Source: a virus. Taken from it: a DNA stretch of 64,000 nucleotides. A program made the translations under genes and the position numbers. Location of the stretch: positions 1 through 64,000 of the IMG/VR virus record IMGVR_UViG_3300021962_000068; one strand, given 5' to 3'. Under the pieces are notes generated by a model. It did no database searches. It saw only the letters and a program-made list of their open reading frames with translations, and was not told the DNA's origin. Shown here piece by piece: positions 1-64,000 of this stretch (its first letter is position 1; each line of letters opens with the position of its first letter).

Positions 1-35
1 TAAACAAAAATTTAACTTGGTTGGCGCCAAAGTTG

Positions 36-77
36 AAAAAATTTTGACTTGTCACTAAGTTGGCCGTGTGATATAAT
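36..77 (+). promoter_or_regulatory. sigma70-type phage promoter (TTGTCA-N17-TATAAT) with upstream A/T tract
   Basis: -35 at 49-54, -10 at 72-77, preceded by AAAAAATTTTGAC; same architecture recurs across the window. Confidence 0.8.
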
Positions 78-102
78 TAGTGTACTATCTAGGAGTTTAT
101 TT

Positions 103-330
103 ATGAAAAGTGACCAAGAGTACATCAAGGAATTAGAAAGTATTATTAGTAAAATTATGCCTTATTATATTAAGTATTTTAATTTAACTGGTAAGCAAGT
201 TCCTGAGCTGCTCATACCAAAGCACATTAAACCAAATAAGCCCCTACCTGCTCTTTTATCTGGGGATTTTCGATGTTTACCTCAGACCGACGAAGGTCAA
301 GAAAAAATCAAACATCTTAAGCAAGTATAG
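103..330 (+). CDS. hypothetical protein
   Basis: ATG at 103 follows AGGAG RBS; the upstream TTG start in the ORF track lies inside the promoter. Confidence 0.7.
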   Translation: MKSDQEYIKELESIISKIMPYYIKYFNLTGKQVPELLIPKHIKPNKPLPALLSGDFRCLPQTDEGQEKIKHLKQV

Positions 331-333
331 AAA

Positions 334-436
334 CGGTGACTACAATCACGGTGGTAAAACTTTGCTGAATGTGTTATAAGTCCTGTTGTAGCAGGCTGCA
401 CTTTTAAAAAAGCTGTCCGGTGAAAGCCCGGACATT
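334..436 (+). ncRNA. candidate structured ncRNA (kissing hairpins plus T-loop hairpin)
   Basis: GTGA-CTACAA-TCAC and CCTG-TTGTAG-CAGG hairpins have complementary loops; ends with TGTCCGG-TGAAAGC-CCGGACA. Confidence 0.5.
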
Positions 437-469
437 TTATTATTGTTAACAATCATATTAATTAACCAA

Positions 470-856
470 ATGACACAAGATTACAAAAACACAGAAAACT
501 ATTACTATTTAGGCAAAGAAACACCAACATTTTCTGTTAACACAGAAGATATTGTAATTAGTTTAAGTAGTAAAGATACAGTTGATATAAACTTTGATAC
601 AATAACTATTACAGAAGATAAAGTTAATCACCCAAGTCATTATACCTCTCACCCTAGTGGTATTGAGTGTATACAAGTAACCCAACACTATAATTTTTGT
701 ATAGGTAATGCTATTAAATATTTATGGCGTGCTGGGTTAAAACAAGAAGCGGGTCAAGATTCGCACGCTAAACAAATAGAAGATTTAAAAAAAGCAATTT
801 GGTACATTAATAAGGAAATATCAAACTTAGAATCCGGAGTATATGAACAAAGTTGA
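470..856 (+). CDS. DUF3310-family protein
   Basis: VNHPSHY...IECI...FCIGNAIKYLWRAGLK...EDLKKAIWY motif. Confidence 0.85.
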   Translation: MTQDYKNTENYYYLGKETPTFSVNTEDIVISLSSKDTVDINFDTITITEDKVNHPSHYTSHPSGIECIQVTQHYNFCIGNAIKYLWRAGLKQEAGQDSHAKQIEDLKKAIWYINKEISNLESGVYEQS

Positions 857-1049
857 ACGTGCATTATTAAGGACACGCAAAACCATAAGGCAAGCTTGCA
901 AAGAGGTTAATGCTGATCCTGAAGATGTAGACATCTTAGATATTGATCAATGTAGTAGTTGCTCAATTTGGGCCAAACACTCAGAACTACGCGAAGATTT
1001 AGATGGAAATTATATCTGTCGTGTGTGCTGGGACGAGTATGGTCCATAA
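843..1049 (+). CDS. small zinc-finger-like hypothetical protein
   Basis: CSSC and CRVC pairs; overlaps upstream stop. Confidence 0.65.
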   Translation: MNKVERALLRTRKTIRQACKEVNADPEDVDILDIDQCSSCSIWAKHSELREDLDGNYICRVCWDEYGP

Positions 1050-1086
1050 ATTTTGACTTGAGTTTGCGGCACAAATAGGGTATAAT
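1048..1086 (+). promoter_or_regulatory. sigma70-type promoter (TTGAGT-N17-TATAAT) upstream of tRNA-Arg
   Basis: -35 1058-1063, -10 1081-1086. Confidence 0.8.
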
Positions 1087-1104
1087 ATTATTTGTGTCGC
1101 AACT

Positions 1105-1180
1105 CTCGCCATAGCTCAGGGGATAGAGCAACAGCCTTCTAAGCTGTGGGCCGCACGTTCGATTCGTGCTGGCGAGGCCA
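1105..1180 (+). tRNA. tRNA-Arg(UCU)
   Basis: Acceptor CTCGCCA/TGGCGAG, anticodon arm ACAGC-CTTCTAA-GCTGT, GTTCGATTC T arm, encoded CCA. Confidence 0.95.
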
Positions 1181-1195
1181 ACTCAAGGATATAAA

Positions 1196-1414
1196 ATGGC
1201 AGGCTATACTAAAGAATTCTTACTCGACGCTTACTTGTCTAGGTATATTGATCTAGAACCGTTTCGCGTTGATTTGTTGTACCGTTTAGCAGAAACACTT
1301 TATGATCGCGTAGGTCGCGACAAGTTTCGCGTTTATGCTAGCTTAGACGCCGAAGCCCTTCGTGTATACAAAGCCAAACTAAAACCAGCAAAAAATGTTC
1401 AATCAAAAAATTAA
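1196..1414 (+). CDS. hypothetical protein
   Basis: ATG at 1196 after AAGGA; the ORF-track start overlaps the tRNA. Confidence 0.7.
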   Translation: MAGYTKEFLLDAYLSRYIDLEPFRVDLLYRLAETLYDRVGRDKFRVYASLDAEALRVYKAKLKPAKNVQSKN

Positions 1415-2384
1415 ACGACTAGGCTTTGCCTGTAAAATTCAAGAATCACACGATAAACCTCTCAAAGACTTAAATACCAAGTCAACGACTATTACCTGGC
1501 TTAATAACCAAACCCAAGATAAAGCGCGTGAAAAACTGTGGGGATTGCTGGACCACAACCTAAACACACTTTATCGTCAGCTAAAGTGGGTAGCCAAACA
1601 GCCTCATGAGCACAGAATGTTTCGTATTAGTAGTGATCTTTTTCCTGCTTATACCTACGAAACTTATATGCCGTTCTATTTTCAACCAGATGTTGTTTCA
1701 AAAATAGAATCGCACCTACAAATGTGTGGTGACTTTGCTCGTGAACATGATATACGACTAAGTTTCCATCCAGGTCAGTTTTGTGTACTTGCTAGTGAAA
1801 ACCCACAAGTAGTAGATAACTCAATTATGGAGTTTGAGTATCATTGCGACATTATTCGCTATATGGGTTATGGTCGTGAATTTCAAGATTTTAAATGCAA
1901 TGTACACATCGGTGGTAAGCTAGGTCCACAGGGCATCAAAGATGTTTTGCCAAAACTTAGTCGCGAAGCTCGCAATACACTAACTATCGAGAATGCCGAG
2001 TTTACATGGGGTCTTGGTGCTAGTCTAGAGCTTGTAGACCACTGTGCACTAGTCTTAGACATTCATCATCACTGGATTAATACCGGAGAGTACATTGAGC
2101 CTAACGATCCTAGAATTCGTACTGTTATTGATAGTTGGCGCGGCATTAGGCCTACTATGCACTATAGTGTAAGTCGTGAAAACGTACTTGTAGACCATGA
2201 CCCGGATACTAAACCAGATTTGCAGGAACTTAAACAACTAGGCTTTACTAGTGCTAAGTTGCGTGCCCATAGTGATTACTACTGGAACAATGCGTGTAAT
2301 ACGTGGGCACTAAGTTTCCAAGACGACTTCGATATTATGTGTGAAGCCAAAGAAAAAAATCTAGCCAGAGATACAGTAAAATGA
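1395..2384 (+). CDS. uvsE: UV DNA damage endonuclease (UVDE/UvsE family)
   Basis: RLGFAC, FRISSDLFP, RLSFHPGQFCVL, LTIEN, LVLDIHHH, AHSDY and DIMCEAKEK motifs. Confidence 0.92.
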   Translation: MFNQKIKRLGFACKIQESHDKPLKDLNTKSTTITWLNNQTQDKAREKLWGLLDHNLNTLYRQLKWVAKQPHEHRMFRISSDLFPAYTYETYMPFYFQPDVVSKIESHLQMCGDFAREHDIRLSFHPGQFCVLASENPQVVDNSIMEFEYHCDIIRYMGYGREFQDFKCNVHIGGKLGPQGIKDVLPKLSREARNTLTIENAEFTWGLGASLELVDHCALVLDIHHHWINTGEYIEPNDPRIRTVIDSWRGIRPTMHYSVSRENVLVDHDPDTKPDLQELKQLGFTSAKLRAHSDYYWNNACNTWALSFQDDFDIMCEAKEKNLARDTVK

Positions 2385-2575
2385 AATCAAATATTGAGCG
2401 CATCCCTTTTGATCCTAGCAACCAAAAACACCGTGAAGCTTTTGAAGAGTTTATTCATAACAAACGGTGGATTATGCACTTTAAAATTGAATCCCCATGG
2501 CTTGAACTTCCTGCCATGATTAGTGAGAAACTACTATTATGGTACATGAAAGAGGAACGGGCAACAGCAGACTAG
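2381..2575 (+). CDS. hypothetical protein
   Basis: ATGA overlap with uvsE stop. Confidence 0.65.
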   Translation: MKSNIERIPFDPSNQKHREAFEEFIHNKRWIMHFKIESPWLELPAMISEKLLLWYMKEERATAD

Positions 2576-2745
2576 ACAGTTTTTTAGAATGCTGGGAGCT
2601 TTTATATGATATTGGACTACTAGGCAGTAAACCTAGTCTAGATCCTGAACTAAGTTTTAAATTACAGATGTTACACGAAATGTATGTTGAAAAATTTCGT
2701 GACCATTGGGCTTTGATAAATAAAGATGGAACCAGTAACGATTGA
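2539..2745 (+). CDS. hypothetical protein
   Basis: ORF in tightly packed operon. Confidence 0.5.
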   Translation: MVHERGTGNSRLDSFLECWELLYDIGLLGSKPSLDPELSFKLQMLHEMYVEKFRDHWALINKDGTSND

Positions 2746-2902
2746 ACAAGTTCAGCAAAAAATGATTGAACTATTTGGGGATCGAATAGTTAATCCCGAG
2801 CACTGGCCTCGTCAGTTTGAGTATCAGGTTAAATTAGCTCGTTGGATGCTTCAACCACATATTGAACCACCAACTGAAATTTCGACTTGCGCTGATAGCT
2901 AA
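2726..2902 (+). CDS. hypothetical 58-aa protein (MEPVTIEQVQQKMIELFGDRIVNPEHWPRQFEYQVKL...)
   Basis: Read by hand, below ORF-track cutoff; fills the gap before the next promoter. Confidence 0.65.
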   Translation: MEPVTIEQVQQKMIELFGDRIVNPEHWPRQFEYQVKLARWMLQPHIEPPTEISTCADS

Positions 2903-2915
2903 TATTTGATATAAT
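2876..2915 (+). promoter_or_regulatory. sigma70-type promoter (TTGCGC-N17-TATAAT)
   Basis: -35 2887-2892, -10 2910-2915. Confidence 0.75.
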
Positions 2916-2944
2916 ATTGTTTCTACTTTGATAAAGGAACCAGA

Positions 2945-3109
2945 ATGCGTTTTCAGATTCAACTAGGTAAAAATGCAACTTTTTCCACTAAACAGTTGGA
3001 TCAGCAATTAGTACCGCTGACACAGACCCAAATAGATAGATTTAAGTTTATGCTTGCACTTAGAGCGCAAGAAATGCGTGTAGATAATACTACACTCAGA
3101 ATTAAGTAA
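2945..3109 (+). CDS. hypothetical 54-aa protein
   Basis: AAAGGA RBS, ATG 2945, TAA 3107-3109. Confidence 0.6.
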   Translation: MRFQIQLGKNATFSTKQLDQQLVPLTQTQIDRFKFMLALRAQEMRVDNTTLRIK

Positions 3110-3115
3110 ATTTAT

Positions 3116-3217
3116 GCCAGGGTTGCTAATGTTGGCCTGAGGGCGAGCCTTATAAACTCGTAAAGCACCGTCTAGATAAGGCGTGTAACGTGGGTTCGAT
3201 TCCCACCCCTGGTACCA
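3116..3217 (+). tRNA. tRNA with UAU anticodon (Ile) and very long variable arm
   Basis: Acceptor GCCAGGG/CCCTGGT, A73, CCA; anticodon arm CGAGC-CTTATAA-ACTCG; ~29-nt variable region; T arm GTGGG-TTCGATT-CCCAC. Confidence 0.8.
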
Positions 3218-3223
3218 CATTCT

Positions 3224-3301
<78 letters not shown>

Positions 3302-3412
3302 ATTTCCCAGCTAGGAACAGTAGTCAGCCTGTCAGAGCCAGAGATCGGGAACACTTATTCTCATCGGGATGGGAAAGATGCTTAGGCAGCAGCCGGTGAA
3401 AGCCCGGCCCCA
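3302..3412 (+). ncRNA. candidate structured ncRNA directly downstream of tRNA(CAU)
   Basis: GC-rich intergenic stretch; TTTCCCA/TGGGAAA and GCCT/AGGC pairings; ends GCCGG-TGAAAGC-CCGGC-CCCA. Confidence 0.5.
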
Positions 3413-3426
3413 TTTAAGGAACTATT

Positions 3427-3582
3427 ATGCCTTGTTATAAATGTAATAATGGAAAGTGGAAGTACGGTAAGCGTGGCAACTGTCAGTTTGACACTCTAGA
3501 AGCCTGTCAAGCTGCTGAAGCCGCTATTCATGCTCGTGAAAACGAGAAAAAAGAGTCTAAAAAAGAACCTAAAAAGTCCTGA
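3427..3582 (+). CDS. small Cys-containing basic protein (MPCYKCNNGKWKYGKRGNC...)
   Basis: TAAGGA RBS; 51 aa, read by hand. Confidence 0.7.
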   Translation: MPCYKCNNGKWKYGKRGNCQFDTLEACQAAEAAIHARENEKKESKKEPKKS

Positions 3583-3619
3583 CTAGATCTCTTAGCCCAT
3601 TACGGTGGGCTAACAAATC

Positions 3620-3931
3620 ATGTCAACTAAAAAATACAACATTACTGCTATTATCTATGACCGCAAGGATAACATATTGAGTATTGGAAAAAACTCTTAT
3701 GTTAAAACTCATCCTTTGCAGGCTAAATATGCACATCTGTGTGGTGAACCTCAAAAAATATTTCTACACGCAGAAATTGATGCTATTGTTAAGTGCAGAA
3801 ACTTAGATAAAGCACATAAGATCGTAGTCTTTAGATACTATGAAGATGGAACACCAGCAATGGCTAAACCTTGCAAAGTTTGTCGCCAGGCTATTCGTAA
3901 AACCCCTATACAATATATTGAGCACACATAA
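3620..3931 (+). CDS. cytidine/dCMP deaminase-superfamily protein
   Basis: HAE (FLHAEIDA) and PCxxC (KPCKVC) zinc-deaminase motifs. Confidence 0.85.
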   Translation: MSTKKYNITAIIYDRKDNILSIGKNSYVKTHPLQAKYAHLCGEPQKIFLHAEIDAIVKCRNLDKAHKIVVFRYYEDGTPAMAKPCKVCRQAIRKTPIQYIEHT

Positions 3932-4068
3932 TGGCTAAACCTACGGGTAGAAAACAAGAACATAAAAGTGTAGTAAAACTTACTAGTCAGGGTGGCAAAC
4001 GACCTAAAACTAGTAAAATGTCTAAAACTGAAAAGCGTAGTTATAAAGCATACCGCGGACAAGGCTAA
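3931..4068 (+). CDS. small highly basic protein ending YRGQG
   Basis: 45 aa, TAATG coupling at both ends. Confidence 0.7.
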   Translation: MAKPTGRKQEHKSVVKLTSQGGKRPKTSKMSKTEKRSYKAYRGQG

Positions 4069-4301
4069 TGCTAACTCAGCAACAGCTAATAGAATTAGCA
4101 CTAGAAGTAGAAAGTCAAGATCCTATTGACTGGTCAGGACTATCAGTAACTTCAGAGCAGGTTTACAGTTTACTATCTCTTTCAGTCCTAGAATACTCAA
4201 AAACAATCGACCCTAAACTGTTGCCAGTTACGCTACTTGCTACTGTGCTAAAATTAACCGCAGAAAACTTTGTTTTAAATTTAAAACTCCTAGAAAAATA
4301 A
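4068..4301 (+). CDS. hypothetical protein
   Basis: Coupled ORF. Confidence 0.7.
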   Translation: MLTQQQLIELALEVESQDPIDWSGLSVTSEQVYSLLSLSVLEYSKTIDPKLLPVTLLATVLKLTAENFVLNLKLLEK

Positions 4302-4319
4302 ACCGGAACTACCAATAGT

Positions 4320-4363
4320 AAAAAATTTTTTATCTTGCACAAATTTATTTTATGTAGTATAAT
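4320..4363 (+). promoter_or_regulatory. sigma70-type promoter (TTGCAC-N17-TATAAT)
   Basis: -35 4335-4340, -10 4358-4363. Confidence 0.8.
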
Positions 4364-4384
4364 ATAAAATAATGTCGCAAGACC

Positions 4385-4411
4385 AAAGCGACCACCAAGG
4401 TCGCTTTTTTA
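4385..4411 (+). terminator. intrinsic terminator or attenuator hairpin
   Basis: AAAGCGACC-ACCAA-GGTCGCTTT followed by T tract. Confidence 0.7.
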
Positions 4412-4427
4412 TTTTAAGGCAGCAAAA

Positions 4428-4544
4428 ATGTACGCAATTAATTTTAATTTTGGGAATGTAGAAATAGAAAAACAAAAACTATTTTTATACTTTGACTTTA
4501 ACAATTACGGATTTTTAAATATTCAAACAGTAACAATGCTATGA
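4428..4544 (+). CDS. hypothetical 38-aa protein
   Basis: TAAGG RBS; ATGA overlap with next gene. Confidence 0.4.
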   Translation: MYAINFNFGNVEIEKQKLFLYFDFNNYGFLNIQTVTML

Positions 4545-4927
4545 ATTATAATAACAATATTTGGAACTGGCCCGTAGGACTATGGCCCTTTCCTACTCAA
4601 AAACCTACACAACAAACAACCACAATCACAGAACAAGCAAACCGCGCAGGCATTAGATTTATGCACTTACAAGGTTTGACTGCGGCATGTACAGTTGCTT
4701 ATCGCCCACTGTCAAAGAATAGTAATTCTCACGTTTTAGAATTAGCTGTAACTTATAAACATAAAAATGATCAGTATAACAGGAAAACAGGCGCAGAATT
4801 AGCTGCTCAACGTTTTCTTAATGGTAATACAATTATAATGCCTATTAGAGGCAGAGACAGTAAGGAAACTATGGCTAATATTACCAGAGTTTTCTTATTT
4901 ACTGTTGAGGATATTAGATATGAATAA
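4541..4927 (+). CDS. hypothetical protein
   Basis: ORF; the DQYNRKTGAELA stretch resembles a recurrent phage motif. Confidence 0.7.
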   Translation: MNYNNNIWNWPVGLWPFPTQKPTQQTTTITEQANRAGIRFMHLQGLTAACTVAYRPLSKNSNSHVLELAVTYKHKNDQYNRKTGAELAAQRFLNGNTIIMPIRGRDSKETMANITRVFLFTVEDIRYE

Positions 4928-5210
4928 AACTATTTATTTTGGAAAAGTTGATTCCACAGACAATGTTAAGGATACTTTTAGTTCTGGCGCAAACAACTAC
5001 TATTATGCACTAGAAAGTGATAATGACCAAATCTTAATTCAAGATACTTGTGGTAGAACACTGCCTGTAGATATTGAACACCTTGAAGAGCTAATTAAAG
5101 CACTTGATTATGTCAATAACTACAACAAAACACAAAAACTTGCTCAAAATTGGGTTGAAAACTCTATTAATAGGTTAAATAGACTATACGGGTTTAGTCT
5201 AGTAAAATAA
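4920..5210 (+). CDS. hypothetical protein
   Basis: ATG at 4920 after GAGG. Confidence 0.7.
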   Translation: MNKTIYFGKVDSTDNVKDTFSSGANNYYYALESDNDQILIQDTCGRTLPVDIEHLEELIKALDYVNNYNKTQKLAQNWVENSINRLNRLYGFSLVK

Positions 5211-5211
5211 A

Positions 5212-5889
5212 ATGCAACACGTAAAACTAGTAGCTGTTACAAAACCCACTATACCCGAAATCACAACTGCAGAAGAATTTGTAGCTTATGTAGCCCGAGT
5301 TAGTAATCCTAGCAATCAATTAAATACAGAGACTAGTTCAAAACTAATCCGATATCTAATTAAAAACAAGCACTGGTCACCTTTTGAGATGGTAAGTGTT
5401 TGTATGGAAATCACTACTACCAGAGATATTGCTCGTCAGATACTTAGACACCGTAGCTTTTCATTTCAAGAGTTTTCACAGCGATACGCCGATCCTACTC
5501 AGTCACTAGAGTTTGTTACTCGAGAACCAAGACTGCAAGATACAAAAAATAGGCAAAACTCACTGCCAGTAGATTTACTTAACGATAAGCACAGAATACT
5601 AAGCTATCAGTGGGAGCAGTTTCAAAACAATTTAACAAAAACAGTTTTAGAAACTTATAAGTGGGCACTAGAAAACAATATTGCCAAAGAGCAAGCAAGA
5701 GCTATATTGCCAGAAGGTTTAATTGAAAGTCGTCTTTATATGAGTGGTTCTCTTAGAAGCTGGTTACACTATATACAAGTAAGAACAGATATAAGCACTC
5801 AAAAAGAACATAGAATTATTGCTGACCTTTGCAAAAGTGAAATAAGCAAAGAGTTTCCATCAATTCAAGAAGCATTGGATTCTTTATGA
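5212..5889 (+). CDS. thyX: flavin-dependent thymidylate synthase
   Basis: HWSPFE and RHRSFSFQEFSQRY signature; KEQARAILP. Confidence 0.95.
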   Translation: MQHVKLVAVTKPTIPEITTAEEFVAYVARVSNPSNQLNTETSSKLIRYLIKNKHWSPFEMVSVCMEITTTRDIARQILRHRSFSFQEFSQRYADPTQSLEFVTREPRLQDTKNRQNSLPVDLLNDKHRILSYQWEQFQNNLTKTVLETYKWALENNIAKEQARAILPEGLIESRLYMSGSLRSWLHYIQVRTDISTQKEHRIIADLCKSEISKEFPSIQEALDSL

Positions 5890-6155
5890 AGTTAACCTAC
5901 ACAGAAGAATTTCCAGAAAATATCTTAGAACCTATCTTAAAACTAGTACCAAAAACACCAAGTTTCTTAACAGTAGAATTTATTGATAGACTACGAGAAA
6001 TGCTGGTTGAGGTGGGTATAGTATGCGAAGATCGTGACGAAATCATTTTATGTTTAAATTTGTTTGAAGATTTAGACTTGATTCAGCTACAAGAAGTTCA
6101 AGAAGATAACTACGTAACTTACAAAATTCATAGGAAGTATTTAGATGAGCAGTAA
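5886..6155 (+). CDS. hypothetical protein
   Basis: ATGA overlap with thyX. Confidence 0.7.
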   Translation: MKLTYTEEFPENILEPILKLVPKTPSFLTVEFIDRLREMLVEVGIVCEDRDEIILCLNLFEDLDLIQLQEVQEDNYVTYKIHRKYLDEQ

Positions 6156-6276
6156 AAAACCAAAAACAAAAGAAGAAACTAAAAAAGACAAGAAACCCGT
6201 AAAATCAGATTTTGACTTTTTTAAACTAAAAGCCAGAGCGCACGATGGTAAAGGCAATCTGGTATGGCGGGACTAA
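6145..6276 (+). CDS. small Lys-rich protein (43 aa)
   Basis: Read by hand; bridges the neighbouring ORFs. Confidence 0.55.
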   Translation: MSSKKPKTKEETKKDKKPVKSDFDFFKLKARAHDGKGNLVWRD

Positions 6277-6530
6277 TTGAATACTACTTATTATTTTGTT
6301 TGACAACAACTATAGTGTTCTTAGGAACAGTTATTGTTCCCATAGTTAACAACCTATCAGAAATATACCCTAAACCAAAAGTTTTAAAACAAGGTAGTAA
6401 AACATTTCTAAAAATAATCTTAAGCGTGCTTATCTTTATCTTAGCACCAGTAATGTTTATTATCTACTTATTTCCAGGGTATTTAGAAAGATTCACTCAC
6501 AGAATCTTTGAAGAACTAAAGAAAGAATAA
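6264..6530 (+). CDS. membrane protein (2 predicted TM helices)
   Basis: Two hydrophobic stretches. Confidence 0.7.
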   Translation: MAGLIEYYLLFCLTTTIVFLGTVIVPIVNNLSEIYPKPKVLKQGSKTFLKIILSVLIFILAPVMFIIYLFPGYLERFTHRIFEELKKE

Positions 6531-6569
6531 AAATTTAAACTTGAAAACTTATTGAAATTATTATATAAT
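6529..6569 (+). promoter_or_regulatory. sigma70-type promoter (TTGAAA-N17-TATAAT)
   Basis: -35 6541-6546, -10 6564-6569. Confidence 0.75.
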
Positions 6570-6593
6570 ATTTCTTTAATCGACGAGAAAACC

Positions 6594-6866
6594 ATGAAAA
6601 TCGTTACATTTGACTATACTGATCTTAAAGGCAATTCAAGCTATCGTGAACTAGCAGTAGAACTAGAACCCACTGACAAGTTTTGTGGGTACGATATCGG
6701 CGAACTTGATGATGAACAAGTTGCACACTTTGTTAACGAGTATGATGAGTTACGAGAAGTATTTAGACAAAATGTTTTTAATTTAGCCAATAAATATGAA
6801 CTAAAATATAAGTATCGTACTTTCTTTGAGAAAAGTATGGCTAATCTTATTATTGAGGATATTTAA
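6594..6866 (+). CDS. hypothetical protein, possibly WYL/Sm-like fold
   Basis: N-terminal VTFDYTDLKGNSSYREL resembles the start of WYL domains; ATG at 6594. Confidence 0.55.
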   Translation: MKIVTFDYTDLKGNSSYRELAVELEPTDKFCGYDIGELDDEQVAHFVNEYDELREVFRQNVFNLANKYELKYKYRTFFEKSMANLIIEDI

Positions 6867-6919
6867 GCGGTTCTACAGCGCACCTGTAGTAAAACACACA
6901 CAGCACAAAGGAAAAACAA

Positions 6920-7159
6920 ATGACAAAAAGCGCTTATGAGTTGCGGATGGAAATGCTTGAAATGAGCAAGAGCTATCTTGAAACTCAATATCAAACAAAC
7001 GTAGAATTTGCCAAAACTGTATTTGACACCGCTATTAAAGCAGGTCAAGCTAACGTACAAGAATGGCAAAAGTATGCTCCTAAAATGTATGACTTTAGCG
7101 ATGTAGTTAAAAAAGCTGAAGAACTTTATGGTTTTGTTAATCAAAAGGACAAATCATGA
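6920..7159 (+). CDS. phage hypothetical protein (AYELRMEML...VVKKAEELYGFV)
   Basis: AAAGGA RBS; motif resembles small proteins of aquatic phages (recalled). Confidence 0.75.
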   Translation: MTKSAYELRMEMLEMSKSYLETQYQTNVEFAKTVFDTAIKAGQANVQEWQKYAPKMYDFSDVVKKAEELYGFVNQKDKS

Positions 7160-7329
7160 AAAAGTTTTTTAGCGTAATCAAAAGATTCTTTAACTGGTTG
7201 ATTAGGTCAATTGAAATTAGTCATCAGTCTAGAGTAGAACATTATATTAGAATGATGCAACCACGTAATGCTGCTGAAGCAGATTTTTATCTGCAACAGT
7301 TTATGCGTAGATCGGTGTCGCAGCGTTAA
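7156..7329 (+). CDS. hypothetical 57-aa protein
   Basis: AAGGA RBS, ATGA overlap; read by hand. Confidence 0.65.
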   Translation: MKKFFSVIKRFFNWLIRSIEISHQSRVEHYIRMMQPRNAAEADFYLQQFMRRSVSQR

Positions 7330-7399
7330 TCTGTGAGTCGGGGAGAGGCCTCTGCTGTGCCTCTCAAAGGTTGCTGGCGAGGCTGGTGGCGGCAGCTAT

Positions 7400-7665
7400 T
7401 ATGATTGTATGAAGCGAACAGAAAAGTATTTTGGACGCGGGTTCGACTCCCGCCTGGTCCACCATAAACAAATATGCAAAATGTTTCTTTATGATGGGCC
7501 AGTCATGGTTTCGACAAAGTAAATAGTAAGCAAGTAGACAATCCGGCGGGCGATGCCGTACTAACGCAAAAAACCATAAATGCCAATGATGAGGTATTTG
7601 CTTTAGCTGCTTAAAGCTAAGCTGAGGATTTTATCCATGTTCCTTATTACCCAAACATGGATACA
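7400..7665 (+). ncRNA. ssrA: circularly permuted (two-piece) tmRNA
   Basis: 3' acceptor piece GCGGG-TTCGACT-CCCGC-CTGGTCC-ACCA (to 7464) precedes 5' piece GGGCCAGTCATGGTTTCGAC (from 7496); G3-U70 pair; tag frame ANDEVFALAA-stop at 7582-7614. Confidence 0.93.
7582..7614 (+). other. tmRNA tag reading frame (A)ANDEVFALAA*
   Basis: ATAAAT then GCC AAT GAT GAG GTA TTT GCT TTA GCT GCT TAA. Confidence 0.92.
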
Positions 7666-7668
7666 TAT

Positions 7669-7709
7669 AAAAATTTACTCTTGCTGAGTTAATTTCTTTA
7701 TGAGATAAT
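7669..7709 (+). promoter_or_regulatory. sigma70-type promoter (TTGCTG-N17-GATAAT, with TG extension)
   Basis: AAAAATTT tract, -35 7681-7686, -10 7704-7709. Confidence 0.65.
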
Positions 7710-7718
7710 ATTATTTCT

Positions 7719-7982
7719 ATGACACGAACAATCAAAAAATTTAAGCATTGGGAGCAAACACTAATTTATAGTACGCTCGAAAAAGCAATGCAAGTCAAGT
7801 TAGGTATACACGATATGTGTTTTACTAACAAATCAAATCCTAAAGATTTACCTCCTAGTATAGTACCAACTGAAGTATTATATGATATTTGTTCATGTTA
7901 TGAGGCTCTATTTGAAAAATTGCTAAAAAACGATCTGCTTGAAGCAGGATACCCTAAATCAAACCCAACTAATAAACACTAA
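7719..7982 (+). CDS. hypothetical protein
   Basis: ORF directly after promoter. Confidence 0.65.
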   Translation: MTRTIKKFKHWEQTLIYSTLEKAMQVKLGIHDMCFTNKSNPKDLPPSIVPTEVLYDICSCYEALFEKLLKNDLLEAGYPKSNPTNKH

Positions 7983-7995
7983 GGATTAAATTTAA

Positions 7996-8358
7996 ATGGC
8001 CGCTTGGACTCCTGAACTAAAAGAACAAGTTAAACAAATGTATCTGGATGCTGACCCTACTCCGGAAACTTCAGTCGAAATTATTAAAAATATTGCTGAA
8101 GAACTAGAACAGTCACCCAATGGTGTACGTATGGTTCTAATTCAAGAGGGTGTATACGTTAAGAAAGAAGCTAGTAGCTCTAGCTCAAAAAGCTCTGCTA
8201 GTAAAGGCGAAGGCTCGAAACGAGTCAGCAAAGAAGCAGCTATCAGTGAATTGCGCGAACTAATCGAGCAGCGTGGCGCTCCCGTAGATAGCGAAATTCT
8301 TGATAAACTCACTGGCAAAGCAGCAGTATATCTTACCTCTGTTATCAAAGCAATTTAA
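7996..8358 (+). CDS. T5 D3-like DNA-binding protein
   Basis: WTPEL...SPNGVRMVL...GVYVKK...LDKLTGKAA matches recalled T5 D3 pattern. Confidence 0.75.
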   Translation: MAAWTPELKEQVKQMYLDADPTPETSVEIIKNIAEELEQSPNGVRMVLIQEGVYVKKEASSSSSKSSASKGEGSKRVSKEAAISELRELIEQRGAPVDSEILDKLTGKAAVYLTSVIKAI

Positions 8359-8364
8359 TCTCGT

Positions 8365-8390
8365 GGCAGCGAAAGCTGCCTTTATTTTTT
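8365..8390 (+). terminator. intrinsic terminator
   Basis: GGCAGC-GAAA-GCTGCC followed by T-rich tail. Confidence 0.75.
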
Positions 8391-8401
8391 GGTAGAATAG
8401 C

Positions 8402-9013
8402 ATGGCAACTAAACGTTCAAAACGAAGCGAAGAAGAAAAACTAACTCCTAGTAATATTGAATATGTTATCAGCCTGCTGGAGGCTGAGAAGCCTATTACT
8501 AAAAAAGATGCTTGTGCAATTTTAAACATTGCATACAATACCACGCGTTTAACCCAAATTATTACAAAATACAAAGAAGGTAAAGAACGTACAGCTAAAA
8601 AGCGTGCTGAAAAACGTGGTAAGCCCCTATCGCAAGACGAAGTAGTCTATATCATTCAAGAATATATTAGTGGTAGCACTATTGATAGTATTAGTAATAC
8701 TATTTATCGTGGAACTACTCTAATCAAACAAACCCTTGATAAATATAGTGTACCAGTTAGAGCGAGAACAACAGACTATTTTAAACCAGAACTTATTCCA
8801 GAAGATGCAGTAAGAGATAAGTTTGATATCGGTGAAATTGTCTATAGTGCCCGATACGATTCAACAGCTAAAATTGAAAGTGAACGTAAACAGGGCGATA
8901 CGTGGGTTTATGGTATTTGGCTGCTAGCCGAAAAATGGCAACAACGAGCATACCAGCCCGCAGAAGAATTAGCAAGCCTAGAACACTTACGGGAATTAGG
9001 TGTTCGAGTATGA
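8402..9013 (+). CDS. T5 D2-like protein
   Basis: TKKDAC, KKRAEKRGKP, ELASLEHLRELGV pattern and position in T5 replication block. Confidence 0.65.
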   Translation: MATKRSKRSEEEKLTPSNIEYVISLLEAEKPITKKDACAILNIAYNTTRLTQIITKYKEGKERTAKKRAEKRGKPLSQDEVVYIIQEYISGSTIDSISNTIYRGTTLIKQTLDKYSVPVRARTTDYFKPELIPEDAVRDKFDIGEIVYSARYDSTAKIESERKQGDTWVYGIWLLAEKWQQRAYQPAEELASLEHLRELGVRV

Positions 9014-9195
9014 CAAAGATTAGTACTCCTTGTATTAATGTTTGCAAGATAGACCCTAAACTGCAACGGTGCAGTGGATGCTGGCGAACTACTAAACATA
9101 TCGAACAATGGTTAAGTTATACTGAAGCCGAAAGATTCGAGATTATGGAAGAAATAAAGATAGCTCAAACAGCATATGGGCGCAACGTCTTATAA
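9010..9195 (+). CDS. DUF1289-family Cys-rich protein
   Basis: STPCINVCKID...CSGCWRT...IEQW motif; ATGA overlap. Confidence 0.85.
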   Translation: MTKISTPCINVCKIDPKLQRCSGCWRTTKHIEQWLSYTEAERFEIMEEIKIAQTAYGRNVL

Positions 9196-9505
9196 AGGAG
9201 ATTTTTTGGATTCAGATACCTTATACGAAAAAACTATATTTGAAAATCTTGAAAAAGGTTTTCAGTATCGTTTAACTGTTAACGAATTTAGAGACGTACA
9301 ATATATTCATATTAGAAAGTACTTTCTTAGCTATGAAGGAGAATTTGTTCCAACTAAAGAGGGAGCAGCAATTCCTGCTTCTATTCAAAATACATTTGCT
9401 TTACTAGATGGGCTAGTAGAGATTTGTAGTAAACAAGAGAGTCTGGATTCTATACTTGAGCATTTTGAGCATAAAATTGCTGACTTGCGTTCTAAGACTC
9501 AATAA
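9176..9505 (+). CDS. PC4/p15-family ssDNA-binding protein
   Basis: VNEFRDVQYIHIRKYF...FVPTKEG motif; T5 synteny before ligase. Confidence 0.85.
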   Translation: MGATSYKGDFLDSDTLYEKTIFENLEKGFQYRLTVNEFRDVQYIHIRKYFLSYEGEFVPTKEGAAIPASIQNTFALLDGLVEICSKQESLDSILEHFEHKIADLRSKTQ

Positions 9506-9513
9506 TATATAAT
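9472..9513 (+). promoter_or_regulatory. sigma70-type promoter (TTGCGT-N17-TATAAT)
   Basis: -35 9485-9490, -10 9508-9513. Confidence 0.7.
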
Positions 9514-9522
9514 ATTTATATT

Positions 9523-10482
9523 ATGGATAATTTAATTGATTTTCTAAACCGAGCCGCAAGGCATTACTATAATGGCACACCTATTATTAGCGATGACCAA
9601 TTTGATGAATTGGCCAGATTAGCTAATTATAGTAATATTGGCGCTCGCCAACACGATGATGTTGATGTTCACTATAAGCGTATGTATAGCCTTCAAAAGT
9701 ACTATGAAGGTGAAAACAATCGCCCACTAGAAGGATACGTCAATCTAAGCATGACCCCAAAGCTGGACGGCGCAGCCGTCTCGGCATTATATGTAGAGGG
9801 AAAACTTACTCGTGTATTAACTCGCGGAGATGGTTTAGAAGGTAGATTAGTTACTGATAAGTTTCTAGCAACTAAACTCCTTCCTCATGTTGTTAAGGCT
9901 TGGCAAGATATTCCTGCTGTACAAGTTACTGGCGAAATTGCTGCTCCTAAGCACGTAGAAAATAGCCGCAACTATGCTGCAGGTGCACTAAACTTGGGCA
10001 GTACGGAAGAGTTTAAGTCTCGTGCGATTACTTTCTTTGCTTATGGTGTATACCCATATCTTAGCAATACATTTAGCGAAGATATGCAGCTGTTAACTAA
10101 ATATGGATTTAACACTGTTCAAGATAGTGGTCTAACAGATATTTATCCTACTGATGGTGTAGTATTCCGTGTTGATAACAACAAAGAGTTTGAAAGCCTA
10201 GGCTTTACAAGCAAACATCCTCGTGGCGCATATGCTCGCAAAGAGCGTGGCGAAGCTGTAGAAACCATACTCCTAGATGTTGAATGGAATGTTGGTAAAA
10301 CTGGTAAAGTAACTCCAACAGCTATTCTTGAGCCAGTTATGATTGGCGATAAACAAGTTAGTCGTGCAACACTAAACAATCCTGGCTTTATCGAAGCACT
10401 TGACCTTAGAATCGGGGATCGCGTTGCAGTTATCATGGGCGGCGAGATTATTCCTGTTATTACTCACAAGGTTGAGGGATAA
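9523..10482 (+). CDS. ligA: NAD-dependent DNA ligase subunit A (adenylation and OB domains)
   Basis: YYNGTPIISDDQFD, KLDG, TRGDG, RNYAAG, DGVV, GKTGKVTP. Confidence 0.93.
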   Translation: MDNLIDFLNRAARHYYNGTPIISDDQFDELARLANYSNIGARQHDDVDVHYKRMYSLQKYYEGENNRPLEGYVNLSMTPKLDGAAVSALYVEGKLTRVLTRGDGLEGRLVTDKFLATKLLPHVVKAWQDIPAVQVTGEIAAPKHVENSRNYAAGALNLGSTEEFKSRAITFFAYGVYPYLSNTFSEDMQLLTKYGFNTVQDSGLTDIYPTDGVVFRVDNNKEFESLGFTSKHPRGAYARKERGEAVETILLDVEWNVGKTGKVTPTAILEPVMIGDKQVSRATLNNPGFIEALDLRIGDRVAVIMGGEIIPVITHKVEG

Positions 10483-10515
10483 AATTGTTAGATTAATTTT
10501 GCCCTTAGTAGCATG

Positions 10516-10556
10516 AAAAATTTAGACTTGCTGGCAAGTAACAAATCCTGTATAAT
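10516..10556 (+). promoter_or_regulatory. sigma70-type promoter (TTGCTG-N17-TATAAT)
   Basis: AAAAATTTAGACTTG; -10 10551-10556. Confidence 0.8.
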
Positions 10557-10580
10557 TTAATTATTCAGTTGAGAAACATA

Positions 10581-11363
10581 ATGAAGATCGAAATTCCAAA
10601 AACTTGTCCTTGTTGTGACTATACCCTAGTATTCGTAAACGACCAACTTTTCTGTAAGAATGCCTCTTGCAGCGCACAATTAAATAAAAAGTTGGAGCAT
10701 TTTACAAAAACATTAGGAATCAAAGGATTCGGCCCTAAAACTGTTTCAAAGCTGAATCTAGCTGATATTACAGAAATCTTTTACCTAGATAAAGATCAAG
10801 TAGTAGAAGCCCTCGGCAGTGAAAAACTAGCAGACAAACTATTCATAGAAATAGAGAAAGCCAAGGGTGCAGACTTGGCAACAGTTATTGCAAGTTTTTC
10901 TATTCCACTAATCGGGAATACCGCTGCCTCTAAAGTTTCAAAAGTAATTAATCATATTAGTGAACTAACTTTAGACAAATGTAAGGAGGCTGGTTTGGGA
11001 GATAAAGCTGCATCTAATCTCTTAAACTGGTTTGATACGGAATATCCTGAACTGAAAGAATTTCTGCCTTTTTCCTTCAGTTCAGAATCAACATTTACCA
11101 GTGTAGATTCTGATCAAACAATTTGTATCACTGGTAAACTATCTAGTTTTAAAACCAAGTCAGAAGCAGCAGAAGCACTTACTGCCCTAGGCTTTAAAGT
11201 AACGGAGTCAGTAACTAAAACATTAAAATTCTTAGTAGACGAACAAGACAAAGATAGTACTAAACGTAAAAAAGCAGAACAATATAACATAACAATTATC
11301 ACTAACCTTAAAAATTTTTTGGAAGAAATTAAAGATGACAGAAAAGCAAAAGAAATGGTCTGA
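10581..11363 (+). CDS. NAD-dependent DNA ligase subunit B (Zn finger, HhH, BRCT)
   Basis: PKTCPCC...FCKNASC, IKGFGPKT, ICITGKL BRCT; split ligase as in T5. Confidence 0.9.
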   Translation: MKIEIPKTCPCCDYTLVFVNDQLFCKNASCSAQLNKKLEHFTKTLGIKGFGPKTVSKLNLADITEIFYLDKDQVVEALGSEKLADKLFIEIEKAKGADLATVIASFSIPLIGNTAASKVSKVINHISELTLDKCKEAGLGDKAASNLLNWFDTEYPELKEFLPFSFSSESTFTSVDSDQTICITGKLSSFKTKSEAAEALTALGFKVTESVTKTLKFLVDEQDKDSTKRKKAEQYNITIITNLKNFLEEIKDDRKAKEMV

Positions 11364-12081
11364 TGAAGCAGTTGAAACCCTACTAAACGCTGTTGGTTCA
11401 GCTAATCCAGTAACTGTTGAGCGTGTTGAAAAAGCCGCTGTAGTCCTTGGAGTTAGCCCCCGTTCAGTAGCAGCTAAACTACGTCAACTAGACCGTGAAG
11501 TTGCATCTATGGCTAAAGAGAAAACCTCAGCCTTTACACCCGAAGAAGGTGAAAAGCTCGCCAAGTTCGTTAACAATAACGCTAATCAACTCACTTATAA
11601 AGAAATCGCAGAGCGTTTCCAGCAAGGAAAGTTCTCTGCAAAGCAGATTCAAGGCAAACTACTTGCCCTAGAACTAACTGGTCTAGTCAAGCCTGCTGAG
11701 AAAGTAGAAGCTGCTCGTAGTTATAGCGAAGCAGAAGAGCAGAAGTTTATTGCTCTAGTTGGTCAAGGCAAATTCATTGAAGATATTGCCGAAGCTCTTG
11801 GTAAGACAATTGCTTCAGTTCGTGGTAAAGCCCTATCGCTTACCCGTAGTGGCGAAATCGACAAGATTCCTGCTCAACGTGAATCTCATGCTAACAATCA
11901 GGTTGATCCTGTTGCAGCACTTGGTGACGGCATTGCACATATGACTGTTGCTGAGATCGCTAATGCAGTTGATAAAACTGAGCGTGGTATTAAGACACTT
12001 CTTACTCGTCGCGGTATTAAAGTTGCTGATTATGACGGCGCACAGAAGCGCGCTAAAGCAGAAGCTAAACTAGCTGCTTAA
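11335..12081 (+). CDS. T5 D5-like DNA-binding transcription regulator
   Basis: SPRSVAAKLR, KQIQGKLLALEL, RGIKTLLTRRG...DYDG; T5 synteny. Confidence 0.85.
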   Translation: MTEKQKKWSDEAVETLLNAVGSANPVTVERVEKAAVVLGVSPRSVAAKLRQLDREVASMAKEKTSAFTPEEGEKLAKFVNNNANQLTYKEIAERFQQGKFSAKQIQGKLLALELTGLVKPAEKVEAARSYSEAEEQKFIALVGQGKFIEDIAEALGKTIASVRGKALSLTRSGEIDKIPAQRESHANNQVDPVAALGDGIAHMTVAEIANAVDKTERGIKTLLTRRGIKVADYDGAQKRAKAEAKLAA

Positions 12082-12100
12082 TTAAGTATAGTTTTAAACC

Positions 12101-12134
12101 AAGGGATAGAGGTGAAAATCTCTATCCCTTTTTT
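12101..12134 (+). terminator. intrinsic terminator
   Basis: AAGGGATAGAG/CTCTATCCCTT stem followed by T tract. Confidence 0.85.
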
Positions 12135-12146
12135 CACTGAGGAACC

Positions 12147-12446
12147 ATGAAAGTAACTATAAAATACTTTGATAATGAGTCCCTTACCGTAGAAGAAGTC
12201 GTAAGACAAGCCGAGCACAATTATGGCAAAAATGTAAAAGTAGAGGTAATGCCAGAATCTACGATTGCATATGATTTAATTTATTTTGGTTTGCAGCAAT
12301 TATTAACTCATGAGCAGTTAAGCCTATTGTATAGTAAAAACGATTCTTATCAACACGAAGTACAAAAACTACGCTCTGACGTAATCTACAAAATAGAAGA
12401 AATTATAGATCAGGTTATTATTGATAATGAGGCTAGGGTGACTTAA
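12147..12446 (+). CDS. hypothetical protein
   Basis: GAGGA RBS. Confidence 0.75.
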   Translation: MKVTIKYFDNESLTVEEVVRQAEHNYGKNVKVEVMPESTIAYDLIYFGLQQLLTHEQLSLLYSKNDSYQHEVQKLRSDVIYKIEEIIDQVIIDNEARVT

Positions 12447-12448
12447 GT

Positions 12449-13837
12449 ATGGATTGCGGTGCTATTGTTCTAAATAAGCTATTAACAGAAAGGAGTCTAG
12501 AAATATGGTCTAAACTAAAACTAGTATTTTTAGATCCAGCATTCTCTAGTTTATATAGCGCAATTGCTAAATATTATGATACTTATAGCACTATTCCAAG
12601 TTTTGATGAGCTAGAATTAACTCTGCGTGAGGGACCGGCCCTTAGAACTCTAGCGACAATAAAACTTGCGGAAAATCCTGATATTAGTGCAGAAGTTGCG
12701 CTAGATGCATTAGTAGACTCATATACGCAGAACGAGACAATTAAATTACTGGATAAGTTTATTGATAAACTACCAGTATACGATACAGAAGAAATAAAAG
12801 AAAATTTATCTGCTATGGTACTCACTCTTGATGAAAAAACTCTGACTACAGAGGGAGTGTATAACATGGCGGATATTATGTTATTTAGAAACGCAGAAGA
12901 ACTTGCCAGAGAGCGTGTACATCTTGGTATTAATAATACTTTTGATAGTATGCTTGCTGGTGTTGCCCGTCAAGAATTAATCTTGATAGGTGGTAAACGT
13001 GGCAGCGGTAAATCCATTACTTGTAGTAATATTCAAGTTAACCAGTATGAGGCTGGCAATACTTGTGTTTATTTTACTATTGAGATGGTCGCCCACGAAA
13101 CCCTAGAAAGAAATCTAGCTATACTAGCCGGAGTTAATCATGGCAATATCAAGAAAAATACTTTAACAGATGACGAAGTATTAAGTCTAGTCAAAGCTAG
13201 AGCAGATATGTTCTTAGAAGCCGACGATTTAGTAAAAGAGTTTAAAACAACTAGAAATAAGTTTCAATTTGAATCAAGATTGGTTAGAGAAAAACAACTA
13301 AAGCCAGATAATCAAATGTTAATTATTGATGATCGAGCACTAACTCTAACTAATCTTGATCTACACTTAGGAAAGGTCAAAGCTAAGTTTGGCGATAAAT
13401 TTACCGTAGCAGTTGTAGACTATCTTAACCAAATCGTAGTTGAGGGTGCTAGTCAATTTGATTGGCAGCCACAGATTGTAATTTCCAAGAAACTAAAAGA
13501 ATTAGCCCGAAAGCACGATATTGTAATGGTAAGTCCATATCAGATTGATGCCACAGGCGAAGCCAGGTTTGCAAAAGGTATTCTAGATGCTGCTGACATT
13601 GCTCTTGTAATGGAAGCACATGATAAAGAAAAGGGCGCAATGAGCTTTACAACAACTAAGATTCGTGGTGCTGGCGATATAGCTTGTACTAGTCCCATAA
13701 ACTGGGATACTCTTAGAATTAGTCCTGTTTCAATAGATTTACCACAAGAAGAACCAAAAGAGAAGAAATCTAGAAAAATTAAGAAAACTTCAGAAATTAA
13801 AGACGACAGTAATTCTGATATTCCTTGGGATGTATAA
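12449..13837 (+). CDS. DnaB-like replicative helicase (T5 D6-like)
   Basis: Walker A GKRGSGKS, YFTIEM, Walker B VVDYLNQ, SPYQ. Confidence 0.9.
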   Translation: MDCGAIVLNKLLTERSLEIWSKLKLVFLDPAFSSLYSAIAKYYDTYSTIPSFDELELTLREGPALRTLATIKLAENPDISAEVALDALVDSYTQNETIKLLDKFIDKLPVYDTEEIKENLSAMVLTLDEKTLTTEGVYNMADIMLFRNAEELARERVHLGINNTFDSMLAGVARQELILIGGKRGSGKSITCSNIQVNQYEAGNTCVYFTIEMVAHETLERNLAILAGVNHGNIKKNTLTDDEVLSLVKARADMFLEADDLVKEFKTTRNKFQFESRLVREKQLKPDNQMLIIDDRALTLTNLDLHLGKVKAKFGDKFTVAVVDYLNQIVVEGASQFDWQPQIVISKKLKELARKHDIVMVSPYQIDATGEARFAKGILDAADIALVMEAHDKEKGAMSFTTTKIRGAGDIACTSPINWDTLRISPVSIDLPQEEPKEKKSRKIKKTSEIKDDSNSDIPWDV

Positions 13838-13839
13838 TT

Positions 13840-14709
13840 ATGGATCCAGTATTAGATTTATTAAACAAATATCAGATACCTTTTAAAGTATCTGGTAAAG
13901 ACTATGTAACCAAATGTTTTAACCCTGAGCATGAAGATAGAAATCCTAGTTTTAGAATTGATAAGCTTACTGGCGTGGCTCATTGTTTTAGCTGTGGTTA
14001 TAAAGTTAATATTTTCCGTCATTTCGGTGTTTTAACTAATAGTAATAGTATTAAAGTTGCCAAGCTTAAACAAAAGCTAAAAGACTTAAATGTTAGCTTA
14101 AATGGTGTAGAGTTTCCTCATGATATGATACCCTATAACAAGTCTTTTAGAGGCGTTAGTGCTCAAACAATGAGAAAATTTGGTGCTTTTTATACCAACT
14201 ACTCAGATTTAGTTGATAGAGTCTTTTTTCCAATAACCGATATACGTGGCAGAAACTTAGTATTTGTTGGTCGACATACAATGAGTAGCGGTAATCCTAG
14301 GTATTTAAATGTGCCAAGTGGTGCGACTATGCCAGTATTTCCGGAAAAATTAAGTGTTAAAACTAGATCGATTGTTCTAGTAGAAGGAATATTTGACTTG
14401 TTAAATGTTTACGACAAGGGATTAAAAAATGTTGTTTGTACATTTGGCACATCAAATTTATTAAAAGACACAGCAATTAAATTATTGCCATTTAAAACTC
14501 AAGGCGTTGAAAAAATATATCTTATGTTTGATGGTGATGATGCTGGTAGATCCGCTATGGATAAGATACAGCCGCTTATTGAAGAAGCTAATTTCGAAGT
14601 AGATAGAATTAATTTAGAAGACGGAACCGATCCAGGAGACTTAGATACAGAATCTGTAGTAAGTATAATGGAATGGATTACAACACAATCATTAACTAAT
14701 GAAGCATAA
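13840..14709 (+). CDS. DNA primase (Zn finger plus TOPRIM)
   Basis: CFNPEHEDRNPS...HCFSC, LVEGIFD, FDGDDAG, DPGD. Confidence 0.92.
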   Translation: MDPVLDLLNKYQIPFKVSGKDYVTKCFNPEHEDRNPSFRIDKLTGVAHCFSCGYKVNIFRHFGVLTNSNSIKVAKLKQKLKDLNVSLNGVEFPHDMIPYNKSFRGVSAQTMRKFGAFYTNYSDLVDRVFFPITDIRGRNLVFVGRHTMSSGNPRYLNVPSGATMPVFPEKLSVKTRSIVLVEGIFDLLNVYDKGLKNVVCTFGTSNLLKDTAIKLLPFKTQGVEKIYLMFDGDDAGRSAMDKIQPLIEEANFEVDRINLEDGTDPGDLDTESVVSIMEWITTQSLTNEA

Positions 14710-14730
14710 AAAGCTGTTAGTAAGGTAAAC

Positions 14731-17022
14731 ATGAAAATTGCATTAATTGATAAAGCTCCGAGTAGAACTAACTATAAAGACTTTTTTGACTTTGATTATG
14801 AACACTTTCACATGAGTTCAAAACCAATTCAAAAACTACTCAAAAAAGATGTAGATTTAGACATTGATTTAGATTACTATGATCTAGTAATCTTAGTAGG
14901 TGCAGAAGCTGCCAAAGAATATGCTAAAATTACAAGTGTAACTAACTATGCTGGAACACTTGTAAAAGATAAGTTTGTGCCCATCACTAATCCAGCAATG
15001 CTAGTCTTTAAACCAGAAGGTAGGCCGGACTTTGATAGGTCAGTAGCAAAGATCAAAAGTATTATTAATGGAACAAGCACAAACGCAGCTAATACTGGCG
15101 ATTTTAAAGGAATTATGAATGCTGATGAAGCATATGATTTCTTAAAAGAAGTACTAGATAGTGGTTGTGATTTTGTTGCAATGGACACAGAAACTACTGC
15201 TCTTTATCCTAGAGATGGTTACGTTTTAGGACTAAGTATTAGTTATAAGCCTAAACATGGTCGTTATATTTTAACTGATATTTTAGACAATACCCATGAA
15301 GATCTCTTAAAAGAGATTATTGCTAAATATCCCATAGTATTTCATAATATGAAGTTTGATTACAAAATGATCAAATATCATTTAGGTATTGACTTCGATA
15401 GAAGTAAGGTGCACGACACCATGGTAATGCACTATGTTTTAGATGAAAATGATAGTCATGGTCTAAAACAACTAGCACTAAAATATACAGATTATGGTGA
15501 CTACGACGCAGAGCTAGATCAGTTTAAAAAGCAATACTGTCATCAAAACGGTATTCTAGAAGAAAACTTTACATATGACTTAATTCCTTTTGATATTATT
15601 AGTAAGTATGCTGCAATTGACACTGCAGTAACCTTGGAACTTTATAAAAAGTTTTCTCAGATTATTAATAATAACCCTAAACTGCAGTGGGTTTATCAAA
15701 ATTTACTAGTTCGTGGTACACTTAGTTTAATGGATATGGAAGAAGTAGGCATTCCAATTGACCGCGAACGCATGACCGCAGTAGGAGAGTATTTAGATCG
15801 TGAAATCGAACAAGCAAAACAAAACGTGTTTAGTTTCGAAGAAGTTAAGAAATTTGAGCTGGATACTGGTAAAATCTTTAACCCTAATAGTGTTCAGCAG
15901 TTACGTAGTGTACTATTTGATTATGTTAAGCTCACCCCAACTGGAAAACTTACTAAAACAGGAGCCCTTAGTACAGACGCTGAGGTTCTAGAAGAACTAA
16001 GTGAAGAACATCCTCTTCCAGCAGCTATTCTAAAAGTTAGACAGTTAGGTAAAATTCAAAGTAGTTATGTAAGTAAAATCCTCCCAGAAATTGACAAAGA
16101 TGAACGAATTAGGACAAATTTTAATCTTATCTTTACTAGTTCAGGACGCCTATCTAGTAGCGGTAAATTTAATGCTCAACAAATCCCTCGTGATGACCCT
16201 ATTATTAAGGGATGTATTAGTGCTCCGGCAGGGTACAAGATCGTATCTCAGGACTTGGTAACTGGTGAAATGTACTATGCCGCTGTACTAAGTGGCGATA
16301 AAAATCTACAAAAAGTATTCGTAGATGGCGGAGACTTTCACAGTACAATTGCTAAAATGGTATTTGATTTACCTTGCGAAGTAGAAGAAGTAAAAAAGTT
16401 TTATGGTTCTATGCGACAAAGTGCTAAAGCCATCAGCTTTGGTATTTTGTATGGTTCAGGACCTGCTAAAGTAGCTGAAACTGTTACTAAGTCTACAGGT
16501 GAACATTACCCACTAAGTCGTGCCAAAAGCGATATTGATGCTTACTTTACAAAGTTTAATAAACTAAAAAAGTGGTTAAATACTCGTAAAGAGTTTATTG
16601 AGGCTAATGGTTATACTTATAGCTTCTTTGGACGTAAGCGTAGGTTAACTAATGTATTTTCCGCTGATAAAGGTATTGCTGCACACGAGGTGCGAAGTGG
16701 TATTAATGCTGAAATTCAGAGTCTATGTAGTGACATTAATCTTTTAGGTGCAATGGATGCTCAAGACGAGATCCTAAACCGTGGCATCCAAGCCAATATT
16801 TTCATGCTGGTACATGATTCTATTGTTGCGCTAGTAAAAGATAGTGATGTAGACGAGTACTGTGAGTTACTAAAAGCCTGTACACAAAAAGATCGTGGCT
16901 GTGGTATTCTTGGACACCCAATTGGTGTAGACCAAGAAGTCGGACAAGACTATAGCTTTGGAAAGTTTGAAAAAGTTTACGGTTTACAAAACGGCATTTT
17001 AGTAAAAAATGCGGCTGAGTGA
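14731..17022 (+). CDS. family A DNA polymerase with 3'-5' exonuclease (T5-like)
   Basis: DTETT, HNMKFD, YAAID exonuclease motifs; SSGRLSS, AKAISFGILYG, VHDS polymerase motifs. Confidence 0.95.
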   Translation: MKIALIDKAPSRTNYKDFFDFDYEHFHMSSKPIQKLLKKDVDLDIDLDYYDLVILVGAEAAKEYAKITSVTNYAGTLVKDKFVPITNPAMLVFKPEGRPDFDRSVAKIKSIINGTSTNAANTGDFKGIMNADEAYDFLKEVLDSGCDFVAMDTETTALYPRDGYVLGLSISYKPKHGRYILTDILDNTHEDLLKEIIAKYPIVFHNMKFDYKMIKYHLGIDFDRSKVHDTMVMHYVLDENDSHGLKQLALKYTDYGDYDAELDQFKKQYCHQNGILEENFTYDLIPFDIISKYAAIDTAVTLELYKKFSQIINNNPKLQWVYQNLLVRGTLSLMDMEEVGIPIDRERMTAVGEYLDREIEQAKQNVFSFEEVKKFELDTGKIFNPNSVQQLRSVLFDYVKLTPTGKLTKTGALSTDAEVLEELSEEHPLPAAILKVRQLGKIQSSYVSKILPEIDKDERIRTNFNLIFTSSGRLSSSGKFNAQQIPRDDPIIKGCISAPAGYKIVSQDLVTGEMYYAAVLSGDKNLQKVFVDGGDFHSTIAKMVFDLPCEVEEVKKFYGSMRQSAKAISFGILYGSGPAKVAETVTKSTGEHYPLSRAKSDIDAYFTKFNKLKKWLNTRKEFIEANGYTYSFFGRKRRLTNVFSADKGIAAHEVRSGINAEIQSLCSDINLLGAMDAQDEILNRGIQANIFMLVHDSIVALVKDSDVDEYCELLKACTQKDRGCGILGHPIGVDQEVGQDYSFGKFEKVYGLQNGILVKNAAE

Positions 17023-17539
17023 TATCAACTTCCCGGTATACTTATTAGGTAAAGAAGAGCCTATGCAGCACGAAGGCATTGCTTTCTATAGTTTTGTAGA
17101 GGACATTGACGATGCTGCGCCAATACTACATTACAAGATATTGGACGATAAAAATTTACCGGGAAGTTCACTTGCTTTGCGAAGGCTAGAAATCCTAAAA
17201 AATAAAGGTCAGCTGTATAAGTTAAAAACTGCCATATTTTTTATTGGTGATTTACTAAAATTTACTCGTGGCGGTACTTGGTTTATTGATAGCAGTGGTA
17301 AGATTTTTGAGTATAAAAAATCTAAGAAAGTGCCACTTATATATAAAAAAATATCTAAACTAATACCAATGCCTGCAGGTGGCGTAATAGTAGAAGTTGA
17401 AGGTCTACCTTATAGATTTAAATCACTACTACGACCAGTTGTAGAACAAAAATGGGCTGGATTACTAAAAGTAAATCATGGCTATCTGCTATATGGTTTG
17501 TATACTAAACCACTAAAAAATACATACAGAATGATATGA
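17009..17539 (+). CDS. conserved T5-like hypothetical protein
   Basis: FPVY...LDDKNLPG...RRL; syntenic between pol and D10. Confidence 0.75.
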   Translation: MRLSDINFPVYLLGKEEPMQHEGIAFYSFVEDIDDAAPILHYKILDDKNLPGSSLALRRLEILKNKGQLYKLKTAIFFIGDLLKFTRGGTWFIDSSGKIFEYKKSKKVPLIYKKISKLIPMPAGGVIVEVEGLPYRFKSLLRPVVEQKWAGLLKVNHGYLLYGLYTKPLKNTYRMI

Positions 17540-18834
17540 CTAAAGCAATACTAAGCAACAGAATATACTTTAAACCTAAAGATGCCAATCATTACAAAGA
17601 ACTAATTAAAACCTTAACGTATAAAATCGAAGGTAAACCACGACCCGGTAGCAAGATCAAACCAGTAACTATTATCCGAAACTATAAAAGTTTACCTAAT
17701 GGTATAATCTCTGTGCCGCAAGGTAGACTTGATCTTGTTCCTGAAGATTATTTAGTTGAGGATAAGCGTTGTTTTAATGAAGTGCCTTTTCCTGAGCCGC
17801 GCTTTCAGCTACGCGATTCACAGCAACCAGTTTACGACGAAGTTACAGATACGTGCTTTATTAATGCGCTAGTAGGTTGGGGTAAAACATTTACCGCACT
17901 TTGGTTAGCTAAGAAATTTGGTCAAAAGACGCTAGTAGTTACTCATACGGTGGCACTACGAGATCAGTGGTCAAAAGAAGTAGAAAGTCTTTATGGCATT
18001 AAGCCAGGAATAATTGGTGCTGGTGTGTTCGACGTAGCCGATCATTGTATAGTTGTCGGTAATGTACAAACAGTAACAAAGCTAATTCCTAGAATACACA
18101 AAGAATTTGGCACAGTTATCTTAGACGAAGCACACCACGTACCTGCAGATACTTTTTCGCAAATTATTGATGGTATGTATGCACGTTATAGAATTGCGCT
18201 TAGTGGCACAATGAAGCGTACTGATGGCAAACACGTTATATTCAAAGATTATTTTGGAGACCGTGTTTATAAACCACCACAGTCCCATACTATGAATCCA
18301 CTAGTAAAACTAGTGCCAAGCGGCGTATTTTTAACACACGGAGCTATTTGGGCTAAAAAGATTAATGATTTGCTTTATAATCAAGACTATCAGGAATTTA
18401 TTAGTGAAATAGCTAAACGACATATTTTATTAGGTTATAGTGTTTTAATAGTTGCAAGTAGAGTTGAATTTCTAGAAAGTATTAAGGAGAATATAGGTGA
18501 GACGTGTGTGCTTGTTACTGGCAAAGTCGTTGGAGATGACAGAGACAAAAATCTACAGCAAATCGATTCGGGAGAAAAAATGTGCGTTGCTGCAACCACT
18601 CGAATCTTTTCAGAAGGAATCTCAATCAATAGACTTAGCTGCGTTATACTTGCAGAACCAACATCAAACCCAATTACACTTGAGCAAGTAATCGGAAGAA
18701 TTATGCGACTACATCCTGATAAAAAGGATCCAGTAGTAATTGACATTCAGTTTAGCGGTGTGGCGGATAGACGGCAAAACAATGCTCGCTTAGCTTTCTA
18801 TGCCTCAAAAGATTGGCAGGTGGTTAAAGTTTAA
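17536..18834 (+). CDS. SF2 helicase (T5 D10-like)
   Basis: GWGKT, DEAHH, LSGT, EGIS, QVIGRIMR. Confidence 0.92.
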   Translation: MTKAILSNRIYFKPKDANHYKELIKTLTYKIEGKPRPGSKIKPVTIIRNYKSLPNGIISVPQGRLDLVPEDYLVEDKRCFNEVPFPEPRFQLRDSQQPVYDEVTDTCFINALVGWGKTFTALWLAKKFGQKTLVVTHTVALRDQWSKEVESLYGIKPGIIGAGVFDVADHCIVVGNVQTVTKLIPRIHKEFGTVILDEAHHVPADTFSQIIDGMYARYRIALSGTMKRTDGKHVIFKDYFGDRVYKPPQSHTMNPLVKLVPSGVFLTHGAIWAKKINDLLYNQDYQEFISEIAKRHILLGYSVLIVASRVEFLESIKENIGETCVLVTGKVVGDDRDKNLQQIDSGEKMCVAATTRIFSEGISINRLSCVILAEPTSNPITLEQVIGRIMRLHPDKKDPVVIDIQFSGVADRRQNNARLAFYASKDWQVVKV

Positions 18835-18873
18835 AAATTTACACTTGCACGTGCATATCCAATATGCTATAAT
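18833..18873 (+). promoter_or_regulatory. sigma70-type promoter (TTGCAC-N17-TATAAT)
   Basis: -35 18845-18850, -10 18868-18873. Confidence 0.8.
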
Positions 18874-18891
18874 ATTATTTCTGCATTGATT

Positions 18892-19296
18892 ATGACATTA
18901 TTTTTTGACATTCAAAAATTAGAGAAACAAGCAAAAGGTAGTGATCTAAAGTTCTTAGAAATACTTGAGAACCATTATCAAATAAGCAGTTTAAAAAAAG
19001 CAAGTTTTAAAAAATTTAAATCAATTAATGGAACTAGTTATTTACTAAATCCACAAGCTCTATTTACCTTATCTAGATCAATTGATATATCTTATGTAGT
19101 TCAGTATGTGCGCTTAGCAGCCAAAAGATTATATAACGACTACGCTATGTTTAATGATATAGGTCTAAATATCACATTTTATCCAGATATAGATTTAAAT
19201 TTGCTAAAATATAACCCACTATTAAAAATTACAAACAAATATATTTATTTTAAATTCGAGGAAATTTACTATGGCACTAAGCTTCGCAAAGACTAA
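18892..19296 (+). CDS. conserved T5-like hypothetical protein
   Basis: LFFD...GTSYLLNP...YNPLL; syntenic before D11. Confidence 0.7.
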   Translation: MTLFFDIQKLEKQAKGSDLKFLEILENHYQISSLKKASFKKFKSINGTSYLLNPQALFTLSRSIDISYVVQYVRLAAKRLYNDYAMFNDIGLNITFYPDIDLNLLKYNPLLKITNKYIYFKFEEIYYGTKLRKD

Positions 19297-19903
19297 AGGT
19301 AAAGCAATTAAATCATCTTATGAAAGCTATGAGTACAAAGATGGAGAAAATACAGTACGTTTAGTTGGTGGCATTCTACCACGATACGTTTACTGGCTAA
19401 AAGGCACTAATAACAAAGATATTCCAGTTGAGTGCCTAGCTTTTAATCGCGATAAAGAAAAATTTGATAATCTAGAAAAAGATCACGTACCTGAGTACTT
19501 TCCAGACAAAAAATGTTCTTGGGCATACTCAATTAACTGTATCGATCCCAAAGACGGTAAAGTAAAGATCCTAAATCTCAAAAAGAAACTATTTGAGCAG
19601 ATTCTAACAGCTGCTGAAGATTTAGGTGATCCAACCGATCCAGACGAGGGATGGGATATTGTGTTTCGTAGGCAAAAAACTGGCCCACTAACATTCAATG
19701 TAGAGTATTCTCTAGCTGTTCTCAAGTGCAAAAAACGTGCACTTAGTGATGACGAGCGTGAAGCAGTTGAAGCTGCTGAAACCATTGATACTAAAGTTCC
19801 ACGGGCATCTGCTGATGAAATTAAAGCTGCGCTAGATAAAATCACTAGTGGCGCTTCAGAAGAATCAGAAGAAGATATTCCAGAAGAAGCCAAAGATCTA
19901 TAA
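19271..19903 (+). CDS. ssDNA-binding protein (T5 D11-like)
   Basis: RLVGGILPRYVYW, LKKKLFEQI, DPTDPDEGWD, acidic C-terminal tail. Confidence 0.88.
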   Translation: MALSFAKTKGKAIKSSYESYEYKDGENTVRLVGGILPRYVYWLKGTNNKDIPVECLAFNRDKEKFDNLEKDHVPEYFPDKKCSWAYSINCIDPKDGKVKILNLKKKLFEQILTAAEDLGDPTDPDEGWDIVFRRQKTGPLTFNVEYSLAVLKCKKRALSDDEREAVEAAETIDTKVPRASADEIKAALDKITSGASEESEEDIPEEAKDL

Positions 19904-19908
19904 TATTT

Positions 19909-19942
19909 AGCCCCTTGCCTTAATAAGGTCAGGGGCTTTTTC
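19909..19942 (+). terminator. intrinsic terminator
   Basis: AGCCCCT...AGGGGCT stem followed by TTTT. Confidence 0.75.
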
Positions 19943-19946
19943 CACT

Positions 19947-20900
19947 ATGAAGATTTTATTTACAGCTGACATTCATATTAAGCTCGGGCAAAAAAGTGTA
20001 CCAGTTGCTTGGGCTAAGAATAGATATGCACTGCTATTCAAAAATCTGCAAGACATTCAAGAAAATTGTGATATATTTATTGTTGGTGGAGACACATTTG
20101 ATAGAATCCCAACAATCGAAGAATTAGAATTATTTTTTGAGTTTGTAGCTGGTTGTAAAATTCCTACTTATATTTATAGTGGGAATCACGAGGCTTTAAA
20201 GAAAAATACTACTTTTTTAACTAATTTAAAATCTACAGTAAACTTACTAAATAAAAAAGTATCAATAGTTGACACACTAACTACTATTGAAGGAATAGAT
20301 TTTATACCTTATAATAAATTAAAAGAGTGGGTTCAGGATAGCATATTGCTAGAAGCAAATAGTAAAATATTATGCACTCATGTACGTGGAGAAATTTTAC
20401 CTCATGTTAAACCTGAAATTGACTTAGAGCTGTTAAAAGATTGGGATATAGTATTAGCAGGTGATTTACATAGCTATGAGAACTCTCAGTTAAATATTTT
20501 ATATCCAGGTAGTCCAGTAACTACTAGCTTTCATAGAAATAAAGTTGAAACTGGAGTAATTGTACTAGACAGTGAAACACTAAAACATGAATGGATTAAA
20601 CTAGAACTACCACAGCTTATTCGTAAAACAATTCAAGTCGGCGATACACCGCAAGCAACAGACTATGACCTAACAGTATACGAAGTTGAAGGTGATATTA
20701 GCGAACTAGGGGCTTTAGTAGATTCAGAATTAATTGATAAGAAAATCTTGAAAAAAGAGAGTGATACTGCGCTTATACTTTCTCAAGAAATGTCACTAGC
20801 AGAAGAAGTATCAGAATATGCAAAATACATACTTCAACTAAATGAAGATGTAATTGAACAAATACTAGACGAATTAAACAATAATATAAGTAGGATATAG
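19947..20900 (+). CDS. SbcD/Mre11-like nuclease (T5 D12-like)
   Basis: TADIH, GGDTFD, SGNHE, GDLH, YPGSP. Confidence 0.92.
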   Translation: MKILFTADIHIKLGQKSVPVAWAKNRYALLFKNLQDIQENCDIFIVGGDTFDRIPTIEELELFFEFVAGCKIPTYIYSGNHEALKKNTTFLTNLKSTVNLLNKKVSIVDTLTTIEGIDFIPYNKLKEWVQDSILLEANSKILCTHVRGEILPHVKPEIDLELLKDWDIVLAGDLHSYENSQLNILYPGSPVTTSFHRNKVETGVIVLDSETLKHEWIKLELPQLIRKTIQVGDTPQATDYDLTVYEVEGDISELGALVDSELIDKKILKKESDTALILSQEMSLAEEVSEYAKYILQLNEDVIEQILDELNNNISRI

Positions 20901-20902
20901 TT

Positions 20903-21136
20903 ATGACAGATAAAGAAATTATTGTATGGTCAAAGAATAATTGTCCTGCTTGTACAACAGTAAAAAATTGGTTATCTAGCAAGGGATTTGTATTCGAAGA
21001 GCGAAACATAGACGGTCCCGTTTGGTCTAAACTAGACTTATTTAAAGATATACCAACAGCTAGAAGCGTACCCCAAACTGTAGTAAATGGAACAGTATTT
21101 ATGGGTTTAGACGAATTGAGGAAGCATCTTGATTGA
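20903..21136 (+). CDS. glutaredoxin
   Basis: CPAC active site and RSVPQ motif. Confidence 0.88.
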   Translation: MTDKEIIVWSKNNCPACTTVKNWLSSKGFVFEERNIDGPVWSKLDLFKDIPTARSVPQTVVNGTVFMGLDELRKHLD

Positions 21137-22922
21137 GCTAAAAACATTGGAATGGGGCAATTTATTCTCTTATGGTGATAATAATAAAATAGAGCTTAAT
21201 AAAAGTCCACTAACTCAAATAGTTGGTGGTAACGGTAACGGAAAAAGTTCTATTGCCCTAATTTTAGAAGAAGTTTTATATAATAAAAACTCAAAAGGAA
21301 TTAAAAAGTCTGATATTCTTAACAGAAACTCTAAAGCTAAATCTTATTGGATTAAACTAGAGTTTGAAAAAGAAGGTAATACTTATTTAATTCATACTAC
21401 TCGTGGTAGTTCCCAAACTGTAAAACTTTTAAAAAATGGTACAGATATTAGTAGCCATACTGCTACTAGCACTTACTCTATAATTCAAGATTTATTAGGA
21501 TGCGATCACAAGACTTTTACACAAATTGTTTATCAGTCCAGTAGTGCTAGTTTAGAATTTCTTACCGCTACTGATAGTAACCGTAAAAAGTTTTTGATTG
21601 AATTATTAAACTTAAGTAGATATGTAGAGGCTGGTGAAACTTTTAAAAGTTTAGTAAAAGAACTAAATGAAAAAGTAACTGCAACTAATAGTAAAATATC
21701 AACGATTAATAGTTGGATTGATAAGTACAGTAAAACAGACTTATCCTATAAAACTATAGAAGAAGTACCAGAACTACCCAAAGATCTAGTAGAAGTTTTG
21801 CAAGATCTTAAAAATAAACTAAAAGACATTGATGAGATAAATAAAAAGCGTTCTCAAAATAAAGTTTATAAAGACGCTCGCGACAGTATAGAACTAACAA
21901 TGGATCTTGAAGAGCCTACAGAGGATCTATCAGAGCTTCAAGCACAAGAAGGCGCACTTAATAAATCTATAGAGGATGCTACAGCATTTATTAAAAAGCT
22001 AAATAAACTAGGATCACACTGTCCAACTTGTGAACAAGAAGTAAATACAGGTACAGTGGCTTCTTTTATTTCAGAAAATAACAATGTAATTGAAGTTAGT
22101 ACAAAAGAACTACAAGTAGTAAAAGCAACGATTAGTAATATTAAAACGCAGCAACGTAAGTGGGACGCTGAACAAAAGAAAGTTAGAGAGTATGAAAAAT
22201 ATCACTCGCTATACGATCCCACTATACCAGAAGAATTATTAGATATTGATGAACTAAATAGCGAAATCAATACAAAAAATAATGAGCTCGCCAGCATAGA
22301 AGATATTATTAAGACAAAAACGGATAAAAATAATAAGGCATTTGCACATAATGCAAAAATCGATCTTATTAAAACACAGTTAGACGATCAAAAGTCTGAA
22401 TTAGCAGCACTGACCCTAGAACTCGAAAGTTATAACAAAAGATTAAATATTTTACAAATTTTAGTAAAAACATTTAGTTCAACAGGACTAATTGCTTATA
22501 AAATTGAATGTTTAATTAAAGACTTAGAGGATACTACAAATAACTACTTAACAGAATTAAGTAGTGGTAGGTTTCAAATCACTTTTAGAGTAGAAAGTGA
22601 CAAACTTAATGTTATTATTACTGATAATGGTAAAGAGATAGAAATATCAGCATTAAGTAGTGGAGAACGCGCAAGGGTTAATGCAGCCGCTCTATTGGGT
22701 ATTAGAAAGCTAATGCAAAGTATTTCTAATAATAGAATTAATTTATTGATTCTTGATGAAACTATCGAAAACTTAGATATAGAAGGCAAAGAAAAATTAG
22801 TAGAAGTACTCCTACAAGAAGATTTCTTAAATACTTTCTTAATAAGTCACAGTTTCTCACACCCGTTACTAGAGCGTGTTTATGTTTCCAAATCAAATAA
22901 CGAGTCAAAAATAGAGAGCTAA
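21129..22922 (+). CDS. SbcC/Rad50-like ATPase (T5 D13-like)
   Basis: GGNGNGKSS, CPTC zinc hook, LSSGE, LILDE, ISH. Confidence 0.92.
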   Translation: MIELKTLEWGNLFSYGDNNKIELNKSPLTQIVGGNGNGKSSIALILEEVLYNKNSKGIKKSDILNRNSKAKSYWIKLEFEKEGNTYLIHTTRGSSQTVKLLKNGTDISSHTATSTYSIIQDLLGCDHKTFTQIVYQSSSASLEFLTATDSNRKKFLIELLNLSRYVEAGETFKSLVKELNEKVTATNSKISTINSWIDKYSKTDLSYKTIEEVPELPKDLVEVLQDLKNKLKDIDEINKKRSQNKVYKDARDSIELTMDLEEPTEDLSELQAQEGALNKSIEDATAFIKKLNKLGSHCPTCEQEVNTGTVASFISENNNVIEVSTKELQVVKATISNIKTQQRKWDAEQKKVREYEKYHSLYDPTIPEELLDIDELNSEINTKNNELASIEDIIKTKTDKNNKAFAHNAKIDLIKTQLDDQKSELAALTLELESYNKRLNILQILVKTFSSTGLIAYKIECLIKDLEDTTNNYLTELSSGRFQITFRVESDKLNVIITDNGKEIEISALSSGERARVNAAALLGIRKLMQSISNNRINLLILDETIENLDIEGKEKLVEVLLQEDFLNTFLISHSFSHPLLERVYVSKSNNESKIES

Positions 22923-22923
22923 T

Positions 22924-23376
22924 ATGGTCGATAGCCGTGAAAAAGGTAGTAGAGCTGAAACGGCTGTTCGTAAACTTCTTAAACAAAAAACAGGTTTAAA
23001 TTGGGAGCGGACACCGGGAAGTGGTGCTTTAAATGAAAAGCATAAACTAAAAGGTGATATTTATATCCCTGATGCTAAAAATGTTTATTGTGTGGAAGTA
23101 AAACATTACAAAGACGATCATTTTAATAGTTCTTTGTTTACAGGAAAAACTCCACAACTTATTATTTGGTGGGAACAAGCAGTTAGACAAGGACTACAAA
23201 CAGATCGTAAACCTCTATTAATATTTAAATTTGATAGAAGTAAGCTGTTTGTAGCCTTTCAAGATATGCCTACTAGTAGCTATAGATACGCATTTCTCAA
23301 TATTGAGAATCATGAGTTCTATATTGCACTACTAGAGGATTTTTTAGAGTTTGAAAATCCAAAATTTGTAACTTGA
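22924..23376 (+). CDS. T5 D14-like PD-(D/E)XK nuclease/resolvase
   Basis: MVDSREKG, WERTPGSGA, KGD, CVEVKHY. Confidence 0.85.
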   Translation: MVDSREKGSRAETAVRKLLKQKTGLNWERTPGSGALNEKHKLKGDIYIPDAKNVYCVEVKHYKDDHFNSSLFTGKTPQLIIWWEQAVRQGLQTDRKPLLIFKFDRSKLFVAFQDMPTSSYRYAFLNIENHEFYIALLEDFLEFENPKFVT

Positions 23377-23401
23377 AATTTTTTGGATTATGTAGTATAA
23401 T
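23361..23401 (+). promoter_or_regulatory. sigma70-type promoter (TTGAAA-N17-TATAAT)
   Basis: -35 23373-23378, -10 23396-23401. Confidence 0.7.
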
Positions 23402-23425
23402 ATATGATTCAAAAAGTAAATAAAA

Positions 23426-24280
23426 ATGACTAAAAAATTCAACGAATTAACAGAAGCTAACAATACTTTGATGATTGTTGACGGGCTCAACCTTGCATTT
23501 AGATGGAAACATAGTGGTGCAACAGAGTTTGTTGATGACTATATCAAGACTGTTGAAAGTCTAAAAAAGAGTTATAAAGCTCGCTGGGTAGTAGTTGCCT
23601 GTGATAAAGGTAGCAGCGAGTATAGAAAGTCACTATATCCAGACTATAAACAAAATAGAAAAGATAAATTCGAGTTACAAACCGAAGAAGATAAAGTTAA
23701 GTTTGAATTATTCTTTGAAGAATTTCAAAATACACTAGATAAGATTGAACAAGACTCTAAATATATTCTATTCAGATTTAATAAAGTAGAGGCGGACGAT
23801 ATTGCTGCTTTTATTGTAAAAAATAAAAAGACTTTTCCAGCTGTAGATGACATTGTACTAATATCTAGTGATAAAGACTGGGATCTTTTAATTAGTGATA
23901 ATGTTATGCGTTTTAGTTATGTTACCAGAAAAGAAGTTTCGGTAGATAACTGGAGCACACACTACGACTGCGAACCTGAAGACTATATTAGTATTAAGTG
24001 TTTACAAGGTGATAGTGGCGATAATATTCCAGGCGTTCCCGGTATTGGTCCTAAAAAAGCATCTGCACTTGTAAAAGAGTATGGATCTACTTATGATATT
24101 ATTGCTAATATACCAATTCAAAGTAAATATAAATATATTCAATCACTAAATGAGTTTGGAGCAGATAATCTGCTTCGTAACTATAGGCTAATGGATCTTT
24201 TAGAGTTTTGCGACGAAGCTCTGGGACCCGATAACTGTAATGCAATACAACAACAGCTCGAGGAAAAATTAAATGTATAA
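23426..24280 (+). CDS. 5'-3' flap endonuclease (T5 D15-like)
   Basis: IVDGLNLAFR, YKQNR, EADD, SSDKD, GDSGDNIPGVPGIGPK. Confidence 0.95.
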   Translation: MTKKFNELTEANNTLMIVDGLNLAFRWKHSGATEFVDDYIKTVESLKKSYKARWVVVACDKGSSEYRKSLYPDYKQNRKDKFELQTEEDKVKFELFFEEFQNTLDKIEQDSKYILFRFNKVEADDIAAFIVKNKKTFPAVDDIVLISSDKDWDLLISDNVMRFSYVTRKEVSVDNWSTHYDCEPEDYISIKCLQGDSGDNIPGVPGIGPKKASALVKEYGSTYDIIANIPIQSKYKYIQSLNEFGADNLLRNYRLMDLLEFCDEALGPDNCNAIQQQLEEKLNV

Positions 24281-24761
24281 TCAAGCAGTAGAAGTGCCAA
24301 CGAACTATAGTCCGGTGCTTTTATATACCAGTGAATCTCCAGAATTGGCTCCAGTTAGAGCACATCCTTCAGACGCAGGGCTAGATCTAAGAGCTAAACT
24401 AGAGTATTTCATCAATCCACATCAGAGAGTTATGGTAGGCACAGGAATTAGTGTAATGATTCCTTTTGGTTATGTTGGCCTACTATTCGCAAGAAGCTCT
24501 CTTAGTAAAAAAGGACTGATACTTGCTAATTCGGTAGGTGTAATTGATAGTGATTATAGAGGCGAAATAATGGCTCCTCTTATTTTCACTCCAGTATCAG
24601 ACGAACAGAATTACGCTCACATTGAAAAGTATGAGCGTATTGTACAACTAGTAATTACACCAATTCAGCTAGCTATACCTGTTGCTCATAGAGGAACAAA
24701 AGAACAGTGGTTTAATACTGCGAGAGGAAGCGAGGGCTTTGGTAGCACAGGAAAAATTTAA
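24273..24761 (+). CDS. dut: dUTPase (trimeric)
   Basis: AGLDL, RSS, GVIDSDYRGE, RIVQ, RGSEGFGSTG. Confidence 0.95.
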   Translation: MYNQAVEVPTNYSPVLLYTSESPELAPVRAHPSDAGLDLRAKLEYFINPHQRVMVGTGISVMIPFGYVGLLFARSSLSKKGLILANSVGVIDSDYRGEIMAPLIFTPVSDEQNYAHIEKYERIVQLVITPIQLAIPVAHRGTKEQWFNTARGSEGFGSTGKI

Positions 24762-24763
24762 TT

Positions 24764-26665
24764 ATGCAAGATACTATTTACGAAACTTTTATAGCAAAAT
24801 CACGATATGCTCGCTATCTAGAAACTGAGCACAGACGAGAAAATTGGCATGAAACAGTAGCACGCTACTTTGATTTTATGCAGCAGCATTTAAAAAATAA
24901 ACACGACTATACCCCTGATCCAGCACTAGTAGCAAAGCTACAAGCAGCTGTAGAGGCTAAAGAAGTTTTACCCAGCATGCGGTCAATTATGACAGCGGGT
25001 GAAGCACTAGATCGTGATAATACTGCGGGTTATAACTGTAGTTATATTCCAGTAGACGATCCTAAATCGTTTGATGAAGCAATGTATATTCTTATGTGTG
25101 GTACTGGCGTTGGTTTCTCAGTAGAACGTCAATATATTTGTAAACTACCTGAAGTACCTAATAAGATTTATGAGAGTAACACAACTATCCATGTTCACGA
25201 TTCAAAGGAAGGTTGGTCCAAAGCGTTGCGCCAATTGATAGCACTGCTATATGCTGGCGAAGCACCGCAGTGGGATATTTCAAAAGTACGTCCAAGCGGT
25301 GCACGTTTAAAAATCTTTGGCGGACGTGCGTCGGGACCCGAACCACTAGTAGACTTATTTAAGTTTGTGGTAAAAATCTTTAAAACTGCACAAGGTCGCA
25401 GGCTAACTAGCTTAGAGTGTCACGATATTATGTGTAAGATTGGAGAAGTTGTTGTTGTAGGTGGTGTACGTAGATCGGCTATGATTTCACTATCAAATCT
25501 TAGTGATGATCGTATGAGACACGCTAAAGCAGGTGCATGGTGGGAGCAAAATGGGCAGAGAGCTCTTGCCAATAATAGTGCTTGTTATACTGAACGTCCC
25601 GAAGTAGGCGTATTTATGCAAGAATGGCTTGCACTATACGAATCTAAGAGTGGAGAGCGTGGTATTTTTAATCGCGAAGCAGCCCAGAAAGTAGCAGCGA
25701 AAAATGGACGTCGTAATACAGATTGGGATTTTGGTACAAATCCTTGTTCGGAAATTATTTTACGTCCTTATCAATTTTGTAATCTCACTAGCGTGGCGGT
25801 TAGGGCTGGAGACACTGTTGATATGGTCAGAGAAAAATCGAAAATGGCTGCGATTTTGGGAACGTGGCAAGCAACGCTAACCAACTTTCCTTACTTACGC
25901 GATGTATGGCAGCACAATACAGAAGAAGAACGTTTACTTGGCGTATCAATGACAGGAGCACTAGATAATGCACTATTTAATAACCCTGATGATCCTGAGC
26001 TGCCCCAGCGTCTCGAATCAATCAGAGATGCCGCAGTCACCCAAAATAAAATCACCGCCGCTGAAATTGGCATTTCACAAAGTGTTGCCGTTACAGCAAT
26101 CAAGCCTGAAGGTACAGTATCTCAGTTAACAGATACTGCAAGTGGACTACATACTAGACATAGCCCGTACTATATTCGCAGAGTTCGTGGTGATGTAAAA
26201 GATCCACTAACACAGTTTATGATTCGTGCTGGCGTACCCAGCGAGCCTTGCGTAATGAAGCCAGATACTACAGTAGTATTTAGTTTTGCTAAACGTGCTC
26301 CTACTGGTGCGCTGGTGCGTGATGGTTTAACCGCGATTCAACATCTTAAACTATGGCTAATGTTTCAACGTCACTACTGTGAGCACAAACCTAGTGTTAC
26401 TATTAGTGTTAGCGAACGTGAATGGCCTGCAGTAGGTGCTTTTGTTTGGGAGCACTTTGATGAAATGAGCGGTGTTAGTTTTCTGCCTTATGATGGTGGA
26501 AGTTATCGCCAAGCACCTTATGAAGAGTGTACTGAAGAACAATACCAAGAACTATTAGCTAAAATTCCAGACGACTTAGACTGGGATACTATTATTGAAG
26601 ATACAGATAATGTAGAAGGAGTGCAAAACTTAGCGTGTACCGCTGACGGATGCGAAATTATTTAA
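24764..26665 (+). CDS. nrdJ: class II (adenosylcobalamin-dependent) ribonucleotide reductase
   Basis: PSMR, YNC, GTGVGFS, GGVRRSA, TNPCSEI, KPEGTVSQL, C-terminal CTADGC. Confidence 0.93.
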   Translation: MQDTIYETFIAKSRYARYLETEHRRENWHETVARYFDFMQQHLKNKHDYTPDPALVAKLQAAVEAKEVLPSMRSIMTAGEALDRDNTAGYNCSYIPVDDPKSFDEAMYILMCGTGVGFSVERQYICKLPEVPNKIYESNTTIHVHDSKEGWSKALRQLIALLYAGEAPQWDISKVRPSGARLKIFGGRASGPEPLVDLFKFVVKIFKTAQGRRLTSLECHDIMCKIGEVVVVGGVRRSAMISLSNLSDDRMRHAKAGAWWEQNGQRALANNSACYTERPEVGVFMQEWLALYESKSGERGIFNREAAQKVAAKNGRRNTDWDFGTNPCSEIILRPYQFCNLTSVAVRAGDTVDMVREKSKMAAILGTWQATLTNFPYLRDVWQHNTEEERLLGVSMTGALDNALFNNPDDPELPQRLESIRDAAVTQNKITAAEIGISQSVAVTAIKPEGTVSQLTDTASGLHTRHSPYYIRRVRGDVKDPLTQFMIRAGVPSEPCVMKPDTTVVFSFAKRAPTGALVRDGLTAIQHLKLWLMFQRHYCEHKPSVTISVSEREWPAVGAFVWEHFDEMSGVSFLPYDGGSYRQAPYEECTEEQYQELLAKIPDDLDWDTIIEDTDNVEGVQNLACTADGCEII

Positions 26666-26815
26666 ATGAATAAAATAACAGTTGAAATTACAATAGACCA
26701 ATTAAATTTAATTATAGCAGGATTAGAAAGCAATACAAAATCTCTAATTACTAATCTTGTACAACAAGCTCAACCACAAATAGCTCAGCAACAAGCAGAA
26801 GCTACGAGTGAATAA
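26666..26815 (+). CDS. hypothetical 49-aa protein
   Basis: Read by hand; starts immediately after nrdJ stop. Confidence 0.55.
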   Translation: MNKITVEITIDQLNLIIAGLESNTKSLITNLVQQAQPQIAQQQAEATSE

Positions 26816-26850
26816 AAAAAGCCCAGTAGAACATCTACTGGGCTTTTTTT
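26814..26850. terminator. bidirectional intrinsic terminator between convergent genome arms
   Basis: A7-GCCCAGTAG-AACAT-CTACTGGGC-T tract. Confidence 0.92.
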
Positions 26851-27646
26851 ACGTCCAAAAGTTATAATTTTTATTTTTTGTAGGAATACCGGTACTTTGA
26901 TAATGCACATCGCAAAATAGCATAAATAAACGAGGAGCACTAGTATTATTAGTGTGTAATTTAGTTCTTACTACTATTAAACCATCTGTTTCAATTTGAT
27001 TGGTGTCTAAGTGAGTAGCATCACCGCCGGCTACAGTTAGCTTTGTTTCACTAATATGATGGGTTAATGGTGTGGTATTAGCTACTTCACTGACTTGTAG
27101 TAGTTTTGCTTCACTATTAAATGCTTGTTGCTGGTAACCTTTAGCATATGTACTAGCAAATTCCCAAGTGACTAGACTATTAGGCTGAACACCAAGACTA
27201 GTATGCAACCAATGAACATGAATGTATAAGTCGGTGCCTGGTGCGTAGTCGTGCGGAATATGAAATTGATGATAGCTTTTATCTCCTACTTTAAACTGAT
27301 AAGCGTGAATATCAGTTACAAATTCAGTAAATGTAGGCGATTCATTTGCAGGTCCAGTATAAGGAATAGTAGGACTAAGTAGGTCGTGCCATCCAAACTG
27401 TGGATTGTCAATATTTAACTTAATACCATCAAACTTTTGGTTAGAAACTACTGGTTGATAGTAGTTAAATTCGCTAGGATCTTGTCGTGGCTCTTGATTC
27501 TTGTACTTATCAAGTAGTGTGCCATCAACACGATCTAAAAAATCATCAGCAAATCCAAGTGTTACTGATCCGTAAGGTGGAATAACATATAAGCCAACAG
27601 TCAGTGTAGTATTAGTACGATTGACATATTTATAAACATCTGTCAT
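26849..27646 (-). CDS. hypothetical protein, possibly virion-associated beta-sandwich
   Basis: ORF with AAGGA RBS; FHIPHDY...YIHVHW motif. Confidence 0.65.
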   Translation of the reverse strand: MTDVYKYVNRTNTTLTVGLYVIPPYGSVTLGFADDFLDRVDGTLLDKYKNQEPRQDPSEFNYYQPVVSNQKFDGIKLNIDNPQFGWHDLLSPTIPYTGPANESPTFTEFVTDIHAYQFKVGDKSYHQFHIPHDYAPGTDLYIHVHWLHTSLGVQPNSLVTWEFASTYAKGYQQQAFNSEAKLLQVSEVANTTPLTHHISETKLTVAGGDATHLDTNQIETDGLIVVRTKLHTNNTSAPRLFMLFCDVHYQSTGIPTKNKNYNFWT

Positions 27647-27656
27647 TTTTACTTCC

Positions 27657-28343
27657 TTAGTAGTCTTTGTAGGCTATAATTATTTCTTTGCATAACCTAC
27701 TGCGAACAATGTCGTCGTCTAAAAATCTTACCGTTTCAACACCGTTTATTTTTTGTAATCTATAAAGAGCATCGTCTAAACCACTATCTTTAATATCGCA
27801 CTGATAATCATCGCCGCTAAGTATAATTTTACAATTTTTACCTATACGGCTAAGCAACATTTTAAACTCAGTTTTAGTCATGTTTTGTACTTCATCAACT
27901 AAAACAACACAGTTTTCAAAAGTTAAACCACGCATAAATCCAAGTGGTTTAGGTTGTATAGATCCATTTTTTAGTGCATACTCATAAAACCCTTTGCCAA
28001 GCGTTTTAGTAAATACACTATCAAAAGGTTCTAAGTATGGCAAATATTTTTCTTCTAGAGTACCAGGTAAATACCCTAAACTTTTGCCGACTTCAACATT
28101 AGGTCTAGTAAGATAAATTTTCTCTACTTTTCGGTGAAATAACTGGCTTGCTGCATATGCGGCTGCTACATATGTTTTACCTGTTCCAGCACTGCCTATT
28201 CCAAATATAATATCATTATTATATATAGCTTCTAAATATGTTTCTTGTATATAATTAAGTGGTCTAACTTCCCTAAAATCAACATATTGCTCTGTTGTCT
28301 GCATTTTAGTACGTCTTACTTTTTTACCACTATTTGTAGCCAT
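27657..28343 (-). CDS. phoH: PhoH-family ATPase
   Basis: GSAGTGKT, LGYLPG, FMRGLTF, DEVQN, SGDDYQCD, DIVRS. Confidence 0.95.
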   Translation of the reverse strand: MATNSGKKVRRTKMQTTEQYVDFREVRPLNYIQETYLEAIYNNDIIFGIGSAGTGKTYVAAAYAASQLFHRKVEKIYLTRPNVEVGKSLGYLPGTLEEKYLPYLEPFDSVFTKTLGKGFYEYALKNGSIQPKPLGFMRGLTFENCVVLVDEVQNMTKTEFKMLLSRIGKNCKIILSGDDYQCDIKDSGLDDALYRLQKINGVETVRFLDDDIVRSRLCKEIIIAYKDY

Positions 28344-28355
28344 ATAGTTCCTTAT

Positions 28356-28835
28356 CTAAGCTAGTAATAATAAGGATTCAGCTTCTCTACGACGAGTAAG
28401 GCCTCGCAAAACTCTACCAGCAGCCTTGTTCCATTTTTTAATCTCGGTAGCAGCTTCATTCCAATTTTTTTCATCTACTCGTTTTTTAAGAGTAGATATT
28501 CTATAATTACCAAGACCGCAATTGTAAGCAAAACTTACAATTGCAGCAATTTTTTGAGGTTTTTCGTCTAACAGCCCAGGACTTAGTTTTAATACACCAC
28601 TTAAAAAATAAGTAACGTGTTCACTTAGCGCGTGTTCTGCTTGTTGTAGTGTCCACACCGTATCTTTGCGTATATCCGGTCCAGTACTGCCCCAACCTAT
28701 AGTCCAAGGCTTGCCACCTGTACCTGGGTCAGGATAAGCAGCACAGCCTCCATTGGGTAGTCTACGATGATAACCTTCAAAAGGTTTTATTAAGACATTT
28801 TTGGTAATTTCTACAGCTTCTTCTAAATTGGTCAT
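28356..28835 (-). CDS. endolysin, GH24 lysozyme
   Basis: FEG...AYPDPGTGGKPWTIGWG, SFAYNCG, GLTRRREAE. Confidence 0.92.
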   Translation of the reverse strand: MTNLEEAVEITKNVLIKPFEGYHRRLPNGGCAAYPDPGTGGKPWTIGWGSTGPDIRKDTVWTLQQAEHALSEHVTYFLSGVLKLSPGLLDEKPQKIAAIVSFAYNCGLGNYRISTLKKRVDEKNWNEAATEIKKWNKAAGRVLRGLTRRREAESLLLLA

Positions 28836-28840
28836 AACAA

Positions 28841-29335
28841 CTATTTACCTGTAGTTTTTTCATATTTTTCAATAGAGCGACCAACAAACCAAAAAGTAAG
28901 AATCATATTTAGCATACCAAAATCTTCTACAGTCCAACTATTTTTTACTATTTCTATCCAAGGAACACCCATAATATATGCTGTATACATTACTGTTACT
29001 TTGTATAGAATATACAATCCAAATAGTAGATAAGTAATCATTGGTCTTACAAGTGCGCTTAGTGCTGCTACCCACTTATAGCTGGCTTCACTTGTTTTTC
29101 GCTGTTCTACAAAAGCTTCTTTAATTGCATCTAGTTGGGCAACACTATGATCTACATAACGCTCTTCTACACGAAACTCACCCCGCATTTTTTCTAGGTC
29201 AGTTTGTAGGTTAAACATTTGTAATTCGTGTTGACGTTCGTTCTTTTTATCAAAGAACTTTAATACTTCAGGTGCTAAACGAAAAATACCACCAAAAAGT
29301 GATCCAATTATACCACTTCCTAAAAATTCTAGCAT
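28841..29335 (-). CDS. putative holin / membrane protein
   Basis: ALVRPMITY and ILTFWFVGRSIEK hydrophobic segments; directly upstream of lysozyme; ATG at 29335 after AAGGAG. Confidence 0.7.
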   Translation of the reverse strand: MLEFLGSGIIGSLFGGIFRLAPEVLKFFDKKNERQHELQMFNLQTDLEKMRGEFRVEERYVDHSVAQLDAIKEAFVEQRKTSEASYKWVAALSALVRPMITYLLFGLYILYKVTVMYTAYIMGVPWIEIVKNSWTVEDFGMLNMILTFWFVGRSIEKYEKTTGK

Positions 29336-29345
29336 TTGTACTCCT

Positions 29346-29852
29346 TTATGGTTGAACCGGCCACTGAATAGCAAACGGATCTTGTTGTTGTGTAAGGTCC
29401 CTTAATGCTTGACGATATTGAGCCCAAGCAGTATTTATAGCTACACTAGTATCAGCAGCACGAATAGACATCCAGTCGGTGTCTTTTAACATCTGATCTC
29501 TTTGTTGTCTAATATTTATCCACTGCTCTTCACTACGTCTAGCTAGATAAGCTTCTTCATGCTGAGCTTTTGTGGTTACATTACCCTCTTCGTCTGTCGT
29601 ATCGGAGAACATATCTACAACATCGTACTTCTCTACCCAGTTACCATTGGCGTCTTGTTCAACACCATTACGACGCACTGTTTTGAGAGGATCGGTGTTG
29701 GAAGGTTGAGGTGAAGCCATTACTGGATCTACACCTAAAAAATCAAATACTGAATCGTTCCAGACTTTAGGTAACGATGTATTGGGATTACGACGGCGTA
29801 ACTCACCTTGTGAGACTAGTTCGCCGGATTCTCTAATTCTAAATTCTGCCAT
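29346..29852 (-). CDS. tail fibre assembly chaperone
   Basis: C-terminal IRQQRDQMLKDTDW...WAQYRQALRDLTQQ...WPVQP. Confidence 0.8.
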   Translation of the reverse strand: MAEFRIRESGELVSQGELRRRNPNTSLPKVWNDSVFDFLGVDPVMASPQPSNTDPLKTVRRNGVEQDANGNWVEKYDVVDMFSDTTDEEGNVTTKAQHEEAYLARRSEEQWINIRQQRDQMLKDTDWMSIRAADTSVAINTAWAQYRQALRDLTQQQDPFAIQWPVQP

Positions 29853-29904
29853 TTTTAACTCCTTGAATAGTCGGTTTAGTAGATTGAAATTCTCTACTGT
29901 TTAT

Positions 29905-30570
29905 TTATGCTATGGCTAAGTAGATGTAAGTTGCACTGGACACATTAACGTTTGTGGCAGCTACCTGATTTACGATAAACCCTGAAGATACCGGGTCAAC
30001 GGAATCGTCTGTGGTGACTTCAGCGGCATTAGTATTTAGACTTAGATGTGGATCGTTAGCCGATACAATACCTCGAGCTGTATCCCAAACGTACCAGTCG
30101 CCAGTCGAATCCGTGCGCTTGATTAGAACGAACCTCGCCCCTGACGTAAACCCGCAGTTAATGGTTTGATTAGTACCATTACCGGTGTATGAGCCGACTT
30201 TTGAAATACCGGGGAGCGTGGCGAATAGGTATGTCACGTAGTTTTCAGCACTGGTATTCATACCAAAACCGATGGTGCTATCAGCAGTAAACGTAGAGGA
30301 ACTAACTGAAAAACTGTCTCCTTGTTTTGCTGTGGTTTCATTAAGTCTTAAAAACCCCGTCATGGTGGATGCTATCCCATTACCCTGAAACACTGTCCAG
30401 CCTCGGGTAGACCTCGACTTATTAATTAAAAGTTCCGGTATAACACCAAGATTGTGGTTGATTACTTGCGTACCGGGACCATTACCCGTATAACAAACCA
30501 CATCGAAGAAGCCGGGGGCGCGTTTGAAGAAATAGTTGATATATAAAATCGTATCTATATTACAAAAACC
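29905..30570 (-). CDS. C-terminal part of fibre/adhesin-like protein, in the -1 frame of the upstream ORF
   Basis: Frame is open from about 30570 (GFCNIDTILYINYFFKRAPGFFDVVCYTGNG...) and repeats the FRKAPKFFDVVTWTG motif of the upstream ORF. Confidence 0.7.
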   Translation of the reverse strand, partial: GFCNIDTILYINYFFKRAPGFFDVVCYTGNGPGTQVINHNLGVIPELLINKSRSTRGWTVFQGNGIASTMTGFLRLNETTAKQGDSFSVSSSTFTADSTIGFGMNTSAENYVTYLFATLPGISKVGSYTGNGTNQTINCGFTSGARFVLIKRTDSTGDWYVWDTARGIVSANDPHLSLNTNAAEVTTDDSVDPVSSGFIVNQVAATNVNVSSATYIYLAIA

Positions 30571-31871
30571 AACCCATCCGCCCCTATTACCACCCCGTCC
30601 ATTACATCGAATTGTGTGAGGGACGTTAAGCCGGTACCGCTTGTACTCCCAGAGGATTCTGCGTCTGTGGAAGAATAACCCCCATAGGTATTAGTAAGCA
30701 GAAACTTTTTAGCGCCTCGCAATCTGTCGTGGAAAGCGTTGAGAGGGTAGGATGTGTGGTTTCTACCTCGGGTCATTACCATGTCAGTCGTGACCCCTGT
30801 TCCCGTCAACGCCGTGGTCGCCCCATTCCCTGTGCGAGCAATCTGACCAAACACCTCCGTAGCGCTCTCCGGCGGCTTCATCGGGCGGCGGATGGCGATG
30901 TAGATGTAGGTGTTACTAGGAGACGCTGCAAACTTGAAACCAGTTGCGGTTAAATCAGTTTCTGACTCTGTGCCTTCGGCTCCAGAGGTATTCGCTAATA
31001 ACTTACGATTTGCTGAATCTACGGTTAGACCACGCATTGAATCTAAAATTTCCCAGTTTGTTCCTGACCCTGTATTTTTATACATAATCCACTGCGGCTC
31101 ATACCCTAGATTCACCGTAGCGTTACCACTACCATCCGTCGTAAACGACCCACACGAAATCACATTATCCGTGCCTGACTCACCAAATCCACCGGCGTTG
31201 TGGGCGAAGAGGTAGGCAACGTAAGATGTGCTGCTGGCATTTACGCCAGAATCTACACCCAGAGAAAACACTGTTGAAGTTGGGTCTGTGTTGTTCCAAT
31301 ACGGTGAGGTGTCAACTACGTTTGTCAGATTAAGTCGCAAAGCTCCAGTATTGCCAACGCTGCGATGATACACATACCAACTGCCAGCACCGTCTGTGCT
31401 TTTAACGATAATACAGCCGGGAACGGAGCCAAGATTGTGCGAGATTGTCCTCGCTGTCATGTTCCCCGTCCACGTCACCACATCAAAAAACTTCGGAGCC
31501 TTGCGGAAGGTCCATGAGGCGTAAGTTGTTCCAGAGTTATTGTGGTTAATGGAAGAATCTAATGTAAAACCTGTTGTGTTAAATGCTGTGTAATTTGTTA
31601 AAGGGCCTTGTTGTGAGATAGTATCATTGGTCGTTAACCAATAATCACTACCCCTTTCGGTGTCTGTAATGCGGTGTCCATATGTGCTTGCTGACCTTTC
31701 TTTAGTCCAAACCAACCCACCTTCACCCGCGAGGTCAATCCCGTTGGTGATGGTCTGGGTGCTGCTGTTGCCGGTATAAAGGTAGGTCGAAAAAACGTCC
31801 TCGACGTATAGCGCAGAACCAGCAGCACCCGCGTTCCCCGCAGCGGCTTGAAGTATTTTAGCTAATGTCAT
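30555..31871 (-). CDS. fibre/adhesin-like virion protein, N-terminal part
   Basis: ATG at 31871 overlaps upstream TGA; repeated YTGN/WTGN, HNLG, YVAYLFA modules. Confidence 0.75.
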   Translation of the reverse strand: MTLAKILQAAAGNAGAAGSALYVEDVFSTYLYTGNSSTQTITNGIDLAGEGGLVWTKERSASTYGHRITDTERGSDYWLTTNDTISQQGPLTNYTAFNTTGFTLDSSINHNNSGTTYASWTFRKAPKFFDVVTWTGNMTARTISHNLGSVPGCIIVKSTDGAGSWYVYHRSVGNTGALRLNLTNVVDTSPYWNNTDPTSTVFSLGVDSGVNASSTSYVAYLFAHNAGGFGESGTDNVISCGSFTTDGSGNATVNLGYEPQWIMYKNTGSGTNWEILDSMRGLTVDSANRKLLANTSGAEGTESETDLTATGFKFAASPSNTYIYIAIRRPMKPPESATEVFGQIARTGNGATTALTGTGVTTDMVMTRGRNHTSYPLNAFHDRLRGAKKFLLTNTYGGYSSTDAESSGSTSGTGLTSLTQFDVMDGVVIGADGLVFVI

Positions 31872-34800
31872 GCTGCGCTTCCTACATATGCTCCGAAAAG
31901 AGTGCTGCCAATTTTCCAAAATATTAAAGTATCGTCTGCAGTTAAAGTTGGTGCAGTATTGCCTGCTGAAGTTACCCAAGTAATTGTAGGCCAATTAATT
32001 GTATAAGTTGATCCGCCTGTTAATCGTAAAGTAACGCTTTGACCCGTTGATAAATTATCTGTAAAAGTTATAGTTCCAGCAGCGTATACATATACAATTG
32101 TTCCTAAACTTGATAATAATGATAAGGTACCACTACTAGCAAGACCTGCTACACCTTCGGTAAATCCTCCGGTTGCTGTTACTGCTCCTGTAATTGCAGT
32201 ATTAGAATAGATATTTACTGTACCTGTTGATCCACTCACACTTGAACCGATGTTAATATTAGTAATGGAACCAGATGCTCCACTTCCGCCTATATTAATG
32301 GTTTTTGTAACACCACTAGCATTTGCACCTGTAGCAATATTAAGCGTATGAGCAGATGCAGACCTATCAATGGTCATAGTTCCAGTAGTAGCTGTGCCGC
32401 CTAGTGTAAATACTCCACTCGATAAACCGGTTGCTATATTAAATGCACCACTAGAAGTACTTGTACCTACAGATAATGTACTGCTGCCGCTTTGACCATT
32501 AAATGTTGGTGCATATGCTGCTCCAAAATATGCAGCACCCAATTGACGAATTTCACCGTTAACTTTTAAGTTTCTATTAACAATTAAGCTATTTTTAATA
32601 GAGCATAATTGCGATTCAACGGAAAACTTATTTCCTGTAAATTTAGTTGTTGCGGAATTAATTGTTAGTTCAAAAACTCGGTCGGTATTATAATCTGATA
32701 CCCATGCTTTACCTACCGCTTCATTAACATACAGTCCACTCATGCCACCTATAGTATATAATGTAGTTTCATCTGGTTGCACATAATATAAGTTTACATA
32801 ATCATTAAAACTTGCAGTTGCAACACTCCAAGGTGTTGACATTGTAAATTCTGCGATTCTATTATATGTTGTTCCTGCAACCCAAAATTTAGTGCCATCA
32901 GAACTAAAAGATAAGGCTTGCGGGCCGGTTTCATATGCACTAATTGAATACACCGTTGAATATGTAGCAGTGGAAATATCCCAAGCTGTTGATAAATTAT
33001 ATTCATTTACATCATCACCGGAGGTGCCTATAACATACATTTTTGTGCCGTCTGGTTTAAAATAAACGGCATTGGGATCTGATTCTTGAGATGTAACTGT
33101 AAATGTTCTTGTGTATGATGCAGATGTAATATCCCATGCTGAAGAAAGAGTATATTGATAAATGTTATCCCCAGTTGTACCTGCTACATACATTTCTGTT
33201 CCGTCTGGTTTAAAATCTAAACCATATGGTGAGCCTTCTTGAGATGCTATTGAAAATACTACAGGAGAACCAGCAGTAGATACTGACCATGCTGTGCTTA
33301 ATGTATATTGTGTAATATCATTTCCTGAATTACCAACAATATACATTTTTGTACCATCGGAACTAAATGCTAAATCTCTTGGCTCACTCTCATCTGCTGC
33401 TACTGAGAAATTATCGCTTACATACCAGGATTCAATTCCAGTAGCTGCTTCAATAGAACCTTGAGCACCTATTACAGATAAACTTCCTGCATCAATTTGA
33501 CCTGCTACCCCTAGTTTACCAGCAACATATCCATTTTGCCCTAGATATAGATTTCCAGTTTTTAATACAACATTGTTTGTATTGCCACTATCGCCACGAA
33601 TTTCAAATCCGTCTTTAGCTGACCAATAATTTGTTAGTGTTTCATTTGTGCTGTCATTATAATATAAAATAGCATCATCATTACCAAAACCTATGCTTGT
33701 TGCAAATTTTGGATTTAATGTCCAGTTAGCAATCGTTGTGGTTGTTACTGCTGTTGATGCTGGTTGATAATAGGATCCTTGTTGCCCGTCTAATGTGTCA
33801 GCATCTAAGCCAGAACCAGAACCATCATTATTAGAAGTCCAATAGGTACCGCTGTATCCATCTATATTTGTGGCTGTGGTGGCGTTACCAGATAAACTGC
33901 CGCTAAATGTCGTTGCAGATAGAACACCTGCCCGCGAAAAATCAAATGATCCTGTAGTAACGGAGTCTGTAACTAATATTGAAAACTCTTTAGGATTCGA
34001 GGATGTCGATACTGAAATAAGTCTATTGCCGCTTGCGTTCCCATAAAACGATACATATTGGCTTGCGCTCCTCCCAAACTTCGTGAGAGTCGGGATCGTG
34101 CCATCCGCACTTTCATTCGACGCAATCAGCCCATTAGTAAATGTTGTTACGCCAGATATCGTTTGCGTTGTGTTTGTATAAACACCATTTGTTACTGTAC
34201 TTGCGTTACCAGCAATATTCATTGACTGGCCCGACAGTAATGCCGCCGCTGCCGCTGGTGTGTATCCACGCCCAAAACTATCGGTTCCGTTTGTACCCGT
34301 GAAGGTCCCCATGCCAGAGGCAAGAGCATTTGCAGGTAACGGAAAAGTCCCTGCCGCGGTGAAATAAACAGCATATATGTACCCGTTGGCATCTCGCGCC
34401 ACGACCTTACTTGCTGTCGCCGTGGTAGTCGCATCAACTGCCCATGTTGTTGCCGCAGAGCCGTTGAAGTTGCTGCCTGTCAGGTATGAACCACGAGTGA
34501 GCGTTGCACTTGTTGCACTTGCTGTGGTAGCTGTCGCAGCGTTGCCGGTAATGCTAATGCCCCACGTGCCGGAAGCACCTGTGCCTGTTAGTGTGGGGGC
34601 GTAGGAGTTGTAGTTATCCGAGCGAAGAACCGTGTTCCCTTTGTAACTAAATGTATTTAAGTCAGCGTAAAGTGTGGTCGTCCATGTGATTGGGTCGCCA
34701 GCGGATTTACCTACCCCACTTGCTGAACGAGTGAAAAAAGCACCTCCAGCACCACCATTGTTAGCAGTGAGGCTCGCGGCCGCTGCATCTTCATTCCCGT

Positions 34801-37585
34801 TGGTAAAAGTGGGAGAGTTGCCCCCAAAAGTATTCCAATACCAGTGAATACGACCTGTACCATCCTGTTGCATCCAAGCTGAGTTACCGCTGGCTGTAGT
34901 GCGGTTAATGTAGTTATCGACGGTTGTTGTACCGGTAACAGATAACGTACTAGAGAAAGATCCTGTTGTTGCGTTAACCGTACCGCCAGATTGGTTGGTA
35001 GCGGTAGTGGCTGTCGTGGCGTTGCCGCTCAAGCTCGCAGTAATAGTTCCTGCCGAGAAATTTCCTGATGCGTCACGCGCCACAACCTTGGAGGCTGTGT
35101 TGGCCGAGGTTGCATCTACAGCAATTGTTGGGCTCCAACCTTCACCTGCTGTACCAGTAACTAAAATATAACTACCGGCGGTATTACCAGCAACATAGTT
35201 ACCAGTTGTGTCTGTACCTAATGCAACTGAGTTAGCTGCTACTGTAGCAGTTAATGTTACGTTAGCACTACCGTCAATAGATACGCTACCTGTTAGGTCA
35301 CCGCCTAAAGTGATTGTACGACCAGTGGCCCAAGCATTTGCTGTACTTGCATTACCAATTAAATCACCGCGGAAATTAGTAGCTTGAATGTCTCCCAATG
35401 TTCCACTGAATACTTCAGATGAATTAGTTGCATCAGGTATGAATGTTAAGTAACCTGTACTATCATCAAATCCAAAGAAGCCGACTTTAGCTGCTGTACC
35501 ATTGTGCCAACGGAATTCAACACCGCGATCTTTGTTATCATCAACTGTTGGAGCAGTATCGCCTCCTAATGTTAATATTGGGTCGTCTAATGTAACTATT
35601 GTACTATTAACTGTAGTTGTTGTGCCATTAACTGTTAGGTTACCACCAACTGCTAGTTCACCTGCAATAGTAACCTTACCAGCACTATCAATTCGCACTC
35701 GCTCAGTCGGCGTACTAGCACCATCAGCGGTGGTAGAGAATACCAACCGTCCCGGCATATCGTTTGTGCCGGGGGTGCCGTCTACTTCAGCCTCAATCCT
35801 TGCTGCACGAACAAAAGACGTTCCATCAGAACCTTGAAAATCCAACAATCCCAAGCGGTCATTAATGGCAACAATACCGCCTGTTTGAGTCCCAACAGTA
35901 CCAGACTTGGATTTTGCAAATACGATTCCGCCAGCAACAGATGTTCCGCTTGTTGACCAATTTGAGATAGCAAAAGTTGAATTGTTTGCACCAGAAGTAG
36001 AGGCGTATTGAAGTCTTGTTGATGCAGCCGTTCCTGTTTGTGGACTGATAACATCAAAAGTGGTGGTGTTGCCAAAAATAGTATTTCCTGATGAGTCAAT
36101 CACAACCGGGGTCGAATCAGGGTTCGCTGAATCTTCAACCACCAGCGCATTACCAGCACCAGTCTGGGTGATTCGCAGCGCGTCGGATGAGCTATTGACA
36201 CCGATTGCAACATTGCCAGCAATCGCATTGGCATCTTGATATGCCAGATTTCCAAGATACTGGTTCAGCGGGATTTCGTTTGGTGCGGTGCCGAGGTCGT
36301 ATTGGCTAACTACAAGGTACTGAGTTCCGCCGACTGTTTCGCTGATCGTGCCATCCACCACCAGCTTGGAACTGTTGGTGTTTATGGTGCTTGTGCCGTC
36401 ACGCACGAACACTGTGCCAGAGGAGTCAATGCGAATTCTCTCGGTCGGCGTATTCGCGCCATCAGCGGTTGTACTGAATACAAGCCTTCCCGGCATATCG
36501 TTCGTGCCGGGGGTGCCGTCTACGGCTGCTTGGATTGCCGCCCCGTATGCGTAGGTTGCGCCATCGTCACCAAGAAAACTCAACTGCCCAAGAACATCGT
36601 TGTTTTGAACAATGCCGGTGCCGTTTATGGTCGTTGCTCGTGATTTATAAAATAACGTCGGAGCCGACGACACATCATTGCTAAATCTTGCTTGTACAAA
36701 TCCAGAAGTGCTTCCAGACGTACCTAAAATCTGAAAAGAGTTGGTTACTCCATTAAGAATGGAGTTTGCAGAAGTAAAACCAATAACAACTTTTCCGTTT
36801 CCATCAATCACAACCGGCGTCGAATCAGGATTCGCTGAATCCTCCACCATCAGCGCATTGCCTGTCCCGGTTTGGGTGATCCGCAGGGCGTCGCTGCTGG
36901 AGTTGACGCTGATAACAGAGGGGCCTTCCGTATTTAATGTAGTAAACGAGCCAGTTGATGGAGTTATAGCCCCAATAGGTGTAGAATTAATTGAAGCAGC
37001 ACTAAAAGATCCACTTAAATTTAAAGTATTTGACCAGGTAGCGTCTATACCGTTAGTAGTTAGTACTTCACCTGCGTGATTAGTCCTGTCTGGAACAAAG
37101 TCGTAACCATCAATTGTAGTAGTAACATTTCTCCAATTTAATATTTCGATCAAATCATCTAAATTTGCAGGAGATGTTAGTACCACTGTATCATTAACTA
37201 TGCTAAAATCATTATTAGTTAATTTAATTCCATTTAAATATACGTCAACAGTACTACTAGGGCTAGGCACACTAAAAGTGGTCTGGCTAGCTGTAGCAGT
37301 ATATGCATATTTAGTATATATTGCATATGCATACAATGAATCATTATTTACCCAGCTTGCAGTAGTACCGTCAGTAGACAGTACTTTGCCACTATTATTA
37401 GTTTGGTCTGGTAAAAAAGCCTCAGTCTGACTAATACTTGGAAAATAGTTAAGTGTATTAGTATTAGTTCTAAAATATAGTTTACCATCATTATAATTTA
37501 TAGCTAATTCACCGTATTCTAAATTATTAGGATCTGGCTCTAATCCACTAACACTAGATTTTTTTAGTTTAATAACTGTTGACAT
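31868..37585 (-). CDS. large tail fibre protein (1905 aa) with internal repeats and beta-propeller-like segment
   Basis: N-terminal GELAINYNDGKLY, Gly/Ser/Thr-rich fibre repeats, GLDADTLDG, four DGTKMY-type repeats. Confidence 0.82.
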   Translation of the reverse strand: MSTVIKLKKSSVSGLEPDPNNLEYGELAINYNDGKLYFRTNTNTLNYFPSISQTEAFLPDQTNNSGKVLSTDGTTASWVNNDSLYAYAIYTKYAYTATASQTTFSVPSPSSTVDVYLNGIKLTNNDFSIVNDTVVLTSPANLDDLIEILNWRNVTTTIDGYDFVPDRTNHAGEVLTTNGIDATWSNTLNLSGSFSAASINSTPIGAITPSTGSFTTLNTEGPSVISVNSSSDALRITQTGTGNALMVEDSANPDSTPVVIDGNGKVVIGFTSANSILNGVTNSFQILGTSGSTSGFVQARFSNDVSSAPTLFYKSRATTINGTGIVQNNDVLGQLSFLGDDGATYAYGAAIQAAVDGTPGTNDMPGRLVFSTTADGANTPTERIRIDSSGTVFVRDGTSTINTNSSKLVVDGTISETVGGTQYLVVSQYDLGTAPNEIPLNQYLGNLAYQDANAIAGNVAIGVNSSSDALRITQTGAGNALVVEDSANPDSTPVVIDSSGNTIFGNTTTFDVISPQTGTAASTRLQYASTSGANNSTFAISNWSTSGTSVAGGIVFAKSKSGTVGTQTGGIVAINDRLGLLDFQGSDGTSFVRAARIEAEVDGTPGTNDMPGRLVFSTTADGASTPTERVRIDSAGKVTIAGELAVGGNLTVNGTTTTVNSTIVTLDDPILTLGGDTAPTVDDNKDRGVEFRWHNGTAAKVGFFGFDDSTGYLTFIPDATNSSEVFSGTLGDIQATNFRGDLIGNASTANAWATGRTITLGGDLTGSVSIDGSANVTLTATVAANSVALGTDTTGNYVAGNTAGSYILVTGTAGEGWSPTIAVDATSANTASKVVARDASGNFSAGTITASLSGNATTATTATNQSGGTVNATTGSFSSTLSVTGTTTVDNYINRTTASGNSAWMQQDGTGRIHWYWNTFGGNSPTFTNGNEDAAAASLTANNGGAGGAFFTRSASGVGKSAGDPITWTTTLYADLNTFSYKGNTVLRSDNYNSYAPTLTGTGASGTWGISITGNAATATTASATSATLTRGSYLTGSNFNGSAATTWAVDATTTATASKVVARDANGYIYAVYFTAAGTFPLPANALASGMGTFTGTNGTDSFGRGYTPAAAAALLSGQSMNIAGNASTVTNGVYTNTTQTISGVTTFTNGLIASNESADGTIPTLTKFGRSASQYVSFYGNASGNRLISVSTSSNPKEFSILVTDSVTTGSFDFSRAGVLSATTFSGSLSGNATTATNIDGYSGTYWTSNNDGSGSGLDADTLDGQQGSYYQPASTAVTTTTIANWTLNPKFATSIGFGNDDAILYYNDSTNETLTNYWSAKDGFEIRGDSGNTNNVVLKTGNLYLGQNGYVAGKLGVAGQIDAGSLSVIGAQGSIEAATGIESWYVSDNFSVAADESEPRDLAFSSDGTKMYIVGNSGNDITQYTLSTAWSVSTAGSPVVFSIASQEGSPYGLDFKPDGTEMYVAGTTGDNIYQYTLSSAWDITSASYTRTFTVTSQESDPNAVYFKPDGTKMYVIGTSGDDVNEYNLSTAWDISTATYSTVYSISAYETGPQALSFSSDGTKFWVAGTTYNRIAEFTMSTPWSVATASFNDYVNLYYVQPDETTLYTIGGMSGLYVNEAVGKAWVSDYNTDRVFELTINSATTKFTGNKFSVESQLCSIKNSLIVNRNLKVNGEIRQLGAAYFGAAYAPTFNGQSGSSTLSVGTSTSSGAFNIATGLSSGVFTLGGTATTGTMTIDRSASAHTLNIATGANASGVTKTINIGGSGASGSITNINIGSSVSGSTGTVNIYSNTAITGAVTATGGFTEGVAGLASSGTLSLLSSLGTIVYVYAAGTITFTDNLSTGQSVTLRLTGGSTYTINWPTITWVTSAGNTAPTLTADDTLIFWKIGSTLFGAYVGSAA
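35683..36907 (-). repeat. diverged internal duplication in tail fibre (about 36425-36907 and 35683-36200)
   Basis: VNSSSDALRITQTG...EDSANPDSTPVVID and VDGTPGTNDMPGRLVFSTTADGA..PTER each occur twice. Confidence 0.85.
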
Positions 37586-37638
37586 ATTTTTTCCTAAAAA
37601 GGTAGTATAAACAGCCTAAAAAGACTGCTAATAAAAAA

Positions 37639-39399
37639 TCAGAATGTGCCGCCATCAACAGTATTTGACCAGTAGGGGTTACCTGTTGAATCTTGATATA
37701 ATATACTACCATTAATGGTAGAACCAGCAGTAATACCAAGAGCACTAGTGCCATTGCCATATAATAAACCGCGGGCAGTAACTGAAGTTAAACCGGTTCC
37801 GCCATATGGTACACCAACTGTATTTGCGTTCCAAGTACCTTGTGTAACAGTACCTAGAGTTACAATAGTAGCCTGACCAGCATAAGTATTAGCAATATCT
37901 ATGGAGTCGGCATTAATTGTAATTCTATTTGCAGTACCACCTACAGCTAGTACTCCATTTGTTAAGGTTAAACCTGCACCACTTACTGTAGACTTTAGTT
38001 GAAGTTGATCAGTAGATATTTCAATACCGCCAGTTGCAGATACTCCTATATCTAATACACCATCAGTTAAGCTTAAACCTGCACCAGCTACTGTAGATTT
38101 AAGCTGAAGTGCATCACTAACTATTTCAATTCCGCCAGTTGCAGCTACTTGTACGTCAAGAGTATTTCCAGTTTTGGTAAGTGCTGCGCCTGCAACAATT
38201 TGACCCGCACCAGAAAATTGAGTAAATATTAAACTATCGGTACCAACGGTTAGAGGTGCATCAGAAGTAATAACATAACCATTATCACCATTTAAAGTAC
38301 CTTGTTCAACAAATAAGAATAGTCCTGGAGATACTTCGTTTGGTTCGTCAGCATCAGAACTACGAGACCACGCACCTGCTGCAACAACGTAAATACCATT
38401 TTGTGAAGTAGTAGTCTGATCTTTAACTAAAACTCGGTCACCAACAATTAATTCTACAGCATCAATAGTTTGTGTACCTGATAGGGTAATATTTGCTGTT
38501 GTTGCTGCACGAACAGATTGTTTAACATCTAGACCTGCACGAGCTGCATCAACATAAGCTTTTGTTGCAGCATCTTGAGCATCTGTAGGATCCGCAAGAC
38601 CAGTAATCCTATTAGAACCCATTGCTAAATTATTAGTTAAAGATATACCTGCAAAAGTTGGTGTAGAACTAGAATCAATATCTATTGTAACAGTATTATT
38701 ACTTACAGTAGAAACAATACTAGCACCTCCAACAAATGTTAATGTATCTGTTAATAAAGCAACAGCATCAGTACCTGTATCACCAGCAATATTTAAATTA
38801 GAAGCAACAGAAGCTGTAGATGCTGCTGTTACTTGTCCCTGCTCATTAATTGTCAGTACAGGAATAGCAGTTGCAGAACCATAAGTAGCAGCATTAACGC
38901 CTGTAGCAGTGATAGAAATTGTAGAAGTATTAGCATTATCATCTATAGCTACTGTAATTCCTGTACCAGCAGTTATAGCTCCACCGACTGTATCGTAAAT
39001 ATATTCGGCAATAGAAGTTGCACTATCGTCAATATAAAGATTACTAATTACAGTTTTACCTACTCCATTCGGTGTAATATTTAAATTACCATTAGTATCT
39101 GTTGTAGAGATAGTATTGCCGTTTAATTGTAAATTATCAATCAATAAGTTATCAATTTTTGAATAACTATCAACTATAATCGCCGCACTAGCTGTTAGTG
39201 TTCCTGGCGTATGATTTAAATAGTCAGTATATAGTTTACCACCAATTGCTGCAATATTATCTGCTTCGCCAGGGGTAGTCTCAGTACCATAACCTATATA
39301 TAATTTATTAGAAGCCCATGAATAGGCTAACTCACCAGATGCTAAAGTATTAGGCGCTACCGTAGTACCTGATTTTTTGATTTTAATAACAGAAGCCAT
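37639..39399 (-). CDS. tail fibre / virion structural protein
   Basis: GELAYS N-terminus, ITGLADPTDAQDAATKAYVD, GDRVLVKDQ...NGIY. Confidence 0.8.
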   Translation of the reverse strand: MASVIKIKKSGTTVAPNTLASGELAYSWASNKLYIGYGTETTPGEADNIAAIGGKLYTDYLNHTPGTLTASAAIIVDSYSKIDNLLIDNLQLNGNTISTTDTNGNLNITPNGVGKTVISNLYIDDSATSIAEYIYDTVGGAITAGTGITVAIDDNANTSTISITATGVNAATYGSATAIPVLTINEQGQVTAASTASVASNLNIAGDTGTDAVALLTDTLTFVGGASIVSTVSNNTVTIDIDSSSTPTFAGISLTNNLAMGSNRITGLADPTDAQDAATKAYVDAARAGLDVKQSVRAATTANITLSGTQTIDAVELIVGDRVLVKDQTTTSQNGIYVVAAGAWSRSSDADEPNEVSPGLFLFVEQGTLNGDNGYVITSDAPLTVGTDSLIFTQFSGAGQIVAGAALTKTGNTLDVQVAATGGIEIVSDALQLKSTVAGAGLSLTDGVLDIGVSATGGIEISTDQLQLKSTVSGAGLTLTNGVLAVGGTANRITINADSIDIANTYAGQATIVTLGTVTQGTWNANTVGVPYGGTGLTSVTARGLLYGNGTSALGITAGSTINGSILYQDSTGNPYWSNTVDGGTF

Positions 39400-39412
39400 T
39401 TTTTCCCCTTAG

Positions 39413-39778
39413 TTAGAAAAAGCCTGCGCTAATTATTTGTTCTTGTAAATTATTAGTCGCTGCCCAGGTATCACTTGATGAGTTATAAATAAGTGTAGCG
39501 CCATTAACTAACTGTGATAGATCAGCACTTAGTATTTTTGTGGCTGATGTATTAGTAGCTGTCCATTTACTAGTATTATTACTATATAAAAGAGTTGAAC
39601 CATCACTAATTTGTGATATATCAATATCTAAAGCAGTATTTATAGTATTAATTCCTCTGGGCCCCATTGCACCAGATAGAATTATTTTATCAGTTGTACC
39701 GGTACTAACAATAACTGTATTAGTACTATCGACTATAATATTATTATTTACAGTATTGTCTACTACAATAGCACTCAT
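39413..39778 (-). CDS. virion-associated hypothetical protein
   Basis: Two G(S/A)TL.Y....KW/TW repeats typical of fibre proteins. Confidence 0.65.
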   Translation of the reverse strand: MSAIVVDNTVNNNIIVDSTNTVIVSTGTTDKIILSGAMGPRGINTINTALDIDISQISDGSTLLYSNNTSKWTATNTSATKILSADLSQLVNGATLIYNSSSDTWAATNNLQEQIISAGFF

Positions 39779-40368
39779 CTTGTCACCTCTTTTTCAAGTA
39801 CTATGACTCCACCAGCTAAGTTTGTTACATCATTAGTAACAGTATTAATTAACTCTAGGTCATAAACTGCAGAATTAAAATCAAAATCTTCAGTTACGGT
39901 ATCTTGAATAACAATAGTTATTGTAGAATAAGCCTGATCTATCTCAACCCCACCATTAGCAGTAGTAAGGCTATATAAAACAGCGTCAGATTTAAGTTTA
40001 GATCTAATCTGCATTCTACCAGTAAGATTTGCTAAATTAACTGGTTGGTTAAATTCGACTACACCGCCCGAGGTATAAGCGGTGTATCCTAAAGAATTTA
40101 TTTGATTTATAGTTATTGTATCTGCAGTAGCATTGGTAACAATATGATAAGTATCGTTACTATTAATCTCTTTCATACCAGATACATTTGTTACTTTTAC
40201 CCTCCATCCCACAGGAATATTATGAGACGGAGCTGTTATAACTATAGGGGCACTTTTGGCAATATTTGTAATGGGTACATATACTTTTGTACTTGATTCC
40301 CACCTTAAAACTTGCCTATAAGTACTGCCTTGAACTATAGTTAAATTTAATTTAACTGGTGAAGTCAT
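39775..40368 (-). CDS. virion structural protein (baseplate/fibre-anchor-like)
   Basis: NLTIVQGSTY...PVNLANLTGRMQIR...AVYDLEL...EVTR. Confidence 0.65.
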   Translation of the reverse strand: MTSPVKLNLTIVQGSTYRQVLRWESSTKVYVPITNIAKSAPIVITAPSHNIPVGWRVKVTNVSGMKEINSNDTYHIVTNATADTITINQINSLGYTAYTSGGVVEFNQPVNLANLTGRMQIRSKLKSDAVLYSLTTANGGVEIDQAYSTITIVIQDTVTEDFDFNSAVYDLELINTVTNDVTNLAGGVIVLEKEVTR

Positions 40369-40714
40369 CTGGATTTTCCTTAAAATCTTTATGCTTATTA
40401 AGTAAGCTCTGCAATCTAGATACCTCTGAACTGAGATTGAATACTTGATGATGCAATTCGTTATTTTCTATGGATAAATTTCTTAATTCTTTATTAAGAG
40501 TAATTATCTCTAATTGCAACTTATTTAATTCTTCAGCCAGTAATCTATTTTGTTGACCTACTCTGTCAAGTTCTGTATGCATTAAACTTACAACAGAGTT
40601 TTCTGCTGAAGTTATCACCCAGTGTTTTATTAGTTTTTGAATACCAAGAACAATACCGCCTAAAGCAATAATTCCTGCGGTAATCTCTGTTGCAAAAGAG
40701 GTTGCATTATCCAT
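40352..40714 (-). CDS. N-terminal TM plus coiled-coil protein
   Basis: Hydrophobic helix followed by heptad repeats. Confidence 0.65.
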   Translation of the reverse strand: MDNATSFATEITAGIIALGGIVLGIQKLIKHWVITSAENSVVSLMHTELDRVGQQNRLLAEELNKLQLEIITLNKELRNLSIENNELHHQVFNLSSEVSRLQSLLNKHKDFKENPDDFTS

Positions 40715-40814
40715 AAAATCCTCGGTCTTACAGCTGTATACCCAGTAGAGTATACTATTAAGTTACAAAAGTACGCAAAGATAAAAATCCATGCGTACTT
40801 TTTGATGTTAGTCT

Positions 40815-40853
40815 ATTATATCACAAAAGGTATGTTTGTGCAAGTTGAAAAAA
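40815..40853 (-). promoter_or_regulatory. sigma70-type promoter (TTGCAC-N17-TATAAT) on minus strand
   Basis: Reverse complement reads CAACTTGCAC-N17-TATAAT. Confidence 0.7.
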
Positions 40854-40887
40854 TAGAAACCCTATTTTAGTATATTTTATGTTTTTA

Positions 40888-41232
40888 TTAGTTTTCACTA
40901 CTACCTATATCAATTGGTTTATAATTATCACGATTTTCTGCTGTTTGCATATAAAGTGAATATAGTAATTGATATAAATAAGTTTGACCTACTATAACTC
41001 CAGTTTTTTCACCAGTTTGTGGATCACGTAATTCAATCCCATCTTGCGGATTAAAATATGCTGTTACAGAGCCAGCATCTGTACTAATAATTTTTTCATT
41101 TATACTTACAGCATCTTCTTCTATAAATAGTGCTGTTTTAGGTAGAGAAGAATGTGCTGGATTATCTATAATTACTTTTTTTGCACGTCGCCAACTAGTT
41201 CCTGTACCCGTTATTTCTTTATAGTTTGCCAT
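40888..41232 (-). CDS. hypothetical protein in tail region
   Basis: AAGGA RBS; follows fibre genes. Confidence 0.7.
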   Translation of the reverse strand: MANYKEITGTGTSWRRAKKVIIDNPAHSSLPKTALFIEEDAVSINEKIISTDAGSVTAYFNPQDGIELRDPQTGEKTGVIVGQTYLYQLLYSLYMQTAENRDNYKPIDIGSSEN

Positions 41233-41240
41233 TGTTTTCC

Positions 41241-43076
41241 TTATAGATATTGGTTATAAAAAATTTCAGTATATTGTATTTGATTTCCTTCTAATACAAA
41301 TCTAAGTTGGAAGTCATATGCTTGAGAAGTTGCCACTATAGGAGGACGTACTTGAGTCTCTGGACTAGCACCATTATTTGCACCAACAGTAACTGGACTC
41401 AAAGCTCCACCTGTCCACCCACTCCAAGGCCCCCCTACTTGTCTCAGATTATACTGAGTATCAAAAGTTCTGCTTGTTGGCCAAACCTGAGTACTAGTAA
41501 TTGTAGCATAAATAGTTCTGGTAACTCCAGGTGCGTTAGTTCCAGCTACCCTTGCACTTACCCCTGTTACAGATACGGTTGCACTATTATTTAAACTTTG
41601 ACTGGTTGTGCTCGTCCAACCAGTTCCTTGATAGGTAATTTGAAAATCTATATTTTGAGGATTGTCTCCGGGGTCGCTTCTAAAATAAACGCTATTACCT
41701 GTCCAAAATGCTGGTATACTAATATCATTAGCGGATCCATTATAAATTGTGGTACTCCAAGTTGAAGTGCCACTAGCACGTTGTTGCCAAAATACTTGAA
41801 TTGTGCGATCAAGAGGGTATGCAGCTACACTGGTTACATATGCTGCTAGTGCATCGTTATTAGCTGCATAAATAGGAGCACCATTTTGTATAGTTAGAGT
41901 ATTGGCCCAAAAAGCAGTTCCACTAGTGCTATTAAGACGAAAAGTCCAAGTGGTAGTTTCATCGGCTTCAGTTGAACTGTCTTGTTTTGCACTAAAGTAG
42001 GTAGTAAGATAGTTACTTGTTAGCTCTACTTCACCAGTAGTTGTAATACCAGTTCCGTCTAGGTAAATTATCCAATCAGCAGTAAGAGCAGTGCCAGTAA
42101 TACTATAAAATATTGAGGCAGCTCCGTGCGGAACATATTCACTTAAAATTTCGCGTAGCGTATACTCACTTTCTCTTATAGTAGTAGGCGACCATGCAAC
42201 TGCTACTACAGGCATACGATAGAGTGTAATACTTGGACTAGTACCTAGGAGAGCTCCACCAGCGTTATCTAATCTAAATTTTACAAGTACACTTTTATCT
42301 ATACTAATTGTATTAGTACCGTCCCAGTTTGTTGATCTAACTGTTAATTGAACTTGTCCTCCACTACCTGTAATTGTTCCGGTTAAGCTAGTGGGTGCAT
42401 CAATATCAGCACTGGTTAATGTAGCACCGCTAGTATCTGTGTATACTTCATAGTAAATTGTAGCACCGTCTAAACCACTATATGTCATGGTAACAACACT
42501 GGCTCTGTAAGCAGTATCTAAATTTGCATAACGATATATTGTGTCGCGGCTTAGGGTAGGAGTAGTAGTAGTGTACTTATCTGTTACAGTAACTTGATTT
42601 GTAGTACCTACTGCATTAGTTCTAGCACTATCGCTATAAAATGTTACATCAAAAGTTCCTGGTCCTTCGTAATTACTGTCTAAAACGGGGCTAAATGTGG
42701 CAGTTGGCCAAACGCCTAAATAGCTTTCATAGTCTATTTGTCCTTGATAAATATTAAAATCTGAATTATCAAGATTATTATAGTTAGTAAGTTTCCAATA
42801 AAGTATAGGATAAAGATTTGGATTTGCGTCCGTAATAGTAATAGTTATGGTACTTTGTTCCTGTACAGTAGAGGGAGTTAGTGTTGCAGTAACATTTGTA
42901 ACTAGGGTTTTACCTCGCAAATCATTCATGCTTATTTGACCACTGCTGGGCACGCCGGTTGTGCCGGCAGGCACATAAGCGCCGCCGGCATAGTATTCAT
43001 TTAAGCCAATAGGATTGGAACCACCAAATTCAGCCTGAATATCGGTCATAGCAATAGTTCCGGTTGGAGTAGTCAT
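41241..43076 (-). CDS. tail fibre tip / adhesin-like protein
   Basis: N-terminal PTGTIAMTDIQAEFGGSNPIGLNEYY...PSSGQISMNDLRG motif; Ig-like Thr-rich body. Confidence 0.7.
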   Translation of the reverse strand: MTTPTGTIAMTDIQAEFGGSNPIGLNEYYAGGAYVPAGTTGVPSSGQISMNDLRGKTLVTNVTATLTPSTVQEQSTITITITDANPNLYPILYWKLTNYNNLDNSDFNIYQGQIDYESYLGVWPTATFSPVLDSNYEGPGTFDVTFYSDSARTNAVGTTNQVTVTDKYTTTTPTLSRDTIYRYANLDTAYRASVVTMTYSGLDGATIYYEVYTDTSGATLTSADIDAPTSLTGTITGSGGQVQLTVRSTNWDGTNTISIDKSVLVKFRLDNAGGALLGTSPSITLYRMPVVAVAWSPTTIRESEYTLREILSEYVPHGAASIFYSITGTALTADWIIYLDGTGITTTGEVELTSNYLTTYFSAKQDSSTEADETTTWTFRLNSTSGTAFWANTLTIQNGAPIYAANNDALAAYVTSVAAYPLDRTIQVFWQQRASGTSTWSTTIYNGSANDISIPAFWTGNSVYFRSDPGDNPQNIDFQITYQGTGWTSTTSQSLNNSATVSVTGVSARVAGTNAPGVTRTIYATITSTQVWPTSRTFDTQYNLRQVGGPWSGWTGGALSPVTVGANNGASPETQVRPPIVATSQAYDFQLRFVLEGNQIQYTEIFYNQYL

Positions 43077-46000
43077 CTAGTTCTCCTATCCAGTTCTTTA
43101 ATAGCCTCTATTAAAAGTGGAATTAATTTCTCATAGTTTACAGCAAGCGTTCCGTCTTTACGAGTAATAACAGCTTCTGGTAGGACTTTTTCAACTTCTT
43201 GAGCTATTACACCTATATCGTGTTTTTTAATTAAATCTGGATGTTCTTTGTGTTGATTATTGTCTAAGTATTCTTGTTTCCAATCGTACTCATACCCACC
43301 AAGCTGTGTTAATTTTTCAAGGGGATTGATTAGTTTAGTAATATTTTCTTTTAAATTAATGTCACTAGTTTGGTATGCTATAACGTTTTGATAAGAAACA
43401 ATATTTTGGTCTGCGGTAATAGTTCCGGTTATAGTCATATTTCCAGCTATACTCATAGCTCCAATAAAATGTGAGTTGCCTTCTGCATATATCGCATATC
43501 CACCATATGTCTGGATATTTATGGCATGAACTGCTTTGCCATTACTTGACTCTGCTTTTAAACCTGTTCCACCAGAACCTGGTATAGTGAGAGGGGTTCC
43601 AGGCCCAGAGGCGATGGCGTGCACTCCTATACCTACGTTATATCCATTAGTATTAAGTGGATTTTGGCTTACTATACCACGTACTCCTTCTACTATAAGG
43701 ACTGAGCTCACAGGATAAGTTTCTAAATTATTACCAAGATATCCTACTACACCTATTCCGCCAGGTGATGTACTATCGCCTCCTTGTCCCGCTACTCCAA
43801 TATTTGCCAGTTTGTTAAAGTTTACATCGCACCCTACCGCAAAGGCTTGATAGTTAATACCGGTTCCGCTACCATTAATTACCACATTTCCACGAGCAAA
43901 AAATCCGTCGGCAAATACGCTACCATTAGCTTTTGATAAATAGTACCCTGCTGTGCCCCAAGTACCAGATTGAGTAATTACAGGCGGAGAACTGCCATTC
44001 CAGTTATCACTACGAATATCTTGAAATACACTAGCAGCAGTTGGTACTGACCACACTGTTGTTAATTGTGGAACTCCGTCTACCGGAACACTATTATTAT
44101 TAACCCTACCATAACTGTACCATACTATAGTTCCAACAGTAGGATTTATAGCAGTAGTTACGGCCGTCCAACCAGAAGGAATTGCAGTATTTGTAGTATT
44201 TGCCGGAGTTGATGGGGCTGCCGCAGTTTGGGACAGTAATATATAAATTATTTTAGTATTAATGCCAAGTAAACCGTTAGTACCATTAGTACCATCAGTA
44301 CCATCAGTACCATTTAGTCCTGGTAGACCTTGTATACCCTGTATACCTTGTTGTCCTTGTAAACCTTGTTTGCTTTTACTAATACTATAACCTATAGAGT
44401 AAACAACGCTATTATAAGTAGCTGTAACTGTAAAGCTCTCTGTATTACTCGTCCAGCTAGTACCACTAAGAGTTATAGCTCCTGCAGCACTAACAGTTAG
44501 TGTTAGCCCATTTTTAGTTGTTGTACCAGCATAGGTAACTCCAGTAGTTAATAACACTCCGCCTTTATATAGCTTAATACTATTACCTGTGGGTAGTGTA
44601 TAACCAGTACCGTCATTAGCAGCAGCTACGACGTCTGCATCATATACTAAATCAATTAAGATTGCATCAGTACCTGCCTTGCTTTTACTAATAGTATATT
44701 GAGCAGTATAAGTAATACTACTATAAGTAGCTGTAACTGTAAAGCTCTCGGTATCACTCGTCCAGCTAGTACCACTAAGAGTTATAGCCCCGGTACCTGA
44801 ATCAACAGTTAGTGTTAGTCCATTTTTAGTTGCTGTACCAGCATAAGTAACTCCAGTAGTTAATAACACTCCGCCTCTATATAGCTTAATACTATTACCT
44901 GTAGGTAGTGCGTAACCAGTACCGTCATTAGCAGCAGCTATAACATCAGTTTCTGATACTAAATCTATTATTACAGCATCTTTACCGTCTCTAGTTTTAG
45001 TAAACAGCATTTTTCTGCTTAGCTGTACATTACCACTAGGAGTAGTAATGGTAGCAGTAAAAGTAAATTCAGCACTATTTGCACTAAAACTGGTACCACT
45101 AATAGTTATAATTCCAGCATTAGTAATACTAGCAGTTAAACCACTTAAACTAGTTGGAGTAACACTAAAACTAACCTCGGGTTCTGGCGAGCTATCAAGG
45201 GGCCAAGCAGTTGTCCCGTATACGTCGGTTCCACGAACAACAGCCATACTTCCGCTTACTGGCAGTTGGCCCCCATAAATAGTACCACTACTATTAGCAG
45301 TTAGGGTTCTTGATTCATTTGTAATACCCGCTTGGTAACTGTCATCACCTTCGGCTATTGAGTAAAGTGTTAGCTGATCAAATGCTGTTACACCACCAGT
45401 TCCGGTCGCAACAACCTTTACAAGTTTAGAAGCAACTGGCGCAAAACTATTTAAAATTAAAGTGTCTATAGTTACGTCTGTTTGCAGTACGTCATCAACA
45501 TACCAAGCAAAAACGGCATTAGGAATATTAATTTCTGTAGCTGTAAGTGTTGTTGTGCTAGGATATGGTGTTCCAGTATTTTTTGGTTGCACAAATACTT
45601 GAGGTTCTGCTGCAAGTCTTACTATAGGTGCACTAGCACCATCAATAGATTTATTAAGTGTAATAGTTTTGCGTACTTCTACAGTACCAACAGTAAAGCT
45701 ATAAGTAACTTCAGCAAAAGCTTCTGTAATACTATTAATAGTAATAACACCAGTAGTAGAATTAATACTACTGGTCATTCCCGTCTCACTGCCAGTGACT
45801 TTATCATAAACCACCGCTGGAGTACTTGTACTGCTTAATTGTTGAATACCTTGAAATACACCAGTAGTTATAGTTATAGGAAACTGTCCAGCTATGGGCG
45901 TACCTGTACTATCACAACTAATAGTTTGATTTTCATTACTTAAACCAACAGCAATAGTATCACTGCCTTCTGCGATATGATACACGCTAAAAACATCAAA

Positions 46001-47581
46001 CGCTTGCGTTCCGCCTGTACCACTTACATCAACTTGAACCTTTTTTGCACCAACATCGTCAAAGAAAGGTATTGCATAAGTGGAACTATTAGTTCCTACG
46101 GCAACACCATCTACTGTCCATGAATATTCGGGATTAGTAATATTACTTACTGTTGCAGTTAGTGTTATGTCACCACTATTGGGTGGAATAGTACCACCAT
46201 TATTTTTTAGTGTAACAAAAGCTAGTCGTGGAGCAGTAATACTCACCGCTGGAGCACTGGCGCCAACGACACCTTCTTTTGACTTTGCAAAACTTTGTAC
46301 TACTCTTTGACTTCCTTCTACTCCACTTGTAGTTCTATAAAGAATAACATATTCAATATATGCACTATCAGCAGTCATAGTCGCATGAGTATCAAAATTT
46401 ATAAAATCAGATCCAATAGTAGGGGTCGGGTCCGGAATAATATTAATAGGATTAATTTCAAATATGTTCCAGCTACCAAAAGTTTCGTAAGGAGAGGTTG
46501 AGTCTACTGGTAAATAGGTATTACCTTGTTTTACTTTAATTGTAGTGCCGCTTCCCGCATAGTTATCCTCGACTGTAGCTCCATTATTAGCAGCAGGAAT
46601 TACATGAGCACTATTACTTAGTTCAACAGTAATCTGCTCAGTACCATCATTAATTCTATAAATAGTAAAACTATCACTAACTGTGCCAATAGTTGCTGTT
46701 ACTACTACTGCACCAACTGTAACGCCAAGAGCACTAAATTGAGCACCTGTAATAGTAATCTGATTACCAGCTTGAGTAAAACTTACACTACCTAAACTAA
46801 CACCTGCTCTAGTATACGCTTCAGCAGTAAATACAGGTGTGCCTGTAATATTTTTTAGTGCAGCTGTAAGTACTGTTTGAGAGGTTTCAGGAGTTGTGGC
46901 AAATTCATCTTTAAATACAAAATCTATATTAGTTGCACTAAGTTGAATTAGTGGAGCACTTGCTCCTGCAACTCCACGATAAACATTCCAAACCTGCTCA
47001 ACCTCAATACCATCATAAACAGCTAAAAATGTTACGCTGCCACTGTTTTGGGTCATGCCGGTGCAACTATAAACACCTGTTGTCTCATCTATAGTTGCAC
47101 CACTTAAGTGATAAACTGAGCCAGTTTTTATACTGTAAACAGGACCATTGCCGGTTACATCCTGACTCAAACTATAAACTTTAAAAGTACCTGTAGCAAG
47201 CGAAAAATCACCACCCGTACCATCTGGTTGGGTAGCTATGCCCGTAGGGTCATTTGTTAAGTAACCATATACTCTAACATTTTCATCATAAACTAGTGCT
47301 GTTAATTCTTGGGAAACAGTAAAATTACTTGGCTCAATAGCGCTAATAAATGCATACTTTACATAGTACCTAGTATTTGGCTCTAAGTTTGATATAGTAA
47401 TAGAAAGTCCCATACCATCAAATACTGGATTTAATTGTGTATGATTGAATCCATTGGTAGTAGAAATCCACACCTTAACACCGACGAGATCATCACGAAT
47501 ATCGTCGGTTCTAATAAGGTCGTATGGAGTATCTAAAATTAGGTGTAGTGCTTTTATACCGGGATATAAGTTTGCTGCCAT
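43073..47581 (-). CDS. tail fibre with C-terminal peptidase S74 intramolecular chaperone
   Basis: SDINLKENI...IGVIAQEVEKVLPEAV...VNYEKLIPLLIEAIKEL; collagen-like G-X-Y stretch. Confidence 0.85.
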   Translation of the reverse strand: MAANLYPGIKALHLILDTPYDLIRTDDIRDDLVGVKVWISTTNGFNHTQLNPVFDGMGLSITISNLEPNTRYYVKYAFISAIEPSNFTVSQELTALVYDENVRVYGYLTNDPTGIATQPDGTGGDFSLATGTFKVYSLSQDVTGNGPVYSIKTGSVYHLSGATIDETTGVYSCTGMTQNSGSVTFLAVYDGIEVEQVWNVYRGVAGASAPLIQLSATNIDFVFKDEFATTPETSQTVLTAALKNITGTPVFTAEAYTRAGVSLGSVSFTQAGNQITITGAQFSALGVTVGAVVVTATIGTVSDSFTIYRINDGTEQITVELSNSAHVIPAANNGATVEDNYAGSGTTIKVKQGNTYLPVDSTSPYETFGSWNIFEINPINIIPDPTPTIGSDFINFDTHATMTADSAYIEYVILYRTTSGVEGSQRVVQSFAKSKEGVVGASAPAVSITAPRLAFVTLKNNGGTIPPNSGDITLTATVSNITNPEYSWTVDGVAVGTNSSTYAIPFFDDVGAKKVQVDVSGTGGTQAFDVFSVYHIAEGSDTIAVGLSNENQTISCDSTGTPIAGQFPITITTGVFQGIQQLSSTSTPAVVYDKVTGSETGMTSSINSTTGVITINSITEAFAEVTYSFTVGTVEVRKTITLNKSIDGASAPIVRLAAEPQVFVQPKNTGTPYPSTTTLTATEINIPNAVFAWYVDDVLQTDVTIDTLILNSFAPVASKLVKVVATGTGGVTAFDQLTLYSIAEGDDSYQAGITNESRTLTANSSGTIYGGQLPVSGSMAVVRGTDVYGTTAWPLDSSPEPEVSFSVTPTSLSGLTASITNAGIITISGTSFSANSAEFTFTATITTPSGNVQLSRKMLFTKTRDGKDAVIIDLVSETDVIAAANDGTGYALPTGNSIKLYRGGVLLTTGVTYAGTATKNGLTLTVDSGTGAITLSGTSWTSDTESFTVTATYSSITYTAQYTISKSKAGTDAILIDLVYDADVVAAANDGTGYTLPTGNSIKLYKGGVLLTTGVTYAGTTTKNGLTLTVSAAGAITLSGTSWTSNTESFTVTATYNSVVYSIGYSISKSKQGLQGQQGIQGIQGLPGLNGTDGTDGTNGTNGLLGINTKIIYILLSQTAAAPSTPANTTNTAIPSGWTAVTTAINPTVGTIVWYSYGRVNNNSVPVDGVPQLTTVWSVPTAASVFQDIRSDNWNGSSPPVITQSGTWGTAGYYLSKANGSVFADGFFARGNVVINGSGTGINYQAFAVGCDVNFNKLANIGVAGQGGDSTSPGGIGVVGYLGNNLETYPVSSVLIVEGVRGIVSQNPLNTNGYNVGIGVHAIASGPGTPLTIPGSGGTGLKAESSNGKAVHAINIQTYGGYAIYAEGNSHFIGAMSIAGNMTITGTITADQNIVSYQNVIAYQTSDINLKENITKLINPLEKLTQLGGYEYDWKQEYLDNNQHKEHPDLIKKHDIGVIAQEVEKVLPEAVITRKDGTLAVNYEKLIPLLIEAIKELDRRTR
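44370..44980 (-). repeat. tandem duplication of a ~102-codon domain
   Basis: DAVIIDLV...AAANDGTGY.LPTGNSIKLY.GGVLLTTGVTYAGT.TKNGLTLTV...ISKSK occurs twice, near-identical DNA. Confidence 0.9.
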
Positions 47582-47590
47582 ATTATTCCT

Positions 47591-50500
47591 TTATTGAATT
47601 GTCTTAATAACAATTGTACCTAGAGCACTTTCTGCGCTATATTCATTATTTCTATTTACCCTTCTGCAAGCTACTCTATAAGTTACACCTTGTGCAGAAA
47701 TTCTTGGATTAGCTTGCTTTAATAGATCAAACCTTGCTTGAGTTTGGGTTCGTTGAACATCTATTTTATTTGTTACATTAGGCGTTATATCCCAAAAATC
47801 TTCTGTTCCAGTATCGCGATACAGTCTATACTCATAACATAAAAAGTCATTGGGTTCGTTACCATAAGTAGACAAATCTGCTACTATATAAGTATTTTCT
47901 AAATCTAGTGTAATAGATTCAACAATTGATGGTTCTATTCCACCTGCTCCAGCTGTAAAAGTATACTCTGAACTCCAGGGACCAAAACTAGTATTATTAG
48001 AATTAGTATATCTTGCTCGTACTTTATAAATCTCGTAGGTTTTAAGACCTGTAAAAGTATATGTACCTAAATTTTTATTTATAATATAAGTATTTGCCGA
48101 AGCAACACTAGTAAATAGTTCACTGCCAAGCGCTATTTCAAATTGTACAAGTTCAGCGTTTTTACTTAATCCAGTAGGGTTAGTAAAACTTAAAGTAGCA
48201 GCTGTTTGATAGATGCCTGTAGAAATTTCTTGACTAGTTCCTCGTTCACTAATTATATTTACTATATTTGGTGCACTATTTATAGTACTATTGATAATTG
48301 TATTACTAATGGTAGTTATATCAGCATCATAAACTAGTTCACCTTCTAAATTAGCAGTATATATTTCCGGACTATAGTCTACCAATGTTAGTTTTGCACT
48401 GTTATTTGTACTAGGTTCTACTTTTAGTACTATTAATTCATGACTTTCACTTCCTAGTTCACCAACTAGTACAAGATTATCTGTTTCAACTTCAATTGGT
48501 AGTGCTGAGGTTAAGGTAATTTCGTCATAGTAACCACTTTGATTCACAGTAGTAATAGTTTTACTTACACTACCATCATTAGTACTAGAAATACTATTTG
48601 TACGAATTAGAATACTATATGTTCGACCAGTTTCTAAATAAACTTCATTATTTAAAGTAATAGCTGTGCCTGTATTATCAATTGATTTAATTCTTCCGCT
48701 TCCAACGCCCCATAAAGGAACATCGTGTGTTACGCGAACTAGATCACCGCGACTACATACCAAATACTCAAAGTCAGTATTAAAAGTATATTGTTCTGGC
48801 CTTAGTTTTATTTGAGCAAGATGCCATCTAGCTAAATGAATTGCTTGTGCTTCGTTTGTAACTCCAGGTAGTTGCAGTTCTTCGTATATTTCAGCATTAC
48901 TACTATTATAACCATAATTATACACATGAATTTCTTTAGTTTGATAAGCATTATTTTCATCAGGAAAAGTAACTCTAAAAGCATGAGGCAGTATGGGTAA
49001 TATTTTTGTAGATTCAAATCCCCAGCTGTTATGTGGAGTAAAATGTTGTACAACGTACTCACGAGGCTTATCAACTACTACGCTCCACTTACCATCTACT
49101 AGTGCAGGGCTGGCTTTACCTGCCGCACATATACTGCGTAGTGTATCCATTATACTTTGAGTAGAAGTTAGTACACTATTATAAGTTAATCTAGGCTTTA
49201 ATACTGTGCTAGTACCGGGAACATAAGTTACGGTATCGCAGTATTCATGCCAATTTTGTAGTGCTATTAAATCTATTTTTGAAGGAACATCTGCTTCAGA
49301 AATATTATATGCATTAGCAGGATGTGTTAAAATATATCTAAATAAACTAGCAGGATTATTAGTAGCTCTAACTGTCCATTCGCTTGAAGCTCTATCCCAA
49401 TCTAAACAAACTGTTTGAACTAGTGCATTAATACCCTCTACTTGTCCATTGACTTTATTAGAGCTTTGTACATTAACTACAGTTCTGGCTAGTTTTCCAC
49501 GTGGTAATTGTCTGAGCGGGGGCTTACTAGTATCATACGCAACCATACTATATAAATTAACTTTATGATACTTACGAAACTGTGGTCTATCTTCTGCATC
49601 TAGAATTTCTTCTCTGTCATTATTAACCCGTCGTACACGAACTGCATACTGTCTGGGCGGTAGGTCTTTTATTGAATACACATAATTAAATGCATCTTTC
49701 CATTTAGGAAAGTATCCACCAGTACCAACTGTAATAATGTTATTTAATCCTGCATATTGATTACTAGTAGTTCCTTTAACTAGAGTTATCTTACAGGCTA
49801 TTCCTTTTTCATATCTAACATTATTACCAACTAGCTGCAATGAATGAGTGCCTGTTTGTAAGTATAAGCTAACTGATACAGTACTACGTCCACCATTTTT
49901 TGGTAAACTAAGGGCTCTTCTGCCGTCAATAAATATACTGCCATAGTCGTCACAAGCACCTTCTATGTTATATAAAGCACTTTCTGTAACTGTAAAATAA
50001 ACTGTTTCGGATTCAAAAATATCTCCACCACCAGATGCCCAGATTCCGCTGGTTTTTAGTAATTCAGACCAATTATCACTTACTGGACCGGTTAAGGTAG
50101 TATTAGGTATACTATTTGTAGCAGTATCAAAAACTGGTACTATTTTTGCTTCAGTTATAGTAGGTTCTTGAGCATTGTATATTTTTCCGCCAGTAATTTC
50201 AATTTTAGTGGACGCAGCATACTTAGTAGTAGGTATACTTTCTGAATCATAAATTGTTGTAGTATTATCAGTATAAGTTAATACTAGTCCAGTTGAGGAC
50301 CAGTTATTTAAATAGCTTTGTTCGCTTGAAAGTACGTATCCACCAGTACTTAAACAAATTCTATAAATAGGTATAAAACCAACTGGAACAATGGGCAATC
50401 TAGCCCAAGTTCTTTCATTGCCTAATAATTCTTGATAGCTTGTACCCGCATAATAATTATTTATAAATTCTTGAGAAGGGTCAGCGGTTAAACTATGTGT

Positions 50501-52087
50501 TACAGCGCCTTGAAATACTTCAATACCTCCGCCTTGCTTAACGCATATATCATAAAATCTATAACTTGTATGTGGTACACTTATGGTAGTATCTCCACTA
50601 GCTTCTTCTGTATACCACGCCGGCGGTGCTGTTAAAACTTTGCTAAAACTTATAATGCTGTTATCACCATTACCAGAAGAAAATACTGCGCTATTATCCC
50701 AAATCCACTCACCTTGTTGATTTTTTTCAGATGTAGTTTGTATTTCTATAACTGCAGTGGTTTCGTTTACTTTACCGGCGTCTCTTCCAGCAACAACTAA
50801 CTCTCTCATGCCCTCTGGAAAATTAAAAACAATATCAATTCTATCAATACTGTTTTGAGTAAATGTTACTTCTCTCCAAGGATTACCGTCTGTACTATTA
50901 TTAACTAGTAATTTAAGTTCTGGAGCCGTTTGCTCTACATCTGAGGGATATCTTTCATTAAATTTTTTAACTTCAACTGAATCTTCTTCTTCACTACCAC
51001 ATAAAGTTATAGGTAGTGGTACACTATCGGGTAAATCTTCAAAATATGCTTTATTTAATTCAACAGTACCTGCACAAATATCATCAATTTCTAGTGGGCC
51101 GAATCCCCAAATAATTAAAAGATTAATTATATTAGAATTTGTTAGTGTTTCGGTATATGGTACAGCACCAAGAATACCCGTATATCTTATTTTTCCTAAA
51201 ACTACAGGAATGGCTCCAAATTTATTCATTTGGTTACCGGCACCATTGAATAAATTTAAACTTTCTGGTGAGCCGGGATCCGGCTGTTGTTGTGGTGGGC
51301 GAATTGGAGCAATAGCATCAACTAGTGCCATACCCACTAGTGTTACTCCTAATTTTGCAACAGTAAATCCTATACCTGTGCCTACTCCGGGTATCATTCC
51401 TGCAAGTTGTGGGGCTGCAGCAACTACTGCAAGCATTAGTATCATTCTAAGAGGATTATCTCCTGTTGGTACTACCTTATATCCTATTTTTTGTCCTGCT
51501 TCTAGTACAGTTGTAGACCACTTATCCTGTGGAATACCAATACCATCAACTACTATTACAAGTTTAGTAGCCAATTTTTTGCTAATTTTATATTTTGTGT
51601 GTACAAAATCAACAAAATTTTGTACTGTAGTGCCCGCAACAGTCCACTCATGAATAATACCAGTTTTTAATGGGTGGGGTGCACCTACTACTTCTACGGT
51701 TTGACTAGTATGTTTAAAAAATCCAACGAATCGTTTTTTCCACTGTGAGCTTTGTAATGAGTCAATTACACTATCTTTACCTTCACGGCTATGTAAAAAT
51801 TTATTATTACCAATATAAATGCCAACGTGTTGCGGTTCACCATAGATATTAAATAAGCATAGATCGCCAACTACAGGACTAGTAGTTTCTAACCAATTAT
51901 TTTTATAACTATTAATTAAACCATGAACTACTGGATCTCTACTACCTGCGTATAGTTCGGCATAGCTTGGTAATTCAATGCCTAGTTCCTGTGCATAGTA
52001 TAGACGAGCCAATCCCCAGCAGTCTATTCCCGTGCTGTCTCTACCGTTTTCTAGATAAGGTAATCCAATATATTTATCGTATGTCAT
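47591..52087 (-). CDS. NlpC/P60 domain fused to lambda J-like central tail tip protein
   Basis: YIGLPY...GRD..GIDCWGL...HVGIYIG..FLHS; IPVVLG, NNPA, GDLVRVTHD J-type motifs; FN3-like C-terminus. Confidence 0.85.
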   Translation of the reverse strand: MTYDKYIGLPYLENGRDSTGIDCWGLARLYYAQELGIELPSYAELYAGSRDPVVHGLINSYKNNWLETTSPVVGDLCLFNIYGEPQHVGIYIGNNKFLHSREGKDSVIDSLQSSQWKKRFVGFFKHTSQTVEVVGAPHPLKTGIIHEWTVAGTTVQNFVDFVHTKYKISKKLATKLVIVVDGIGIPQDKWSTTVLEAGQKIGYKVVPTGDNPLRMILMLAVVAAAPQLAGMIPGVGTGIGFTVAKLGVTLVGMALVDAIAPIRPPQQQPDPGSPESLNLFNGAGNQMNKFGAIPVVLGKIRYTGILGAVPYTETLTNSNIINLLIIWGFGPLEIDDICAGTVELNKAYFEDLPDSVPLPITLCGSEEEDSVEVKKFNERYPSDVEQTAPELKLLVNNSTDGNPWREVTFTQNSIDRIDIVFNFPEGMRELVVAGRDAGKVNETTAVIEIQTTSEKNQQGEWIWDNSAVFSSGNGDNSIISFSKVLTAPPAWYTEEASGDTTISVPHTSYRFYDICVKQGGGIEVFQGAVTHSLTADPSQEFINNYYAGTSYQELLGNERTWARLPIVPVGFIPIYRICLSTGGYVLSSEQSYLNNWSSTGLVLTYTDNTTTIYDSESIPTTKYAASTKIEITGGKIYNAQEPTITEAKIVPVFDTATNSIPNTTLTGPVSDNWSELLKTSGIWASGGGDIFESETVYFTVTESALYNIEGACDDYGSIFIDGRRALSLPKNGGRSTVSVSLYLQTGTHSLQLVGNNVRYEKGIACKITLVKGTTSNQYAGLNNIITVGTGGYFPKWKDAFNYVYSIKDLPPRQYAVRVRRVNNDREEILDAEDRPQFRKYHKVNLYSMVAYDTSKPPLRQLPRGKLARTVVNVQSSNKVNGQVEGINALVQTVCLDWDRASSEWTVRATNNPASLFRYILTHPANAYNISEADVPSKIDLIALQNWHEYCDTVTYVPGTSTVLKPRLTYNSVLTSTQSIMDTLRSICAAGKASPALVDGKWSVVVDKPREYVVQHFTPHNSWGFESTKILPILPHAFRVTFPDENNAYQTKEIHVYNYGYNSSNAEIYEELQLPGVTNEAQAIHLARWHLAQIKLRPEQYTFNTDFEYLVCSRGDLVRVTHDVPLWGVGSGRIKSIDNTGTAITLNNEVYLETGRTYSILIRTNSISSTNDGSVSKTITTVNQSGYYDEITLTSALPIEVETDNLVLVGELGSESHELIVLKVEPSTNNSAKLTLVDYSPEIYTANLEGELVYDADITTISNTIINSTINSAPNIVNIISERGTSQEISTGIYQTAATLSFTNPTGLSKNAELVQFEIALGSELFTSVASANTYIINKNLGTYTFTGLKTYEIYKVRARYTNSNNTSFGPWSSEYTFTAGAGGIEPSIVESITLDLENTYIVADLSTYGNEPNDFLCYEYRLYRDTGTEDFWDITPNVTNKIDVQRTQTQARFDLLKQANPRISAQGVTYRVACRRVNRNNEYSAESALGTIVIKTIQ

Positions 52088-52611
52088 TAGAATAGTCCTG
52101 GAAAATATTTTGGGGTAAAATTATAACTAGGAAAAGGTTCGCGATTATAGTTAATTAGACTTAATGAAAGAGTAATTGAATTAATATTATATGTAGCACT
52201 TACAATATAAAATCCAGTAAATTCTGCTTCTACATAATCTGGACTACCACTTAGAACTAATTCAATATTTATAGGGGTAGCAGTAGTTAAACTTGAACGA
52301 ATTAATTCAATAGCTTCTCGAGTTACATAATTTAATACAATACTACAGTCTCCGACACCAGAATCATCTTCATTCGGAAGAGTAATTTCTAGAGGTAAGT
52401 ATACATAGTCATTTCCACGACTAGTTACCCCATATATAACTTCTTGATCTGTTGTCGACGCCAAACGGCCCGTAAAACCATTGGCTAGTCTTACGGGCTG
52501 TGCAGGCTGTGTAGGATCTGTAATAGTAAGTAAAGTTATTAGCTGCTCATCAGTTTCCTGAGAAAACATTGCTCTAATAGCATTTGGACTTAGTGTAGTT
52601 AATCGACTCAT
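52087..52611 (-). CDS. DUF1833-family tail tip protein
   Basis: ITLLTIT.P...PVRL...YVYLPLEITLP...EPFPSYNFTPKYFPGLF. Confidence 0.82.
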   Translation of the reverse strand: MSRLTTLSPNAIRAMFSQETDEQLITLLTITDPTQPAQPVRLANGFTGRLASTTDQEVIYGVTSRGNDYVYLPLEITLPNEDDSGVGDCSIVLNYVTREAIELIRSSLTTATPINIELVLSGSPDYVEAEFTGFYIVSATYNINSITLSLSLINYNREPFPSYNFTPKYFPGLF

Positions 52612-52982
52612 GGTAATATTTCAAATTGTGTACTTACTGTCCAATATCCTGGAGCTAAGTAGGTTAAGTCATAGTGCTTATCACCTTGCGGAATTACTCG
52701 TACTTCTATATAAGCGGCATTAGGATCTGTTGGATACCTAGGATTCCTAAAATTAAATCTTAGTACACCTTTTAAAGTGTTTTCTACAAAATCTTCAAAA
52801 ATGGCTACTTCACTAGTAGTCATAATAAATGAAAGATTTAAGTTGCGTGCAGTCTTACTTCTAAAACGTTGTTTGGCGGGGCCACTGTCTGTTTGACTGC
52901 GTATAACATTTACGCCACCAGATTCTGTATAACCTTTTTGGGGTGTTTGAGGAAGTGTAAGGGGCCAAGTAGGAATAGGCAT
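52608..52982 (-). CDS. distal tail protein (lambda M-like)
   Basis: WPLTLPQ...IRSQTDSGPAKQR; directly after tape measure. Confidence 0.75.
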   Translation of the reverse strand: MPIPTWPLTLPQTPQKGYTESGGVNVIRSQTDSGPAKQRFRSKTARNLNLSFIMTTSEVAIFEDFVENTLKGVLRFNFRNPRYPTDPNAAYIEVRVIPQGDKHYDLTYLAPGYWTVSTQFEILP

Positions 52983-52983
52983 A

Positions 52984-55900
52984 TTATCTCCTTATAGTTG
53001 AAGGTTTGGTGCCATAACTTGATCCCATGGCTCTTTGCATTGGACTATTAGTTCTGGCTACTTCACTTGCAACCATTTCACCAACAATAACTTCAATTTT
53101 ACGATTTCCACTACTGTCAGTAGTTTCTTTAGTTTCTGTTTTAGCTCCACTAAAGTTATTTACAACTACTTCTACGTTTTGAGATTGAGTGTTTTGAGCA
53201 GTTACTCCTAGTCTGCCGCTATTGTCACGAGTTAGTGGCATGATAGCTTCAGGGCCTGCTTCACCCATGAGACCGGTGCCGTTGGCGAACTTGAATAGTG
53301 TAGGTTGTGAAACAACTGAATTTGTAAACAAACCTCCCATTCCAAACTTCTTAACTCCCGCATCATATGCTGCACCTTTAGCCGTTATAGCACCAAGAGA
53401 GATATTAGTATTAGCTTGGTTAGTTAAATTAGCTAAATTAGCACCCTGAGCCATACCATCAAAACCATATGGCGTAATTCCTAAAGCTGTAGCTAAGAAA
53501 TTACCAAACATGCTCGCACCGCCTTCTTTACCACCACTACCTCCAACTAATTTCTGCATTTGTAAACGTATGGTTAGCCTAATAAAATCGCTAATCATTG
53601 AGTCTACTAAGTCTTTGAAATTAAACTTACCAGTTTTAGCAAAATCAGCAATAGCATCGCCCAATTTTTCAAAAGACTGGGATGCAAGATCAGCATACTT
53701 CTTTTGTTGATCGGAAACGGAACCCGTTAATCTAGCATTCTCAATTTTAGCTGCTGTGCTCTCTTTAATAGCCTTTGTAGCATTTTCAGCTGCAACACTT
53801 TCTCTTAACCAAGCTTCTTCAGCAGCTTTTGTAGAATCAAGAGACATATTAGGATCTTTTTCTAACGCTTCTTGATATTTGCGTTGTGCTGTATTAATTT
53901 TATTTTGTAAATCTTCTTGAGCTCTGCTTTGTTCTAATCTAGCTTGCTCAATAGTATAGAGCATAGTTTTATCTTGGATTTCTTGTTCACTGTATCTACT
54001 CAGCCCTGCTAAAGTATCAAATCTTGATTTATCTGCAGTGAGTCGGGCATCTTCTAAGCTACGTTGTGACTGTAATAAGGCTAATCTAGTTTCTTCTTTA
54101 CGATTAATTTCTGCGTAACGTTGATCAATTTCTTTTAGTCGTTCTGCTTCTTTTTGTTTTAGTTCTAGTAATTCTTTTTCGCTCTTTCTTCTAGCATCAT
54201 AACGAACTAAAATTTCTTGCTGTAGTGTATTATTTTGTTTATAAGACTCTAGTAGTTGCCCACTTATACCGAATTCTTTTGCTGCTGCTTCCAGTGCTGC
54301 ACTGTTAACTGATTGTGCTGCTAATTTTCGTCTATCTTTTTCAGTAGTTTTATCAAAGATTTCAGCTTCTACTTTATTAATAGCCTGTAGTTTTTCTAAT
54401 TCACTGGTATAATTATTTATAGAAATTATATCAAGTTTTTGCTTATCTTGATTTAATCTAAAAATTTCTTCTTCAGTTTTTCTAATTTCTATATTGGCTT
54501 TAGCCAGTAATTCCTGATTAGCTAAACGTACTTTTGCTACTTTGTCACTATTTTCAAATTCTTGGCGCTGTGCTCGCGCGGCGGCAGTAGCAACAACACT
54601 TTGAAAGGTAGAACTAGCAAGTGCGGCTTGCTTTACTAGATCAGGTGCTCCCGAAAAAGCATTATTTCCACCAACAAAATCAATACCCGCAGGCGCTTGT
54701 GCTACATTACCAGTACTAACTATTTTTAAACCCTGCTGTAACAAAGCAACTCTTGCATCTAGTACTTGTTGCGAAAAGTTTATATCTTGCTCTAGTGTGC
54801 GGATACGATCAGCAACTTCTGCTTGACGATCCGCCGGTCTACTTTTTAACGATTCTAATAGTTGCTCTTTTTGTACTATACTATTTTGCTCTAGTACAAG
54901 TGAGTTTTGTTCTATTGATTTTATTAAGTTTATGGTTTGATCTAGTTGCTGTTTTTGTAGTTGATTTTCTTTAATTGCTATGTCGTATTCTAGAAATGCT
55001 TTTGGTAGTTCTTCTTGTACTAATCCTACTAAACCTTTTTTGAGAACTAAGTTAGCTTTTTCATACGAAGCACTTAAAGCTATTTCTATTGTTTTGGCAA
55101 ACTGTTGTGCACTAGAAGCTTGTTGTGCCCCTATCTTTTTATAAACTTCTCTTACTTTATCGTCTATAGTTTTAGTATTAAATAGCTCAATACTGGCTAG
55201 TTGAGTCTTATCTTTTTCAATTGTTTCTTTTAGATCTTTCCACGCACTTAGGTCTGCTGCAGTGCTTATCCCAGATGTAAGAGTTGTTTGTTGTGCTTCT
55301 TCTTCTGCTTGTCTGATTCTTTTATTGTATTCTTCTTCATTTTTTAATATTACTTCACGTAATTTACTAGCTGTAGTAAGAGAAGAATTTCTTTGATCGT
55401 ATAACTCATTAATTTCTTTTTGTACGTCTAATAGTGCATTAACAGTATCGGGACCAAACTTTTTAGCAAGATCAGTACTATTTACTAGCTTTCTGAACTC
55501 GTCTAAATTATCAGCACCTTTGGCTAATTCTTTATTTAAATCATTAACATTCTTAAAACCTTGCATAGCCCATTTAGCTATGCCTGTACTAGGCAGTAAA
55601 CTAGTTACTATTCCACTAGCTATTTTAGCAGTTTCTGTTAGCTGATCATTAAAGGCTTTAGTTTCTTCTGTAGCACCTTTAAATTGAGTTGCAATACTTT
55701 TTTGAATATCTGATAATTTTACTAATGTTTCAGGTGAAGCACCCTTTATAGCCTGATTAAATTCCTCAATACTGCTAGTAGCACTAATATTTAATGCTTC
55801 AGATGCTTCTTCCTTAAATTTATATAAAAATTTAGTATTAGATTCTAGTAATTTAAATGCGACTCCAACAGATTCAATAGATTTAACAGCTAGTTCAGCT

Positions 55901-57870
55901 TGGGTTCCGAAGCCAAAAAAGTTTTGTACTGCTTCTGCGGCTTTATACAACCAATTACCGCTACTTAATTCAGCAGTAGCTTTTTTAGTAACCTCGTCAA
56001 AAGATTCTGATAAGGTAAATAGTGCATTTGAAGCAGCGTAAGCTCCTTCTACTGTTCTTTGTGTTCCACGAGAACCATAGTACTCTAATGTTAAGTTTGC
56101 TGCTCTGACCGCTTCAGTTTGTTGTTCAAATGCTTTTTTAGTTGCTTCAATCGCCTCACTATTACCTCTTATTTTTTCATAAACAGTGGCAAGTATAGGA
56201 GCTACCAAGCTAAAAACAGCAATATAAGGACCAAGAGCACTTAATGCTGTACCGATAGCATTACCGATAGTAACAAATGCACCAGCGCCAACTATTCTAA
56301 GTTTATTAAATAAGCCAGATGTTTTAGATGTTTCTTCCTTAGTTTTAGAAAATCCAGCCATTAAGCCGCCTTCTTCTGCAGCTTTTGAAATATCACTTAA
56401 AGATTGTGCCCGTAGAGCACGTTCCTCAGCTCTTTTAGCTATTTGAATTCGTTGCCACTCTTCACTAAACCTTTTAACGGGCTTATCACTAACTGTTTGT
56501 ACTTTTTCTTCTCTAATAGCTAAATCAGCTTTAAGTTTACCCTGCTTATAAACTAAGTCAGCGCGTTGTTTTTCTAAAGCTAAAATTTCTGTTAAAGCTC
56601 TTTTTTCGTCCTCTAGCCTTGCTAAATTTTTGGCTTTGCCACTATCAATTTGTTTTTGTATAGTTTTAATTCTAGAGTCAATAGCCGCTGTTTGCTTAGG
56701 ATCTAAAGGTTCTGTACTAGATATTACTTCTTTTATATTTTTACCGGTGCCTGTAAACGATCTTCCTAGGTCTTTTCTAGTTGAAGCTATCTTTCTATCA
56801 ATACCCGCTAACTCATTAGTATACTCTTCTCCTTGCTTACGCAGTGCAGGTATATCAAATAACTTTTCATGTCTAGCAACAAACGATTCACCAAACTTAG
56901 TGGCTAAATCTCTAGCAGCTTGGGCAGAATCTTTTGCAGTTTCTTGTAAATTCTGTCTCCAGCTAGTTACAGCTGGAATTGCTTGTTTTAATAATAATCC
57001 TGCTATACCAGCAATTACAGTCGTTAATCCAATAGGGCTTTCACTTAGTAATCTAGCTATTGGTGCTATTACAGTATTTATTGCCGATAAACCAACTTGA
57101 GCAATATCTTTAAAACTTGCTAGTAGCTTTTGATAAGGATTAGTTTCAATGTTAATTTCTGAAAACTTTTTATTGCCTTCTTCTAGTACGGCTACTGCGA
57201 ACGCTTGCCTACGCTCAAAGTCGGTAAGTTGACTGCTTGCTTTACCTATTTTTAAAGCATAAGCATCTACTGCTGGTTCAATCTTAGTAAATATTCCAAG
57301 TTCATCTAAGAGTTCAGGCTCTAGTTTAGTGATACCGCGACTAAGCCTACTTACTGCGTCACTTAAGTCTACACCTAGTGCTTGAGATGCTTTTGTAGCT
57401 ACTGAAGCAATTTTTAATGTTTGATCGACACCTAAACCAGCAGATGTAGCTTTAGTTACTGCTTGTGCAGCTTCGCGAAAACTAATAGCACCTTGTGTTA
57501 TTTCGGCGAATCTTTTACTTAAGCCACCTAAGGCTACACCGCTAACGGCACCAAGCTGATCCATACCACGAATCATGTTTGTAGTATCCATGGCATTACT
57601 AAGTGCGGAAAAGGCGGCTTGTGCAGCAAATAAGTTAGCAGCAAAAGTAGCGTAAAGACGGACTAAACCGCCAAGACCTTGGGATTGTTTGGCAAAATCT
57701 CTTCCTGCCGCTCCAGTACCTACTGCACTGCGGGCAACGCCATACTCTTTATTTAGAACTTTTGAACGTTCTAACTCAGAGTTCAATCCTTCAGCATCTT
57801 TTCGACGCTGACGCATTGTATTACCTTGATCTCTCACAGAGAGATTAATATCGATTTGATTACCTGCCAT
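52984..57870 (-). CDS. tape measure protein
   Basis: 1628 aa helical protein; T5-like GRDFAKQSQGLGGLV.LYA and EPELLDELGI; C-terminal GLMGEAGPEAIMPL. Confidence 0.92.
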   Translation of the reverse strand: MAGNQIDINLSVRDQGNTMRQRRKDAEGLNSELERSKVLNKEYGVARSAVGTGAAGRDFAKQSQGLGGLVRLYATFAANLFAAQAAFSALSNAMDTTNMIRGMDQLGAVSGVALGGLSKRFAEITQGAISFREAAQAVTKATSAGLGVDQTLKIASVATKASQALGVDLSDAVSRLSRGITKLEPELLDELGIFTKIEPAVDAYALKIGKASSQLTDFERRQAFAVAVLEEGNKKFSEINIETNPYQKLLASFKDIAQVGLSAINTVIAPIARLLSESPIGLTTVIAGIAGLLLKQAIPAVTSWRQNLQETAKDSAQAARDLATKFGESFVARHEKLFDIPALRKQGEEYTNELAGIDRKIASTRKDLGRSFTGTGKNIKEVISSTEPLDPKQTAAIDSRIKTIQKQIDSGKAKNLARLEDEKRALTEILALEKQRADLVYKQGKLKADLAIREEKVQTVSDKPVKRFSEEWQRIQIAKRAEERALRAQSLSDISKAAEEGGLMAGFSKTKEETSKTSGLFNKLRIVGAGAFVTIGNAIGTALSALGPYIAVFSLVAPILATVYEKIRGNSEAIEATKKAFEQQTEAVRAANLTLEYYGSRGTQRTVEGAYAASNALFTLSESFDEVTKKATAELSSGNWLYKAAEAVQNFFGFGTQAELAVKSIESVGVAFKLLESNTKFLYKFKEEASEALNISATSSIEEFNQAIKGASPETLVKLSDIQKSIATQFKGATEETKAFNDQLTETAKIASGIVTSLLPSTGIAKWAMQGFKNVNDLNKELAKGADNLDEFRKLVNSTDLAKKFGPDTVNALLDVQKEINELYDQRNSSLTTASKLREVILKNEEEYNKRIRQAEEEAQQTTLTSGISTAADLSAWKDLKETIEKDKTQLASIELFNTKTIDDKVREVYKKIGAQQASSAQQFAKTIEIALSASYEKANLVLKKGLVGLVQEELPKAFLEYDIAIKENQLQKQQLDQTINLIKSIEQNSLVLEQNSIVQKEQLLESLKSRPADRQAEVADRIRTLEQDINFSQQVLDARVALLQQGLKIVSTGNVAQAPAGIDFVGGNNAFSGAPDLVKQAALASSTFQSVVATAAARAQRQEFENSDKVAKVRLANQELLAKANIEIRKTEEEIFRLNQDKQKLDIISINNYTSELEKLQAINKVEAEIFDKTTEKDRRKLAAQSVNSAALEAAAKEFGISGQLLESYKQNNTLQQEILVRYDARRKSEKELLELKQKEAERLKEIDQRYAEINRKEETRLALLQSQRSLEDARLTADKSRFDTLAGLSRYSEQEIQDKTMLYTIEQARLEQSRAQEDLQNKINTAQRKYQEALEKDPNMSLDSTKAAEEAWLRESVAAENATKAIKESTAAKIENARLTGSVSDQQKKYADLASQSFEKLGDAIADFAKTGKFNFKDLVDSMISDFIRLTIRLQMQKLVGGSGGKEGGASMFGNFLATALGITPYGFDGMAQGANLANLTNQANTNISLGAITAKGAAYDAGVKKFGMGGLFTNSVVSQPTLFKFANGTGLMGEAGPEAIMPLTRDNSGRLGVTAQNTQSQNVEVVVNNFSGAKTETKETTDSSGNRKIEVIVGEMVASEVARTNSPMQRAMGSSYGTKPSTIRR

Positions 57871-57911
57871 AAACCCTCCAGGGGTAATAAATTTTTGCTA
57901 AAGTTTTGATT

Positions 57912-57950
57912 ATTATAACACAAGGGTTTAAATTTGTCAACCATATTTTT
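57912..57950 (-). promoter_or_regulatory. consensus sigma70 promoter (TTGACA-N17-TATAAT) upstream of tape measure
   Basis: Reverse complement of TGTCAA 57935-57940 and ATTATA 57912-57917. Confidence 0.8.
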
Positions 57951-57995
57951 TAACAACAAAATAGCCCGCTGTACCAAGAGCACAACGGGCTTTAA

Positions 57996-58373
57996 CTAAG
58001 GAGTTTTGGTTCTTGATATATTAGATGCTCTAATATTGTCAATCATATTTATTAGAACAAACATGATTTTATATTCGCTTTCAATAACTTCCCAAAACTC
58101 AAATACTTGTTTAATATTGGTTAAATCTTTGCCCATATAAGCACCAGACATAGAATCCCATCTATCTCGAAGATAAGAGTAGATTTCTATAGCTGTCTGG
58201 GCTTGATATGGTAAATCTGAAACTTCTACTGGAATCTCATCTTCAACAGGTTCGGTTCCCATCATTTCGCACATTTCTAAATAGTGCTCTTTTGTTACAC
58301 CACCAACAGATATATTACCTATATAATTTTCTAATTGTTTTTCTAAATCTGTTAGTTGTTGTTCGAAAAATTT
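57996..58373 (-). CDS. tail assembly chaperone C-terminal extension (GT-like, -1 frame)
   Basis: -1 frame open from the A AAT TTT site through FEQQLTDLEKQ...HYLEMCEMM into ORF 57996-58274. Confidence 0.8.
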   Translation of the reverse strand, partial: KFFEQQLTDLEKQLENYIGNISVGGVTKEHYLEMCEMMGTEPVEDEIPVEVSDLPYQAQTAIEIYSYLRDRWDSMSGAYMGKDLTNIKQVFEFWEVIESEYKIMFVLINMIDNIRASNISRTKTP

Positions 58374-58762
58374 GCTAAGTCAGCAACTTTCTCAGTTACA
58401 AAAGCGTCAAAATCAGAACTGTTCTTCATTAGATACAAAGCATTTTCTTCTGAGTATGCTAGCTCGTCCTCTAGGTCTAAACCTTCTAGATCTACGGGGG
58501 CTAGTTTATCTACATAAGCAAACTTAAGTCCACTCCAACCTTTTACTGCATTTTCTACATACAGTTTTAAGAAAGTATCTTCATCAAATTCTTCGGTTGG
58601 TTGACGATTTTTATATACAGTTTTTGTTGCTTTTTTTCTAATACTTATCAAGGTCTCGCGACTGATAAAGTTTAGGGAAAGTTTAAAATCTGGGTAACCA
58701 GGATACTCTACTTGTACACTTTTTGATGCAACAAGTAGATTCTTTAGTGAAACTGTTGACAT
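58352..58762 (-). CDS. tail assembly chaperone (G-like)
   Basis: Between tail tube and TMP; VKGWSGL; ends DLANF at slippery site. Confidence 0.85.
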   Translation of the reverse strand: MSTVSLKNLLVASKSVQVEYPGYPDFKLSLNFISRETLISIRKKATKTVYKNRQPTEEFDEDTFLKLYVENAVKGWSGLKFAYVDKLAPVDLEGLDLEDELAYSEENALYLMKNSSDFDAFVTEKVADLANFSNNN

Positions 58763-58779
58763 TTAATTCCTTTTAATTA

Positions 58780-59940
58780 TTAAGCATTTGGTGAATAGTA
58801 AGTAACTACTAGTTCGTTAGTTTGCTCAACGTCAAACTCACTTGCACCACTATTCCAGCCTTGAGCTGTAAAGTTAATAGTAGTTGAAATTACTGATTCA
58901 CTAGAGATTGTTGGGATTTGCACACTGGTATGTGGCATATCAAAGTGGATGCGTAGTGGAGCTGCTGCGCCACCGCCAAGATAAATATTTAAGTCCCAAT
59001 TTGGTTCTGTAGTATTATCAGCATCTACTAGTAGTTGGCTCATTAGAGGGCCAGTATTTCCTGCACCAGTTTTTAAGTAGGCTGTTAGTGAACCACTAAC
59101 TGCACGAGTACCGGTAAAGTATGTAATAGGCTTATTAACAATACCAAGATTAGCTGGTGTTAGATAAGTAACATTATTAGAAATAGTAATGCTACCACCA
59201 GTTAGAGGAATGTTATAAATAGTACCTGCTCCACCCTTTTGTATAGTAACAGCACTTAATTTATTAGCTAAGTAATGTGCTGCAACATCTTTGGCTTTAC
59301 AAGAACCAGTATAAGAACCACTTAAAGAACTAACTCCAGCAACTGGTGTGCCAATAACTAAGTCAGTACCACGACCGGTTAGTTTAGCTGCTCTACCTGT
59401 CCACTGAATAGTTGCAATTGCATCAATACCAAAATCAATTGTAGCTTGGTCTAAAACACAGTTTTCTAATACATATGTATCATTATCAACTGCCATTAGT
59501 AGTACAAATTTTTCTAGTTGGTGCTTATCGCTGTTATTCCAGTTAACAGAAGCATTACTTACGCCATCTACGCCATCTGACCAGCCGCTGCCATCATCAG
59601 ATGAAAGAGCACCCCAAAGAACGCCTTCTTCAGCACCAATATCTTGACCGCCAACAGTAGCTTTAGTAGGTCTCATGTATGTACTAAAACTAAACTCAAC
59701 TGGATCTAGTGCTGTATTAAATGTACGCTGACCACGAATAGGTTCGTTGCCAGACTCATTTAGTGTGATGGTGTCGCTAGTAGTATTTTGTGAAAAACTA
59801 AATCCATCTAGGATTTGAATTTCGTATGCCGTTGTGTCATCAAGGGTTGGGGAACCTAATAGTTCTCCAGTAACTTGATTAACTGCAGCGGCACCTTTTA
59901 CTAAAACCATCTTAGTATTACGAATTAGATTAACTGCCAT
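58780..59940 (-). CDS. major tail tube protein (T5 pb6-like)
   Basis: LIRNT, EIQILDGFSFSQ, RGQRTFNTALDPVEFSFSTYMRP, FTGTRAVSGSLTAYL. Confidence 0.9.
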   Translation of the reverse strand: MAVNLIRNTKMVLVKGAAAVNQVTGELLGSPTLDDTTAYEIQILDGFSFSQNTTSDTITLNESGNEPIRGQRTFNTALDPVEFSFSTYMRPTKATVGGQDIGAEEGVLWGALSSDDGSGWSDGVDGVSNASVNWNNSDKHQLEKFVLLMAVDNDTYVLENCVLDQATIDFGIDAIATIQWTGRAAKLTGRGTDLVIGTPVAGVSSLSGSYTGSCKAKDVAAHYLANKLSAVTIQKGGAGTIYNIPLTGGSITISNNVTYLTPANLGIVNKPITYFTGTRAVSGSLTAYLKTGAGNTGPLMSQLLVDADNTTEPNWDLNIYLGGGAAAPLRIHFDMPHTSVQIPTISSESVISTTINFTAQGWNSGASEFDVEQTNELVVTYYSPNA

Positions 59941-59995
59941 AGTTATTCCTTTTATGTATTAAATAGTCGCCTATTTAGCTAGATATTTATCTGCG

Positions 59996-60448
59996 TTAAT
60001 AATTGACTGTGTTTATTGGATATCGGACCTGAACACTTATTTCACCGACTCCATATGGTGATAATACTCCTTCATCCGTTACTATACTAGTTATTAGTAT
60101 TTCTGTAGTATCAGAAGAATTATCTGTGTCGTATACGAGGTTTCTATTTTTGTCGATACACTTTTCTATATCTGACAGTAACATCTCTAATTCTTCTTGA
60201 GATTCTTCACCTTTTACATATACTTTAATTCCAATATTTAGAAAGCCCCAAGCAAACTGGCTTGGATGGTACTCTCTAACTTCTGAGCCGGGGCTCATAT
60301 AAATTGATGGAAAATCGTTAATTTCGTCCCAAAATTTTAACTTTGGATAACTATTATTATAGATATTGGTTTGATAACCATTAGTTCCATCAATCTCTTT
60401 TAACTTTTCGGCTAAAGCCTTAATAATACTTGTTCTTTTAGTACTCAT
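59996..60448 (-). CDS. tail terminator protein (T5 p142-like)
   Basis: RTSIIKAL...FWDEINDFP...TDEGVLSPYGVGE. Confidence 0.82.
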   Translation of the reverse strand: MSTKRTSIIKALAEKLKEIDGTNGYQTNIYNNSYPKLKFWDEINDFPSIYMSPGSEVREYHPSQFAWGFLNIGIKVYVKGEESQEELEMLLSDIEKCIDKNRNLVYDTDNSSDTTEILITSIVTDEGVLSPYGVGEISVQVRYPINTVNY

Positions 60449-62040
60449 ACTAAGACCGCCCGCATTCTATTTGCTACCTGTTGGGAAGCAAGTTCTCTTA
60501 TTGATTTAGATATTAGTAGTCTAGGACTACGTGTACCTGGAGACCCTTGTTTAAATCCTGGTTCAAAAGTTTGATAAGGATTACGCATATAGGTATAAAA
60601 AGCAGTTATCATGCCTTCACGACTTTGCGACATTTTAGTAACTTTAACGCTTTCAGCAAATCTACCGCTTTGTAAGTTTAGAATATCTCGCCTACTGCCG
60701 TCGCCCATGTTCTCTTTAATTTTTTGAGATAAACTCATATTAATTAAATTTTGCAATTTAACTAAACTTGGTAATCCTTGCGCTTTAAAATTTATTGAGG
60801 AGCTGCTAGGTTTTATACCTACGACTTTTTTACCAGGTTTAATTATACCAGATAGCGTAGATACTTTTTCTTTTACTGTATTTCTACTTTTTCTTGAAGT
60901 AGTAGCTTTAAACGAAGTTACGCGCTCTCCGGCAATGGTTTTTAAAATTACATTAGTAATATGTTCTTCTAAACTTGGAGAACTTCTACCTTTTAATACT
61001 AGTCTACCTAACTTAGACCCCGCACTAGTAAAAGCTTGTGCTAGTTTGTTTAGTGTAGCCCTATTGACGCCATAAGGAGAGTTTTTTTCAAGAGTTGAAC
61101 CACGTAGTTGATTTAATACGCTATTTTCAAATTTAACTATATTACCACCAAAAGATACAAAGATTTTTACAAAAGAATCAGAAAAATCTTTTGTGATAGT
61201 AATGTATTCTTCAACCTGTCTTGATGTATTTATAAAATCTTCTGTAGCAAGCATTGCTTTTTTAGCTTTAGCTTCTACCGATCCTTCGCTCTGCATTACA
61301 TCAAAAATTATAGATACTATTTTTGGAGAATTAAAACTTAAAGTTATATTACCTTCTGCATCCGTACTTCCAACCGCAGTATGTCCATAGTCTAGTAGTT
61401 TTCCAACGGAGTCTATATCTGTATTTAGACCTCTTACTGCAATTAGACCTTCTAAAGAATTAGATAGTGCGTTAGACCAACCTTTATTACTAGCTAATAA
61501 ATCAAAGGTTGGAAATATATAGAAACTGGCTTGGCTACTTGATAGATCTGATAAAAATAAAACTTTATCAAAAATATTTTTAAACTGTTTAATAACTAAG
61601 TTAGGGTTTTCCGCACCTACTGTAGCTATAGATTTAACTTTTTCTTGTAATACTTTACTATTTGTAGAGGTACTAATACCTTTTAAGTAACTTTCTGCAC
61701 TTTTAATAGTATCTAGTATAAGATCTATTTCTGCATTAGTTAGTTTTTTTGCTCTGTTTTTATTTGAAGATGCAAATTCTTCCCCAATAAACTCACTAAT
61801 AGAAGATTCTAAATTAGTATATTTCTGGAGCTCTCTTTTTATATTATTATAGTCTATAACAAATAAAGTTGGAAATGTAGCATCAACTACACTTCTAAAA
61901 GATAAGTTTTTTCGCTCGTATAATCTTTCGTCTCTGTAGGACAGACCCTGCTTAACATAAGTACCTATACTTTCTAACAAGTTAGGAGCTAGATTCTGTA
62001 CAAATTCTGGTGCAGCATAAGTTATTTTACCTGCTGCCAT
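60445..62040 (-). CDS. tail completion/neck protein (T5 p143-like C-terminus, long N-terminal extension)
   Basis: C-terminal LNLQSGRFAESV...YTYMRNPYQTFE...PRLLISKSIRELA; syntenic. Confidence 0.7.
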   Translation of the reverse strand: MAAGKITYAAPEFVQNLAPNLLESIGTYVKQGLSYRDERLYERKNLSFRSVVDATFPTLFVIDYNNIKRELQKYTNLESSISEFIGEEFASSNKNRAKKLTNAEIDLILDTIKSAESYLKGISTSTNSKVLQEKVKSIATVGAENPNLVIKQFKNIFDKVLFLSDLSSSQASFYIFPTFDLLASNKGWSNALSNSLEGLIAVRGLNTDIDSVGKLLDYGHTAVGSTDAEGNITLSFNSPKIVSIIFDVMQSEGSVEAKAKKAMLATEDFINTSRQVEEYITITKDFSDSFVKIFVSFGGNIVKFENSVLNQLRGSTLEKNSPYGVNRATLNKLAQAFTSAGSKLGRLVLKGRSSPSLEEHITNVILKTIAGERVTSFKATTSRKSRNTVKEKVSTLSGIIKPGKKVVGIKPSSSSINFKAQGLPSLVKLQNLINMSLSQKIKENMGDGSRRDILNLQSGRFAESVKVTKMSQSREGMITAFYTYMRNPYQTFEPGFKQGSPGTRSPRLLISKSIRELASQQVANRMRAVLV

Positions 62041-62042
62041 AT

Positions 62043-62612
62043 TTAATCCCAGCTAGCTTTATAGAGGTTAAGTACGCGAGCAATATGACTAGGAAATTGT
62101 GCACTGGTCATATACTCAAGCTGTAAGCTACCACTTGATGTAGTTTTTTGCATATGCGAAATTGCATCGCTTTTCATGTAAAAAACCATTAAGTCTAAAA
62201 CTGCTAATTTTAAATCTTGAGGTATTGTTTCATATCCAGCAAAATAAGATACTTTATAACCATTAATCTTTTTTGTAAACCCTGAACTAGATAAACTCTG
62301 CAAGGTTTGATTTTCTTCATCGAAAGCGTAGTTTACGTATTCTTCCATGTCTGTGTAGTCTTGACCATAATTTTCACTGGTTTCAAAACTAATAATACGC
62401 ACAACTGGATATTCTTTAAAGTAGTATGTAGAGCTACCGCCACTAAAATACTCAGTTTTAGCCTCATCTAGATGGTCATTAAATCTTCTGCCACAAAAGC
62501 TCTTTACTAGCTCACTAACTTTTGGAATTAATGAGTCGATTATGGCGTCCTGATTTTCGCTATTAATTCCAACATATGCTTTATATTCTTGTCTTGTAAT
62601 TAAATCGGCCAT
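62043..62612 (-). CDS. head completion / head-tail connector (T5 p144-like)
   Basis: LITRQEYKAY...VSYFAGY..IPQDLKLA...FPSHIARVLNLY. Confidence 0.85.
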   Translation of the reverse strand: MADLITRQEYKAYVGINSENQDAIIDSLIPKVSELVKSFCGRRFNDHLDEAKTEYFSGGSSTYYFKEYPVVRIISFETSENYGQDYTDMEEYVNYAFDEENQTLQSLSSSGFTKKINGYKVSYFAGYETIPQDLKLAVLDLMVFYMKSDAISHMQKTTSSGSLQLEYMTSAQFPSHIARVLNLYKASWD

Positions 62613-62630
62613 TTTACGACTCCTTGTTAT

Positions 62631-62691
62631 CTTTTTATAGATACTCGTAAAAGTACCTATAAAAAGATAGGGAGATTTACTCCCTATCTTA
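62631..62691 (-). terminator. double hairpin downstream of major capsid gene
   Basis: AAGATAGGGAG/CTCCCTATCTT stem with T tract on minus strand, plus CTTTTTATAG...CTATAAAAAG hairpin. Confidence 0.75.
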
Positions 62692-62704
62692 AACCTAATT
62701 TAGA

Positions 62705-64000
62705 TTAGGCAACCCAACGTAGAACTGAAAGACCAGCACCATGATTGGTGGTGATCTGAGTCATGCCAGTGCGTAAGGAAGCAACTAGTACACGACGCTG
62801 AGTTTCGACTAGCTCTTGAGTGTCGAAACGTAGACCACGCTGATTACCAACTAAGAAGTTACCTGGGGCAACTGCGATAACAGCAGCTTCGCCGTCAGCT
62901 TTAGTGTTGAAAGAAGCTGAAACGATAACTGGAGTGTTACCAACTGAACCAACTTGACCAGTGATTAAAGTGGCTTGTGCACCAACTTTATCCATTGTTT
63001 GGAAAGTGGTATCGTCTAGTAGGTCATAGTAAGCCTCGGTAGAAACGATATAAGCCATTTCAGCAGGATCTAGACCCCAATAGCCCATATCACGACGTAG
63101 GTTACGTAGCATTGATACAGTGATCTTGTCGGCATTAGAAATGTCGGCAGTAACAGTTGAAGCAGCATCATAAGAAGCTAAACCAGCAACTGGATCAGCA
63201 CCTGCGCCAGCACCTAATAGGAATGCCTTGTCAACTGACTTGGCAACGCGACGAACCATTGCGTCACGAACGATTGGTAGAAGAACTAGTAGTGCGTCTT
63301 CTTCCTCTTCGTAGTTTAGGTACTCACGAGTAGCAACTTTATAAGCGTTTAGTGTGATTTCGCTTAGTTGATGAGTTTGAGCAGCACCAGCACTGTTTGC
63401 GGTACCAAACTGAGCGTTAGTTACCCAAGTGGCATCGCCAGCTTCTGGGTTGACTGGAATAGTCATAACGTTAGTTTGCATTGTAATGTTACGCATTAAT
63501 GGTGACACTACTAAACGACGGCGAACCTCGTTTTCCATATTCATGGAAACTTCTAGTTCCCAAGTAGCGCTTGGTACGTGTGGGCCAGCTTTTTCAATAA
63601 TTGAACGACCGTAGTTGGTTGACTCAATTGACTTCTGAGCAATCTTGCTTAGTAGAACAGCGCTTTCACGCTCGGTGTAAGTTGAGCCTTCGCCTTTGTT
63701 GTCAGCAAATTGCATTTTTGATGCTTGAATTTTAGCAAGCTCATCAGCTTTTTCTTTGATAGCAGCTTCTAGACCAGCTAGAACAGACTTGCTCTCAGCT
63801 GACTGCTCTTCTAGGCGCTTGGTGACTTCTTCTAGAAGACGCTCTGCACCGGTATCAACTGTCTTAACAGTAGCTTCGACGGTTGACTTGATTTTGCTTT
63901 CTAGTTCAGCTTGAGCGGCTTGAGCAGCTTTTTCTTGTGCTTCTTTAGCAGCCTGTGCTTCTAGAATTGATTTAGTTGCCTCTGCGGCAGCTTGCTTAGC
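62705..64000 (-). CDS. major capsid protein (HK97 fold, T5 pb8-like), 5'-truncated by window edge
   Basis: Frame stays open to 64000 with a coiled-coil scaffolding-like region; EEEEDALLVLLPIVRD, QVGSVGNTPVIVS. Confidence 0.92.
   Translation of the reverse strand, partial: AKQAAAEATKSILEAQAAKEAQEKAAQAAQAELESKIKSTVEATVKTVDTGAERLLEEVTKRLEEQSAESKSVLAGLEAAIKEKADELAKIQASKMQFADNKGEGSTYTERESAVLLSKIAQKSIESTNYGRSIIEKAGPHVPSATWELEVSMNMENEVRRRLVVSPLMRNITMQTNVMTIPVNPEAGDATWVTNAQFGTANSAGAAQTHQLSEITLNAYKVATREYLNYEEEEDALLVLLPIVRDAMVRRVAKSVDKAFLLGAGAGADPVAGLASYDAASTVTADISNADKITVSMLRNLRRDMGYWGLDPAEMAYIVSTEAYYDLLDDTTFQTMDKVGAQATLITGQVGSVGNTPVIVSASFNTKADGEAAVIAVAPGNFLVGNQRGLRFDTQELVETQRRVLVASLRTGMTQITTNHGAGLSVLRWVA

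Follow-up and report, generated by a model that had tools for sequence, protein, structure and literature searches.

The window analysed here comprises positions 1 to 64,000 of an 80,737-bp IMG/VR virus record (linear, and 77% complete according to CheckV), a contig of estuary and marine metagenomes, and carries on its forward strand, at 7372-7705, a permuted tmRNA gene (tmRNA*) with the tag ANDEVFALAA*, the sole ARAGORN call of this type in the window. The initial annotation had proposed such a gene, with the 3' half of the molecule encoded before the 5' half, and had named ARAGORN in tmRNA mode and the two-piece covariance models of Rfam as suitable checks; the sequence itself, ARAGORN (which returned a permuted call with the proposed tag) and both Rfam models all agree with that proposal. 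Full-length alignments were obtained to RF04321 (tmRNA_permuted, model positions 1-213; 133.4 bits, E 6e-26) and to RF01850 (beta_tmRNA, positions 1-331, reaching 7670; 126.1 bits, E 5e-38), for which the cut-offs are 47 and 84 bits, respectively. Direct reading of 7200-7900 places the ACCA (7461-7464) ahead of G1 (7496), which is the permuted order, and all positions that had been given initially were exact (Table 1). The gene, with a GC content of 42%, occupies a 389-nt gap between forward-strand ORFs and is overlapped by short chance frames only; no Rfam match to a riboswitch was found at the gene.

Table 1. Features of the permuted tmRNA locus and its flanking frames (positions in the window).
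Feature	Position	Strand	Basis or remark
Upstream flanking ORF, 57 aa, no family match	7156..7329	+	left edge of gap
Acceptor piece, minimum extent	7403..7464	+	RF04321 model positions 1-63, ARAGORN; P2 5' strands, T arm, acceptor 3' strand, ACCA
P2a 5' strand GAUUG	7403..7407	+	pairs with CAAUC 7539-7543; Rfam consensus helix
P2c/d 5' strands UAU-U-UUG	7427..7433	+	pair with CAA-A-GUA 7515-7521; Rfam alignment
T arm GCGGG-UUCGACU-CCCGC	7437..7453	+	direct reading, Rfam
Acceptor 3' strand CUGGUCC	7454..7460	+	pairs 7/7 with 7496-7502
Discriminator A73 and encoded CCA 3' end	7461..7464	+	direct reading
Intervening segment, 31 nt	7465..7495	+	folds back, extends acceptor stem
Coding piece, minimum extent	7496..7663	+	RF01850, ARAGORN; acceptor 5' strand to terminal hairpin
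Acceptor 5' strand GGGCCAG	7496..7502	+	direct reading, Rfam; followed by TCAT
GGTTTCGAC = GGUUUCGAC, D-loop analogue of tRNA-like domain	7507..7515	+	fits Rfam consensus UGGuUUCGAC
PK1 first stem-loop CGGC-GGGCGAU-GCCG	7544..7558	+	strands 7544-7547/7555-7558; Rfam consensus helix
Conserved UAAAU	7577-7581	+	directly before tag frame
Tag frame GCC AAT GAT GAG GTA TTT GCT TTA GCT GCT TAA = ANDEVFALAA*	7582..7614	+	ARAGORN
Helix 5, hairpin enclosing UAA stop	7601..7627	+	fold; two registers possible
Terminal hairpin, 10 bp	7632..7663	+	loop CCUUAUUACCCA 7642-7653 fits beta_tmRNA consensus loop CCUUGuuACcaAA
Downstream flanking ORF, 87 aa, no family match	7719..7982	+	right edge of gap

The tRNA-like domain is assembled from both pieces. 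Its acceptor strands, GGGCCAG and CTGGTCC, pair at all seven positions, with a G:U at position 3 (G3:U70) and an A73 discriminator, as the initial annotation had noted; both determinants are constant in all of a set of 37 unique permuted tmRNAs of phage and bacterial origin, in which pairs 4-6 covary, and G3:U70 is present in all 13 aligned members of the phage clade described below. The predicted fold-back of the spacer (CATAAA/TTTATG) is likewise evident, since the acceptor strands and spacer form one continuous hairpin, comprising the acceptor stem, CAUAAA/UUUAUG and AAAUAU/AUGUUU, with a minimum free energy of -21.2 kcal/mol (z = -6.06) that none of 200 shuffled sequences equalled. Spacers in clade relatives are 59-190 nt long and have complementary flanks too. 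The 31-nt spacer is probably removed during maturation, and G1 would then mark the site of RNase P cleavage. The long-range GATTGT/ACAATC pairing is present as proposed, between 7403-7408 and 7538-7543, and its P2a helix is kept in the clade, being paired in 100% of cells among the 13 clade sequences, with two pairs changed on both sides. In the same sequences the T arm is also 100% paired (three pairs changed on both sides) and P2c/d is 94.9% paired, with five of six pairs changed on both sides.

The coding piece contains the D-loop analogue, the P2 3' strands, the PK1 hairpin, the tag frame, helix 5 and the terminal hairpin. A pk1-like pseudoknot had been proposed from two short stems, and these fared differently: the CGGC/GCCG stem (PK1 stem 1) is 100% paired among the 13 clade sequences, with two pairs changed on both sides, whereas the GCG/CGC stem (PK1 stem 2; 3 bp, 7550-7552/7565-7567) has only 35% of its cells paired, within a region that aligns poorly, and lacks comparative support. 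As PK1 stem 1 alone is as stable as shuffled sequence (z = 0.05), the evidence in its favor is comparative rather than energetic. The comparison for stem 2 is a weak one because the region upstream of the resume codon occurs in two architectures within the clade, a short form, as in the window, and a long form with an extra hairpin. The tag ANDEVFALAA* was recovered both by ARAGORN and by reading of the frame, and the hairpin proposed over its stop codon is present in the fold, either in a register of UUAGCU/AGCUAA (7603-7608/7615-7620) or in the minimum free energy register (7601-7611/7615-7627). Together, helix 5 and the next hairpin fold at -20.4 kcal/mol (z = -3.89), and a U-A to A-U swap in helix 5 is seen at alignment pair 382/400. 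The stems of the terminal hairpin differ wholly among relatives while the loop is kept, and nine of its ten pairs are changed on both sides; UCCU in this loop may pair with AGGA at 7625-7628 as a pseudoknot. The gene is thereby confirmed to carry almost every sequence and structural feature of the permuted tmRNA family, and we consider it very probable that the phage encodes in it a functional two-piece tmRNA of the beta type.

The clade copies reveal what has been preserved as these genes diverged. In a MAFFT alignment of 13 copies (56-70% identical to the window copy), a structure of 48 pairs, taken from the Rfam alignment and from folds, had 80.8% of its cells paired, compared with 71.1% in shuffles and 37-52% when partners were slid along the alignment. 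Twenty-nine of the 48 pairs were changed on both sides, a number reached by none of 500 shuffles, and the covariation score was 0.301 against 0.131. P2a, P2c/d, the T arm, the acceptor stem and PK1 stem 1 were approximately 95-100% paired. The lower scores of helix 5 and the terminal hairpin result from register shifts introduced by MAFFT; on visual inspection, each copy has a different stem around the same loop. The encoded peptide is constrained as well. At tag positions 1-3 (AND), 7 (A), and 9 and 10 (AA), the amino acid is constant while two or three codons are used for each, and one clade contig encodes an identical ANDEVFALAA through three synonymous and no non-synonymous codon changes. 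As amino acids are held constant while codons vary, the peptide, and not only the RNA, appears to be under selection. Comparison of these copies thus shows that selection maintains the tmRNA gene across a clade of uncultured aquatic T5-like phages.

Tag positions 4-6, on the other hand, vary freely in the clade (S/E/N/Q, V/Q/T/I, and F/Y) between two fixed ends, which would be compatible with a functional RNA whose purpose is to reprogram proteolysis and not to maintain rescue. The phage tag, with F for Y and V for N in comparison with the enterobacterial one, would then alter the choice of adaptor or protease; alternatively, tagging would serve to recycle proteins of the host into amino acids. 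Such recycling has been raised by the authors who described phage Melnitz, for that phage (PMC9004378). As the C-terminal ALAA is an ordinary degron and the AND start equally ordinary, nothing in the tag is aberrant, and we regard reprogramming as unlikely. Less likely still, and indeed very unlikely, is that the RNA is a decoy which, by titrating the SmpB or AlaRS of the host, inhibits trans-translation there, as has been proposed for the RNA of mycobacteriophage DS6A, which consists of a tRNA-like domain only. Relics of that kind do exist in phages, a similar molecule inhibits the tmRNA of Escherichia coli (PMC4131195, PMC11915505), and no phage SmpB lies beside the present gene. A decoy, however, needs no tag frame, whereas in the present gene purifying selection keeps the resume codon and its frame, the degron and the hairpin at the stop codon, and PK1 stem 1 and P2 covary.

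The phage that encodes this RNA has genes for a family A DNA polymerase, a DnaB-like helicase, an NAD-dependent ligase, an SbcC-like nuclease and ribonucleotide reductase, together with ThyX, PhoH, a lysozyme and a major tail protein. Its DNA polymerase shares 50% identity with the polymerases of Vibrio phages Gary and Thalassa (Thalassavirus, Ermolyevavirinae; Demerecviridae), and its major tail protein shares 31-34% with the tail proteins of Demerecviridae that infect Vibrio and Aeromonas, whereas no nucleotide-level match to cultured phages was found beyond tRNA genes. By these protein comparisons, in which the nearest cultured homologs of both proteins are from Demerecviridae, the phage is T5-like, as had been proposed, but distantly so. 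A search of IMG/VR with the DNA polymerase returned 363 relatives, of which 80 were kept (71-78% identical), and these constitute a large, uncultured, aquatic clade. In six loci, among those with a long enough flank, ARAGORN called a permuted tmRNA upstream of the polymerase gene, at a distance of 7-10 kb, with scores of 115-132 bits on RF04321. When whole records were searched, 11 of 16 large clade contigs had a tmRNA above cut-off. The three contigs with a completeness of at least 90%, which measure 128, 124 and 99 kb (the 124-kb one having terminal repeats), are all among these 11, and the five contigs lacking a call are fragments or have sub-threshold matches. Demerecviridae typically have long direct terminal repeats that carry the pre-early genes, and inject their DNA in two steps; the terminal repeats of the one complete clade relative in which they were seen are direct. 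No tmRNA of either gene form was found in four cultured Demerecviridae (Vibrio phages Gary, VCPH and PG07, and Aeromonas phage AhSzq-1), and T5-like phages do not, therefore, appear to need one in general.

The integrity of the locus is relevant here, as metagenome contigs break at 7396-7487, within the conserved tRNA-like domain, where depth is approximately ten-fold higher. This spike is consistent with a tRNA-like domain common to other tmRNAs of the community. The segment 6000-9000 recurs in estuary and marine metagenomes of several studies, and in two independent marine metagenomes a contig from run X3 spans 6000-7464 without mismatch, while one from run X5 spans 7433-9000; as both junctions between gene and phage were observed independently, a chimera is unlikely. 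The contig encodes no tyrosine integrase, and the near-complete relatives are also without an integrase. A search for relatives by way of the neighboring ORF at 8402-9013 found none.

With respect to origin, the nearest tmRNA copies found anywhere are 60-72% identical to the window copy. No recent bacterial donor was found among 401 Burkholderiales genomes, in which BLAST matches extended over 32-95 nt only and nearly all covered 32-46 nt within the tRNA-like domain; one such short match was in an unpublished genome. An identical acceptor stem occurs in bacteria, in Cupriavidus strains and in Acidobacteriaceae metagenome-assembled genomes. A standard tmRNA was also found in three of three Cupriavidus genomes searched, and the possibility that the permuted copy in Cupriavidus is prophage-borne was rejected on account of its neighbors (LysR, MFS, oxidoreductase and RecD2-type genes). 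In a FastTree phylogeny of tmRNAs, the window copy grouped with some, but not all, of the T5-like copies; the RNA is too short and too divergent for this tree to support any inference on transfer. Although integration at tmRNA genes is common and phages may carry pieces of such genes (PMC9004378), and although metagenome contigs break within this one beneath a depth spike, it is most improbable, and the least credible of the alternatives we considered, that the gene is a functionless passenger captured from a host or from some other phage (whether as a relic in decay, as an attP-type ssrA fragment or as a chimera of assembly), since it is complete rather than a 3' fragment, lies in a contig without an integrase, holds the same place with compensatory changes throughout a deep clade, is bridged at both junctions by independent contigs, and has no recent donor among the Burkholderiales genomes.

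How a functional two-piece tmRNA might operate in this phage can be outlined from its sequence. The initial annotation had held that the RNA depends upon host SmpB, having found no such gene in the window, and this extends to the whole 80.7-kb contig and to three near-complete clade genomes, in none of which was SmpB (PF01668) detected; with no SmpB of phage origin, the RNA must work with that of the host. Trans-translation also needs RNase P, AlaRS, EF-Tu and ClpXP-type proteases, which are here necessarily the host's. Neither a sigma-70-type promoter nor a canonical terminator was found flanking the gene in 7000-8000; a candidate promoter (TTGCTG/TATTAT, 7371-7402) was rejected, as 20 nt separate its two elements, which directly adjoin the first helix. 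A tRNA gene lies directly upstream of the tmRNA in several relatives. As the gene has no sigma-70 promoter of its own and follows a tRNA gene in relatives, it would probably be transcribed within the long forward-strand gene block, as part of a polycistron containing tRNA and tmRNA, and then processed. In the precursor, the spacer hairpin would stack upon and extend the acceptor stem; host RNase P would cut before G7496, and host 3' processing would stop at the CCA at 7464. The resulting acceptor piece, of approximately 62 nt, and coding piece, of approximately 170 nt, might then be held together by the acceptor stem and P2. Once charged by host AlaRS via G3:U70 and A73, the RNA would be delivered by host SmpB and EF-Tu to ribosomes stalled on broken mRNAs, where resumption at GCC 7582 would add (A)ANDEVFALAA, and the ALAA-COOH end would direct the product to host ClpXP-type proteases. 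This scheme assumes compatibility with the SmpB and AlaRS of the host. The simplest and most likely role would be to sustain ribosome-rescue capacity while host transcription, including that of ssrA, is off and mRNA is being degraded. The initial annotation had suggested that the RNA might replace host tmRNA cut by defense nucleases or redirect proteolysis, and these roles are possible, if speculative.

Comparison with known systems indicates which aspects of this gene are shared and which are particular to it. It resembles the beta_tmRNA family (RF01850/RF04321) in the order of acceptor piece, spacer and coding piece, in G3:U70, A73, P2 and the first PK1 stem, and in the UAAAU element, an ANDE..ALAA-type tag, the stop-codon hairpin and the terminal loop CCUUnUUACC. 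Unlike that model, it resides on a lytic-type phage rather than a bacterial chromosome, lacks the last GC-rich terminal hairpin and the promoter-like 5' part, and is AT-richer, with a middle P2 helix in which three of four pairs are mismatched. A survey of 18,146 phage genomes reported tmRNA in 402, with 133 unique sequences among them, of which 53 were two-piece and 50 of these 53 from aquatic phages (PMC9004378), and a tmRNA database of 2025 lists 79 bacteriophage sequences (PMC11915505). OM43 phage Melnitz and the pelagimyophages share a permuted ssrA, a marine or aquatic habitat and the lack of any reported phage SmpB, but are T4-like myophages with alpha-type tmRNA, in some published cases with a glutamine riboswitch (PMC9004378), whereas the window gene is beta-type and belongs to a T5-like siphophage lineage. 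Among phages in GenBank, the highest nucleotide similarity, which extends over only 16-21% of the query with an identity of 77-83%, is to Stenotrophomonas phages of Menderavirus (Marzo, Moby, Mendera and IME-SM1) and Acinetobacter phage BUCT628, which likewise carry beta-type permuted tmRNA beside tRNA genes (119-124 bits on RF04321 and 94-95 on RF01850), but are unrelated myoviruses with different tags (VAANDDSYTVRIAA and ANDNVFGAKTLAA). The GenBank records for Menderavirus annotate the tmRNA, whereas the BUCT628 copy is unannotated; the copies in Marzo and BUCT628 are permuted and beta-type according to ARAGORN and Rfam. Mycobacteriophages of the Bxz1 group and Bacillus phage G also have ssrA without a phage SmpB (PMC4131195), although in these the gene is one-piece and unpermuted and both the phage and host groups are different. 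Lack of an accompanying phage SmpB, as in the window phage, is usual among published phage tmRNAs. A degenerate pattern for the permuted junction matched 62 IMG/VR contigs, and ARAGORN called a permuted tmRNA in all 62; of the 14 also checked with Rfam, 12 were beta-type and two alpha-type (RF01849).

The novelty implied by the initial annotation was, then, overstated: two-piece tmRNA in phages is not new as such, as the form of the gene, its occurrence in phages of aquatic habitats and the reliance on host SmpB have all been published, and examples are found both in the survey noted above (PMC9004378) and in GenBank phage annotations. In the parts of the literature that could be searched, papers that bring together T5-like phages and tmRNA appear to be genome announcements which mention tmRNA in passing, and within those sources a T5-like lineage may be new as a carrier of two-piece tmRNA, which would be a modest extension. 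The present findings thus add a T5-like, Demerecviridae-related lineage to the phages with two-piece tmRNA, in which the gene is conserved and constrained in both structure and peptide across a deep clade, as opposed to being sporadically captured. Tentatively, and with some doubt on our part, the gene might be near-core and vertically inherited within this clade while absent from cultured Demerecviridae, and the beta lineage of permuted tmRNA might be largely phage-borne, with no close bacterial donor; if so, the clade would provide a natural system for understanding why some lytic phages need a ribosome-rescue RNA of their own. The 13 aligned natural variants also offer material with which to study which parts a minimal two-piece tmRNA needs. 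More broadly, these results support the view that encoding ribosome rescue pays for some aquatic lytic phages.

Among the clade relatives of the phage (uncultured T5-like contigs related by DNA polymerase), five tmRNA copies (loci L179-L181, L183 and L184) carry the T-loop UGCGAAU or UGCAAAU, in which position 55 is G and not U, and in all five the D-loop analogue UGG is replaced by UAG (AUAGUUUCGAC and similar). The two substitutions look coupled, as a joint change of the G18-U55 tertiary contact. They probably go back to a single evolutionary event, since the tag ANDSQFALAA is common to four of these copies and forms the end of the tag in the fifth, L181.

Downstream of the tag frame, AGGA lies directly 5' of the terminal hairpin in the window and is complementary to UCCU on the 5' side of the conserved loop of that hairpin; were the two to pair, they could form a small pseudoknot. 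Most relatives keep AGGG and UCCU at these positions, and locus L069 instead has CGG and CCG at shifted positions, possibly a compensatory change. The spacer between CCA and G1 in the window (7465-7495) is just 31 nt long and empty, in contrast to the 150-190 nt spacers of some clade relatives (loci L185:379-792 and L182:319-742), which enclose an ATG-started open frame. The frame in L185 comprises 52 codons and starts 14 nt past CCA, and its last 27 nt overlap the coding piece.

Two further clade contigs yielded matches to tmRNA_permuted below threshold (46.5 and 41.6 bits), and ARAGORN called no tmRNA at either site; the matches may represent copies that are degenerate or have diverged to an unusual degree. 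Within the window, a weak tRNA match of 99 nt (34.3 bits) at 3116-3214, immediately upstream of tRNA-Met (3224-3301), was likewise not called as a tRNA by ARAGORN.

Coordinates of features in the window and in clade contigs
Feature	Position	Strand	Basis or source
Candidate pseudoknot pairing AGGA/UCCU	window 7625-7628 with 7641-7644		complementarity
PhoH-like protein gene	window 27657-28343	-	Pfam PF02562, 214 bits
Sub-threshold tmRNA_permuted matches	G409:C1:12513-12681; G411:C1:25665-25855		clade relatives L186, L187

Eleven other viral loci (L018, L019, L023, L035, L036, L040, L050, L051, L052, L060 and L064) have a homologue of the PhoH-like protein approximately 0.7-8 kb from their beta-type permuted tmRNA, and in seven of them the distance narrows to approximately 0.7-2 kb; in the window, the two genes are 20 kb apart. 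Such proximity may reflect lineage sharing rather than functional linkage.

Permuted tmRNAs were also found in bacteria. Three Cupriavidus genomes (G001, G002 and G004; loci L148-L153 and L157-L159) possess a standard one-piece tmRNA, scoring 216-225 bits on RF00023, together with a second, permuted tmRNA of beta type on a separate contig, with the tag ANDEKFALAA and surroundings that are not prophage-like. The permuted tmRNA of Acidobacteriaceae MAGs (L146, L150 and L154) specifies a long tag, ANKGV...ALALAA, and no standard tmRNA was found above the cut-off in G003, which contains L146 and is the sole Acidobacteriaceae genome searched.

Across the tRNA-like domain (window 7414-7514), the summed depth of contigs from four marine or aquatic metagenomes reaches 4-12x that of the flanks, and contigs break at window 7396-7487. 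It follows that these communities are rich in other tmRNAs whose tRNA-like domains are near-identical.
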